Positions 1-64,000 of a DNA stretch of 64,000 nt are shown here, piece by piece. The notes below the pieces were generated by a model, which saw only the letters and a list, made by a program, of their open reading frames with translations, had not been told where the DNA came from and made no database searches. This DNA is from Girardia tigrina (Eukaryota). Position 1 is the stretch's first letter. Every line of letters begins with the position of its first letter. A program made the translations under genes and the position numbers. Location: positions 1 through 64,000 of the forward strand of contig MQRK01214676.1 in assembly GCA_001938485.1 (NCBI GenBank), given 5' to 3'.

Positions 1-1436
1 GCATGTATTTAGAGCAATCATCTAAATGTAGTTTCAGGCGGCTGCTACTTCCCGCAGTGAGACACTTAAAGCAGTACTTGCATCTATATACAGCAGAATC
101 TTTCTTCTTCTCTTGTAATTAGAAGCAATCCAAAACACTGACTTGTTTTATTCGTGGCATTTTTGTCTATCAAGTATCTGAAACAAGAATAAACAGTTAT
201 GAATAGCAAGAAAATAACTTTGCTCAGTACATGAAATCATATNNNNNNNNNNNNNNNNNNNNNNNNNNNNNNNNNNNNNNNNNNNNNNNNNNNNNNNNNN
301 NNNNNNNNNNNNNNNNNNNNNNNNNNNNNNNNNNNNNNNNNNNNNNNNNNNNNNNNNNNNNNNNNNNNNNNNNNNNNNNNNNNNNNNNNNNNNNNNNNNN
401 NNNNNNNNNNNNNNNNNNNNNNNNNNNNNNNNNNNNNNNNNNNNNNNNNNNNNNNNNNAAATAAATCCAATGAAGAATAGGTAAGTAGCAAATAGGGTAG
501 GGGTAGACCGAAAAATATTTCGCATGATATTTTGTTGAGTGTAAAGAAGATTGACAAAAAAATTGCGAAATTTCTCATACACACGCAAATGTGGGATTGT
601 CTTATAGTGAGATAAAAGAGGGAAATTTTGTTTAACATTATGTTAGAGCATTATTATTAGTGTGATAAATACGTCTAGAAGGAACTAAATTAATTTTTGA
701 AAGATGCTATCTGATAGAAGAACATCTGCTCCACACAATGGTGTAAACCATATCATCGTAATTGTAATATTATTCTTTTAATAATAGAAATAAAAACATT
801 AACAAATCATGTGAAAGAATTGACGTGAAAACATTAACATGGCTTTATTATTAGTGTTATAAATACATATAGAAGCAAATAAATTAATTTTTAAAATATG
901 CCCTTACTTTTGTGAAAAGATTACAAACTAAACTGCGATTATTTGGCATCGTGAGTGGACAAACTAAAACAGGGATCTTTGAGCAAATATTTAATGCAGT
1001 ATCAGCTTCGACGGAATGTTAGAAATTACCATATAAAACAAGATATGTTTATACTTCATAAAAGAATTAGAATCACCATAAAAATATATGTACCAATGCA
1101 GACCGTTTTTTAGGATAACCCTAACTTCTGAAACATAAAATGTAAATAATAAAGTCACAACTCACCAGAAAAGTAGTTGACGACTATAATAATCAAATGT
1201 GCATGAAGTGATACTACCAAAAGTATATAAACAACAAATCATTACTTCATTATACATCTTTTTTTGTTTTTTATAGTCGTCTCATCTCATAATTTACTTA
1301 ATAAATATTAATTTAATGCTTGAATAAGGAATGTTTTTTTCATTGTTTTTTTCAATGTTTTTTTCATCGAAAAAAACATAGAAAACAATTCGAAAAAAAC
1401 TGTTTTCTATGTTTTTTTCGTTTTTTTACATCCCTG
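1..1436 (-). mobile_element. hAT DNA transposon 5' remnant (BED zinc finger plus candidate TIR)
   Basis: The minus strand of 1-140 reads SVLDCF*LQEKKKDSAVYRCKYCFKCLTAGSSSRLKLHLDDCSKYM (BED-like CxxC...HxxxC). A terminus CAGGGATGTAAAAAAAC at 1436 has subterminal GAAAAAAACA repeats (1330-1430). Linking the two across the gap at 243-458 is inferred. Confidence 0.55.
651..901 (+). repeat. Imperfect ~57-bp direct repeat (651-708 and 846-901)
   Basis: ttattattagtgtgataaatacgtctagaaggaactaaattaattttt vs ttattattagtgttataaatacatatagaagcaaataaattaattttt. Confidence 0.7.
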
Positions 1437-2139
1437 GAGTTATGTATCTAAAATTAACCCTAGTTTATTGAAATATCATGGTTATGTGATGAAAAACTAA
1501 CTTGATTTCGTACTTATTGCCCCTGCAAAGATGGTTTATCTTTTGTTTTTATGTATCATAAAATTATATTATGCCCCTATCAAAAGTATCTTCAAATCAT
1601 CACAGTACACTTTCTACTAATAAGTTTTCTGCAATTTCCAATACTCGGTCTACGGAATCAATATGAAATAGTGAAAACGATGAAACCTAAATAAAAGTCA
1701 TTGTTTTGAAAAAAAATTAATTTAATTAATTTATGCAATGTAAAATTGACCAAAGAAACGAAAATTTAAAATTAAAATATTGATATTATATTAGAGTTTC
1801 ATAATTATTCAAACCAGTAATTTATTCAAATTAGTAATTTAGTTATTATTTACGATGAAATGATTACTAAATTATTATTGTAGTACTTAAAATATTTAGG
1901 GGAATTTAGAATTATTATTAATTATGTTAGTTCGAATTAGTTAATTATAGAAAATGTGTTTTGTTTATGTTATGTTTAATTTAAAAAAAAGTATTAGTAC
2001 TAAATATTTCTGTTTTTTGAACACATCAATTCAAAAGAAATATGTGTATACCAAAAACAGATATTCAATTTAACATCTTTGAAACTCCACAATCTACAAA
2101 GCAAATCGTGGAGTTGTAGATGAAAGTTAATATTTTTTT

Positions 2140-3427
2140 TCAAGTTTGCAAATATTTGTTGCAATATTTGAACATGGGTTACATAAAAACATAACCCACT
2201 TCCTTTGTTGCACTTCATTTCCTCCTGTTCTGGCGGTTTATTTATACAAAAGTATAATAACCGTGTTAACAAGAGACTCAAACCACCTTCAATGTTTAGC
2301 TTTAATGTTTAAATGTTCATTTAAACAATTTTTTATTATTTTAATGAATTTAATTTGAATAATTTTAAGTATTTTTATTATACTAAATAAGTTTTTTTAC
2401 TAAGTAAATTATAAATAGTAATTCAAAGAAATTGTTATACAATTCTTTATGTAGACAGAACTCTACTTGGCCAACAGATTTTTTTGTTATCTTTTGTAGA
2501 ACGGAAAACTATGATTACATTTTTTAATAAATTTATTATGTTATTAGTAATTATTTCAATATTTTGCTGAATGAAAATTTCATACACAAACATTTTTCAA
2601 TTCTATTTTACAAATAAATAGTTACTTTTAACATAAGTAATTTATTATAAAGCATGAAAGGAAAAAACCAAAACAAATTATAATTTAAAAGCTAATGTTT
2701 ATTATAAAATTTACTAAATGCATTTTTACCAAATAACATTTTGAGAAATTAAAGGTTATCATTATTTATATTTCATTCATTAATCAAAGATTTGAATAAA
2801 TATAAAAAATATATCAATTAAAGAAAGATGCTTACCACAGATTGTGCTACCGAAAATTGTTGTAACAATGAGCCTGTTTGTGTTGTTAATAAATGTTTTT
2901 ACTCAAAAAAAATCTGGCGACCACAACTCATGTGACAACTAACATTATAGGCTATGAAAAATTCAATGTATCAGAATCGGATTTGGAATTATTGGTACAG
3001 CAGAAGAGAAAAATATTGATGGTGACTATGTTTATGCCACCTTCAGCAATAAAAAATATGCATAGACGGATGTTAAAAATTACAAACAAAATTTAAGGCC
3101 GTATTTACCAAAGAAAAATCCTTGAATTGAAAACCACATTCATTGAATGTAACCGATATGTAAAAACGATATGATTATTGCAACTATACCATTATTTTTG
3201 TATCAAATGTTCGAACTAAATTGTTTTAAGGAATACCCTGTAAAAACTTTATGAAGAAAATTTGTCATACATGAAATTATCGAAATGAATGGGCTTCCTT
3301 AAAAATAAAGCATAGTTGCAATGCTTTTCTATGAAGTTAGAGATCGTTTAAACGTTTTTTAAACGTTTAATTTGCTAAACGGAGACCGTTTAAACGTTTA
3401 GAAAATTTTTAAACGTGCCCACGTCTA
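2140..3427 (+). mobile_element. Degenerate hAT-like transposon with right end at 3427
   Basis: The right end reads (reverse complement) TAGACGTGGGCACGTTT with clustered AAACG subterminal motifs (3345-3415). Decayed BED-like CKY-C...HFISSC lies at ~2146-2232 and a TTD...LCLCHLQQ catalytic-like fragment at 2830-3050. The terminus matches the one at 9421. Confidence 0.45.
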
Positions 3428-3435
3428 ATAATCAG

Positions 3436-3476
3436 TGATCTGATAATGACGGTTAAACCGTCGAAATATATTATCC
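3436..3476 (+). ncRNA. Degenerate Penelope-type minimal hammerhead ribozyme
   Basis: gat-CTGATAA-t-gacgg/ttaaa/ccgtc-GAAA-tata-tt-atc; core G8 changed to A; homologous to 11291-11340 and 62278-62322. Confidence 0.55.
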
Positions 3477-4213
3477 TAAAATATATTTTTAAAGGGCGTT
3501 TATTTGTTTTTAATAAAAAATTGCCATCTTTTTTTAAAGTTTATTATAATATTAATATATATTTTAATTTAATATAATATTTATTTCATTTAGCATTTTT
3601 GATCTTTGGAATGTTGGAAGGCTTTAACTCGACATACGTGACCCTGTCACTAACTGTTCATTATCAGAGAAAGTCAAAGAAATGCTGTGATCGTGTAATT
3701 CAGTTCTAAGACGACAATAATAATTTACATTTGACACGAAGAAATCGAGATTGTTTTATTTCAGATAAACGATCTAAATCGTTTAATATTCAGTTAACCA
3801 GCATTACCTTGAACGGTATTTTCAAATTCATTTTGATACATGGCATAATAGTTTATATTTCGAGCGTACTATTTTAATCACCATCCCGAAGTTATCTTTC
3901 AACTCCAACTTTATCTCTTCGTCTCAATCTATCCATCACCAATTGTAGCCCTGACGAGGACTGTGTCTCGTTCCCTCACAATCATTTTGATGTTAGGCCG
4001 ACCACATTTTATTCGTGTAGACTAATTCAAACCAAGTCTCCATAGGTACATTCAGGATGTTCGAGTTAGTAAATTCTCTGGTTATGAGTAAAATTTTTGT
4101 TTTGATTACATTAACCATGAACTTTCGAGCAGCTTTAAAATTATTATGTCATTACAAAAGAAAATCATTAAACCTCTAAGTAATTATATAACGATCAAGT
4201 TAACTTAATTAGG

Positions 4214-4410
4214 AAGTAAGCCAAGACAAAATAAAACGAAAAAATTACAAGTGCTTAAAATTAATCAATTAAATTACTTATGAAATAAGTCAAGACAAAT
4301 AAAACGATAAAACTAAAAGTGTTTGAAATTAATTAATGAAATTATTAGTCAAATAAGCCAAGACAAAATAAAATGATAGAATTAAGAATATTTAAAATTA
4401 ATTAATTATC
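4214..4410 (+). repeat. Three diverged tandem copies of a ~68-bp unit
   Basis: Units begin aagtaagccaagacaaaataaaacga / aaataagtcaagacaaataaaacga / aaataagccaagacaaaataaaatga. Confidence 0.8.
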
Positions 4411-7046
4411 ACCATTAAATCAAATTCTTTTAATCTTAAATTACGACATCAAATAATTTTTAGTTAAATTGTTCAGAAAATTATCGTACAGAATTTAATT
4501 ACAATTATTTACAACAATTTTGTCCGTACGATCCAATTACATACCCGCACCCAAGGACCGCTATGCTCGATCCCTTGGATACGGGAATGAACCAACATCG
4601 TACCTCTGGCACTCAAATTCTATCGGTTCCGTCTTCATAATACGTTTCCTTCTCGCATTGATCATGGCAATATTGAATAACATTAATGAAATAAATCAGA
4701 TATATTACTGAGAACAATAAGAATCTGAATATTTATTTGGAACCAAATATTTCAATTAATAAATAAACTGATTAATAAAATTGGAAATAAAACAGGAGTA
4801 ACACGACGTGAAATCATTAAGCAAATTAATAAATTAAATCGACAATCATAATTATCAAATATAATAAAAACAACAAGTGAAATATATCAAAATGAAATGA
4901 ATAGACCCAAGCAATGATGATACCTCTCGGTGTTCTTGTTCTTCCAAATTAACAAATATAACATATAGTTTCGTCGCTGGGTACAGGTTAAACGTTCGCC
5001 AACAAATTAAAATAATATATCGTAGTGTAAATCAAATGGAACAATTCTTTCAAATTAGGTGTTGTTGAAATAATGTATTGTAAATCAAATCGAAAAAATT
5101 TTTAAATTGAGTGCATGCCGCAAAGTGCTGTGCAAAGAATTGTGCGAAGTGTGCGAACCAGTTCAAGTATTTATACCCTACTGGATACATGTATGGTTCG
5201 GCATCCTGTATGCCGATTACGGCAATGCGATAAAGGATGTCACGACGAAAATCCGACTGTTGTTTATCTACTGTTCGATGGCAGATTGTAGGGGGGAAGT
5301 GATTATTTTAAACTTTCGTCTAATACATTTTCTAATTCTCGAAACTATGTTTATTTTATCGGCCTATGACATCCGCAGAACGTACAAATTGTCGCTGGTT
5401 TATTCATCGGTGTTTTCTGACAGGATGGACCGATTGTGCGTTTTCTCTGAAGATGTGCTACGGCATCTTAACCGGTTGGAGGTAATCAACTTCTAATGTT
5501 TATCGTAGATGCAACTATTGGTTATTCTATATGTTACGCTTACAGGGTAGAGAGGGGATCTGGCGGGAGTGCACATCATAGTATTCTCGATCGTAACAAT
5601 AGCAATGACTCCGGTCAATGGTGATCTCTATAACAGACTCCTGATTCGCCTTGTAAAAGCAAGATCAAAAGCGGTTCGTATTTAATAACAAATTACCGAT
5701 CGAAGATGGCTCTTGAAGATCTTGAAGGGAGCTGCCATATTACCCATTAAATCGCAGGAAAACCTGGTACGGTAATATTAGATCAACTAAGAAACGTGTT
5801 TATTTTTCTTTCAGAAAAATCACTTCGGTAAAAAAATTCTGACTCTTTAAAAACAAAATTAAAATAAAATTTTAATTTTTTAGTTTTTATATTATTTTTT
5901 GTTAATTAATTTAATAATTACACTCCACAGAAAAATCAATTGATTTTCTGTGAAGGTAAAATTTGCAATTATACTTCCGCTCAACACAAAACGAGATTCC
6001 CTTAAACAATTTCTTTCTGTGTTACTAAGTTCGCAATTTCGATTTTTATTGAGTTTTATGGAATTTTGTTTTGTAACGTTCGAAATTGGAATTCACTACA
6101 TGGTGGTTATATGGAACTTTTTTATGATGGTAGTAGATTTTTTTATTTTTGTTTGGATTTAATATAATGTGGTTGTCCGAGAATCGAGCAAAAATTTCCT
6201 ATAGTGAGTTGGTGATGGAATTCCGTCACAACCAAACTGTTTTGTTTTTTTTGTAATATGTTATTAAAAATTGAATTGAGTATTGACAAAAATTTGATAT
6301 CATCGTTCAAAAACTTTATAATTCTTTCTTTCATGAGCCTCCGATGTTTTTTATGTTGGAATGCTTGAATTAAGATAATTTAAATTTAATTTATTAACTT
6401 TGTCGAAAAAACTGGTATTATTATTATTATTGTTACAATTATTTTTTTCCAAAACCATTAGGAAAATTCTTAATAATTATACATTTGGGACAATGTGGAA
6501 ACAGTATGGAACGAAGATTTGGAAATAATCGCCAACGAACACAGTGTTAAACCGACCACTGGTGTTTACGAAGGCGGCAGTGAATTGCAATTACTGAGAA
6601 TTTACGTTTAATTTACTTCTGGAAATCATGGATTTAATTTAATATAATTACGTACTGAATTCGAATCTTGGGAAATTGTTTCAACCAGATTATTTCATCA
6701 ATGGTTCATCAATTGCTTTTAATAATTCCAAAAGAAATACGGTCCTCTTAAGGACCACAATTGATAATAGGGAGCTATATAGTGCAGAGTTGCGGCGGGA
6801 ATCTGAGCGCCTTTGCTCACTTAAAGTTAGCGACAACAAAATTTTTCTGCGAGCAAATTCGGCATCTCTGGCGATAGGATGTGGCAACCTTGCTACGAAG
6901 ATCGTTGAACGATCAGTGGTAGTAATATATTTAGGAAGGAAGGTATATCGGGAAATTTTTTCTTGGTATGAGTTTGGGTTTGATATAAATGATTTGTTAC
7001 TGAGGCCATTTTCTAAACGGGTTTTTTATTATTATTTTGTTTGTTA

Positions 7047-7450
7047 TTAGGTTGATGCAAAAGAAATGCAGGTTTTTGATTTCTTTTTTATTAACCAAAA
7101 TATAATAAAACAAAAGCATGTATGATGTTATGAGTCATTTAAAAGCCTAATTTATACTCTTTCGGATATATTTGTCTAAAACTTATTATAATATTTCTTT
7201 TGTTAATAATTTCGATTTTAATTGCATATGGTCAAAACGTGATTTTCGCAACATTTACTTCTACGAAAACTTCTACAAACCGCTCGAAACATCAACGAAG
7301 TTTTGGGCAAGGGATATGTCAATGAATGCACGGTGCAGCGCTGGTATCAAAGGTTTTGCTCTGGCAACACCAGTCGGCAAGATGAGCCTCATTGCAGCCG
7401 CCCATTGACTATTGACAACGACGATTTGAAAAAAATCGTCGCCTTCAAAT
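7047..7450 (+). mobile_element. mariner element 5' fragment
   Basis: TA followed by the TIR TTAGGTTGATGCAAAAGAAATGC (Hsmar1/cecropia-like). Frameshifted HTH region KRDFRNIYFYE...GKGYVNECTVQRWYQRFCSGNTSRQDEPHCSRP. Confidence 0.85.
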
Positions 7451-8235
7451 TGATTTTATTAATTGTTTCATTAAAAAGTAATAAAAAAACTAAAGTAATA
7501 AAAAAAGTAATAAAAATCTTTCTCTCGACTTAGAAGAATTATAAAAATTCTACAATCAAAATTCACGACCAAAATTCACGTCAAAGACTATTGATTCAAA
7601 TTCAAAAAACACGATGCGGCAATTTCGAATTTTAAAGACCAACAACAATCGATCGACATGATAAAAAACGATGACTCAAGACACCGTGTTCACCGAGTTG
7701 TCCATCCAGATATCATTTGCTGAGTTCAAGAGCGCCAATCACGAGTTTTGCATCAATCACTTGTGTGGCCCAATAGTACTGAGAGAATCGTCGACGAAAA
7801 AGAAGTGAGACTTTTTGATCGTGTCAGCAACTAACCGCAGTGTCCAAGAGCATCGAGAAGGCCGACAACAGCGAACCGATTGGCCGTGGAGCCAAAATTT
7901 TATTGGGGAGATCATTATTTTTTCGTTAGATCATAACGACCCGGAATCCGCTGACTGCCGTACACTCTGTTCTCACTCATATTCGTGTTTTTAATAATTT
8001 ACAAACCCTTTCTTGATGGTTATAAATTCCTTTGATTTATATTGAAAATCGTAAAATGAGCGACTAGTGAAATTGCACTGTTAAACAAACATTTTTTTAC
8101 AAAAGAGTGGTGTCGAACTTATAAAGGTTTTTAAAAATTATTGATTTAACTGTATGTAATAAAAAGGAAACTTGTAAAATTTATTTAATGTCAAAATAAT
8201 ATTAATGAATAACGGTTACACAATTTAGATATTAT

Positions 8236-9020
8236 TTAAAATAATAATGAAATAATCTTCTTTTGATCTATTTGTGTACCGCAGAAGGAACAGCGGTTTA
8301 TATTCTTCAAACAACTCGAACAAAACATGTGGCCGCAATTGAGTCTTCTTTCAACCTCCATCGAGCAGCAAAGAGAACACATCTGAACATTTCGTAAAAT
8401 AACAAATCAAAGACTTTCTAACTTACAATTTTTACTATTTGCATGATGGATTTATTGAGTGGTTTGAAACAAAGTTGTCTTTTGTTAAAACGGTCGTTGT
8501 TTGACTTAATTAGCTGTGGAATTTCAGGTACTCCCCCTTGTTTGATGGGACAGATGCTCAATAATTTGTTCGATTGTCGAAGACTTCTACTTCTTTCCCA
8601 CTTATATCAGTATCAAAAAAGAATATATTATACAAAATTCTTACTCCGATAATTTTACAACTACGATTATATGTTAAAAAGACTTTTTGGAAATCGAAAT
8701 AAAATTCCAGAGTCAATTCCTGAAGATCTCTCACGAATTGAGACTTATTCAAACAATAAAACTGAACGAAACAATTAAACAAAATAAAAGAGATAATTAA
8801 TTTACAGCTTCAAATTTTATAAGTAAAAATTCGGAGAGAAATTTCATAAAATTTTCTTTATCAAAACGAGAAATATTTTTCTGAAAGAATTTTCATATGT
8901 AAATCGAAAATATACAAAATTAACCAAAAAAAATTGTAAATTCGGTTTCTCCTGTAGAAAAAGTAATTTAATTTCCAAATTATTATTTGTTTTAATAAAT
9001 TCCATCAGCTTTTCTTGATT
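8236..9020 (-). CDS. Five-exon 3' gene block ending in a C3HC4 RING finger (probable C-terminus of the ankyrin gene)
   Basis: Phase-0 GT-AG introns of ~44 nt join NQEKLMEF.../KNISRFDK.../FYCLNKSQ.../WERSRSLR.../MCSLCCSMEVERRLNCGHMFCSSCLKNINRCSFCGTQIDQKKIISLLF* (last exon 8382-8236). The first exon begins after the acceptor ttttag at 9021. Confidence 0.8.
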
Positions 9021-9420
9021 CTAAAACATATTAAAGTAATATTAGCATAATAAAGTAAATATAAAACTTTTTATTGTATATAAACCTAAGATGTAAACAG
9101 GGTTATTTAAATGTATGTTATCATTTAAAATTATGAGCGAAAACAGTTCTAAGGTTGTGTGAATTGTATTTAAATTAATGCATAAAATAATAGAATGAAA
9201 AATAAAATAATAAATAAAATAATATATGAAAAACTTTTTAAAAAACCACGTTTTTACCGTGGAGTAAAAGGTAGAAAATACTTTTATCTTGGGTTACACA
9301 AACTTTTAATTTGAATAAATTGTAATAAAAATAATAATTAGATTTAATTCTAATATTGAATATTCTAATTAAGACTTTTCATAAATATATGCCTTGACCA
9401 CATCATAAAATTCGACAAAA

Positions 9421-10252
9421 TATACGTGGGCACGTTAAAAAGTTCTGATTATACCATTATAGTTCGTCTATTCATGATCTCTTTGTAAGTTATGAATTTC
9501 AATCACAATGTTACTGCATGTTCAGGATTGATTGTGTGTGTCTCGAGTCATTTACGTTTTTGAGGGTTTCAGTTACTACTACATTATTTGCCCATAATTT
9601 GTGACCCGTGCCAGTACGGGCACGAACCGTACTAAATATCTGATTAAGTAGTTAATTTTAAAAGTTTATTAAAATTAATATTTGATTTTTATCATTTTTG
9701 TGTTTTTTACCATTAAACAAAAATGAGAAGTTATTCTAGTTCAAAGATTGAAAAAGAACCATTTTTCTCATTATCAGCATTCTCCAAAGCTGTCTTAACT
9801 TTATGCTGTTCTAAATATGTTTTGTCTTTACAGTTTTTTGAAGATACTATTATAGTTACAAGATTAAACGTCACAAAAGTTTTGTAATGTTGTTCTGAGG
9901 GAAATAACAAAAAATTCCACATATCTGAAAATGGAATTTTTCGAAACCCGAAGTGGAAAATGGGCGTTGTTGGCCACTAATAAATGGAAAAAAAATTTTC
10001 ATGAAAAGCATCTTTCCATCATTCTATTTTTCGAAGACAATTCAAATACAAATATTTTTCTTAAGAGCTGCCTTTCCAGACAATACTGCGGTCACTTTTT
10101 CGAATTTTATATTAGAAGCTTTGGAAAATTTTTGCAATTTCGAGATTGTTGTAATTTCGTGCATTATTGATAATGCCAAAAATATGTTTGCTTCTTCGAA
10201 TATTTGTGAGGATTTTATGGAGTTCACATTAGTTTTTGAATTTTATTTTTAA
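9421..10252 (+). mobile_element. hAT transposase remnant
   Basis: Left end TATACGTGGGCACGTT. Frameshifted WALLATNKW (TDGW-like) and DNTAVTF...ISCIIDNAKNM (hAT DNAxNM motif). Confidence 0.7.
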
Positions 10253-10439
10253 AATATATCAAGGAAAATTTCAAAACATTTAAAAAATAATTCATACATT
10301 GAAATATAACGAAAGAAATTTTAGAGGAAAAAAATGTTTTAATAATAAAAATATTAGAAAATTTTAGGGTTAATTATAATAATTTTCTATAAAAAACAAA
10401 ACTCATCCATTTAAAAATATATTTATTGACAATATATTG

Positions 10440-11370
10440 TTTGATGGAAATCAACCTTTAGTATATAAAAGATATGTTAACGATATATTTCTAGTTACTA
10501 AAAATCAGGCTGACGTACTTTCATTTTTAAATTTTATGAATTCGTTACATCCAAATTTTAATTTTACAGTTTGAAATGAAACGAATGGAGTCTTACCTAT
10601 TCTGGATCTTTTTGTTGAAAGAAAATCTTAGTTAGGAGATTGAATTTTATAGGAAGCAAACTAATTCAGGTTTATATACTTCACCGGACGGCATTTGTGA
10701 ACCGAAGTATAAAAGAAACATGATTAAAGGCTTAATTTTTCGCCCCTGATCGTTGTCTTCCACTTTTGTTAAATCTGTAGGAAGTGTTAATAAACTAAGT
10801 TATTCTAAATCTTTTCTAAAAAAATTAAAAAAGAAAACAGTGGATAAAATATTTTATATTTAAGAATTTTATGACGATTTCATAAAATTCAAAATATGTT
10901 CAGTAATAAATCTATGACACCTTTAACACTTTGTTCTGAAATTGTTTATGAAGATAAATATAATGGTGTGATGACACATACATTGGAGAGACTGCCCGTC
11001 ATCTCTATAAAGGAATGCAATAACATGTTCGAAAAGAGCGTAAGAGGAAATAGGAAAAAAAAGTAAACGTGATTATAATATTGATAATTTCAAAATTCTG
11101 TGTAAGCATTTTGACAGTTATTGGGAGAGAGTGTCGTGGGAAGCATTGTTAATTAAGTTATGTTTTCCTAAAATTAATGCTCAATCGGCAGTCTCAACCA
11201 GCTTATTGAGAATTTGTCATTAACATGGTTTCGTGCAATCGATTACACAATCACCATTTTTGTATTTATATACAGGTGACCTAAATACAAATTTGTGACC
11301 TAAAGGTGACGGTAGATCCGTCGAAATATATTGTCAATAAATACATTTTTAATGTATGAGTGTTGTTTTT
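10440..11370 (+). mobile_element. Penelope-like retroelement, 3' remnant (RT, GIY-YIG, terminal repeat)
   Basis: YKRYVNDIF...FLNFMNSLHPNFNFT...LPILDLFV...FYRKQTNSG; CDDTYIGETARHL; C-terminus YWERVSWEALLI...PKINAQ; multiple stops and frameshifts. Confidence 0.9.
11291..11340 (+). ncRNA. Degenerate minimal hammerhead ribozyme in the PLE terminal repeat
   Basis: tgac-CTAAAGG-t-gacgg/tagat/ccgtc-GAAA-tata-tt-gtca; stems intact, core CUGANGA has two substitutions. Confidence 0.55.
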
Positions 11371-11479
11371 CAAATTCATAAAATTATAAAAAAATATAAA
11401 ATCAAAAGGAAAATATTAGTTATAGATTTTTTAAAAATATTTGTTTAACGATTAAAACAGGAACTTTATAATTGAAATG

Positions 11480-11760
11480 TTTTTATATAACAATTTTTCA
11501 ATGAAATAAAACTAAAGAATTTTAAAAGAAAAAGTTCAAAGTACAAAATTTAAATTAAGGAAATTTTAATAAAAGAAATGTTATAAAACTATTTTTGTGA
11601 ATTTTAAACAAATAATAAATTAAGTATTCATATTTATATTACATTATTTTTTTGTGTTAAAAGTTTGTACAAAAAGAAAAATTGTTCCTCGATAATTTGT
11701 TCGAAATAATTTTATTGTGTTGTATTAATAAAATTTTCAATAATCTCAATTTTTGATTTT
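11480..11760 (+). repeat. Dispersed AT-rich repeat, related copy at ~25370-25640
   Basis: Shared blocks such as gaaaaattgttc...aatttgttcgaaa...ttattgtgtt...aataaaatttt occur in the same order. Confidence 0.55.
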
Positions 11761-11870
11761 TCTTTAAACCACAACTAGAAAAGTCATCGGTCATCGCCTT
11801 TGTATAATGGTGTATGATTATTATATCTTGATACAATGGTGGAGGATTTGATTTGCAAACAGATGGATGT

Positions 11871-12230
11871 TTTTACCACGTTTTTCTTAGCTTGGTTTCT
11901 TGTCTGTCTGTCTGTCTGGAACAAATCTTGGAATTGATTTTTCGACCACTTTCAGTCATCCAATTGAGCTGAATTTTTTTATACAGGCTTGCTTCCAATG
12001 ACAATACAATATTTTAAAACATTTACTTTACGGTTGTACGGAAAAAAAATAATAAATTGAACAAATATTGTGAAAATCAAGTGATAATTAAGTGTAGAAG
12101 TATTAAAATTAGGTTTAAAAAGTATTTTGAAATAAAACTTGCTTTTATTAAAATAAAACTTTGTTATTTTGGTTTTATTATCATTTCCGTTATTCGAAAT
12201 CAATCGAAAGATTTGAATTCCTAAATGATA
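11871..12230 (+). mobile_element. Non-autonomous Helentron/DINE-1-like element, 3'-truncated copy
   Basis: Starts TTTTACCACGTTTT, then a (GTCT)n microsatellite and atccaattgagctgaattttt; closely matches 35643-36030. Confidence 0.75.
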
Positions 12231-12732
12231 ATTTTAGAGATATAGTATGGATGAGGAAGCCGGAAGATAAAGAGATGTAAGTGGCTAAGATTCATTTGCT
12301 TCTACAATCGAATTTATCGGAATGTTTTAATTTGAGGTTTCTTGGAATGAAAATATTTGCTTAATCATTTTCTTTTGATAATGTCTTTGATCCAGAATTT
12401 GGATATACTCCCGTTTCAGTTTGAGGATAGACGGAGGCTGGTATTATTTTCAGTATATCTTTGATATGAATTCGTTGAGAATTTATTTAATGGATCTCAT
12501 CAGGCAGAAGTTCGAGAAAATTTGAGTCGTCACTTTTGTAACGTCAAAAAGAAAATTTAGGAATTTTGAGAGAATTATTTTAATTAGAATGAGTAAAAAT
12601 AAAACAATTTTCTTAGTAAGTGGAACTATGTCCAACGAATTATGTATGGATAATCAGTGAAAATGAACAGTGATGAGGCGATAGATCATCGCTGTTGATC
12701 ATTGACTGATCTTTCACTATTCCGAATATTAC

Positions 12733-14939
12733 CTGATTGGCAGCATCAATTTTGCAGTGTTTAGAAAGCAGAAGTTTCACAATTGATTCGTTGCCCTCCA
12801 TACAAGCCAAATGAATTGGTCTATTCTTAAACTGAAATATTTCAATGAATAATTCACACAACATTCGATCATTTACGTCATCCTCGGCTTCCAAATTGCA
12901 ATTGTTACTGACTAACAATTCGGCAATCTCTGGTTGATTATAGACGCACGCATAATGTAATGGAGTTCTTTTATCCTGAATAAACAACAAATAATGTTCC
13001 ATGTTTCATTACAATAATACCTCATTTGTTGCTTCAAGGTCGCAGTTGTGAGAAATTAGTAACTTTGCTATTTCTAAATAGCCATTCTTGCAAACAACAT
13101 GGATTGGTCTCTCGAGATTCTAGTGTCTTTTATTAACAAATTGAAGATTGTTTTACTTTTACTTGCCTTATTTTCAGATTCGATATTGCAAGATCTTCCA
13201 AGAAGCATTTTGACAATCTTGCAAGATTCCTTCTGTTGACGTTTACGGCGCTATAATAAATAAATATTTATTTTATTTCTTTAAATAGAAAATTACAAGA
13301 GCATCACGATCTCTTTCATTCATGAATAAGTTATTCAATATATCACGAATTGAAATTCGACCTTCTTTTTTACAAGCCAAATGTAATGGAGTATCTAAAT
13401 CTTATTAATATTCAAATTTTATTTCAAAATAATAATAATATAAAAATTACTCCATTTTTGGCCTCAAGGTCACAATGTTTGGATAATAAATATTCGAGAG
13501 CATTCACGTGACCTTCTTTTATTAATATATGTATCGCTCTATCTTTATTCTAATGAAAATTTTTGATAACATTTGTTTGATCTAAATAACAAACCTGATC
13601 TTCGATTTCCACATTGCAATTGTTTTCTATGAGTATTCTCATTATATCGATATGTCCCCCCAAACATGCCTGATGCAATGGAGTTCGCTTATTCTATTAT
13701 TCGTGTAAAACAATATTTTAAATTATTATTATTATTTTACATTGTTTTGAATATCGATGAAAGACGTTCGAGCAACTATTTCTTTTACAAACTTCACAAT
13801 ACCATTTCTACAAGCCAAATGGAATGGAGTATCTAAATTCTAGTAATATTCAAATTTTATTTCAAAATAATAATATAAAAATTACTCCATTTTTGGCCTC
13901 AAGGTCACATTGTTTGGATAATAAATATTCGAGAGCTTCCACACGACTCCATTTTATTATTATATGTATCGCTCTATCTTTATTCTAATGAAGATTGTTG
14001 ATAACATTTGTTTGATCTAAATAACAAACCTCATCTTCGATTTCCACATTGCAATTGTTTTCTATGAGTATTTCCATTATATCGATATATCCCCCCTGAC
14101 AAGCCTGATGGAATGGTGTTCGTTTATTCTATTATTCGTGTAAAACAATATTTTAAAAAATTATTATTATTTTACATTGTTTTGAATATCGATGAAAGAC
14201 GTTCGAGCAACTATTTCTTTTACAATATCCACATAACCCATTTTACAAGCATAATGTAATAGAGTATCTTTATTCTTAAAACCAATTTTAATTGTTTTAA
14301 TCATATTGTTTGTTCACAGTTATGAATCAATAAATTACATTATTTATTTCGACATTACAGTTTCTGGATAACAGTAATCTTAATATGTTTTCGTTGTCTT
14401 CTAAAAGTGCTAAACCAAGGATTATTTCTCCACACTAAAATTGTCAATGTTCTTTTGACAAAAGAATTAAAAGTACAAACATTAGTTAGATCTTCACAAT
14501 CGCAATTGTTTTTAAGAAGTATTTCAACAATTGACAAATGACAATGAATAGATGCCCAATGCAATGGAGTTTCGCCTTCCTAAAAATCTTTAAATTTTTT
14601 TTAATAAATTTACATCAATTACTTTATTTTTGACGTCGATGTTACACTTTTTATCGATCAGTACTTCAAGCATCTTGACATCTCCGTTCTGACACGCCAG
14701 ATGGATCAATGTATTTTCCTCCTGCATTTCGGCACTATTTTATACGTTGATCATTATATATAAAGTTACAGAATCAGTAAATTCAAAATCGAATTCGTCA
14801 TTCGATAAAATATTCGCGATCACTTCGTCGTCCAACGGTTTTTTGATTCTCTCCATCTTTAAGAAGGATCAATAAATACACTCAAATACAATTTCGATCA
14901 AACCATTTCGAAAATGTCTCTGCTCGAATATTTCAACAT
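12733..14939 (-). CDS. Multi-exon ankyrin-repeat protein (~13 repeats, mostly one 99-nt phase-0 exon per repeat)
   Basis: MLKYSSRDIFEM/MERIKKP.../EENTLIHLACQNGD.../EGETPLHWAS.../CGEIILGLAL.../NKDTLLHYACKMG.../NKRTPFHQAC.../NKDRAIH.../NLDTPFHLAC.../NKRTPLHQAC.../NKDRAIH.../DLDTPLHLAC.../RRKRQ.../NLERPIH.../DKRTPLHYAC.../FKNRPIHLAC...AANQ. Introns are ~43-65 nt, one is GC-AG, and the acceptor at 13401 is defective. The last exon ends at a GT donor, not a stop. Confidence 0.9.
13370..14225 (-). repeat. Tandem duplication (period ~435 bp) of three ankyrin exons plus introns
   Basis: cattgttttgaatatcgatgaaagacgttcgagcaactatttcttttaca occurs at 13740 and 14175, and the flanking introns are near-identical. 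Confidence 0.95.
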
Positions 14940-15720
14940 TTCGTTATTTCGTAAATTATTATTCTTAACATAAAATTATAAATTTATTATCAAATTTAAA
15001 ATCTTACATTCATTTTGTTTAAAAAAATGTATAAATTTGATTTTATTAAAACGAATTTGTTATTTTTAAGAATATTTATGTTATTTTTTATTTAAACAAA
15101 ATTATTAAATAAACATTTTCAAATTTTTACAAAAAAATATTGGAACAGATCAACGATAAGGATCAAAACAAAATGGTATTTTGATCGGTCTGACAGAAAG
15201 ATGGAGCGTGAAGGTTGTAGAGAGGTCGCTGGAAAAATCTCTGAGTCGTCTTCAGAAAATAATAAATCATTTTAATTTTCAAATATATTTTAATTCGAAT
15301 CGAATTTTCTTTTTTGTCTTAAATAACAAAAACAAATTCAATTTTTATTTTTTATCATAAAAATTCTTTTTCTATTTACTTTGTGAATTATTTCTTGTAA
15401 ACAATGAGAAGATAAAAGAGGCTTCAGCGAGACGCGCTTTGCATGATTGTTATTTTTTTAAATATGAAACGCCATTTTTCAAAATTTATTGTACTTAATT
15501 TCAGCATTTTCCGTGTGATATGCCGATTAAATTAACATTAATTTTTGGATAAAATACATTATTGTCTTGTGTGCTTGTTTTTTTTAATTTTTGTGTTGTA
15601 TGTTCGTGTGTGTTTTGTAATTATGAGGGGTTAATTTAAATTAGCATCTCGACAGAATAATTTATTATTTTTTTTAATTTTAAAGGTAAAATATTTTAAT
15701 TTTAATGTGCTTATTATATA

Positions 15721-16315
15721 CTCCCTCCGTCCGGAAATATGGTATACAACAGACAGTATTTCAACAGACATCGTAGATTATCGTGATTATAAAAATATAT
15801 TTGCAACTGTCATTACATTGTTATAGTAAATCCTCATGACAATATAACCTGAAATATTTGACGTAAGCAATATCATTCTTAATTAAAAACTTAACACTCA
15901 AACATCAGTGTTTCTTGAGACAAATAAAATTAATACCGCTGCAGGACGAGTAAAATTACTAAATGTATAAAAACATTTCAAATACATTCCAGAATCGTGC
16001 ATATTGATAAATTGTTAATAATAAGAAGAAAAAATCTGTTACAGTAGTACATTGCAAAAATATGATCATGGAAAATGTAATTCCAGCAACTAAATCTAAA
16101 TTTCCGCCAGCATACAAAAAGAAAACAATTTACGTACAACAAGACAATGTTCCAAAGAAACGTACAATAAAGCCAAATTAAATTTCGAGTGAAAAAAATC
16201 ATTCTTATTTAATTAAAATGTTTCAAATAAAGTTAATATAATATACTTCTCATGTACATTTTTTGATTTATTTTATTTTTTCGCAAATGTATCCCATATT
16301 TCCGGACGGAGGGAG
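15721..16315 (+). mobile_element. Internally deleted DD39D (plant-type) Tc1/mariner element with Stowaway-type TIRs
   Basis: TA-CTCCCTCCGTCCGGAAATATGG ... CCATATTTCCGGACGGAGGGAG. The internal + strand encodes IVHIDK and KSVT...MENVIPATKSKFPPAYKKKTIYVQQDNVP. Confidence 0.85.
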
Positions 16316-18270
16316 TTTCCGCAGCCGGAGACATCGTCGGTCAACTCTCTCGAGACAGTCGCGCGTCGGCCTTAATCACCCACAGATCCTCGGAGCGAGG
16401 AGTCGGAATCCGACCGAGCGGACCGGTGTGAGAGCGGTGAACGACGATTGCGACGTGGGACGACGCCAGATGTGACAATCCGTGCTGAAGGTTCTGGTCC
16501 ACGAGAAACATAACGTTCGAAAAAGTCATATTGAGCAAAGTTTTATTCATATCAACGAAAGTTTTATTTACATCGACATCGAAATCATAATATTTTCATC
16601 ATTTTATTACAAAAGTGAAGCGATGAAACAACGAAATTTGTTGTATAAATTTTTTTAAAGTTATTGTTTTTTATTTCATTTACTTCATTTTTTTGGTTGT
16701 TTTTGAGGATCACTACAAGAACCCCAGCCGAAGAATGCTGAGCATGTTGGAAGTATGTCAGCTCGATTGAGATTAGATCCTTGAAGAGCTTGGGGTGAGA
16801 GAATCGGATGATTGCGGGGAAGAGAGGCTGATGACCTGCAAGGGATGAATTGTTCATTGAAACGCATTTTTGGGTGGTGTAGTTTGTTGTTTGTTGATGT
16901 GTGGTTTGCTTGGCGTGCATGTAATGATGTTGTCTTGTAAGTATGTGTTGTTTCTTGTCGTGTGATTTTTTTGACATGCATGTGTTGATGTTTGTTGTTT
17001 CATATGTTACTGCTATATTGTTTGACGTGATTGGTGTTATATGGTCACGGAAACGAGCTGGGCGTATGATGTTCCTCTGTAATGGAGTCCTGGCGGGGTT
17101 GGAAATATGTGGACTGGTTGCCGTTGCAGCTTTTTTGGGGTTGAATGGTGGTTGAGGAATCTGATCGTCGGGGTTGGTGTTGTCTTGCTGAGTCGCGATT
17201 CTTTATTCTGGAACGTCTTCCAATTGAAGTCAAGGCTTGAGATTGCAGATGTTTACAGTGATCGCCTTGCTGTTAACCAAGATTTTGGCCGTGTTGTTGT
17301 CTAGGGCGATGTTCAGGAGTTTATATGGCCCGGTTTAAGGTCTTCCAGTGAGTCTGTGGTCTCTTTTTGAAGCCAGACGAATTTGGCGGTGGTTTTGGAA
17401 TGAAGATATATTGTCCTCCGGACTTAGGTGGCATTCTGTTGGCTTGCAGGAAGTGTTCACACGCCGCCGTTAACATCTCCTCATCACTTGATGCTTCATT
17501 GAAGACGAGTTCGTTTTTTAGCGAGGTGTTGGTCCCGAAAAGCATTTAGGCAGGAGATGTTCCATATCGACTGTGGGGAATGTTCCGCCAGGCTAGTAGG
17601 ATAGTTGGCAGATGCTTTGCCCAGTCATGCTTCTGGCCTCTTTGGGATGCCGAAGCGTGAAATCCAATATCTGACGAGGATTTCGATGATGGTCTCGGCA
17701 GACATTAACCTAATCGGGAAAGTCTCTGGACATCTTGTGTTCCTGTCAAGAATTCTGAGGATGTACTGGTAGCCTGAGAGATTGGAAGAGGCCCGATGAC
17801 GTCCATATGAACCGTATCGAAACGGCTTCCAGTGGGGAAAGTCAAGGTGGATGGTCTGGTGTATTTGGTAACTTTGTCCTTCTGACACTGGAAACACGTA
17901 CGACACCAAAGGGAAATATCTTTGCGCATGAAGGGCCAGATTACCTTGTTTCTGATTAGTTGATAGGTGGCCTTCGCACCTGGATGTGATGAGTTGTGCA
18001 CTCCTCGAAAGGCTTGAGTCTGCAAATCCTGGCCGAGTACGGGTCTGAGACATCCGGGTTGCGACGTATCATAGTAAACGTTCCCCCTTAGTCGGTGGAT
18101 TCGTAAAATGACTGAGATCCTTCATAGACGGTGGAACGGTTCTAAACTTCAGTGGTGAACAACGGTCCGAAGTCAAGGCTCATTACATCAGCCCTGAAGA
18201 GGCAATCCGCTACCAAATTATCGGCTCCTTTGATATGTTTGACCTGAATGTTAAACTGAGATAGGTAACC
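16316..18270 (-). mobile_element. Ty3/Gypsy remnant (RNase H end, integrase, probable LTR)
   Basis: HIKGADNLVADCL; HNSSHPGAKAT...WPFMRKDISLWCRTCFQCQ (HHCC); FDTVHMDVIGPLP; WISRFGIP; internal deletion and stops. Confidence 0.9.
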
Positions 18271-18274
18271 GATT

Positions 18275-18880
18275 TGATGTTGCTGTATATAACTTATTTT
18301 ATTTATGCAACATATAACTTCGTCTATTTATTTATCAAAATACCTTCGTTGTCTATAAACTTTACTAATACCGGCTCCCCATTAGTTTCTATTTTGTGTT
18401 TCGTCAAAGATGTTTTCCCAATATCCTATTTATCTGCCATGAATATCGACTTAAACTATTTAATCATGTTCATCAACTGATCATCGATCTTACCTCTGTG
18501 TAATTCCGTTATCCTTTCAATGTGTCTTCATCGGATTGGCTATCCATTATCATAAATAAATCACTATTTTATATTGATTTCTTAATCAGCTTTATCCCAA
18601 AATTATCCAAAAAGTCCACTCTTGCTATCATTTCTGGGTTCATTCCTTTGACAACATAGAATTTTATATTCTTTTGGTTCCCTTCAATTTTAATCATCAA
18701 GAGTATTGTTCCATATTTATTAATTTCGAAGCATTTGAGCATGCTATACCTCGTCGGGATTCTATAATCCTAATATTTGGTATATTTTTAATTAAACTTA
18801 ATTCAATCCCATTTACTCTAGCACCCGTGTCTAAAAGACAGTGTACTTCTCTATGTTTAATGTAAAAATTTATACTTGGT
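18275..18880 (-). mobile_element. Ty3/Gypsy protease to pre-RT fragment
   Basis: REVHCLLDTGARVN (aspartic protease); DIGKTSLTKHKIETNGEPV. Confidence 0.8.
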
Positions 18881-18899
18881 CAGATAAGAAATCAAGATA

Positions 18900-19695
18900 A
18901 GAAAGAACATCTACAAAGAATAAAGAATGTGTTTCAAAAAATCAAAGAATCAGGTTTGAAGATAAATTCAGAGAAATATCAATTTCTAGTAGAAAAGTCA
19001 ACTTTTTTGGCTGTGTAATAAGTAAAAAAACAGATAATAATTATAGAAACAGATAAAACAAAGATTGATGCGATTAACAAATTTCAAAACCCATCATGTA
19101 TTAAACATCTAAGGAGTTTCTTGGGTTTAACAATTTCCAACTGGAAATTCATAAAAGATTAGGCAAGATATTTGAAAGTTTTAGAAGGCATGCGTGGTAA
19201 AAACAAGGATAAGAAATAATATGGATAAAAGAATGTGACGAAGCTTTTAAGATATTAAAAGAAAGAATGATTCAAACTCCACTCTTGGCACATCCAGACT
19301 TCGATAAAGAATTTATTTTGGACACAAATGCAAGTTTCGATACGATTGAACCAGTAATGTCACTAAAAGACTCGAGTGGATGAGAAAGAGTTACTGCATA
19401 TGATTCTCATAAGATGAATACACATAAACTTGGTTATTGCATTACCAGAAAAGAATTACTTGCAATAAATTATTTCACTCAGCATTTTAAGCATTTCTTA
19501 TATGGAATAAGATTCTTGTTGTGAACAGATCACTAAGCTATTACCTTTTTGATGACCACAAAGAACCTAATAACACCGCAATTTCAAACATGGATAAATT
19601 TTCTCATCGGTCTGGATATGATAACGGAATACAGGAATGGTGATAGACATTCAAAGGCAGATGCTACGTCGAGAAACGCTTGCGAATTATGTCGT
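18900..19695 (+). mobile_element. Ty3/Gypsy RT thumb and RNase H fragment
   Basis: LRSFLGL...ECDEAFKILKERMIQTPLLAHPDFDKEFILDTNAS...GYCITRKELLAI...TDH*AI...ADATSR. Confidence 0.9.
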
Positions 19696-19699
19696 CTCT

Positions 19700-21300
19700 T
19701 CTGTAGTAGATGAAGTAATTCATTCTTATTGATCCAGCCAATTAATTGGTTACACAAGAGAATTGTTATATTTTAAAAATGCATTCCTGCAGAGCAACTT
19801 CTCTCTAAGACGACGGCAAATGATACTCTTTTGGAATCATTAAAGTGTTGCCATTCTTCCAAGACTGAGGAGTTTAAAATCTTTCAAGTATCATTTTTAA
19901 AAGGTGATGGAGAAGAATGCCTGAAGCATCACAAAATAATAAATCTTTGTAAGTATTACCACTACTCCCAGGAGCTGATTGAGATTTACTTTGAAGACAC
20001 GTAACAATCTCTTCAGGAGTATGGATATGAAATTCAAAGTGGGAACCCCTTTTATAATAGTTATGATTATAAGTAATATTGCAAAGATTGATTTGATAAC
20101 TACAATTATTAGTAATAAATTCAGTAAAAACCTTTGGAGAAGGATAAGAGTCTGCCAGAACAAATGGAAGAATATGTTTCATTGCTGCTTTTGGATTAGA
20201 ATTGAGCCATTCATCTTTCCGCGCTTCTCAGGCTTACCCAAATACGGTGTCCTTAGTTTTACTTTTCTAATTAAGTAAAAATTATTTAACTCATTTTAAA
20301 GAATATTTTCATGTCAGAAGAAGCATAATTTGTTAATATCTTTTCAGCTACTGCAACACGAGCAGAACAGAGCATTGTAGAAGTTTTAATGTGTTTTTTC
20401 TTCGGTTTCTGAATTTTAGTGTTTAATATGATTCTTCTTGCATGAAGACGGATACATTGCACGGTAATAATATTATTTTTATTATCATTGACTTTGTATG
20501 ATCGAGTGTAGTTTTGAGCAGCATCCACTATAGAGATTTGTGGGTGATGCAGACAATTATGATACACAGAGTCGCTAAATGCAGTAAACTCTTTTTGATA
20601 TACAGAGTTTCTCAGTAACCTGTCAGAGAACTGACAGAAAGATTTGCAGAAAAGAGAAAGCAGTGGGAATTACGGAAAAAAGAAAGGAAAGTGACCAACA
20701 ATATCACAAAGGAGAAGTTTATCAAGATATAGTATCTGTTCTTCGAAAGAATTGCTCGGGTTAGGCAAACAGGAAAAACAAAAGTAGAAGGAGAGTTGAT
20801 GTACTTGACATAGTATGCATCAACATAAGAATGATCAAAAGAGAGATAGTTAAGAAGCTTGATAACAGGAGTCTTCCCATATCCTAGTTAATCAGAATGA
20901 GTGTCTGAAGAGAGAGAAAAGAGAAGAAGACGGAGAAGGAAGGGGGAAACCTCAGGACAAAAGGACGATCAAGAAAATAAGAGAAGGAAAAGACGGACAA
21001 GAGTCCACAGTCCGATGAGTTCACCTGAGCAAATCTGTTATCAATATGACATGCAGCAGGATTAAAAAAAATTGTAAAATTGAAGGAGTTTATTTTGTTA
21101 ACAATTAATTTAGAACAAACCTCTGCTGCATGGGCAAATTCAGAAAAGGGCTCAAAAGGATCAAACCAGAAGGAGGCACCTCTGACATAGTCTATTAATT
21201 AGTGATTGATTTTGGAGTAATATTGATAGTAGATGAATCGACATCACCAACAGGGATTTAAGAACCAATTTCAGGAGAAAACGATGCGAGTTTTCAAATC
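19700..21300 (-). mobile_element. Degenerate non-LTR retrotransposon (probably RLE-type), N-terminal to early RT region
   Basis: EEIVTCLQSKSQSAPGSSGNTYKDL...PQSWKNGNTLMIPK...WINKNELLHLLQK; the upstream frame is mostly open to ~20760; 5' limit approximate. Confidence 0.7.
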
Positions 21301-21959
21301 ACAGCTTATTAATGTGGAAAATATAAATCTTCTAAAACGAACGATAACCGTTAAATCAAAAGTAATAAATGAATTTCGGTTCTCCTTTACAGGATACTGA
21401 ATTTCAGTTTTAACTTTGATAATTAAAATAGAAAAGATTTAATCAATTATAATAAATTTACTTTACTATACGATTTCTTTTTTATATCAACATTTGTAAT
21501 TTTTGGTCGTACTATGACTGAATTCATTGCTGTTTATATACTGATTTTACTAACCTTGAAAACTGATTAACTAAAACAATTCTCAAATTATTTTCAAATA
21601 TTCTACAAATTTTATCAAAATAACTATTATGTGAATCGAAAATTATTAATTTTTATCAGAAAATTATTTTCAATTTTTTTACAAGAGTTTTTAGTTAAAA
21701 TTTTAATTTATATTTTTTGGAACCCCAACAATATTAATTTCATAAACAGTTATATGAATCTAAACACGAGATGAATGAAGCTAACTTAAATTACTGTTCC
21801 CAAATTGATTGGTCTGCGGACTTTTTGTGAAAAAATGGCTTTAGTGGACCTGTTTTATGCTAGAAAATAAACTCAGTAACTGTTCCTAAAAATGTGGGCT
21901 TGGGTTTAAGGTGTCCAGTTATTGTTATGTTATATCCATACTTGTTTTCGCAAAAATGT

Positions 21960-24900
21960 ATCTCGGTTTTGCTTTAAAAAAAATTTAACAGTTCTCGTTC
22001 TTTGAAAAAATATTGACTCGCTTTCATAACCGCTACAAAATGTCGAATGATCCTGTCTATGGACCTTTGAATTTGGGCCACTGAGTAAAGCTGTCGCAGC
22101 AGTTTTACCAAATAGGATGAGATATTCCGATGCTGTTAGAAAACAAAACATGAATAATTATCAACCTCGGAAAATGGGATTTCACCAACCACATGAAAGG
22201 GAAAACAAACAATTAATAATGAAATATGAAAATTTCAATAATCAGCCAAAACTTGCGAACCAACAACAAAATTTCCCGAACGAATCAATGAAGTCGATTG
22301 CCAAGAGATATTGTTATAAAGTTTGGGGAAGACAAGAACCACTGCCTGATCTTTTAAAACCGGGTCACTGTTTTTGTTGCGGAGAAGCGGGACATAGAAG
22401 AATTGACTGTCTTTTAAATGAAAGATGCCTAGTTTATGTGAAAGAAGATCATAATTTTCGAGATTGTTAAAAAATACACAAATCAAATAGGAGAGAAGCC
22501 ACGTCGCAACCAATTTTATGCATAGAAGAAGAAGAAGATTTGATTGAATATATCACTGATTTTAATGATTCAGACAGCAACTCAGAAGTTCAATTTGAGA
22601 AGCAAGAAAAAAATGGTCCGCAAGCCACGATAGCTATCTCGTCCGTCGGGTTACATCAATAAAGGAAATAAATTTCAGAGATAGAAAAAATACAGAGAAG
22701 AATAAGAAAATGTATCAGAAGGCAGATGGTAGATTATGGAGCAGGGTTGTATGCAATGGGACAGAGTTCGAGATTTTGTGGGATTCAGGAGCCTCAGTTT
22801 CAGTAATGGATGTATAATGTTGGAAGGAAATTGGTGATCCACCGTTGAAACCGTCAAGTGAGAAGTTGATGGGTGTTTTTCGTCGGGCTGTGAAGCATCT
22901 TTGAATAAAAATAAAATCAACATTCAATGGGGCTACAAACAGAATACAATAGAAGTATATGTTGTGAAGGACTTAGTACCAGTCTTTATCGGGGGAATAG
23001 ACATCCTGAAGATGTTCAGAGTATATCTTAAAGAAGTATTCGTGATGGAAACACAAGAAGCAGCTGTACAGATAAATACTCAGTTTAGAGTGGATAAAGC
23101 ACTTAATATTTTTGCTTTAAAGAATATTCACAACCTTATTCGACAATATGGCGAAATATTCATGGTTTCTACTTTCGATTATGAATACACAACAGTTTTA
23201 AAATACTACATTAACACAACTGGTTCACCAGAGGCCATAAATAGAGAAGATTACCTCTACATTTGGAAACTGAATTGAATATCCTGATAAAGCAGTTATC
23301 AGAAAATCAAGTCATAAAGACGTGTCAAAGTCCATGGAACTCTTAGCTGGTGATATATTCAATCAGAAAAATGATAATAATATTCGAATGTGCTTCGATT
23401 TCCGACGATTAAGCGCGATGACAGAAAAATTCACATTTCCGGTGCAAGATATCCACAGCATTTTACATGCACTGAGTGGAGCAGTTATGTTCTCTTCTAT
23501 CGACTTTGGTAGTGCTTACTACCAAGTGGAGTTGACAGAGGAGTCAAAATTTAAAACTGCTTTTAGTACCAAAATTGGACAATTTTTGCTTTAATCGCTT
23601 ACTTTTTGGATTGTGCACTGCTCCAGCAACTTTTCAATTTTTAATGCATCAAATATTTCGCAATACGCTGTATAAAGGAGTGATTGTCTATTTAGATGAT
23701 ATTTTAGAGTACAGTTCCTCTGAGAAGGGTCATGATGTTCTGCTTGAGGAAGTCTTTAGTTGTATTGCAAGTGCAGGTCTTAAAATCAATCCACAGAAGT
23801 GCCGTTTGAAACAGTTTGAAGTTAGATTTTTAGCACATGTAGTAAGTAGCAAATAAATAGAAACATGTGAAGATAAAATCAAATTGACTAATGAAGCACG
23901 GGTTCCAAAATGTGCAACTAAATTGCGTTCTTTCTTGGGTCTTGCCAATTACTACCGGTGATTTATCAAAGATTTTGCTAAAATATCAAAGCATTTATAT
24001 TCGGCCAGTGCCACTAAAGAGAAATTTTACTGGTCACAGGAGTGTGCAGACAGTTTTGATGAACTTAAAAAGTATCTTTCTTTAAGTACGGTATTATGTT
24101 TCCATAATATTAACCAAAAAATGGTACTAGATACATATGCCAGCTTCTTTACTATTGGAGGGGTATTAAGTCAAATTCAAGAAGATGGATCGGAACGGGT
24201 GATAGCTTATGGATCGAGAACCCTGAGTGAGCACGAAAATGGCTACTGTGTTACCTGAAAGGAAATGCTAGCATTAAAAGATTACATGCTGTTTTTCAGG
24301 CATTATTTATACGAAAAAAGTTCTTGGCTCGTACCGATTATAAAGCACTTTTATTTATGTCCCAGACAAGCAGACTACTCCGTTCTCAATTTCAGACATG
24401 AATTGAAGATCTGTCGGGTTTTCAATATGACTTAAAATACAGGAAAGGATCAGAATATTCAAATGTAGATGGGATCTCAAGATTGTCATAAGCATTGTGC
24501 GCTTAATGTATGACGAAACACGTCAGAGCTAAAGCAAGTAAGAGTAAAGTAAAGTATTTAAACACTTGTAGCACGATGGATCTCCACTATATAAAGGACA
24601 TCCAACGAGAAGATAAAAATATTTTGGAAATAAAAAAAAATAAAGAAAAATATTTTCATTAGAACTTAATGAACCACCTTCAATCTACATGGTCCCTTGT
24701 GGGAACACATTAATCACTTGATATTAGAAGATAAATTTCTGTGCTATCGGGATGGACATATAAAACGCGTTGTTGTTCGAGAAGCTGCTCAACAACGATT
24801 AATTCAGCACTTTTATCAAGATTTATGTCACATAGGATATAATAATTGTATGAATATATGTGCGATATCTATTTATGGCCACAAATGCGACAGACAATTG

Positions 24901-25340
24901 AGAAAGTTTCTAGAATATGTGTTATTTGTGCAAAACGGAAGGTACTAATAACACCATCTAAAGAGACATTTTTACCTAGAGATGATAAACCATTATTTGA
25001 AGAAGTTGTAATGGATATTGCACATCTTTTACCTTCTAAAACGGAAAAGAAATATGTACTTGTGATGGTTGATAGATTTAGCAAGGTCGTTGTATTGGTA
25101 CCACTTCGTAATCAAGATGAAAACACATTGATTGCTGCTATTAAAAATAGATGGATTTATCGATTCGGAGAACCCAGATCATTTTTATCAGACAGGGAAA
25201 AACTTTTGAAGGCAACAAGTTGCAGATGTGTAAAACCTTCATTATAACTCAAGAATTTTCGTCTCCGTACCAAAACCAATCCAATGGATTAGAAAGTGCA
25301 CGATTCGTTCATTGCATGATATGGTACATTTTTTTCGAAT
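21960..25340 (+). mobile_element. Ty3/Gypsy internal region (gag-PR-RT-RH-IN), decayed
   Basis: Gag knuckles CFCCGEAGHRRIDC; DSGASVS; RMCFDFRRL, AYYQV, KTAF, FGLCTAPATFQ, VYLDD; integrase MDI...VMVDRFSK...WIYRFGEP...SD. Confidence 0.95.
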
Positions 25341-26796
25341 GAATTAGGTTACAGTTAGGATTATTTAATAAAAAATTTTTTGAACACGAAATAGAAATTT
25401 AAAAAAATGTAGTTAAAGGTTTTTTCAAAGTAATAAAAGTAATGTTGTAAAATTATTTTTAGAAATTCCTAAATTAAAGAAATTATATCTTAAGTATTCG
25501 GATTTATATTTCATTATCTTTGTGTAAAAATAGTTTGTTCAAAAAATATTCATCGAAAAATTGTTCTCAAAAATTTGTTCGAAAAAATGTTATTGTGTTA
25601 TATCAATAAAATTTTGGTGTTATGATTTCAACTTTTGATATCGAAACTAACAATGAAAATGAATGATAGTAATGAAAATCAATACCAAAATGACTTTGGC
25701 GCCCATTGACTTGCACAACAAGCGACACCAATAATGTCACCTTTGAATTAAATTAAATAAGAGCATGTAGACAAATAATCACACAAATATATATTAAATA
25801 TTTCATCAACAGCAATACTAAATAAATTTCACCTGGTTCTTCCAAATTGTCTTAGTAATAATCTATATAGTGAATTTTTAATGTAGTGGAAAGATGTTTT
25901 GCGCAATACCCACTTCAATTTTTTCTCTTAAAAACGATCAAATAGTAAAGTTCAGACAAAAAAATAGTCGACTCTCTCAAAAGCCCAAGAGATTTTGCAA
26001 TCAATTCTCGTAGAAACTCTGAGAGGTTACAAAATAACAGTGATTCTGGGCGTAATTCTTATACAGAACATCAAATGTTGGTACTCAAAGCGAAACGTTC
26101 CGAAAACTCAAATGATAGAAGTAATTCCAAACAAAGATAAGAAAATAAATTTACTTTTTTGTTAAAAAAGAAGAATTAAAATACTAAAAAGGAAAATGTG
26201 AAATACTTTCAGAAATTCGTAGAAGACCTTCGACAGACGTTATAGAAAAGATATTTTGACCAAATTCTTAATTAAAATCTCACATCCTTTGATTATTATT
26301 ATTTAACATATTGGTGTACACTTTTGTCCTGATCTTATCTAAAAATGTAATTTTAACAAACTATTTGATGCTACATAACGGAAGTAAAGACTACTTGTTC
26401 CAGACATTAATATTCGTACAAAAATGTATTTAGATGTTAAGTAGAGTTTTACATTTTGTCTTTATTTGGAAACTGCAATAATTTATTAAACTCTATGTTA
26501 ATATGTTCCTTTTTATAAATAGAAATACGTTTGTCAGTACATCCGTCATTTGCTTTAAAATTAATAAAATATCAAGGCTATAGCCGCCCTATGCGACAAT
26601 GTGTTAAAAAGCAAACATATAAAATCGTATTATATATTAGGTTTGTGAGGGTTGCTTGTAAATAATGTATTATATGATGATATGTATGGTGCAGAGTATG
26701 TTGTTTCTCCCAAAAATAATTGCCAACTGTTAACTAATTAAAATTAAATTACAAAAATCAAATTCGATTATAATTAACAAAAATAGAATTAATTTA

Positions 26797-27416
26797 AAAA
26801 ATAAATATAATATAGTAATAAATTGTATATATTAAATATTATATAATTTATTTAACTAAACTATTTTAAGAATTTGATTTGGCAGTTATTTTAAATTTGA
26901 ATGAAATACAGAAGAAAATTACAGAATTTTTTGTTTTAAATAAATCCTTTGGAAATGGTATTTCGTCTTCTCCTAACAAGGTTATCAAGCAATAATTTAT
27001 AGACATGATTGCACTAAATTCAAGTAGTTAAAATTTTACAATGACTAAACATTTTGTTGCTCAATTACAAAGCAAGAGTAGAGACTGTACTATTTTATAA
27101 ATAAATCTCTAAGCATAAAATATATTTTACCTTAATATGTTTCCTTTTCTAATTATCAGTTATTACTGAACTAAAAAATGTCCCTCTCGTTTCCTTTACC
27201 TTATGTAAAGAAATATAAAAAACCTTTTATTCTTATGTGATCTTACTGGACATTGTAAAAGTTTACTGTAATACCTCACGATATCACTCAGTTACTCTGG
27301 TCCAGTACCATTTAGGGGGCTTTTCTCTAACCTGCCACCTCATAATGGTTAATCCAGAGCAACCATTACAAAATAAAAATAAATATAATATAGTAATAAA
27401 TTGTATATATTAAATA
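26797..27416 (+). repeat. Identical ~42-bp direct repeat (~26797 and ~27375)
   Basis: aaaaataaatataatatagtaataaattgtatatattaaata occurs twice. Confidence 0.7.
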
Positions 27417-29003
27417 ATTATTAATTATAATCAGTAACATATATGATAATTAATGAAATATTTTAAAATTTAAAATTCAAAATAATTAATTACCTGGCAA
27501 CTAATAAATTTGGCGACTAGATAATTTTTTCCGTTTGTCTAATCCAACAACCGAACCTATTACAATTCTTAAATTATCAAATTACTCAACGAAAGGCTTT
27601 CTGATAAGCTATAATTACGAATTATTGTCAAATGTATTCGATTTCCTCTGAAGTCCAATTTCACGAATCATTACTGAACAACATCAGTTCTGTTTGCAAA
27701 CAAATCAACAAACGAATTTTGAATCATTTATAAACAAGTCGTCGAGCTATTTTCAAACAGCGTCAACACTATTTACGAATGGTACAACAAACGAATTTTG
27801 AATCACTTTTTAACTACTCAACAAACTTTTTACTGACAATCTCTCATTTAGACATACTAAGTAACTAATAATTTATTTTATTTCCCCTCAGAATTCATTA
27901 TTTCCTTTTTTGTGATCATCTAATTATCTCTGTTTTTATCTGTCCGTTAAAGTGTTAATATAATTTTACTAATTATTTGTATTATTATATTAATAGTGAA
28001 TTTAGGACATATATTAATTATTTCTAAGTTTTTCTATAATATTTTTACTATATTTAATTCTAAGCTCAAATTGTTAAAAATTTCAAATTTAAGTCATATA
28101 TTCAAATATTTTTTGCCGGATTTCCTTTCCGTTTGTTTTGGAAGCCCCATGGAACATGAAACCAAAATATTCTTAAGTAAAGAATGGAATTTTTAAATTA
28201 AAAAACAAATACATATTGAAAGATGTGACATCAAAGAGTCTTCGCGACAATTTATAATTCAAAATTTACCTCAATTAATTATTCAATTATCATTAAAATT
28301 TATTTTATAATATTATTTATTTGGATCAAGTATCACAAGTCAGAATTTGGGGAATCAGATATTAATAATTACACATTAACATAATATTATCTATTCCTCC
28401 GAGTCCTCCTTCAGTTCCTTTATGATGACATAAATATTATTTTTATTTTCTCTCGTTTAGGTCGTTCTGTATTATCTCATATCGCGGAGTCCTCAATAAT
28501 TAATTAATTAACTTTAATTACTATTTAAAATTATTTTATTAAATTATTATAAAATTAAATTATTATGCGTTACAAAAGACTGTTCGGTATTTCAGTAGAT
28601 TTCACACACACATGTGAGGAGAGAACGTTGTGTCAGTTACTACGTGGACACACACACATCCCATCATACACACACAATACACACATTTGATTGATGCATG
28701 ACTGAGATTTAAACCTGTCAAAAAAGTTTTTTTCAAAAAATTAAATCTGTCGTTATAAATTATAAAATTGATTTATTAAACGAAATCGCTTTCTTTTAAA
28801 TACTTGATAAATAATATAGGATGATCAAGGCACCCATGGGGTCTCGCTTCAAGTGTGAGGGGGTTGACTGTTTCTTGGTTGTAATGCCACTTTTTGATGT
28901 TTTGTTATATCAAATTCTAATAAAAACAATAATTATTTTATTAAATTCACATCTTTCATTTATTCTAATAATTTGAGAACCACAATATTTGGTCTAACAG
29001 AAA

Positions 29004-29499
29004 CATAGGTGCAAACAGGATTTTTTCCAGGGGACAAAAAAATTTTCCATAGGTAGAATTTTTATAAGGAGGGGCAAAATTTAAAATTTCTTAAAAAAAT
29101 TATTTAGTTTTGTTCTCATCAAATTCAAAATTATAAAAAATCACATTGATAAACAACAACATGTACAATAAACAACATTACAAAGAAAATATGCAAATTG
29201 ATTGTTATCAGATCAGGCATGTTTGTTCAAAGGTATTTGTCATAGGATATTGTTCATAAATAATTTTTTATACATAAACTTTGAGTAAAAGTCTTTATGA
29301 AAATAGTCTTTAATTCGTTGTTATTCATTTATTTGATTAATAATCTATTTTTGAATAGAATTTTCGGAATGTACTTTTTCTCAGCCTATTTATCTAACAT
29401 ATGTTTTTAGCATCAAATTATAATTTTCCAATTTCTTAGTGAAATATTTTTTTTCAATTTTTTTTAAAAATAATAATTTTTCCCCTGTGGACGCCAATG
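29004..29499. mobile_element. hAT-type MITE
   Basis: Imperfect TIRs CATAGGTGCAAACAGG and (reverse complement) CATTGGCGTCCACAGG; 8-bp TSD aacagaaa/aaaagaaa. Confidence 0.65.
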
Positions 29500-30758
29500 A
29501 AAAGAAATACAATTCTATTTTGGGGGGCCTAATCATGGTTTTTTTTAACATACGACGCGCCGGCCGTCGTAAATAGTTCTAAAACGTAGCACCATACGAC
29601 GGCAGGCCATCGAAAATGTATATTGTAATTACATGTTATTTATTTTTTTCTGTTCCATTCTAACATGATTTAAATATTAGTACTGGCTCCTAAGATATAA
29701 TAATGGTGTGAGAAGTGGTTGCAACCTCTATATCAGAATTCATTTTTTTTAAACACCAAAATTTATTACTATAACAAGTCACATTTCTAAAACAAATTTT
29801 CCTGCTAATTTAATTTAATTATCTCGACCCAAATTAATCTATTAAATTCTTTTCGATTTAATTTTTAAAATCCTGAAAATTTATTTCAAAAAATTATTTA
29901 AACTTTATTTTCAAAATTAATTTTTAAAATTGCTTATTAAAAATATTTTTATTNNNNNNNNNNNNNNNNNNNNNNNNNNNNNNNNNNNNNNNNNNNNNNN
30001 NNNTTGACATTTTTAATTTTAAGATATTTAATATTATTTAGATACATTAAAGATATTTTTTATTTTTAAATAAATATTTTACTTTTTTATGATTTTCTTT
30101 CATTATATAATTTTTAATTTTTTAAAATATTTAATAAACAAATTAATATAAAAATATTTTACCCTTTTAATTAAAAAAAATAATAAACTATTCAGGCGAG
30201 ATAAAAATTTAAAATTAACCCCTCGTAAACGGTACAAATAAAAATGTGACAGCTAACGTATTAAAATTGAAATAGAAATGTTCCAGCAATAATAATAATA
30301 AATATTAATAATATTTCAGGGTCAATGATTCCTTTTTTTGGTCGGTGAAATATTTTGGATCCTCACTTTTATCTTTATTTCATATTTAAAATAATAAAAC
30401 TTTGAAATTATTTTATATTCCCTTCAAAATTTTTTAAAGATTAAAATGGATAGAGATATTTATCAATATTACTAGTAATATATAATATTTTTATTCTGTA
30501 TGATTTCTTCCCCCCATAAATCTTTCAGTGTCCTAATTTTACCCTCCCCCCCTCGAGAAGTTATGAAAGAAAATGTGATTAAATATGATAAAATAATAAC
30601 TTCTTCTAAATTTAAAATTAACATTAAAAACAAATTTAAATTAATATAAAAATTAAGAAAATTATTTTTTTTATAGAAATCGTCTCTGCTCATAAAACAA
30701 AAAAAATAAATAAATTAAAAACGATTCCGAGCGATTGGAAAATCATGAAATAATTTTG

Positions 30759-30990
30759 ATCAGTGAAGTGGTAGGCCTGACAAAGGCAAAGTTAGTGGTA
30801 GGTCGCAATGGTTATTTCATCGGCCCGGGTGGATTAATCACCCTGCCAATAGTGGGTGGCGGGCACTAACATTAAGACATTACCTACCAGGACGCCTACT
30901 CAATCTATGCGCCACTTTAACTCAGCTGTGTGAGCACTGATGTAGAAAAGCGACACAGGTCACTAGCTCGCCACGCCTATTAAGGGGGTT
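30759..30990. other. GC-rich, extensively self-complementary element upstream of Runx (SINE-like or structured RNA)
   Basis: Nested inverted matches atcagtg/cactgat, aagtgg/ccactt, gtaggc/gcctac, gttagtg/cactaac, gcccg/cgggc, gggtg/caccc. Confidence 0.35.
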
Positions 30991-31239
30991 ATATAATCAT
31001 TATATATATTTATATTTGTGTGTGTAAAACTTTCATCATCAATTGATCCGCATTGTCAATGCCACCGCGCAGCTGACTCCCATTAGCATCAACTGTTTCC
31101 TCTTCAACCAACCAATGGGAATTTGAGTTTATGTATACTCAAATAAAAGAGAACTTGTGTTTTTTAATTGGCCAATTTTCCTCTCTGCGGGAGTTTACGT
31201 TTACTCAAAATAGACCGGTCTAATTGTTCACCATCAGTC

Positions 31240-32247
31240 ATGAACCAGCGGTTAAATTTTACCACGAATTTAACGAAATCGAAATACAAATTAGTTTCAT
31301 CGGTTTCCAATGAGAAAATTGTTTCCACGTCTCATCCGATGGTTTTCTGTTCGAAACTACCGTTGCATTGGAGGTCGAACAAGTCTCTGCCTTCTCTGTT
31401 TCAGGTGATTTTGTGTCAAAATAAAAACCTGGCTTTACCGTCGTTGGACGGTTATCGGGTGTGGTTGTCGGCTGGTAACCAGTCGGTCAATAATGCGATT
31501 TTACGCAACAATGAATCGAAGCTGATCAACGGCGAGGCAAGATTTAATGATCTGAGATTCATCAGCCGAAGTGGAAGAGGTTGGATTTTTTATAAATATT
31601 CATATGATAATTATATTATTTAGGGAAGTATTTTGATGTTTATATACATATCGAATGTAATCCGAAAATTGTCGCCGTATACTCGAACGCCATTAAAGTA
31701 ACAGTTGACGGACCGAGAGAACCGAGAAATAAACACAGTAATATTTTTTTTATATTTTACTATTATAAATAAAACTTATTTTAATTAAGAAGGTCTTTAT
31801 TTAACAAAAGAATCATTAAAAATTCCCAATTTTGTAAGAAGACAAGAATCAGAATCTGGAATTTGTTTCAATCCCCTTCCAGAAATTGAAGACCCTTCAA
31901 AACCGTGGAAATTACCAAAATTAGATCAAAATAATTATTCCGGTAATATAACAATTTTTGATTTTTTTCTTTTTATTTAATATTTAGAACTCAATTTCTG
32001 TGACAGTAAATTAATCCCTCTGATGTCCCCACCAATTTTGAACCCTTTTCTTCAACCTTCCCTATCAAACTGGCACGCCACATTACCCCTTCAGAAACCC
32101 GACAACATTTCCATCTTACAGTTTATGATGATGGCCACCAATTTCCGGATGAATATTCCGTATCTGGAAATGAACAGCTCAAACCAAAATTATCCCATCA
32201 AAGAAAGTGATAATATCCACAAACCGAAGATCTGGAGACCCTTCTGA
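31240..32247 (+). CDS. runx: Runt-domain transcription factor; exons 31240-31579, 31624-31737, 31790-31942, 31988-32247; 288 aa
   Basis: FCSKLPLHWRSNKSLP...AGN...LRNN...ARFNDLRFISRSGRG^KYF...AIKVTVDGPREPR, C-terminal IWRPF*. Three GT-AG phase-1 introns give an 867-nt open frame, and the first intron is at the conserved RSGRG position. Confidence 0.97.
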
Positions 32248-33717
32248 AAAAGATTTTATTAAATAAAATGTTCTTTTTTTTCGTGTATTTTGTTACATAT
32301 CATAATTTATTATAATTTATTATTCGCAAAATAAATCCATATAAAAAAGAGATAAATAATAATGGATAAAATCATAAAAAATGTCATATTTTAATTATGT
32401 CATTCTAAAAGTCTCTATGACATAACATAGAAAACGGGGGTAATTTATTAAAATGAAAAAAATATTTTAATTAATTTAAAATATTCTAAAAATTAATGTA
32501 ATTAATTAAAATTAATTAATTTAAAAATTAAAAAAAATCACAAATTTAACATTAATTAATTTTAAATTTTAAAATCCAAATTTATGATTTATTTTATTGA
32601 TATAATTAATCTGTATAATTTTTATTTATATTAAAAAAAAACAACTTGAATTTCTTTATTTTCCTAAAAGCAAATAAAATCACTAATAATACCCAAAAAA
32701 GTTCTCTTAATCCCATAAATGAAGGTGGTAATTAAATAGTCAAAGGAAAAAAGACATTAAAAATCCCATGGACAAATAAGTTCCACTATTAATTAAAGAA
32801 TCTTTTTTCAATAAAATCCATCTTGGTAGGTGAGACAAATATAATCTTAATTCTACAAGAAAAAAAACGAAAGTAAAAAACTTCATATATCGTACATTAG
32901 TTCTCTTTTTCGTCAACTCTACATCCTCCGTGTGGTGATTTGTTGGGAATTAGTAAAGGTAAAAATCAGATTGGTATTTTCAGAGAGCATATTTAAAAAG
33001 AATGTAAGTACTACAAATGAGTTACTTGCTCAAGAGGTTTGATAATCCAATAATGGGTCCGGATCGTGGCCGTTACTTGTGGGAACCAATCTCAATGAAA
33101 CTAATCCTATTTGGAAAAAAGCTCATTTCTGCTAATGAGTCGTAATGTACCAATTCCGCTGAGAGAAGAGTTTATTAGATTATGCTGCTTGTGTTGTTAG
33201 AGGATGGCTGAGACCAGAATTAGGCTCTTCCTGTGTCTTCTTTTTGTTTGTGAGTTTGCTGCCTATTCACCTTTCGTGTGAAGATTACTATTTGAATATC
33301 AGCCTGATCTGAAGAGATCAAGAAGAATTTATAATAAATCGATTTTTGTACGAACTGTGGTGATCATTAGGAATAATAGATCAATCTCGAGGAAAATCTT
33401 TTTTTCATCTTTATACCAGAAATTAATTTTTAGAATTAATTATGAAATATTTATTTTAAGTGAAAGTATTTTTTTTATTTAGTCAATTAAAAATGGTATT
33501 AATTTTATTTTTTTTAATTTTAGTTGATTAGAAATTTGATTTTCAATCTCAACTTGTCGGATTAATGATTTAATTAATTTATTAATTAAATTTTTATTTA
33601 TTTTAATTAAATATAATTATTATTTTGGGGTTTTTTAATTAAAGATCTTTAAATTATAATAATATAGTAAATATTTCCTCTCCATGACTGATTCTTGTAA
33701 TTATATAAAATTATGTA

Positions 33718-33957
33718 CAATGTGCTCAGTATAAAAACAAAGGATTTTATGAAACCAAAGTGTATATTGTTAAACACGTGATAAAGGTAAACAAATTTTC
33801 CACATATTCCATAGTATTGCAACAATGATGCAGGATATTTTGAACACCTCTGAACAGCAAGCTTATTTTTGTAAATATAATTGTTTCTCTATATCACTAG
33901 TTTAATTAAATACATTTTGGTTTCATAAAATCATTTGGTTTTCTACTGAGCACACTG
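33718..33957. mobile_element. Tc1/mariner-type MITE (240 bp)
   Basis: TA-CAATGTGCTCAGTA...gattttatgaaaccaaa / tttggtttcataaaatc...TACTGAGCACACTG-TA. Confidence 0.85.
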
Positions 33958-35642
33958 TATATCAAATTTCCATATTGTGTTGGTATATCATATAATTATG
34001 TACTGTATTATTGTATTATTACTATCTTATATTATTTTAAATTAATTAACTTTAAAAATAATTCACATAATGACTTATATATCGCTGTGAGAATTCAAAA
34101 AATAAAAATTAAAAAAAATCATTTAATAATAATTTGATATTATTTTGGGTTTGATATTATTTGAGTACTTATAAAAAAGAAAAAACAAAAGGTATGAAAC
34201 TGTTTAATTCCAATAATTATTTTAATTAATATTATCATTTATGTATATTATTTTTTTCCATCACGAACTCTGAGTGAACCTGACATTAAAATATTATCAC
34301 TATCTTGAATTCCGAAAGTAATTTATTTGTTATTTTTATCCTCCATCACTTTTTTCTACTTTTTGTTATTCTTTTGAATCTTCTTTTTATTCTTTCCGTT
34401 AATTATGTTAATTAATATAACTATTATTATACAATCATAATTTTTTATTTTACATGTAAGAGATAGCTTACATATATACGACATCCTTCTTGATCTTTCC
34501 GCTCATTTTCACAGTTCTCTTTTTGCTATTTCTTCAAATGAATGTGTCGAAGATATAGAAAATGTTATATTATAATGTTAATAACATCGGACGCGACGTA
34601 TAAATTCTGGTTTTCAAACATATGGGTTACATTTAAAAAAGAATAAAAATACTTTAAGATATTTTTATGACATTACAGAATCCGAGTTACTATAACTGAT
34701 GTAGGTAAATCGAACTAAAAGAAGAGTGTTCCTCTGACACTCATTGCGCAACACTGTTTTAGTAAAGAAGAATTATTTGTGTAATCACAGTCGTCATTCG
34801 ACTTTCAAGTCATAAAATTTATCTTTCTGATAATCAGATTTAAAACCGTTTTCTAGTAAGTATTAATAAAACCGATATAAAATATCACGAAAATAGTTGT
34901 GGGTTTCATTTTGTTTACAAGAAAATAGAGATATTTGAAGGGAGTGTCACAAAAGTGATGATTATTCCCGTAACGGAGATAAAGATTGAGGCTGAATCAC
35001 TCAACCGGTACAATTACTATTTGTAAACAAACCGTGAGCAATCAGGAAATAAGTACTATTACGCCGGGTGTTGGCAGGTTGACGTTAAAGACATCTCTTT
35101 TGAGCCGAATACGTGGGTTGACACTGTTTACTTTCTCGGAGTTATCCATCCATGCTTTTTTTCAATATTATCTAATTTATTGTTAAATTTACTTTAATTA
35201 TTTAACTTTAAATTATTATAAAATTTTAATGACATCGCTTTTGACGTATGCGATACCTCTGATGCCTTGACCTATCCGAGAGGTTACAAAGATAAATTTA
35301 TTTATAAGCTTCTAAATAGTAAAGAGATTAATATTTTCCTATCATTATTATTATTAACATTTATAATGGAAACGACAAATCCATTTCTTTCTCATGCTTT
35401 AAAACCATAAATATAATAAATATTCAGAGTCATTTAAGTATCAAAGTTGCGAAACTGTAAATAAAGGTTAACACGGCGCCCATTTTAAGACACTAATTCC
35501 TATCAATTCGATTTGTTCTGACTTCATTGTTTTGCGGGACCCTATCGAATTACTACGGCTAAAAAAATCAAGTCGATTGGAATTTTTCTTAAAATTTGTG
35601 CGGTTAAAATTGTTAGCGGTTAAAACACACCGGGTGTTTTTA

Positions 35643-36176
35643 TTTTACCACGTTTTTATTAGCTTGCTTTCTTGTCTGTTTGTCTGTCTGGAACAAATCT
35701 TGCGATTGATTTTTCGACCACTTTCAGTCATCCAATTGAGCCGAATTTTTTTATACAGGCTTACTTCCGATGACAATACAATATTTTAAAACATTTACGG
35801 CTCTACATAAACCGTATATGCTATAATTAAATAGCTTATGTCTTATACGGGAAAATAATCCGTGTTAATGATGTACGGAAAAAATTAATAAATTGAACAA
35901 ATATTGTGAAAATCAAGTGGTAATTAAGTGTAGAAGTATTAAAATTAGGTTTAAAAAGTTTTATTTTGGTTTTATTATCATTTCTGTTATTCAAAATCAA
36001 TCGAACGATTTGAATTCCTATATGATAACTAAAAATAGTTAAATAATATTATTAATAAAAAAAATTTTTTTATAAAAACAACCACGTTTTTCAAGCATTA
36101 CCAATAAAAAGAGGAAAATAATTTTTTTTCTAGACATGTGAGAAATTTTATACCTAACCAAAAACGTGGGGCATAG
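35643..36176 (+). mobile_element. Non-autonomous Helentron/DINE-1-like element, near-complete copy
   Basis: 5' TTTTACCACGTTTT plus GTCT repeats; 3' subterminal inverted AAAACGTGG at ~36162; matches 11871-12230. Confidence 0.75.
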
Positions 36177-36373
36177 NNNNNNNNNNNNNNNNNNNNNNNN
36201 NNNNNNNNNNNNNNNNNNNNNNNNNNTTCAGAAATCCGCCCCACGTTTTTGGTTAGGTATAAAATTTCTCACATGTCTAGAAAAAAAATTATTTTCCTCT
36301 TTTTAGTGCATTGGTAATGCTTGAAAAACGTGGTTGTTTTTATAAGAAATTTTTTTTATTAATAATATTATTT
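36042..36373. repeat. ~130-bp inverted repeat flanking the N gap at 36177-36226
   Basis: 36042-36172 is the reverse complement of 36238-36373 apart from a 5-nt indel and a few substitutions. Confidence 0.85.
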
Positions 36374-37369
36374 TTTAATAGTGTTAAGACACGGGGTAAA
36401 GGAGAAACACTTTCCTTTACTTGGCTATTGTGCTCAACAAAAGAAGATGAACAATCTTCTATTTATTTATTAAATCTCTTACAGAATTGCTTAAATGATA
36501 TCCTCTGAAGTTACTCTCTTCAATTAAAACTTAACCAAATGATCAATAATTTTTTACAATTATTAATTATATCAATAATGCAAAACAACAATAATTTTAT
36601 ATAAGATTTATTGATAATATAAACAATTTATTACAACTTAATTCAAAAGAAACAAATAATACAAATATCCTATGTGTGAAGTATACTTAGATCGCTTTGA
36701 AATCACCGTTTCGAAGCGTCTATCAGGTTGATAAATAATGATTATTATTTTATTATAATAGGGATTAACGTATCAATTTTAATTTATTTAATTTAAGAAA
36801 ATTTAATTATTTTATTAAAGAGCAAATGAAAATAAAATCAAGTAATCACCAGAAGAAAATCGGTTCGTCAGACTGTAATGATGCAATATTAGAAATTCCC
36901 CAAGGGTTAGACTACAGTATACGAGCGTCACTTTCACCAAAAGAAACTCTGTCCGAAATATCTGTTGAAAATCTCCACACGGTCAAATTGGGTTGAGGCT
37001 TATCTCAAATAATCGGAGAGATATAAGAGATATAACCAATATAAATAATTCAATTAAATCCATAACACAGCAATTCATCAAGATCAAAAATATAATAATA
37101 AACTTCACATAACAAACATAATATTTACAGTTGTAATAAAAAATAAAATTTATAAAGCGAATTGTATTTACACAAACCCCAACAATAGTTAAAATCCTTT
37201 CGACAGTATCTTTTTTTCTTTTTATCTTCTTTATAATAATTTAGCTTTTGTTGTTTCCCCCAACGACGATCGTGAATATTTTAGCTATCAGTAATGTCAG
37301 TATTTTCATTAAATTTTTAGATTAACCCTCATAAGGTCATGGATTTTTTTAACCCAAGTTGAAATTAAT

Positions 37370-37513
37370 TTTATTGCAACTCAGAAAGTTGTGAGCCGAT
37401 CGAGCTGATTATTTTCAGAAATCATGTTAGGAAAGTTAGGAAATCTGATAGAAAGTTACAAATCCTCAAAACCGAACAACTCGATCGGCTCACAACTTTC
37501 GGAGTATCAATAA
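37370..37513. repeat. Inverted repeat with a perfect 21-bp core (37384-37404 / 37480-37500), probably a MITE interior
   Basis: gaaagttgtgagccgatcgag ... ctcgatcggctcacaactttc. Confidence 0.8.
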
Positions 37514-37632
37514 ACAATCAGTTTCTATCCCGGAATTCTTTCAGATCGTTCTGGTTATCCATTTAAGAAAATCTTTAAAATACTGAAGGATTGGGGTATT
37601 CTGAGAGCATCTAGGGGGTAGTCGGTCATCAC

Positions 37633-38700
37633 CAGGGACACGACATTTCCGCAGTAAATTTTAGTGGAATCAACGTCACATTTTCACGGAATCCGCGGTA
37701 AATTTTTGCATTTCCCGCGGTTATACTTTATATATTCTGTTTATTTCATTTTGGTGCATAAATACGCACTGTGCATGGATTTATGTTATCTATATAGTTA
37801 TTTTCATCCATATTGTTAAGTAACTTAAATAATTTTTTATCTATGACTATAAACATTCACACAATACAATAAAAAAATCTCATATGACTAATATAGTTAT
37901 ATATGTTTTCCATAAAAAGGCATAATTTACTACTAAAACTTTATTTAAATACATTCGCAAAAGACCTGCGGTATTTTTCGGAGTCAATCGCTGTCTGAGA
38001 GAGGTAAACACTTGGTTGAAAGTACTGAATGACCGTTCCACATCACCACTGTGGACATTGAACTGTAGAAGTAAAACATCATGCGCAAAAAAATTGGGAA
38101 CATGATTTTGAACAGCTTTCCAAAACTGTAAGGGATTGGTAAAACTTGTGCTGATATCTTGAACTAATCGAAGGTAAACTATCCACTCTTCATCGCAAGT
38201 GTCATGAAGTCTAAAATCTGCCTTCAATACTGTGCAGGAGGAAACTTCGACCGCTGGTAACTGAGAATGCACACAGTCTTTAAGAAACGAATGCATGACT
38301 GCTTTTCTTCCTGCATATACCCTTTCAATTTCAGTGCTTCCGCAGAAGCGACAGAAGCGCAATTTTCGTCAATAGCTGAAGAAGAAAGGTGGATAAGCCA
38401 AGAAGTCAAGTCTTGCATTAGGTTATAAACCTCGTGGACTTGAGGCTTTCGTGATTTGCACACATTCAGTGCAGCGATCAAGCGGGGACAGTTGGAAGCG
38501 AAGAAAGTGAAATGATCACTTAGACTGCTTGATGAAAGAAGATACGATACCTCCAACAAAGCTGCGCTGTCTCCTTCTTCCTCACGCTCCTTGCAAATGA
38601 AGGCAGAATAATACGGAATGAAGGATATGTGGTAAAGGACTGCTTCAAACCACGTGTTCCATCGTGTTAAAACATGTTCTGGAGGAAGAGAATGTAATTA
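37633..38700 (-). mobile_element. hAT transposon 3' half
   Basis: PPEHVLTRWNTWFEAV; dimerisation domain FW...P...SGDVERSFSTFNQVFTSLRQRLTPKN; frameshift near 38290; terminus CAGGGACACG with CCGCGG subterminal motifs. Confidence 0.9.
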
Positions 38701-39526
38701 AACTGATGAGTCATCAGTGATGACTCATCACATAGTTTGATGATGAATTCTAGTAAAAATTGTAATAGTTTAAAATTAATTATTTGAAAGACTGTATATA
38801 GTAGGTAAGTTAACATCAATGATGGGTCCTTATATGAAGTATTCAAAAACAGTTTAAATTTATTTTTGAATGCTTAAACACTGCCAAACATTATTTTTTT
38901 CCAAATTTATAATTGAAATTATTAATTTGCATCCTAATCAGATGGATGATTAATATTTTAATTCTTATAATCTGAAACTTATGATTTGTAACTAATATTA
39001 TAAAACTTATTCAAATTTTTAATTTTTTATTATTGTAAATTTTAAATAATTTAATTTATTTTTGTAAATTTTTGAATAATTAAAATCAAATTAATGTTTA
39101 AAAATGATTATAAAAAGTTAATTTATTTTAGTCAATAAAATTTAAAATAAATATTTTAATAAAATAATTTTCTTAAAGTAAGTTTAGATTGGGATGAGAA
39201 GTATTAAACATTAAGTGATGGAATTAACTGAGAGCAATATTATTGATCGTCATACAGATGATCAAAATTGTTAATGTAATAAATGTTCTGTCAAATGTGT
39301 GAGTTCTCTTAACAGTTACATCAACTAAAGGAGATAAGTCAAATATCCATTCTGCCTGATAGGAGTCAGGAACAAAATTTCCCTTGGATTCAATGACTTG
39401 TTTCAACTTGTAGATTAACTTCAAATAATTCAGTGAGAAATTAATTGATAATTAAACTCTCATCTTAAGCCATAATAAATTTGGTTCCAGCGGTAGATAA
39501 TCCACAGAAGTTATTATATTGTATTG

Positions 39527-39682
39527 GGGGTAACGCATTAATTTCCCCAGTGAATTGATTTTATTAATGAATTGAATTTTTTAATAGTTATAGGGTTAGG
39601 GTTACGGTTTAGGGTTAAGGTTAAGGTTAGAGGTTAGGGTTAGTGGAAATTAATTCACTGGTGTAATTAATGCGGTAACTCT
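39527..39682. mobile_element. Short TIR element containing degenerate TTAGGG repeats
   Basis: TIRs ggtaacgcattaatttccccagtgaatt / aattcactggtgtaattaatgcggtaac; internal agggttagggttacggtttagggttaaggttaaggttagaggttagggttag. Confidence 0.75.
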
Positions 39683-40060
39683 GCATTGTTGTATTCTTGT
39701 GAAAAGTGAATTTAATTTATTAAATATTTTTTCATTCTTGTTGTCTAAAGTTATAAATAAATTAATATCGATTTCTCTAGTAAAATAGATATTTAAACAG
39801 TGTTCGTTTAACAGTACTCTCAACAAGTGCCAATAAATACCAATGGAATACAGTATTTTTTATCTCTTAATGACTTAGAAGTAAAATTTACAGGATTCAC
39901 AAAAAAACATTAACCATTTGAACTCTTAATTTTTTAATTACCTATTACTAACTCCTTAATTAATTTACGAAAGGGGTGTAAAAAGTTGTTTTTGTATCAT
40001 TGTTGCAATGGAGAAAATGATTAATCGTATTTGTTAATCATTTATTTGTTAATCGTATTT

Positions 40061-42280
40061 GGACCCTCTGATGGCTGTGCTGAGCACACCTTCTTTTTGC
40101 GTGCTGTTATAGATCACTATGTAAACGAGAAAAATTCTGAGCTTCATCTTGCCTTTATGGATATTGCTGCCGCCTTTGACACAATTTCGGTTGAATATAT
40201 CTTGTTTGCTCTTGAAAGGATGGGTCTTCTTCCTGAGTCAGTTGGGCTGATTAGGGAATTGTATCGTGATTGCCATACAAGGATTATTTGTGAAGGTCAA
40301 GCAACTGACCGGTTACCAGTCACTGTTGGTGTTAGACAGGGGTGCCCCTTGTCCATGCTCCTGTTTAAAATAGGTATTGACCCAATCCTCAATAAACTTG
40401 ACTCAATCCGGTGTTGTACCCCCGTCACGATTGGAGCCTCCACCATTTCTTGTATGGCATACGCTGATGACCTGGTTTTATTTGGAGTTTCGGAATACGA
40501 GATTAACACTCTTGTGACCTGTGCTTCCAAATATGTTAGGGCCGTTGGTATGGCATTTAGGCAATCGAAATGTGCGTATTTGGATTTCCCATACGACAAG
40601 GATAACATGCTTCTTCTTGATCATCAGATTGTTCCTCATCTGAAAGCCGATGAAGGGTATGTCTATTTGGGAAGTTTTATTTTTCGTCTGCTTCATCACA
40701 CTCATGAACAAGTGATTGCAGCTGTTGTTGCTGATCTTGCCCTTCTGAAAAATTCTGCTCTTTCGCCTTCTCAGAAACTACATGCCTATCAGACCTTTGT
40801 CCATCCGAAAATGGTCTTTTACTTTCGAAACACTTATATTCCCTTTCCTGACATTACAGCCCGGAAAACTGGTTGGGAAATTGTGGTTCGAAAGGAACAT
40901 AAGGAGTTTTTGAACCTTCCTCTGCGTGCTTCCAACTCATATATTTACACCAGTAAAGAACATGGTGGTGTTGGTCTTACTTGTGTCTTTGATGAATNNN
41001 NNNNNNNNNNNNNNNNNNNNNGCTTCTACCTTCTCAATTCTTCTGACAGTTTTGTGAAGGACGCTGTGTGGACTACTTTGGAGCACGCCTCCCGCAACCA
41101 ACAAAGACATGACATCTTTAAATGGATTAATGAAGGTTATCGTAACTATGTTCGTGATCATTGGTGGAACAAAATTCAGCATGCCATCTTCTCTTTGAAG
41201 AGTCTCGGAATTACTATCCGCTTTGGTGATGACTTTCCTTCCACCTGCATTACCTTCCGACTCGACAATGCTGATTACCACATATCCTCCACCATTCGAT
41301 CAAATGAGAAAGATAAGGTGTCCGTATTTCTGAGAAAATGTCTGTCTCTTCACGATCTTTTCTCCTGGACGGGACAAAAGAGTGCGGGGCGCTCGGCGTC
41401 TGCCCTATCTCTTAGCTCTTTCACGACTTCTGTTGTTTACAACAGTCATCTCCCTGCCTCTGAATGGCAATTTATTCACCTAGGTCGTTCCTATAACCTT
41501 CCAATTAGCTGCCGGTTTGGGAAATCTGACCTTTGAAGGAGATGTCAAGAGAATGCTGAGACTCTCATGCATGTACTTTGTTGCTGTCGGCCCTTCATGT
41601 CTTTTACGAATGCCCGTCATAACTCTGTTGTTGACATTTTGGCTTCTGAAATCAGGGAACACTGCAATGCCGAACTTGATGTAAATCATCAGTGTCGATT
41701 CGTGCACTCTGCACTCCGAGTCGACTTGCAGGTCTACTTCCCTGAGAAAAAAGAGAATCGTTCTGATTGATATTAAGTGTCCTTTTGACGACCTGAAAAA
41801 TCTAAAAAGGGCTAATAAGGATAATTTAGATCATTACCGACCTCTAAAAGAAGCCATTAAGGCTAAATACAGCGATCATAGGGTTTCATTATTACATTTA
41901 TTGTAGGAGCTCTGGGTACCTGGATCCCGGACAACATTAAAGCTCTTCGTGCAATCTTCCTCCCTCACAGAAAAAAGGACATTGCTTACGCAACCATCAG
42001 AAGCAACATCCGATGGAGTACGCGCCAATGGACCGCGTTCGATGAAGGAAAAGATTACTGCAACCTGTCCAGATTCAGTGATCCTGCACACAATCCAAGA
42101 GCCCCGACAATTGAAGGTGCAATCTTTGAAGATGAATCCGATGAAGTAGCTGTCGCTGACAGCTTCCAGCACCAACGAAGTGGCGAGCGATGATGCTGAA
42201 GCAAAATGAATGCCGATCCAAATCAGATTAAGTCCCGAAAGGGCAACTCAAAAAAAAACTTTTGTTTTGTAATAAATTTT
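40061..42280 (+). mobile_element. 5'-truncated RLE non-LTR retrotransposon, NeSL/Utopia-like
   Basis: GCAEH, DIAAAFD, GVRQGCPLS, AYADD, YVYLG, LPLRAS...GGVGL; decayed CCHC (RRC...ETLMHVLCCC); RHNSVV; RVDL...DIKCPFD; VGALGTW; SNIRWS. The frame ends ~42193, followed by a hairpin, an A-run and AATAAA. Confidence 0.92.
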
Positions 42281-43578
42281 TGTACCCATAATCGAACGTT
42301 TGCGCGTGATTTGAAGAGAATTAATTTGTCGGTGATAATAAATTTTTGGTTACTTTTCCTTCATTTTGTTACAATCGTAAAAGATACATTTGATAATTTA
42401 AATTATTTTTAAAAATTGTGTGACTATAATTTCGAGTCTGACTCGACAAAGGAGTGGTTAAGGTTAAAATATCGATAATGTTATTTAAATATTTTATTAT
42501 TATTTCGAATTTTTTTCAATAATATTTTTTTGATTCAATAATTTTCTTTTATTTTTAAATAAAAATTAGAATTTAGATAATTCATAATTTGCATTAGTAA
42601 TTGAGATTTTAATAGTCATGTGTCGGTTGTTAAGAACCAAATTTCGAACTCAAATTCAAATGTACCTCGATATCCCGACAATAATAATTTCCGGAAATTG
42701 TAATTAATAATTAAATTAATTACAATTAAATAATAATCAATTTAGTAATTAATAATCCGTCAATAATCTTATAACAAATGTCGATTTAGTAAATATCGGT
42801 GTACTCAAATGTATATTGTGAATCTGATGCAAATAATTCATAACAAATAGCCGTTGTTTATTTTCTCAACGTTTGTGTTTGCCGGTCGATGGAGTTGCTA
42901 TAGAATCGCCGTGGACCTTACACTTACTTCTGCTTTAATACCTACCACAAATGGAGCATGAATCGGTGATGGTAATGCTGTACTTAAATTAGTTACCAAG
43001 TTTCACGCTCGGTAGGTTTCAATAAATCACTTCAAAGAAGACCTTACACGGGATGTTCTAAACTGTAAGAAGCTTTTGATCTTTGTATATCAAACAAATT
43101 TTTAGAAATATAATAAAAAATTAAAAAAATATTTTAAAATGAAGACATTTTGCTAATAAATCTATGAAACTTATATAATAATACAAAACGATTCTCAAAA
43201 GTAATTAGTAATATGTACTTTAAAAATAAATAAAATAATTTTGATTATATATGAACTTCAGTAAAGTTTTGACGCAAGTAAATTAAAATTTGGTTAACCT
43301 TACTTAAAAACCTTTTTTAACTCTTATGAAAGAACTCATTTACAAAAAAAACTATTTAATGGATATGAAGTTCATTTTATGGAACAGATAAATTGAGGCT
43401 TCCATACATGCTATTATGGAAATATAATTTATATTATTATTACTGTTGATTTAGAAGGAAATAACAACAAATAAATAATTCCGGAAAAATAAAATTATTA
43501 ATAATAATAATTAAAATAATGAAGGTTCGATTGACCCGTAAACCTTACCCTTATTAGATTTTAATTAACACTTCCTGA

Positions 43579-44509
43579 AAGTGGCGGATTTAGCTATAGG
43601 AATGGGGGGCAGATCGCCACCCCCACGCCCTGTTGGATTATAAATGGCTCTCCCAAGATGACTTTTATAAATGTGTTGTTTTGTGTACAAGAATTAGCTG
43701 CATTATGATTAAGTTTCATCCTTAACACTGACACAAGGTCTGTGATGCAGAAGAACTAACTAACTAAACTCCATCACTATCTTGTGAATTACAACTGTAA
43801 GAGGTGCTGCATTTCTTAGTTAAAAAACAGATGGCTTCAGGACTCCACAATTTGGCAATTCTCTATAAAATATACTTGACCCTTCCTGTTACATCTGTAA
43901 CTGCTGAAAAAAGTTTCAGTAGACTGAAAATAATCAAGAGTTACTTGCGGTCAACAATGACACATGAACGAATGTCTGGATTGGCACTAATTTCAATAGA
44001 ACGTGAACTGGCAGAAAAGATTGACTTTGAATCAACAATAAATCGTTTTGCTTCAATGAAATCACGAAGAAAGCAATTTAAATAGTAAATAAACTAGCGA
44101 GTCAGTTTTTACTTTAAAAAATATAACATTGGAATAGTTATACATTTTTATTATACTGTTTATATTGCATATATGTAATCGATAAATTAGATTAAAATTT
44201 AATTACTAAATCTACTACTAACAATACAAGGTCTGTGATTTTCACGCAAGATTTTACAGCCGGAGTAAACCCAAATATTATTAAAAGTCGGTAATAATGA
44301 CGGGTCAACACAACTTCATTATTTTTAATAGTTATTTATTTTTTGGTGCTTTCTACCGCTGGAACAAGATAGCGGGGAGCGTAAAAATCGTGTATATTAT
44401 AGTATTTACTCAATATTAAAATTAGTAGGGCTAATTCTACCTTTATCCTTTTTGACGTCCCCTGAAAGTTTTCTCGTCCCCCACGCACCAAAATATAAAT
44501 CCGCCACTG
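43579..44509 (+). mobile_element. Non-autonomous hAT element retaining the dimerisation domain
   Basis: TIRs (A)AGTGGCGGATTT / AAATCCGCCACTG; 8-bp TSD cttcctga/cttcctgc; ORF 43804-44085 LTLPVTSVTAEKSFSRLKIIKSYLRSTM. Confidence 0.92.
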
Positions 44510-45231
44510 CTTCCTGCATATTATTGTCTTTCACATTTTCAAAAAAATAAACTTTTATTTAAAAGTAACTTACAAAGACATAATATTATTTCAGTTACAT
44601 CTAATATAAAGGGACTCTAAATAAGAACATTCTACCGAACGGACGCACGAAATAAATGTTTGGATTGTAAAGACATGACAAATGTTTTAAATTATTTTTT
44701 TCATTTATACCCCAGGGTACAGTTCAGTGTTTCTGTCAGAAAATTTTTGTTTGGGGGAAATTCAGTTGGTTAGGGGGCAGAGGCTGAATATTTTTAAACA
44801 ATTTTGTAATGATAAAACCAGAAGCAATTAATGAAACCTGAGCATGCTCAGTAGTATTTTCTTTTACATAACGAAATAAATGAACGCCATTACAAAATAA
44901 GCATTATTATTCAATTAATTGATGTTTATAATGGAATTGCAATGCATCGAGAGTTTTCAGAAGCGTGCCCTAAACGCACAACCTGTTCCGCCATTTCTGT
45001 TGTCAGTGTTTCCGGAGCTTCTATAATGATACGTACTAAGTGGGCGATGTTTCTGGAGGAAAATACTAGGGGAGAAATTTTAAAAACTGGAGGGGGATCT
45101 CCCCTCCACCAGATTGATGCCTGGCTGAAGCAATGGTACAGTTTCAGGGTTAAAAAACTTAGAATGCTTTTTTATTTTTATAAAAAAATAAAAATTTTTT
45201 TTCAAATGCTTTTGTTGATCATAAGATTGTT

Positions 45232-45657
45232 TTTTTGGTACCGTAGCCTTTGGGCCTTGGGTGCACTCAATTATGCATAAGAATATGGCTTGGGTCTGCA
45301 TATTTTTGAGTGTCTCAGTAGGCAAGGAACCTGGTGGCGCATATCTCCTCTTCAGGTATGGATGGCCGTTGGCTCCAAGGAGCTCATCCTCTCTTTTCTA
45401 GTCGTTGCTTTTCATCCTGCTAGATGTACATACACCTCTTCCCCAGGTTGCTCTGGGTGAGGTAGCCGGTTTATTCGCCAACTATTCGACCATGGGACAG
45501 GTATTACAGGTTTACATGGTACCTGTAGCAGACAGATTACCTGACTTGACCACTAGTCAATGGCTCCGCGATTTCCCTATCGGTCACCCAAATAAGTACT
45601 AACGCGGCCGTTGGTTGCTTGAGGATATCCGACGAACCCAACTGCGGCCATTGACCA
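45232..45657 (-). mobile_element. 5S rRNA-derived SINE (SINE3-type)
   Basis: 45571-45637 ttccctatcggtcacccaaataagtactaacgcggccgttggttgctt...atccgacgaac resembles the reverse complement of the 5S rRNA internal control region. A ~330-nt GC-rich body and short A tail follow on the minus strand. Confidence 0.7.
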
Positions 45658-46899
45658 TTTGTTTAAGATTGTTTACTTTTGTTTAAATTCACCGTTTGCG
45701 ACATGTGGATTTAATTTAAAATACATTCTTAAGTTAACAGGTTTGACTTCAATTCAAGCTAGTTCGAAAACAATCACTATTAACAGTAAGCAACGGCTAA
45801 GCGGCTGTATAAATCAAGAATTTGGCCTGAATTCTGAAAGATGTAAGTCTTTCAGTGGTCACGAAAGACAAGATCGATGGATGTCGGTAAGGGCTGATTT
45901 AAAATCAAATGGGTTTGGAGTGACGATCATACTGCCACTAGTTTTCAGCATGACCTTCCTTTATTTTCGGCGGAAAATATAAGAACCGGGTCTGAGTTGG
46001 TAAAAGGTATGGCCCTACAGTAGACACCAACCAGATTCTCGTATCTTGAGCTGAGTGCTCAAAGTCAGGTTCTGGTACCAGCGCAAAATAATCTAAATGA
46101 AATATTCTTCATGTTGTTTACACAAAATATATTTCTTGACAAATATTTATTGTTGCAAAATAACTGATCCAGATTTAAAATTCTTTTGCAAAAAAAACTG
46201 TTTTCATTGCTGTCAAGTAATAGACTTCATAAGATGTTACTTACCATTTTTATTCAAAATTTCCTAACTTTCTGTAAAATTTGGGATCCACATTTAATTT
46301 TTTTATCTCTTTCAGTTGTAATATATTAATATTAAATTGTTTAAAGAGTTGATTCATTTTTATTTAATCTATCTGTCGATTCAGAGAAGATTCTATAAAC
46401 TATTTTAATTTTTGGTAAAAACTAATAAGTGGCGAACCCATGAAATACTCGAAATTAAGTAGAAAATAACATAACATATGAATATTGTTTTAACCAACAT
46501 TAGTGGTTATGTATAGGTATTTATATTTCAGTATAGGACCCCCATTCTGTACAAACGTTTTCCAGTATCTTACCAGCCTAAAGAAGACATTTCATGAGGT
46601 GGAGGAACTAATAAAAATCACTCTGAGCTAGGTTTGGGGAATATGTAGAAGAGAATGCACTTGTGTGGGTTGAGGCTGTGCTATCAATCTTTCCGAGAAA
46701 AAGAAACTTGATAAAACTCATGCACTCAAGTCCTTAGGAAGTCATATCACACAAAAACGTTTACTGCGATAACTGCATGAACTAAGTGCAAGCGTTCCTG
46801 CTATGGCAAATATTCATTTATAGGTTTGTATAATGATTTATCGGGCACACCATCATGCCACATTGAAACAGTCACTTCCCAATCTCACTAATATGACCA

Positions 46900-47200
46900 A
46901 TATATGTATACAATAAATGTGTGTCTGTCTGTCTGTCTGAACTCGATAGATTCAAAAACCATACATCCAACCACTGTGAAAGTTTTGGAAGGTTTTTAAA
47001 TTTTTATCAGAGTTGGGATTCAAGATGCTCCCAAACAAATATCCAAAAAAATATCAAAATAACATTAATCTATGTATATATAAAGAAGAATGTCTGTTTA
47101 TTCGTTATTTACTCAAAAAGTATCGAACCGATTGCGACCAAACTTGAGAAAACTGTTGAAATCCTTCCGGGATGGTTTCTGTTACAAAACAATAGCATTT
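46900..47200 (+). mobile_element. Two Helitron-like non-autonomous 5' ends
   Basis: atatatgtatacaataaatgtgtgtctgtctgtctg at ~46900 and aTCtatgtatatataaagaagaatgtctgttt...gaaccgattgcgaccaaactt at ~47068. Confidence 0.5.
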
Positions 47201-48656
47201 AATACAAATTAATAAAACTAATAAAATTTTAGATTTTTTTCTAATTTTTTAAAGTTTTTTTTGCAAAAGGTTTTTTATTTTTTTTAATTGTTTGATTAAA
47301 TTTTTGAGTTTTTATTTTTTTGCTTTTGTAAAATTCACTACAGGGATGACAAAATTATGGACATTTTTGGTAACGGTTTCGTTGCCGTAGAATCGAAAAT
47401 TTACTATCGATTTTTTTTATTTTTGTTGAATATGAATTACCATTGAAATGACACACTGATACTAGTGTTTTACCGGAAGAACCGGCATTTTGAGTCGGTT
47501 ACCCCAGTACTGGACCGGGCTCACTTTAATGGACTGTTGTCGAGTTACACTGAAAAAGGACTTTAGTCAACGAAGTCACTGCTCGGGATTCAAATATTTA
47601 AATTATTATATTTCAAAAAATTAAAATTGATAATTGTAAAGATTCAAAATTGTTCCAGAAAATAAATTGATTATCCTTTATCTTATTCATTATCGTTTTT
47701 AAAACGATTTTTAAATTATAATTTTCTAAATTCGACCAAATGAATTTTTCATTTATCAGTACTCATGATGGATCAAGAAGAGTTTTCAATTTAAATTCAG
47801 TTTTTAATCAATCTATTGAAGAAAATAGTTTCCATAATGATTATTCGTCATTAGCCGAATATAACACTAGTTCAACAATTAATTTCATTTATGATGGCCT
47901 TAAAAACCCCACAAAACATTACAGTGAAAATTCCAACTATATATATAATATTTATCGATGGTTAAAGAATTCCCGAATAGTTTATACAATTTTTATTTGG
48001 AACTGATCGAAAAGAATCTCAATATGATGAGCAAATAAATCGATAATGAATTATCGACCTTCGCATTTCTTATCCATAATCAAATCAAGACCTGTATTAA
48101 TGAAAAGATGTTACCCACCGTGATAGTAACGTGACTCATGTTATCAATCATCAAACAATCAACATGACGATAAATTTTTATCAATTCAATACTGGCCCAG
48201 CAAAATCTAAACAAACCACTGCGCATCCCTGTTGCCTCCGTCCGATTCTCGGGGCGACCTGAGGGTTGGGTGGACCAGTCACCTTTGCTCATTGATCATT
48301 AATTTACATATCATTTTACTCGAAAAGAGAAAGTGATTCCAAAGGTAAATTGGATTTCAAAGTTTGGCATTCCTCTTAGTGGCAAAATATTAGAGATGTA
48401 TTCCAATGTAGCCAACCAATGAAAGGAAAACTAAAGACAATATGTACAATCTTTCATCCAATTAACTCCACACATGAATTGCAACTCCCATAAAGAATCC
48501 TGTACTTTAATATAATAAAATTTTAATCCATCCTACAGCTAGTTTGACCATTGTAAAAATATCGATTATGCTAGAAGTATCTAATCGATATTTTAAACGT
48601 AATATATAAATAAATGAAAATATAAACAATAAATTTGAATTTAACTAAACTATATA

Positions 48657-49789
48657 CAGTCGACTTCGGATAAATCGATAATCCGGTTTACTCGATGTGT
48701 TGTGGTTGTCCCGACTGAGAGTGCATACATTTACGTTGCAGCAACACCGGATAACTCGATAAACCGCTTTACTCGATACAATATGTGAATCCAAATTGTA
48801 TAAATATTCGCATAACTCGATATTCAAAATAAAAAAAATAAAATCAGGGCCAGTTGAGAAACATAATTTTCGATATTTTATGTGAATTTAATAAATGTTA
48901 AAAAATACATGTAATATTTAATTAACGTAATATGTTTTGAAATTAAAAAAATTACAATTTGTTTAACAGTTTAAAATTGTAAATTTGTATAAATCCAACT
49001 TTTTGAAATTTGAAAATCTGTCGTTGTTAATTAAAAACGACATTTTCTATAAAAAAGTGTGATTGTTTTTTCAAGTTTGTTGAAAAACTAAAGATTTCGA
49101 TTTCATCTCGAACAAAGGTTAATACAATAAATAATACAATACAATAATTAATTAACTTTTAGTTTAAAATATAACTACTCCTAAGACTGACAGTAATAGC
49201 ATCAAAATCAAGTAGCTTTAAAAGACCGAGCAGCAGCAAAACCATTGCAGAAAAGCATGAGATTGTTCAATTAATCATCCCCAATCCTATCTAGAAACAA
49301 GAGGATATGTGTTCCAAATTCGGATTAAAGCAATCTACATTGTCAACTTACCTGAGTAATAAAGAAAATATCACGAAGAGTATCAATACATGGACGCGAC
49401 ACTAAAGAAGAAGAGAAGTCGTCCTTTGAACTACGAAGATGTAGACGCCGCTCTGCTAATGTGTTCCAAGTAGAAACATGACGCTGGTCTGTGTTTGGAT
49501 GGCGAGATATGGCGGACTAAGGCCACTGAATTTGCAACAATGCTGAGCCTAGAAAAATGGACGAGAATGGAATAACCTTGTCCTGGATCAACCATAGGAT
49601 AAGTCGGCATGGTATTCTGTAGATATATACATTCTGTAGTATATCATCCGTGTACAGAAGAATTACTGATTTTTCACAACACATGGATATCGGGAAAGGG
49701 AAATATGTTGTTGTTCGCTTTTCTCGATATTAGCTTAACTTGATAAGTTTTGGAAGTCCCAAGCATATCTAGTTATCCGGAGTCGACTG
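48657..49789 (+). mobile_element. pogo/Tigger element, internally deleted
   Basis: TA-CAGTCGACTTCGGATAA ... TTATCCGGAGTCGACTG-TA; CENP-B-type HTH TIAEKHEIVQ...FGLKQSTLST...YEDVDAALL...KATEFA. Confidence 0.92.
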
Positions 49790-50349
49790 TAATAATCTAA
49801 ACCAAAAATAAGATCAGCAATAACGAAACAGGGAGAAAGTCAGACCGAATATAATCGACGACATGATGAGATTCTGTTTTTCGATGGGTAGATAACTGCC
49901 AAAGACTAAAATCATTAATCGAGTCAAATGAGAGAATCTTGGAGTAAGAAAAGATGAATCAACAACTCTTGATCCCGAGACATTTAGTCCATAGGTAATT
50001 GGAGGTAATTTGATCATCAAGACTGAATAGCTGATGGAACCTTTGCACTTTCATCAATGGTGTTTTATTCAGTTTTTTAGCAGAGCGTGGTTGTGGTTAG
50101 ATGAGCCCCACATACCAAACATGAATTACGAATAATTCGACCGTACAGATGCCAATGTCACATTTCACTTACTCAACTTATGGATTTGCATTTGAAAGTT
50201 GCATTATTCCCGAAAAGGGAAATTTTTGTTAATCATGGAACAATTATCAATCGCGATCAAGAGATTGAATGTGATTTATTAATTGAAAATAAAAAGATCA
50301 TTAAAATTAAAAATGATAAAAATAGATTCAATAATCTTGAGAGTTCATC

Positions 50350-53076
50350 CAATTAGCAGAATCATCCAAGCTTGGGTAACGGTAATAAAATAGTTATAAA
50401 TGAAGTTCCAAAATGTAATAATTGTGGAAGTAATAAAGAGATAATCGATAATGGAATGTGTGGAGAATGTTTCGCTGTTCGGGACAAAGACTGGGTTTGT
50501 CCGTATCAATTTTAGCTCAATAATCGACAAGGAGTTGACAAAATTAGAAGATTAAAACGAAGAGGTGCTGGCAGCTGCAAAGTAGAGATTCAACATCAAT
50601 CATAAACAGATCAAAGAAGAGGAACGAGTTCAGATGGTGGAAGATAGAATTCAAATAAAATTCCAACCAGTTACCTTACCCAAATTTGTTGGAAATGCGG
50701 GTGAATATGAAAAATGGAAGCGAACGTTCGAGGCATTCCTCAAAGATGTCAGATATTGCGAAGCAAATAAGTTTGGATCAATGCCTTATTGGCGAACCAA
50801 AAGCATTGATCAAAAATATCGACATAACTCAAGAATCCTATAAAATGATATTGGCCAAATTGGACAAACGATATGGAGGTGCTCAGAGGCAATAAACCAA
50901 TTTAATGAGAGAAATAAATGAGTTCTTTCCAGTGAGGGCAAACAATTTAAAAGATCTAGAATGTTTGGTAGGATTGCTGGAAGTAATCATTTCTAGATCA
51001 GAGAACAATAACAAGGAAGTGGACATTGAAGGAGGATTACTATACATTACTTTGGTGACAAAATTACCTGAAGTTTTAGTCGAACGTTGGGAGAGAACTC
51101 ACCTTTAAGAAGGAAAGCCTCAGAATTTCTCAGTTTTAAACGATTGGCTGATAAATGAGGTAGAAATAATGTAGATTGCTGCGGAAGCCGTTCATGGTAT
51201 CGGCATATTTAATCCCAAAGATCGAAAGAAAGATAATTGAGAAATATGTAGTGGAAAAGCCTTTTTTCAAAAGGGAGAAAAAAGGGCAGCTCAACCAGAA
51301 AGAGAATTTGGAAGGACATTATTTTGGGATTTTCAAAAAGGAATTTGTAAAAGAGGAAATGCTTCAGATACATACACGATTTCACAAAGGAAGAAAGTCC
51401 AATCAAATGCAAATATTTCGAATCCGGCAATTGCAGATTTTGGAGCAACTGTAGAAACCTGCACTTGAAAAAGGATGTTTTAAGTTCAGATCAAAATAAA
51501 TACACGGAAGGTAAAGAAGAGTGAAAAGGCAAAACACCAGAAGGAGAGTTTAATCAGATTCCAAGTGGTGGGACATTTGTCACTGATCTCATAGAGGAAA
51601 ATGAATTCTCTGTGTCCTTGAGAACTATTCCCGTTTATCTAATAAATAAAGAAAATCGACTCATAGTGAACCTGTTACTTGATGACGCTAGCACAAATTC
51701 TTTCATTAAAAAATGTGGCTGACAAGTTGGGTTTAGTCGAAGAAACCCAATAAATGAAAATTCGAGTTTTGAATGGAACCAAATCAGTAAAAGCTGATAG
51801 AGTAAATGTTGAACTGAAATACACAAATGGATCGTTAAGACAAAGACTGAGTCTCTTAGTCGTTGATGACGTAACGGGATACTTAAAAGTGTGTGCTTGG
51901 GAATTAAAAATCTGCAATATTCTATGAAATAATTTAAAGGACGATTAAATGAACCAATAGCTCGATTGACACCGCTCGGGTGGACCTACGTTGGTAAAGT
52001 TCCAACAGAGAGAAGTCATAAAAGGAGCAACTTTATGATGTGCTTCTTTACTGGAATAGAGACAACATAAGTCACAGGAATCAAGCGAGAAAAGTCGATT
52101 CAGGGCACATAATCGTGAACGACAGTTCAGAAAAGACCGAGTCAAAGGAGAATACTATATTCGAGTCAAATATTTCAAGGGTCAATCAGGTGGTAGCTTT
52201 AATCAATCTTGAAATGCTCCTCCGTACAGTAATAAAAATAATTTTGAAAACAACAAAATGGGTTACTTGGATGAAAATTGTGACAATCGAGAACACAGAG
52301 GACGAGATCGTTTTAAGGGAGAAAGAGGATTGCGTAGAGATCGAGGTGATTACCGACGACCAAGAGACAATGATCGAGGCAAAAATGCTAAGGAAGTATT
52401 TTTTAACAATATGCCATTCGACAACCGTGAAATGCCTATTACTGAAAATGAGCAGGATTCATTCAAAGATTATGATAAGGCATCAGTCAACAATGAAGCA
52501 AATTATGAACCGAATGTTGTGGAAAATGAAACAACTGATATGACAAAATCGAATTCGGGAAAAATCGAAGATGATACTGTGAAAATAAAAACTACTGATA
52601 TTAAAGTCCTTGAGGAATGGAAGGCTCGCCATGGGAAAAATCGGCTAATGAATCAGAAAAGTAAAGAAATTCGAAAAGTTAATGATGATCGAGATGTTTT
52701 CAGTGGAACAGAGGAATACAGAAAAGAGAGTTCTACTAAAGAACAAACTAATGAACATGATGCTCATAAAAATCAATACGGTCGTCCAAAGCAATCGCTT
52801 AGAATGTCAGTTCGTTTTAGACTATTTTTTTGGCGAGGAGAGTGTGAGTGCTCGTAGCGAGTTGAGTGCAAGTAATTGTTACGAGGATGGTATGGAAAGA
52901 TGCGGCGAGGAGCATAGATGATCAACAGAGTCAGGACAATTATGATAATTAATTGCTTCATGCGGGGGAGAGATGGAAGATTCAAATATGAATTATAAAA
53001 ATCATTAATTATAAAAATTTGTGATAAAAACATTTAATTTAGAATCGAATAATAATTGTGAAAATTTAGGGTTACA
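50350..53076 (+). mobile_element. BEL/Pao LTR retrotransposon remnant with candidate 3' LTR (52843-53076)
   Basis: Gag LPKFVG..EYEKWKRTF, CLIGEPK, LDKRYG, KLP; protease LRTIPV...LLDDASTNSFI; PIARLTPLGW. The purine tract ggcgaggagag is followed by TGT...TTACA. RT and integrase are absent. Confidence 0.85.
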
Positions 53077-54010
53077 TTTGTTTTAATTGATGATATTTAA
53101 TCATATCATTGAAACAAAAATCTTGAAAATAAAAGTTTTTTTAAAAAAGTGAACTGAGTTTTGATCTTATTACTTGAAATTTAAAAAAAAATGGCTCACT
53201 ATATATANNNNNNNNNNNNNNNNNNNNNNNNNNNNNNNNNNNNNNNNNNNNNNNNNNNNNNNNNNNNNNNNNNNNNNNNNNNNNNNNNNNNNNNNNNNNN
53301 NNNNNNNNNNNNNNNNNNNNNNNNNNNNNNNNNNNNNNNNNNNNNNNNNNNNNNNNNNNNNNNNNNNNNNNNNNNNNNNNNNNNNNNNNNNNNNNNNNNN
53401 NNNNNNNNNNNNNNNNNNNNNNNNNNNNNNNNNNNNNNNNNNNNNNNNNNNNNNNNNNNNNNNNNNNNNNNNNNNNNNNNNNNNNNNNNNNNNNNNNNNN
53501 NNNNNNNNNNNNNNNNNNNNNNNNNNNNNNNNNNNNNNNNNNNNNNNNNNNNNNNNNNNNNNNNNNNNNNNNNNNNNNNNNNNNNNNNNNNNNNNNNNNN
53601 NNNNNNNNNNNNNNNNNNNNNNNNNNNNNNNNNNNNNNNNNNNNNNNNNNNNNNNNNNNNNNNNNNNNNNNNNNNNNNNNNNNNNNNNNNNNNNNNNNNN
53701 NNNNNNNNNNNNNNNNNNNNNNNNNNNNNNNNNNNNNNNNNNNNNNNNNNNNNNNNNNNNNNNNNNNNNNNNNNNNNNNNNNNNNNNNNNNNNNNNNNNN
53801 NNNNNNNNNNNNNNNNNNNNNNNNNNNNNNNNNNNNNNNNNNNNNNNNNNNNNNNNNNNNNNNNNNNNNNNNNNNNNNNNNNNNNNNNNNNNNNNNNNNN
53901 NNNNNNNNNNNNNNNNNNNNNNNNNNNNNNNNNNNNNNNNNNNNNNNNNNNNNNNNNNNNNNNNNNNNNNNNNNNNNNNNNNNNNNNNNNNNNNNNNNNN
54001 NNNNNNNNNN

Positions 54011-54275
54011 AATCGGCAAAGGTCCATAGTTTGCGCTCATTGCACCACGTAAGTCTCTTTTTGCGGTTTGCTTCGGTGATCAATGGCTTCTTTTTTCCTG
54101 CTCGCCCATAGAAACCAAGTTCATGCAAGATGCGACGAACTGTAGATCGGGATGCAACGTCTAAAGTAGTCGAAATCTGAAGCAGAGATGCGGTTCTATC
54201 AGCATGCTAAAAATTCTCATAATCTCTCATTACTGCGAACACACCGGTGGTCGGTGACTTTTGGTAGGGCGGTGT
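54011..54275 (-). mobile_element. Tc1 transposase fragment
   Basis: SRSTVRRILHELGFYGRAGKKKPLITEANRKKRLTWC; runs into the gap. Confidence 0.88.
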
Positions 54276-54461
54276 ATATTATATATACACATACAAGTTA
54301 AACCCAATATATACAAATATTTTAGTGACTGAAGGTCACTACAAACATAAAATAATGAATGACAAAATCACAAATAGTACATCTATTAAAAAAAAGTTTT
54401 TTACGATATTTTCAAATACACTTTTACTAAACACGTTTATGAAAAATCCAAAAGATATGAG

Positions 54462-59802
<5,341 letters not shown>

Positions 59803-61949
59803 CTGTTGAAAAAAAACTTGAAATGTTGTCATAATAAAGAATTTTTCCCCATATACTTTTATTTAAATTTTGACATAAAATACTCACGGAAATCATTAAA
59901 AAGTGGCCCATTTAAAATAACTTTTGGTGACATTAAGAAAATATCGTTATTTATTTTTTATAAGTTTCCTTATTTTTAGGACATATTTCCCAATTTTAAA
60001 AGCCTTTGTTCTGCACATAAAATAGGAGAAGGCCAAATTCTTATTAATCATTTGTCCCATCGCGAAAGCCGTTACCCTATTACAATAAGCGAACACGACA
60101 TTGTCCCAAACAAGGATTGAATGATACACAATAAAATGTGTCAATGTTTCAGATAATTTGACCTTTAGCAATCAACGCACAAACCCAGCAAGCAAGATCA
60201 ATCGATAGAAGACGATTGTTGTGGATCGCGGTTTAAAAATTATAAAATAAATCTATATAAATTTATATTGTCGTTTTTTGTGTGACTTTATGTGAAAAAA
60301 GATTTTTTTAAGTCTGGAAATTTCCAGGAAATCTTTTGTCTAAATGTTATGTTGCTCAGCAAACTGCTGTTAAAAAAGAAAATAACGCGTTTAAAACTGA
60401 ATTTTCAAGTTGTGAATATTAATTGGGTACACGATCTAATTCTCACTAGAAAAGCCACAAAATCATCTTTGAGTCATCGCCAAGAAATTGTTCAAACATG
60501 ATTTAGAAAATTATTAATGCTCGTCATTTTGCCTCAGAATATCGCTAAAATGAATTTGAACTAGTATTCGATCAAATGGACTCGAATTCGCGAACACCGC
60601 TCGTTGATGAGTTGCGACAAATTAATTGGTCAAATCCTAATTTGTGTACATTGTGGTTTAATCGACTGTTCGAGGCGTAACTCTGTGATTTATGGGACTT
60701 TTCATACGATGAAAGAAGCAGACAAGTGTTTCGAATTCCGTTAATTCTTCGATTCTTTATATTTAGCGCACCATACTGGTATATCTGATATCGAGGTCGA
60801 TCATGCATTGTGTCTACTTTGTAAATGGAAAGGATAAATCATTCCTATATTGTATCATAAGAGATAACAGGTTATCATTCCGAATGATGTAATGTTCCAA
60901 AGACTTTTTATTCTTATTATGAACCATACACTTTCAACTAACACTAGAATGTATTATCTGACGAATATCGTAATGAAACTCGCAGAACAAATCCATCAAC
61001 AGTTGATTCAAGAGAAGGAGCTGGGAGCATATCTGATTAGAACATTGATAACGGTTAATTGGGCATGGTCAATACCATTGATCCTTAGAGGAACAAAAGA
61101 AAACTTGTGTAACCGCAATTCCATTTTAACAGTCAATAAATAATTTACAATAAATGAAGGATGTACACTTAAATATCATTAAAGTTGTACTACAATTTGT
61201 CAAGTTCAAATTTGGGAAACTATCCCACAAAAACCTATCCAATTCGTTATAAATGATCATAATTTAAAATCACATCATTTAAAGACATTTACGATAATTA
61301 TCGAAATTATTTCGAGTATTTTAAAAAAGCAAAGTGTATTTCAAACCGGAATTCATACATGAGACAACCATGTCAAATAAATCACCAGTCGAATGATCGT
61401 GAGGAAAAACGAAGCTGCATCCATTGTGGCTGCACAGGTAACCCAACAGAACCAGTCCCCAAAGAATACAGACGTGTGATCTAATTTGAAGTACTTTGAC
61501 CGCGCGTTCATCAACAAAAGTCAATTGATTTGACAATAATTACAGAATCCGGAGTGTGGACATAAATTCTTGTCATCATAGTTTTGTCCGTATGCTCGCG
61601 AAATCAGTTTCATATTCAAATCTAAGTGATAATGTTTGTAGATGCACATTCACATATATCAATGTAAATGGTACCTTTACCAATGCTATTTTAACGATAA
61701 ACGGTTCAAAACGTACAAAACGATCCACTTACAGTTCATGAAAAGTAAAGGAAAAATTTGTTTTTCTGGGTAACGCTCCTCAAAAGCATTCACCGAAAGA
61801 TCTTGCGAAGACTGCTGGAGAAAGAAAAGAAATTACGGAATAAAATTGGCTCATGTGGCTTTGTATGATGTGAGTGATGATTTTTGCATTGATATGTGAA
61901 TGGTTTGATATGTTCTAAGGTTTCTATTGATATGTCTAATAATCTTTTA

Positions 61950-62355
61950 AAAAATAAAATCGATTCACAGAATAAAAAAACTTATAAATTTACGCAAATT
62001 ATTTGGTGTTTTTCAATTTGATGTCCAAAATACAGTTTTAAACTTAAGTGATGAAACTTTAAATGAAGATGAAATGAAAAATTCTGTGTAATCGATTTAA
62101 AAATTACTGGGAGAGAGTAACGTGTGAGGCCTTATTAATAAGATCCATGAATCCAAAAATTAATATCCAAGCTTCACACTCAACTTCTCTGTTAAACATT
62201 TTCAAATAGAGCATTTATTACATAATTGATTGCATAATAACCTTTCTCATATATAAGCTGCAAAAAGCCAGTGTTAATTTAGTCTGAAGATGGCGGGTAA
62301 TCCGCCGAAATTAATTACTAAAATAAATTGTGAAAAATGGCGTTCACTTTTTAAT
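61950..62355 (+). mobile_element. Internally deleted Penelope-like element
   Basis: The N-terminal motif NTVLNLSDETLNEDE is fused to the C-terminus KILCNRFKNYWERVTCEALLIRSMNPKINIQ, homologous to 11090-11223. Confidence 0.8.
62278..62322 (+). ncRNA. Minimal type-I hammerhead ribozyme with intact core (PLE terminal repeat)
   Basis: tttagt-CTGAAGA-t-ggcgg/gtaat/ccgcc-GAAA-ttaa-tt-actaaa. Confidence 0.8.
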
Positions 62356-62715
62356 AATGAATATCAATTGCCATTATTTTTTAAATTCCTTAGTAAATAT
62401 TTTCATTGTAAATTATTTCATTATTTTATCAATGATTTCAGTTACAAATTAAAAATTAAAAAAAATCGACGATGTTAACGCTTTGAAAACATCGACTGAG
62501 CTTCCTACACATCAAAGGTATAAGATTTCTGGTTTGGGAAACAACAATTAAATACAAAGACTTTTAGAAAACAGTAGGATGGTGAAAGATGTTTCCTTTA
62601 AAAATCTTTTCAAAGATTTGTATTTGTTTTTAAAATAACAATAAATACAAGTGAAAAAAGTCAGTAACTTTCCTTAATCAATTTCACATGGATCGAATAA
62701 TTATTCAATTAATTA

Positions 62716-63170
62716 CAGGTAGTCGTCGACTTACGACCTATGCAACTTACGACCACAATCGCTAGCCGCGGCGTACGACAGTGCATACCAAGTTCCGGTA
62801 GCACTACCATATATGCGTGTACCATTTCAACTGTAATCCCATCTGTTTTAGATATTTTTCATCAAATCCCTCCCAAGATATCTACCAAGAGGAAGTTGTC
62901 TTTGTCTACGCCTGTCTTTATCTACACCAGCGGCCAATAAAATGTTTCCTACATGTCTATATATTTGTATATGTTATGTTTTGCAATTGGAAAAATGTTT
63001 NNNNNNNNNNNNNNNNNNNNNNNNNNNNNNNNNNNNNNNNNNNTTTGCAAATATTAAACCAGTTGTACCAGTTGCACAGTACTGTACATATAGCCTACTC
63101 AACTTACGACCAAATCGTGTTACGACCGGTCTGTCGGAACCAATCGTGGTCGTAAGTCGACGACTACCTG
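62716..63170. mobile_element. pogo/Tigger-type MITE
   Basis: Perfect 23-bp TIR CAGGTAGTCGTCGACTTACGACC, TA TSD on both sides, subterminal TTACGACC repeats. Confidence 0.93.
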
Positions 63171-64000
63171 TATAATTATAATTACCATAATTGTGGTGTC
63201 TCATAACTGACACCAACTCACTTATTTAATTATAGTATTTTATTTATTTATGCGCGTACTATTCTTTTTGATGTAACCTTTGATCATCGTGTTTGTTGGC
63301 AAATACTCTTGTAAGTCTGTCATGTTTGATGTATGAGTTTGCATCGTTGATGGTAACATTGAAAGATTGTGTATTTATTTATTTATTTTATTCAGATTTT
63401 TATTTTTATCTAAATTTTGAGTGACGAAAGATTTTTATTCATATTTTTATTTTTTATTTTCATTTAAATTCAAATTGATGAAAGAAAAAAAAGAAGTTAA
63501 TTTAATTTAATAATGGCCATCGAGATTTCAATTTTGAATTTGAAATAGGATCAATATTGAATTGAACATTAATTCACAAATCTCAAATTATAATTTAATA
63601 GTCGTGAATTTATTATGTTTTCTGACGAATGCTAATTTGCGGTTACTTGATATTATTTTTTTGGACGATAAATAATTCCTTGGTAATTGACTGGAACAGT
63701 TCTATTATCGCAATTCCGATCATCACTTCTCGTCATTAATTCGAGATCAATTATTGGTACAAACTTACAAGACATTTCGATCGTCAATTACGATAAAAAT
63801 TTCAAATACCAGATATTGTAACTGATAATTGTCCGAAGATTTACTATAACTACACAATTTCTTCTATTTGATTGTTGCCGAAAAGATCATTGTCAGGTTA
63901 TCTTTTTTATTTGGTTGAATTTGAATATTTTGTTAAAAGTCCGTTGGATTGTATTGTCAATATATTATTACTAATCATATTACGCGTAATTATTATCTGG

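Follow-up and report, generated by a model that had tools for sequence, protein, structure and literature searches.

Vertebrate ANK1-3 have introns at the repeat boundaries and 99-nt phase-0 repeat exons; each of these genes is conserved, occurs as a single copy and also encodes ZU5 and death domains. Changing repeat arrays are described for brown algae and fungi. The Ectocarpus ROCO-LRR and NB-ARC-TPR genes encode one repeat per equal-length phase-0 exon, form a multigene family with changing arrays and show positive selection on the repeat exons (Zambounis et al. 2012, PMC3341825, in the part of the paper available to us). The fungal NLR gene Pa_3_8560 of Podospora carries near-identical ankyrin repeats, whose number changes by recombination and which vary in the inner helix; according to the accessible sections of Dyrka et al. 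(2014, PMC4986451), positive selection acts on five positions of the concave face, and the protein has a NACHT domain. As a general rule, new repeat copies in proteins diverge fast, under relaxed purifying and some positive selection (Persi, Wolf and Koonin 2016, PMC5120217, available portion).

The planarian gene analyzed here, on the minus strand of a 64-kb window (the whole stretch of DNA studied), resembles the Ectocarpus genes, as far as the available text of PMC3341825 describes them, in its equal-length phase-0 repeat exons and in belonging to a multigene family with changing arrays. It differs in that the repeats are ankyrin rather than LRR or TPR, that the duplication breakpoints lie inside exons, and that the locus has neither a GTPase or NB-ARC match (16 frames) nor spare or antisense exons in the window; compared with the positive selection on the algal repeat exons, dN/dS between the planarian units is 1.0-1.3 over 99 codons, at low power. 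In contrast to Pa_3_8560, as portrayed in the accessible sections of PMC4986451, near identity is confined to one three-repeat block, the variable sites are not concentrated on the concave binding face (p 0.42 and 0.14), and no NACHT or NB-ARC domain was found beside the repeats, the predicted first exon comprising only 29 codons. From the pattern of PMC5120217, in its available portion, our case does not differ in principle, being very young and including introns. Because the gene is so far without signalling domain, spare exons, concave-face enrichment or a dN/dS above 1, we do not file it with the fungal ANK-NLRs or the Ectocarpus receptors. A likeness to immune-type repeat receptors had been proposed beforehand, but we found no immune link, and none of the 16 non-ankyrin open frames scanned in the window matched NACHT, NB-ARC, ROC, kinase or TIR domains.

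As read from the sequence, the gene contains 14 phase-0 ankyrin-type exons running from 14721 to 12733 (Table 1), one repeat per exon being predicted. Eleven of them are 99 nt long, all 14 are multiples of three, and the introns among them measure 43-64 nt. With the Pfam ankyrin cut-off of 21.1 bits, nine exons reach the cut-off for PF00023, three stay below it with E < 0.05, and two are without match. None of the 14 exons contains an in-frame stop or frameshift, and 12 of 13 introns have kept their ends; any decay must thus be young. The intron between E11 and F (13166-13120) is of the GC-AG type. Exons D and E11 together (13401-13167) make up one ankyrin repeat, whose helices are separated by an insert of roughly 30 residues that contains a 46-nt intron of its own. 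The predicted first exon belongs to no known family: it has no Pfam match, no match among 1.84 billion representatives and a weak Atlas score. A profile search of both strands of the 64-kb window revealed no convincing further ankyrin exons, spare or antisense, and lent no support to a decayed terminal exon that had been suggested by eye near 12580-12680.

Table 1. Predicted exons of the planarian ankyrin gene and features of its tandem duplication, in order of transcription
Feature	Position	Strand	Remarks
Predicted first coding exon	14770..14856	-	29 codons from ATG (start inferred), acidic; 48-nt GT-AG intron to E1
Exon E1, ankyrin repeat	14623..14721	-	99 nt, phase 0; PF00023 31.7 bits
Exon E2, ankyrin repeat	14481..14579	-	Pfam 34.2 bits; GH-turn glycine (codon 13) replaced
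Exon E3, degenerate ankyrin repeat	14339..14434	-	96 nt; no Pfam match; second half fits the gene's own profile
Exon A1, ankyrin repeat	14176..14274	-	Left duplication breakpoint near codon 12-13 (~14238); TPLH proline replaced
Two tandem units	13366..14238	-	435 and 438 nt; spanning A codon 13 through D codon 12
Exon B1, first copy of B	14030..14128	-	Pfam 30.1 bits
Exon C1, first copy of C	13886..13984	-	GH turn lost; Pfam 14.7 bits
Exon A2, inferred chimera	13741..13839	-	Codons 1-12 and upstream intron D-type; codons 13-33 A-type
Exon B2, second copy of B	13595..13693	-	Pfam 34.4 bits
Exon C2, second copy of C	13451..13549	-	GH turn kept; Pfam 19.5 bits
Broken splice acceptor before exon D	13402..13403	-	AA; the other 12 introns end AG
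Exon D	13297..13401	-	105 nt; first 12 ankyrin codons and insert start; right breakpoint near codon 12 (~13366); profile columns 2-37
Exon E11	13167..13250	-	84 nt; insert end and second half of D's repeat; profile columns 43-98
Exon F, ankyrin repeat	13021..13119	-	Pfam 27.2 bits
Exon G, ankyrin repeat	12877..12975	-	Pfam 34.4 bits
Exon H, last recognisable ankyrin repeat	12733..12831	-	Pfam 30.9 bits

A tandem repeat is reported by TRF at 13368-14276 (period 435, 2.1 copies, 90% matches, score 1518). When the two units are aligned, 435 nt contain 35 mismatches and one 3-nt gap, which corresponds to 92% identity. Intron pairs differ at 2 of 45 nt (B-C), 2 of 47 nt (A-B) and 2 of 46 nt plus a 3-nt gap (C-A/D). 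Exons C1 and C2 differ at codons 9, 12, 13, 14, 16 and 25, all by replacement and with multi-nucleotide changes (TGG/GAA, CGT/CAC, GAA/AAT), while B1 and B2 differ by five replacement and three silent codons, turning FHQACQGGY into LHQACLGGH. Exon pairs outside this near-identical three-repeat block compare at 39-61 of 99 nt. The original prediction had given the counts for the B-C intron pair, the B pair and the C pair exactly; it did not contain the third exon pair, the breakpoints within exons, the broken acceptor at 13403-13402 or the other eight ankyrin-type exons between 14721 and 12733. Its tandem unit of about 435 bp, with three exons and three introns, stands as a duplication of exons together with introns, as TRF and the alignment both find, but not as a cassette bounded by introns.

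The breakpoints decide this point. In the first 12 codons (36 nt), A2 is closer to D (4 nt differences) than to A1 (9 nt); over codons 13-33, 5 nt separate it from A1, and it does not resemble D. Its upstream intron likewise fits that of D and not the 64-nt intron preceding A1. Since both breakpoints thus lie inside exons near codon 12-13, the middle exon is chimeric, and the exon layout did not set the duplicated unit. The locus is a clear young example of ankyrin array growth in which a crossover within exons makes a hybrid repeat.

To place the locus among its relatives, we used public sequencing runs. Thirteen of 20 listed runs contain part of the stretch, the best of them 0.38 of its words, and contigs of four (X1, X2, X3 and X8) were compared with it at 80% likeness. 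X1 and X2 are guessed to be DNA; the assignment of X3 and X8 to RNA is no more than a guess, and both include intron-bearing contigs. None of the runs containing part of the stretch is recorded as RNA, which has no bearing on expression. Such contigs represent many related sequences rather than a copy number, alleles and paralogues not being separable among them, and summed depth was not used as copy number. Of the letter differences in this comparison, 40 of 593 were listed; for indels the listing covers 12 of 87 and for joints 15 of 36.

X1 yielded 410 contigs, 70, 100, 111 and 129 of which show 99% or more, 95-99%, 90-95% and less than 90% identity, respectively; for the 472 contigs of X2 the corresponding numbers are 67, 126, 131 and 148. 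Hence 340 of 410 and 405 of 472 contigs lie below 99%. X3 and X8 contributed 54 and six contigs, and a single variant letter is common to up to 11 contigs. Repeat joins vary as well: among the listed joints, some skip 139-141, 875 or 1173 nt and others go back, though many have short sides and at 80% likeness may reflect paralogous repeats. Membership in a multicopy family goes beyond what had been predicted for the gene, and this family is likely to evolve by birth and death with varied repeat joins. The D/E11 insert is common to relatives in the public runs; a joint at 13212-13371 in X1 and X2 suggests family members that lack it.

Several observations bear on the age of the duplication. The letters at 13671, 14132 and 14142 are common to both units, while most public-run contigs differ there; the duplication is therefore local and recent. 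One relative without the duplication was seen, a 1817-nt contig of X8 that crosses the gene with a single unit by a jump from 14002 to 13565, as the ancestor would. This contig covers 12616-14801 and retains all introns; X8 being a small run guessed as RNA, it may stem from an unspliced transcript or from DNA. In one X3 contig the 46-nt intron before E11 is skipped, and an X3 contig fits exon H exactly (12733-12831). Such exon-bounded contigs are a hint of splicing only, because an intron-less junction also occurs in the runs guessed as DNA: at a joint 13400-13886 in X1 and X2, a C exon is joined straight to an A/D-type exon start with the GT..AG ends skipped, possibly by precise intron loss or a retrocopy in the family. 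X1 and X2 share the same joints over 12300-15100, with an X2:X1 depth ratio that ranges from roughly 0.9 to 5.2; this hints weakly at a copy-number difference between the samples, contig depth being no proof of it. An 11-nt word that starts at codon 10 of exon C2 recurs from codon 11 of exon D, where some relatives differ from D, possibly by a short conversion between neighbouring repeats or by chance.

Diversifying selection on the units, as first proposed, is not borne out by the rates. For the B and C pairs dN/dS amounts to 0.56-0.74 under three transition weights, and for all 99 duplicated codons to 1.00-1.34 (p 0.35-0.62, at low power); no value is significantly above 1. Silent changes account for 3 of the 21 codons that differ (p 0.17-0.33 when set against neutrality), and divergence reaches 29 of 297 nt in exons against 6 of 138 nt in introns (p 0.059). 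Treated as a full pair, A1 and A2 show 14 replacement and no silent steps (p 0.005-0.022), but they were rejected as a true duplicate pair because over the first 12 codons the comparison is one of repeat A with repeat D.

Within the repeat, codons 11-17 hold 11 of 18 replacements (p 0.001 if codons are independent), at a density far above that of silent and intron changes, in a window picked after looking. With clumps kept together, the cluster has p 0.013-0.064 for three repeats and p 0.15-0.50 for B and C alone, the two pairs on which the claim of a positional cluster had been based, and the changes of the third repeat flank the crossover itself. Variable codons number 11 of 30 at positions 1-17 and 2 of 30 at positions 18-33 (p=0.010). 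Mismatches are strongly clumped, with 10 adjacent pairs among 35, a value matched by none of 20000 shuffles, and identical runs of 66-69 bases stand between the patches. The six silent steps, too, all fall in codons 1-17, and the first half is accordingly richer in every kind of change; with pS at 0.15-0.18 and pN at 0.16-0.17 there, patchy mutation or conversion is indicated no less than selection.

Of the proposed diversification around the binding helix, the concentration of replacements in the first half stands, these not being evenly spread over the repeat; an enrichment at the canonical binding positions does not. No enrichment was found at the positions of designed ankyrin binders, with 4 of 18 replacements at six positions (p 0.42) and 6 of 18 at seven (p 0.14), the seventh being one that we take to belong to the set. 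Beta-turn codons 1-3 and 31-33 hold 2 of 18. The six positions are those randomised in the designed ankyrin library of PMC4308713 (available part), where codons 13-14, changed in C1, form the framework GH turn. Among the relatives, the 40 listed differences, after exclusion of 10 non-coding and 8 exon-D differences, comprise 10 replacement and 3 silent codons in first halves against 2 and 5 in second halves (p 0.062), which suggests that helix 2 is constrained and helix 1 free or selected. Diversifying selection across the family is possible.

The gene is not single-copy, and the copy at hand carries a disabling lesion. With the acceptor of D reading AA, use of either of the two nearest AGs shifts the frame of D and runs into a stop, after 1 or 19 residues, and retention of the intron leads to a stop after 8 residues. 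All three simple routes end in stops, although skipping of exons could bypass them; to judge from the exon phases, skipping of D and E11 would leave a clean frame of 12 repeats. In X3 and X8, where one contig each covers the site, the D acceptor is intact at all of the depth; in X1 the intact form makes up 58.6 of a depth of 335.8, and in X2 341.4 of 600.2. The lesion amounts to a single base and may be an assembly error. Both C copies, with 14.7 and 19.5 bits, score under the 21.1-bit cut-off. At two framework positions, the proline of TPLH in A1 and the glycine of the turn in E2, the copy departs from most public-run contigs; letters differing from these contigs lie at 14261 in A1 and at 14541, 14543 and 14551 in E2.

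With a probability of roughly 55%, we consider the locus a recent internal duplication of three repeats in one copy of a multicopy planarian ankyrin family, a copy that is now relaxed or decaying. In an ancestor of the order A-B-C-D, repeat A would have mispaired with repeat D, and an unequal crossover at the turn after helix 1 would have given the in-frame array A-B-C-(D helix 1 + A helix 2)-B-C-D. Its copies would then have collected changes in short patches under little purging, the patches stemming perhaps from multi-base mutation or from short conversion by many paralogues. Unless D, or D and E11, is skipped, the broken acceptor would lead to a protein truncated after nine repeats or to RNA decay. 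Intact family members are predicted to be cytoplasmic, ankyrin-only binding scaffolds of about ten repeats. This explanation is favoured by the breakpoint scan, the single-unit X8 contig, the shared letters, dN/dS near 1, the clumped mismatches, the stops and the framework departures; against it speak the replacement cluster at codons 11-17, the first-half excess among relatives (p 0.062), the open exons and the smallness of the one-base lesion.

The 8% between the units could also be older than the duplication, if two paralogues or alleles were joined by one unequal crossover and the differences reflect variation already standing in the family. The 1-20% by which family members differ spans this value, and the single-unit X8 contig aligns with A1-B1 and then with C2-D; however, the three letters shared by both units and absent from most contigs, and the long identical runs separating the patches, render such an origin improbable. 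We likewise see little chance that the tandem arrangement or the broken acceptor is an artefact of near-identical copies collapsed in a draft genome. It is true that no listed contig spans the stretch, the best run holding 0.38 of its words, that over the gene body depth is lowest at 13710-13803 in both X1 and X2, and that the window has six N gaps. Yet the nearest N is more than 15 kb from the gene, the junction is in frame, and A and D, which differ at 9 of their first 36 nt and are unlike thereafter, would be a poor substrate for a false overlap.

Less improbable, if still doubtful in our judgement, is the reading of the family as a working repertoire of variable binders, in which crossovers would swap binding halves, repeat number would vary, and selection would diversify the end of helix 1; the present copy would then be a by-product or be expressed by skipping of D and E11. 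It draws on the many contigs below 99% identity, the joints that skip or go back, the cluster at codons 11-17 and the first-half excess, the common phase 0 of all exons, and the precedents of fungal ANK-NLRs (PMC4986451) and brown-algal repeat-per-exon receptors (PMC3341825), each as presented in the available part of the paper. Against it, no true duplicate pair has a dN/dS significantly above 1, designed-binder positions are not enriched and beta-turn codons are poor in replacements, the 16 frames gave no signalling-domain match and the window no spare or antisense ankyrin exons, and the joints, with their short sides, may come from paralogous repeats. Carried further, to an undescribed expanded ankyrin-only family of dugesiid planarians in which turn crossovers graft a binding helix onto another scaffold helix and change repeat number, phase-0 exons make it possible to splice out damaged repeats, and diversifying selection acts on the end of helix 1, the idea appears rather unlikely. 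If true, it would be an animal counterpart of the brown-algal and fungal repeat-receptor systems, without a signalling domain.

On the reading that we prefer, the duplicated copy is probably one in decay within a large and rapidly changing family, and at most a candidate for a variable-recognition system. The family, rather than this copy, is the more useful lead. Should it prove diversified and expressed, it would be a receptor candidate for planarian immunity or self-recognition in an animal amenable to RNAi.

The databases searched yielded generic ankyrins but no close protein. One protein search gave 39 matches at 24-38% identity, and the best 120 of 2400 matches of a second lie at 25-42%; best single-exon matches reach 39-61% among the fetched proteins. 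As the best protein matches overall have only 25-45% identity to the query, no orthology to genes of the ANK1-3 type is shown. Six JGI loci are distant ankyrins and were not used, and Atlas scores, under the recognition threshold and for exon D pointing to generic bacterial ankyrin clusters, were set aside. The literature searched, with most subscription papers outside its coverage, held no publication on this ankyrin family; a description is absent from the available parts of PMC8229355, PMC13034038, PMC6211748 and PMC7958881, and in the last, a review of planarian immunity, the word ankyrin does not occur in the text available.

Elsewhere in the window, a Runt-domain frame (31258-31599, plus strand) shares 77% identity with Dugesia japonica runt-1 and 71% with Schmidtea mediterranea runt-1, the other nine matches being at most 52%; the window thus probably stems from a dugesiid planarian or a near relative of these. 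The stretch 59590-59979 looks by eye like what we take to be an exon of an MRP-type ABC transporter, a 90-aa frame there being without Pfam match. Transposon remains are indicated by Pfam at 17708-18121 (minus strand, integrase zinc-binding), 37883-38368 (minus strand, hAT dimerisation) and 40025-40996 (plus strand, reverse transcriptase), and a short telomere-like hexamer run (39591-39643) lies about 400 nt from the reverse transcriptase frame. A dispersed repeat at 11871-12231, just downstream of the ankyrin gene, and 35643-36028 (86-96% identity) and a long inverted repeat around an N gap (36041-36373) are probably mobile elements.
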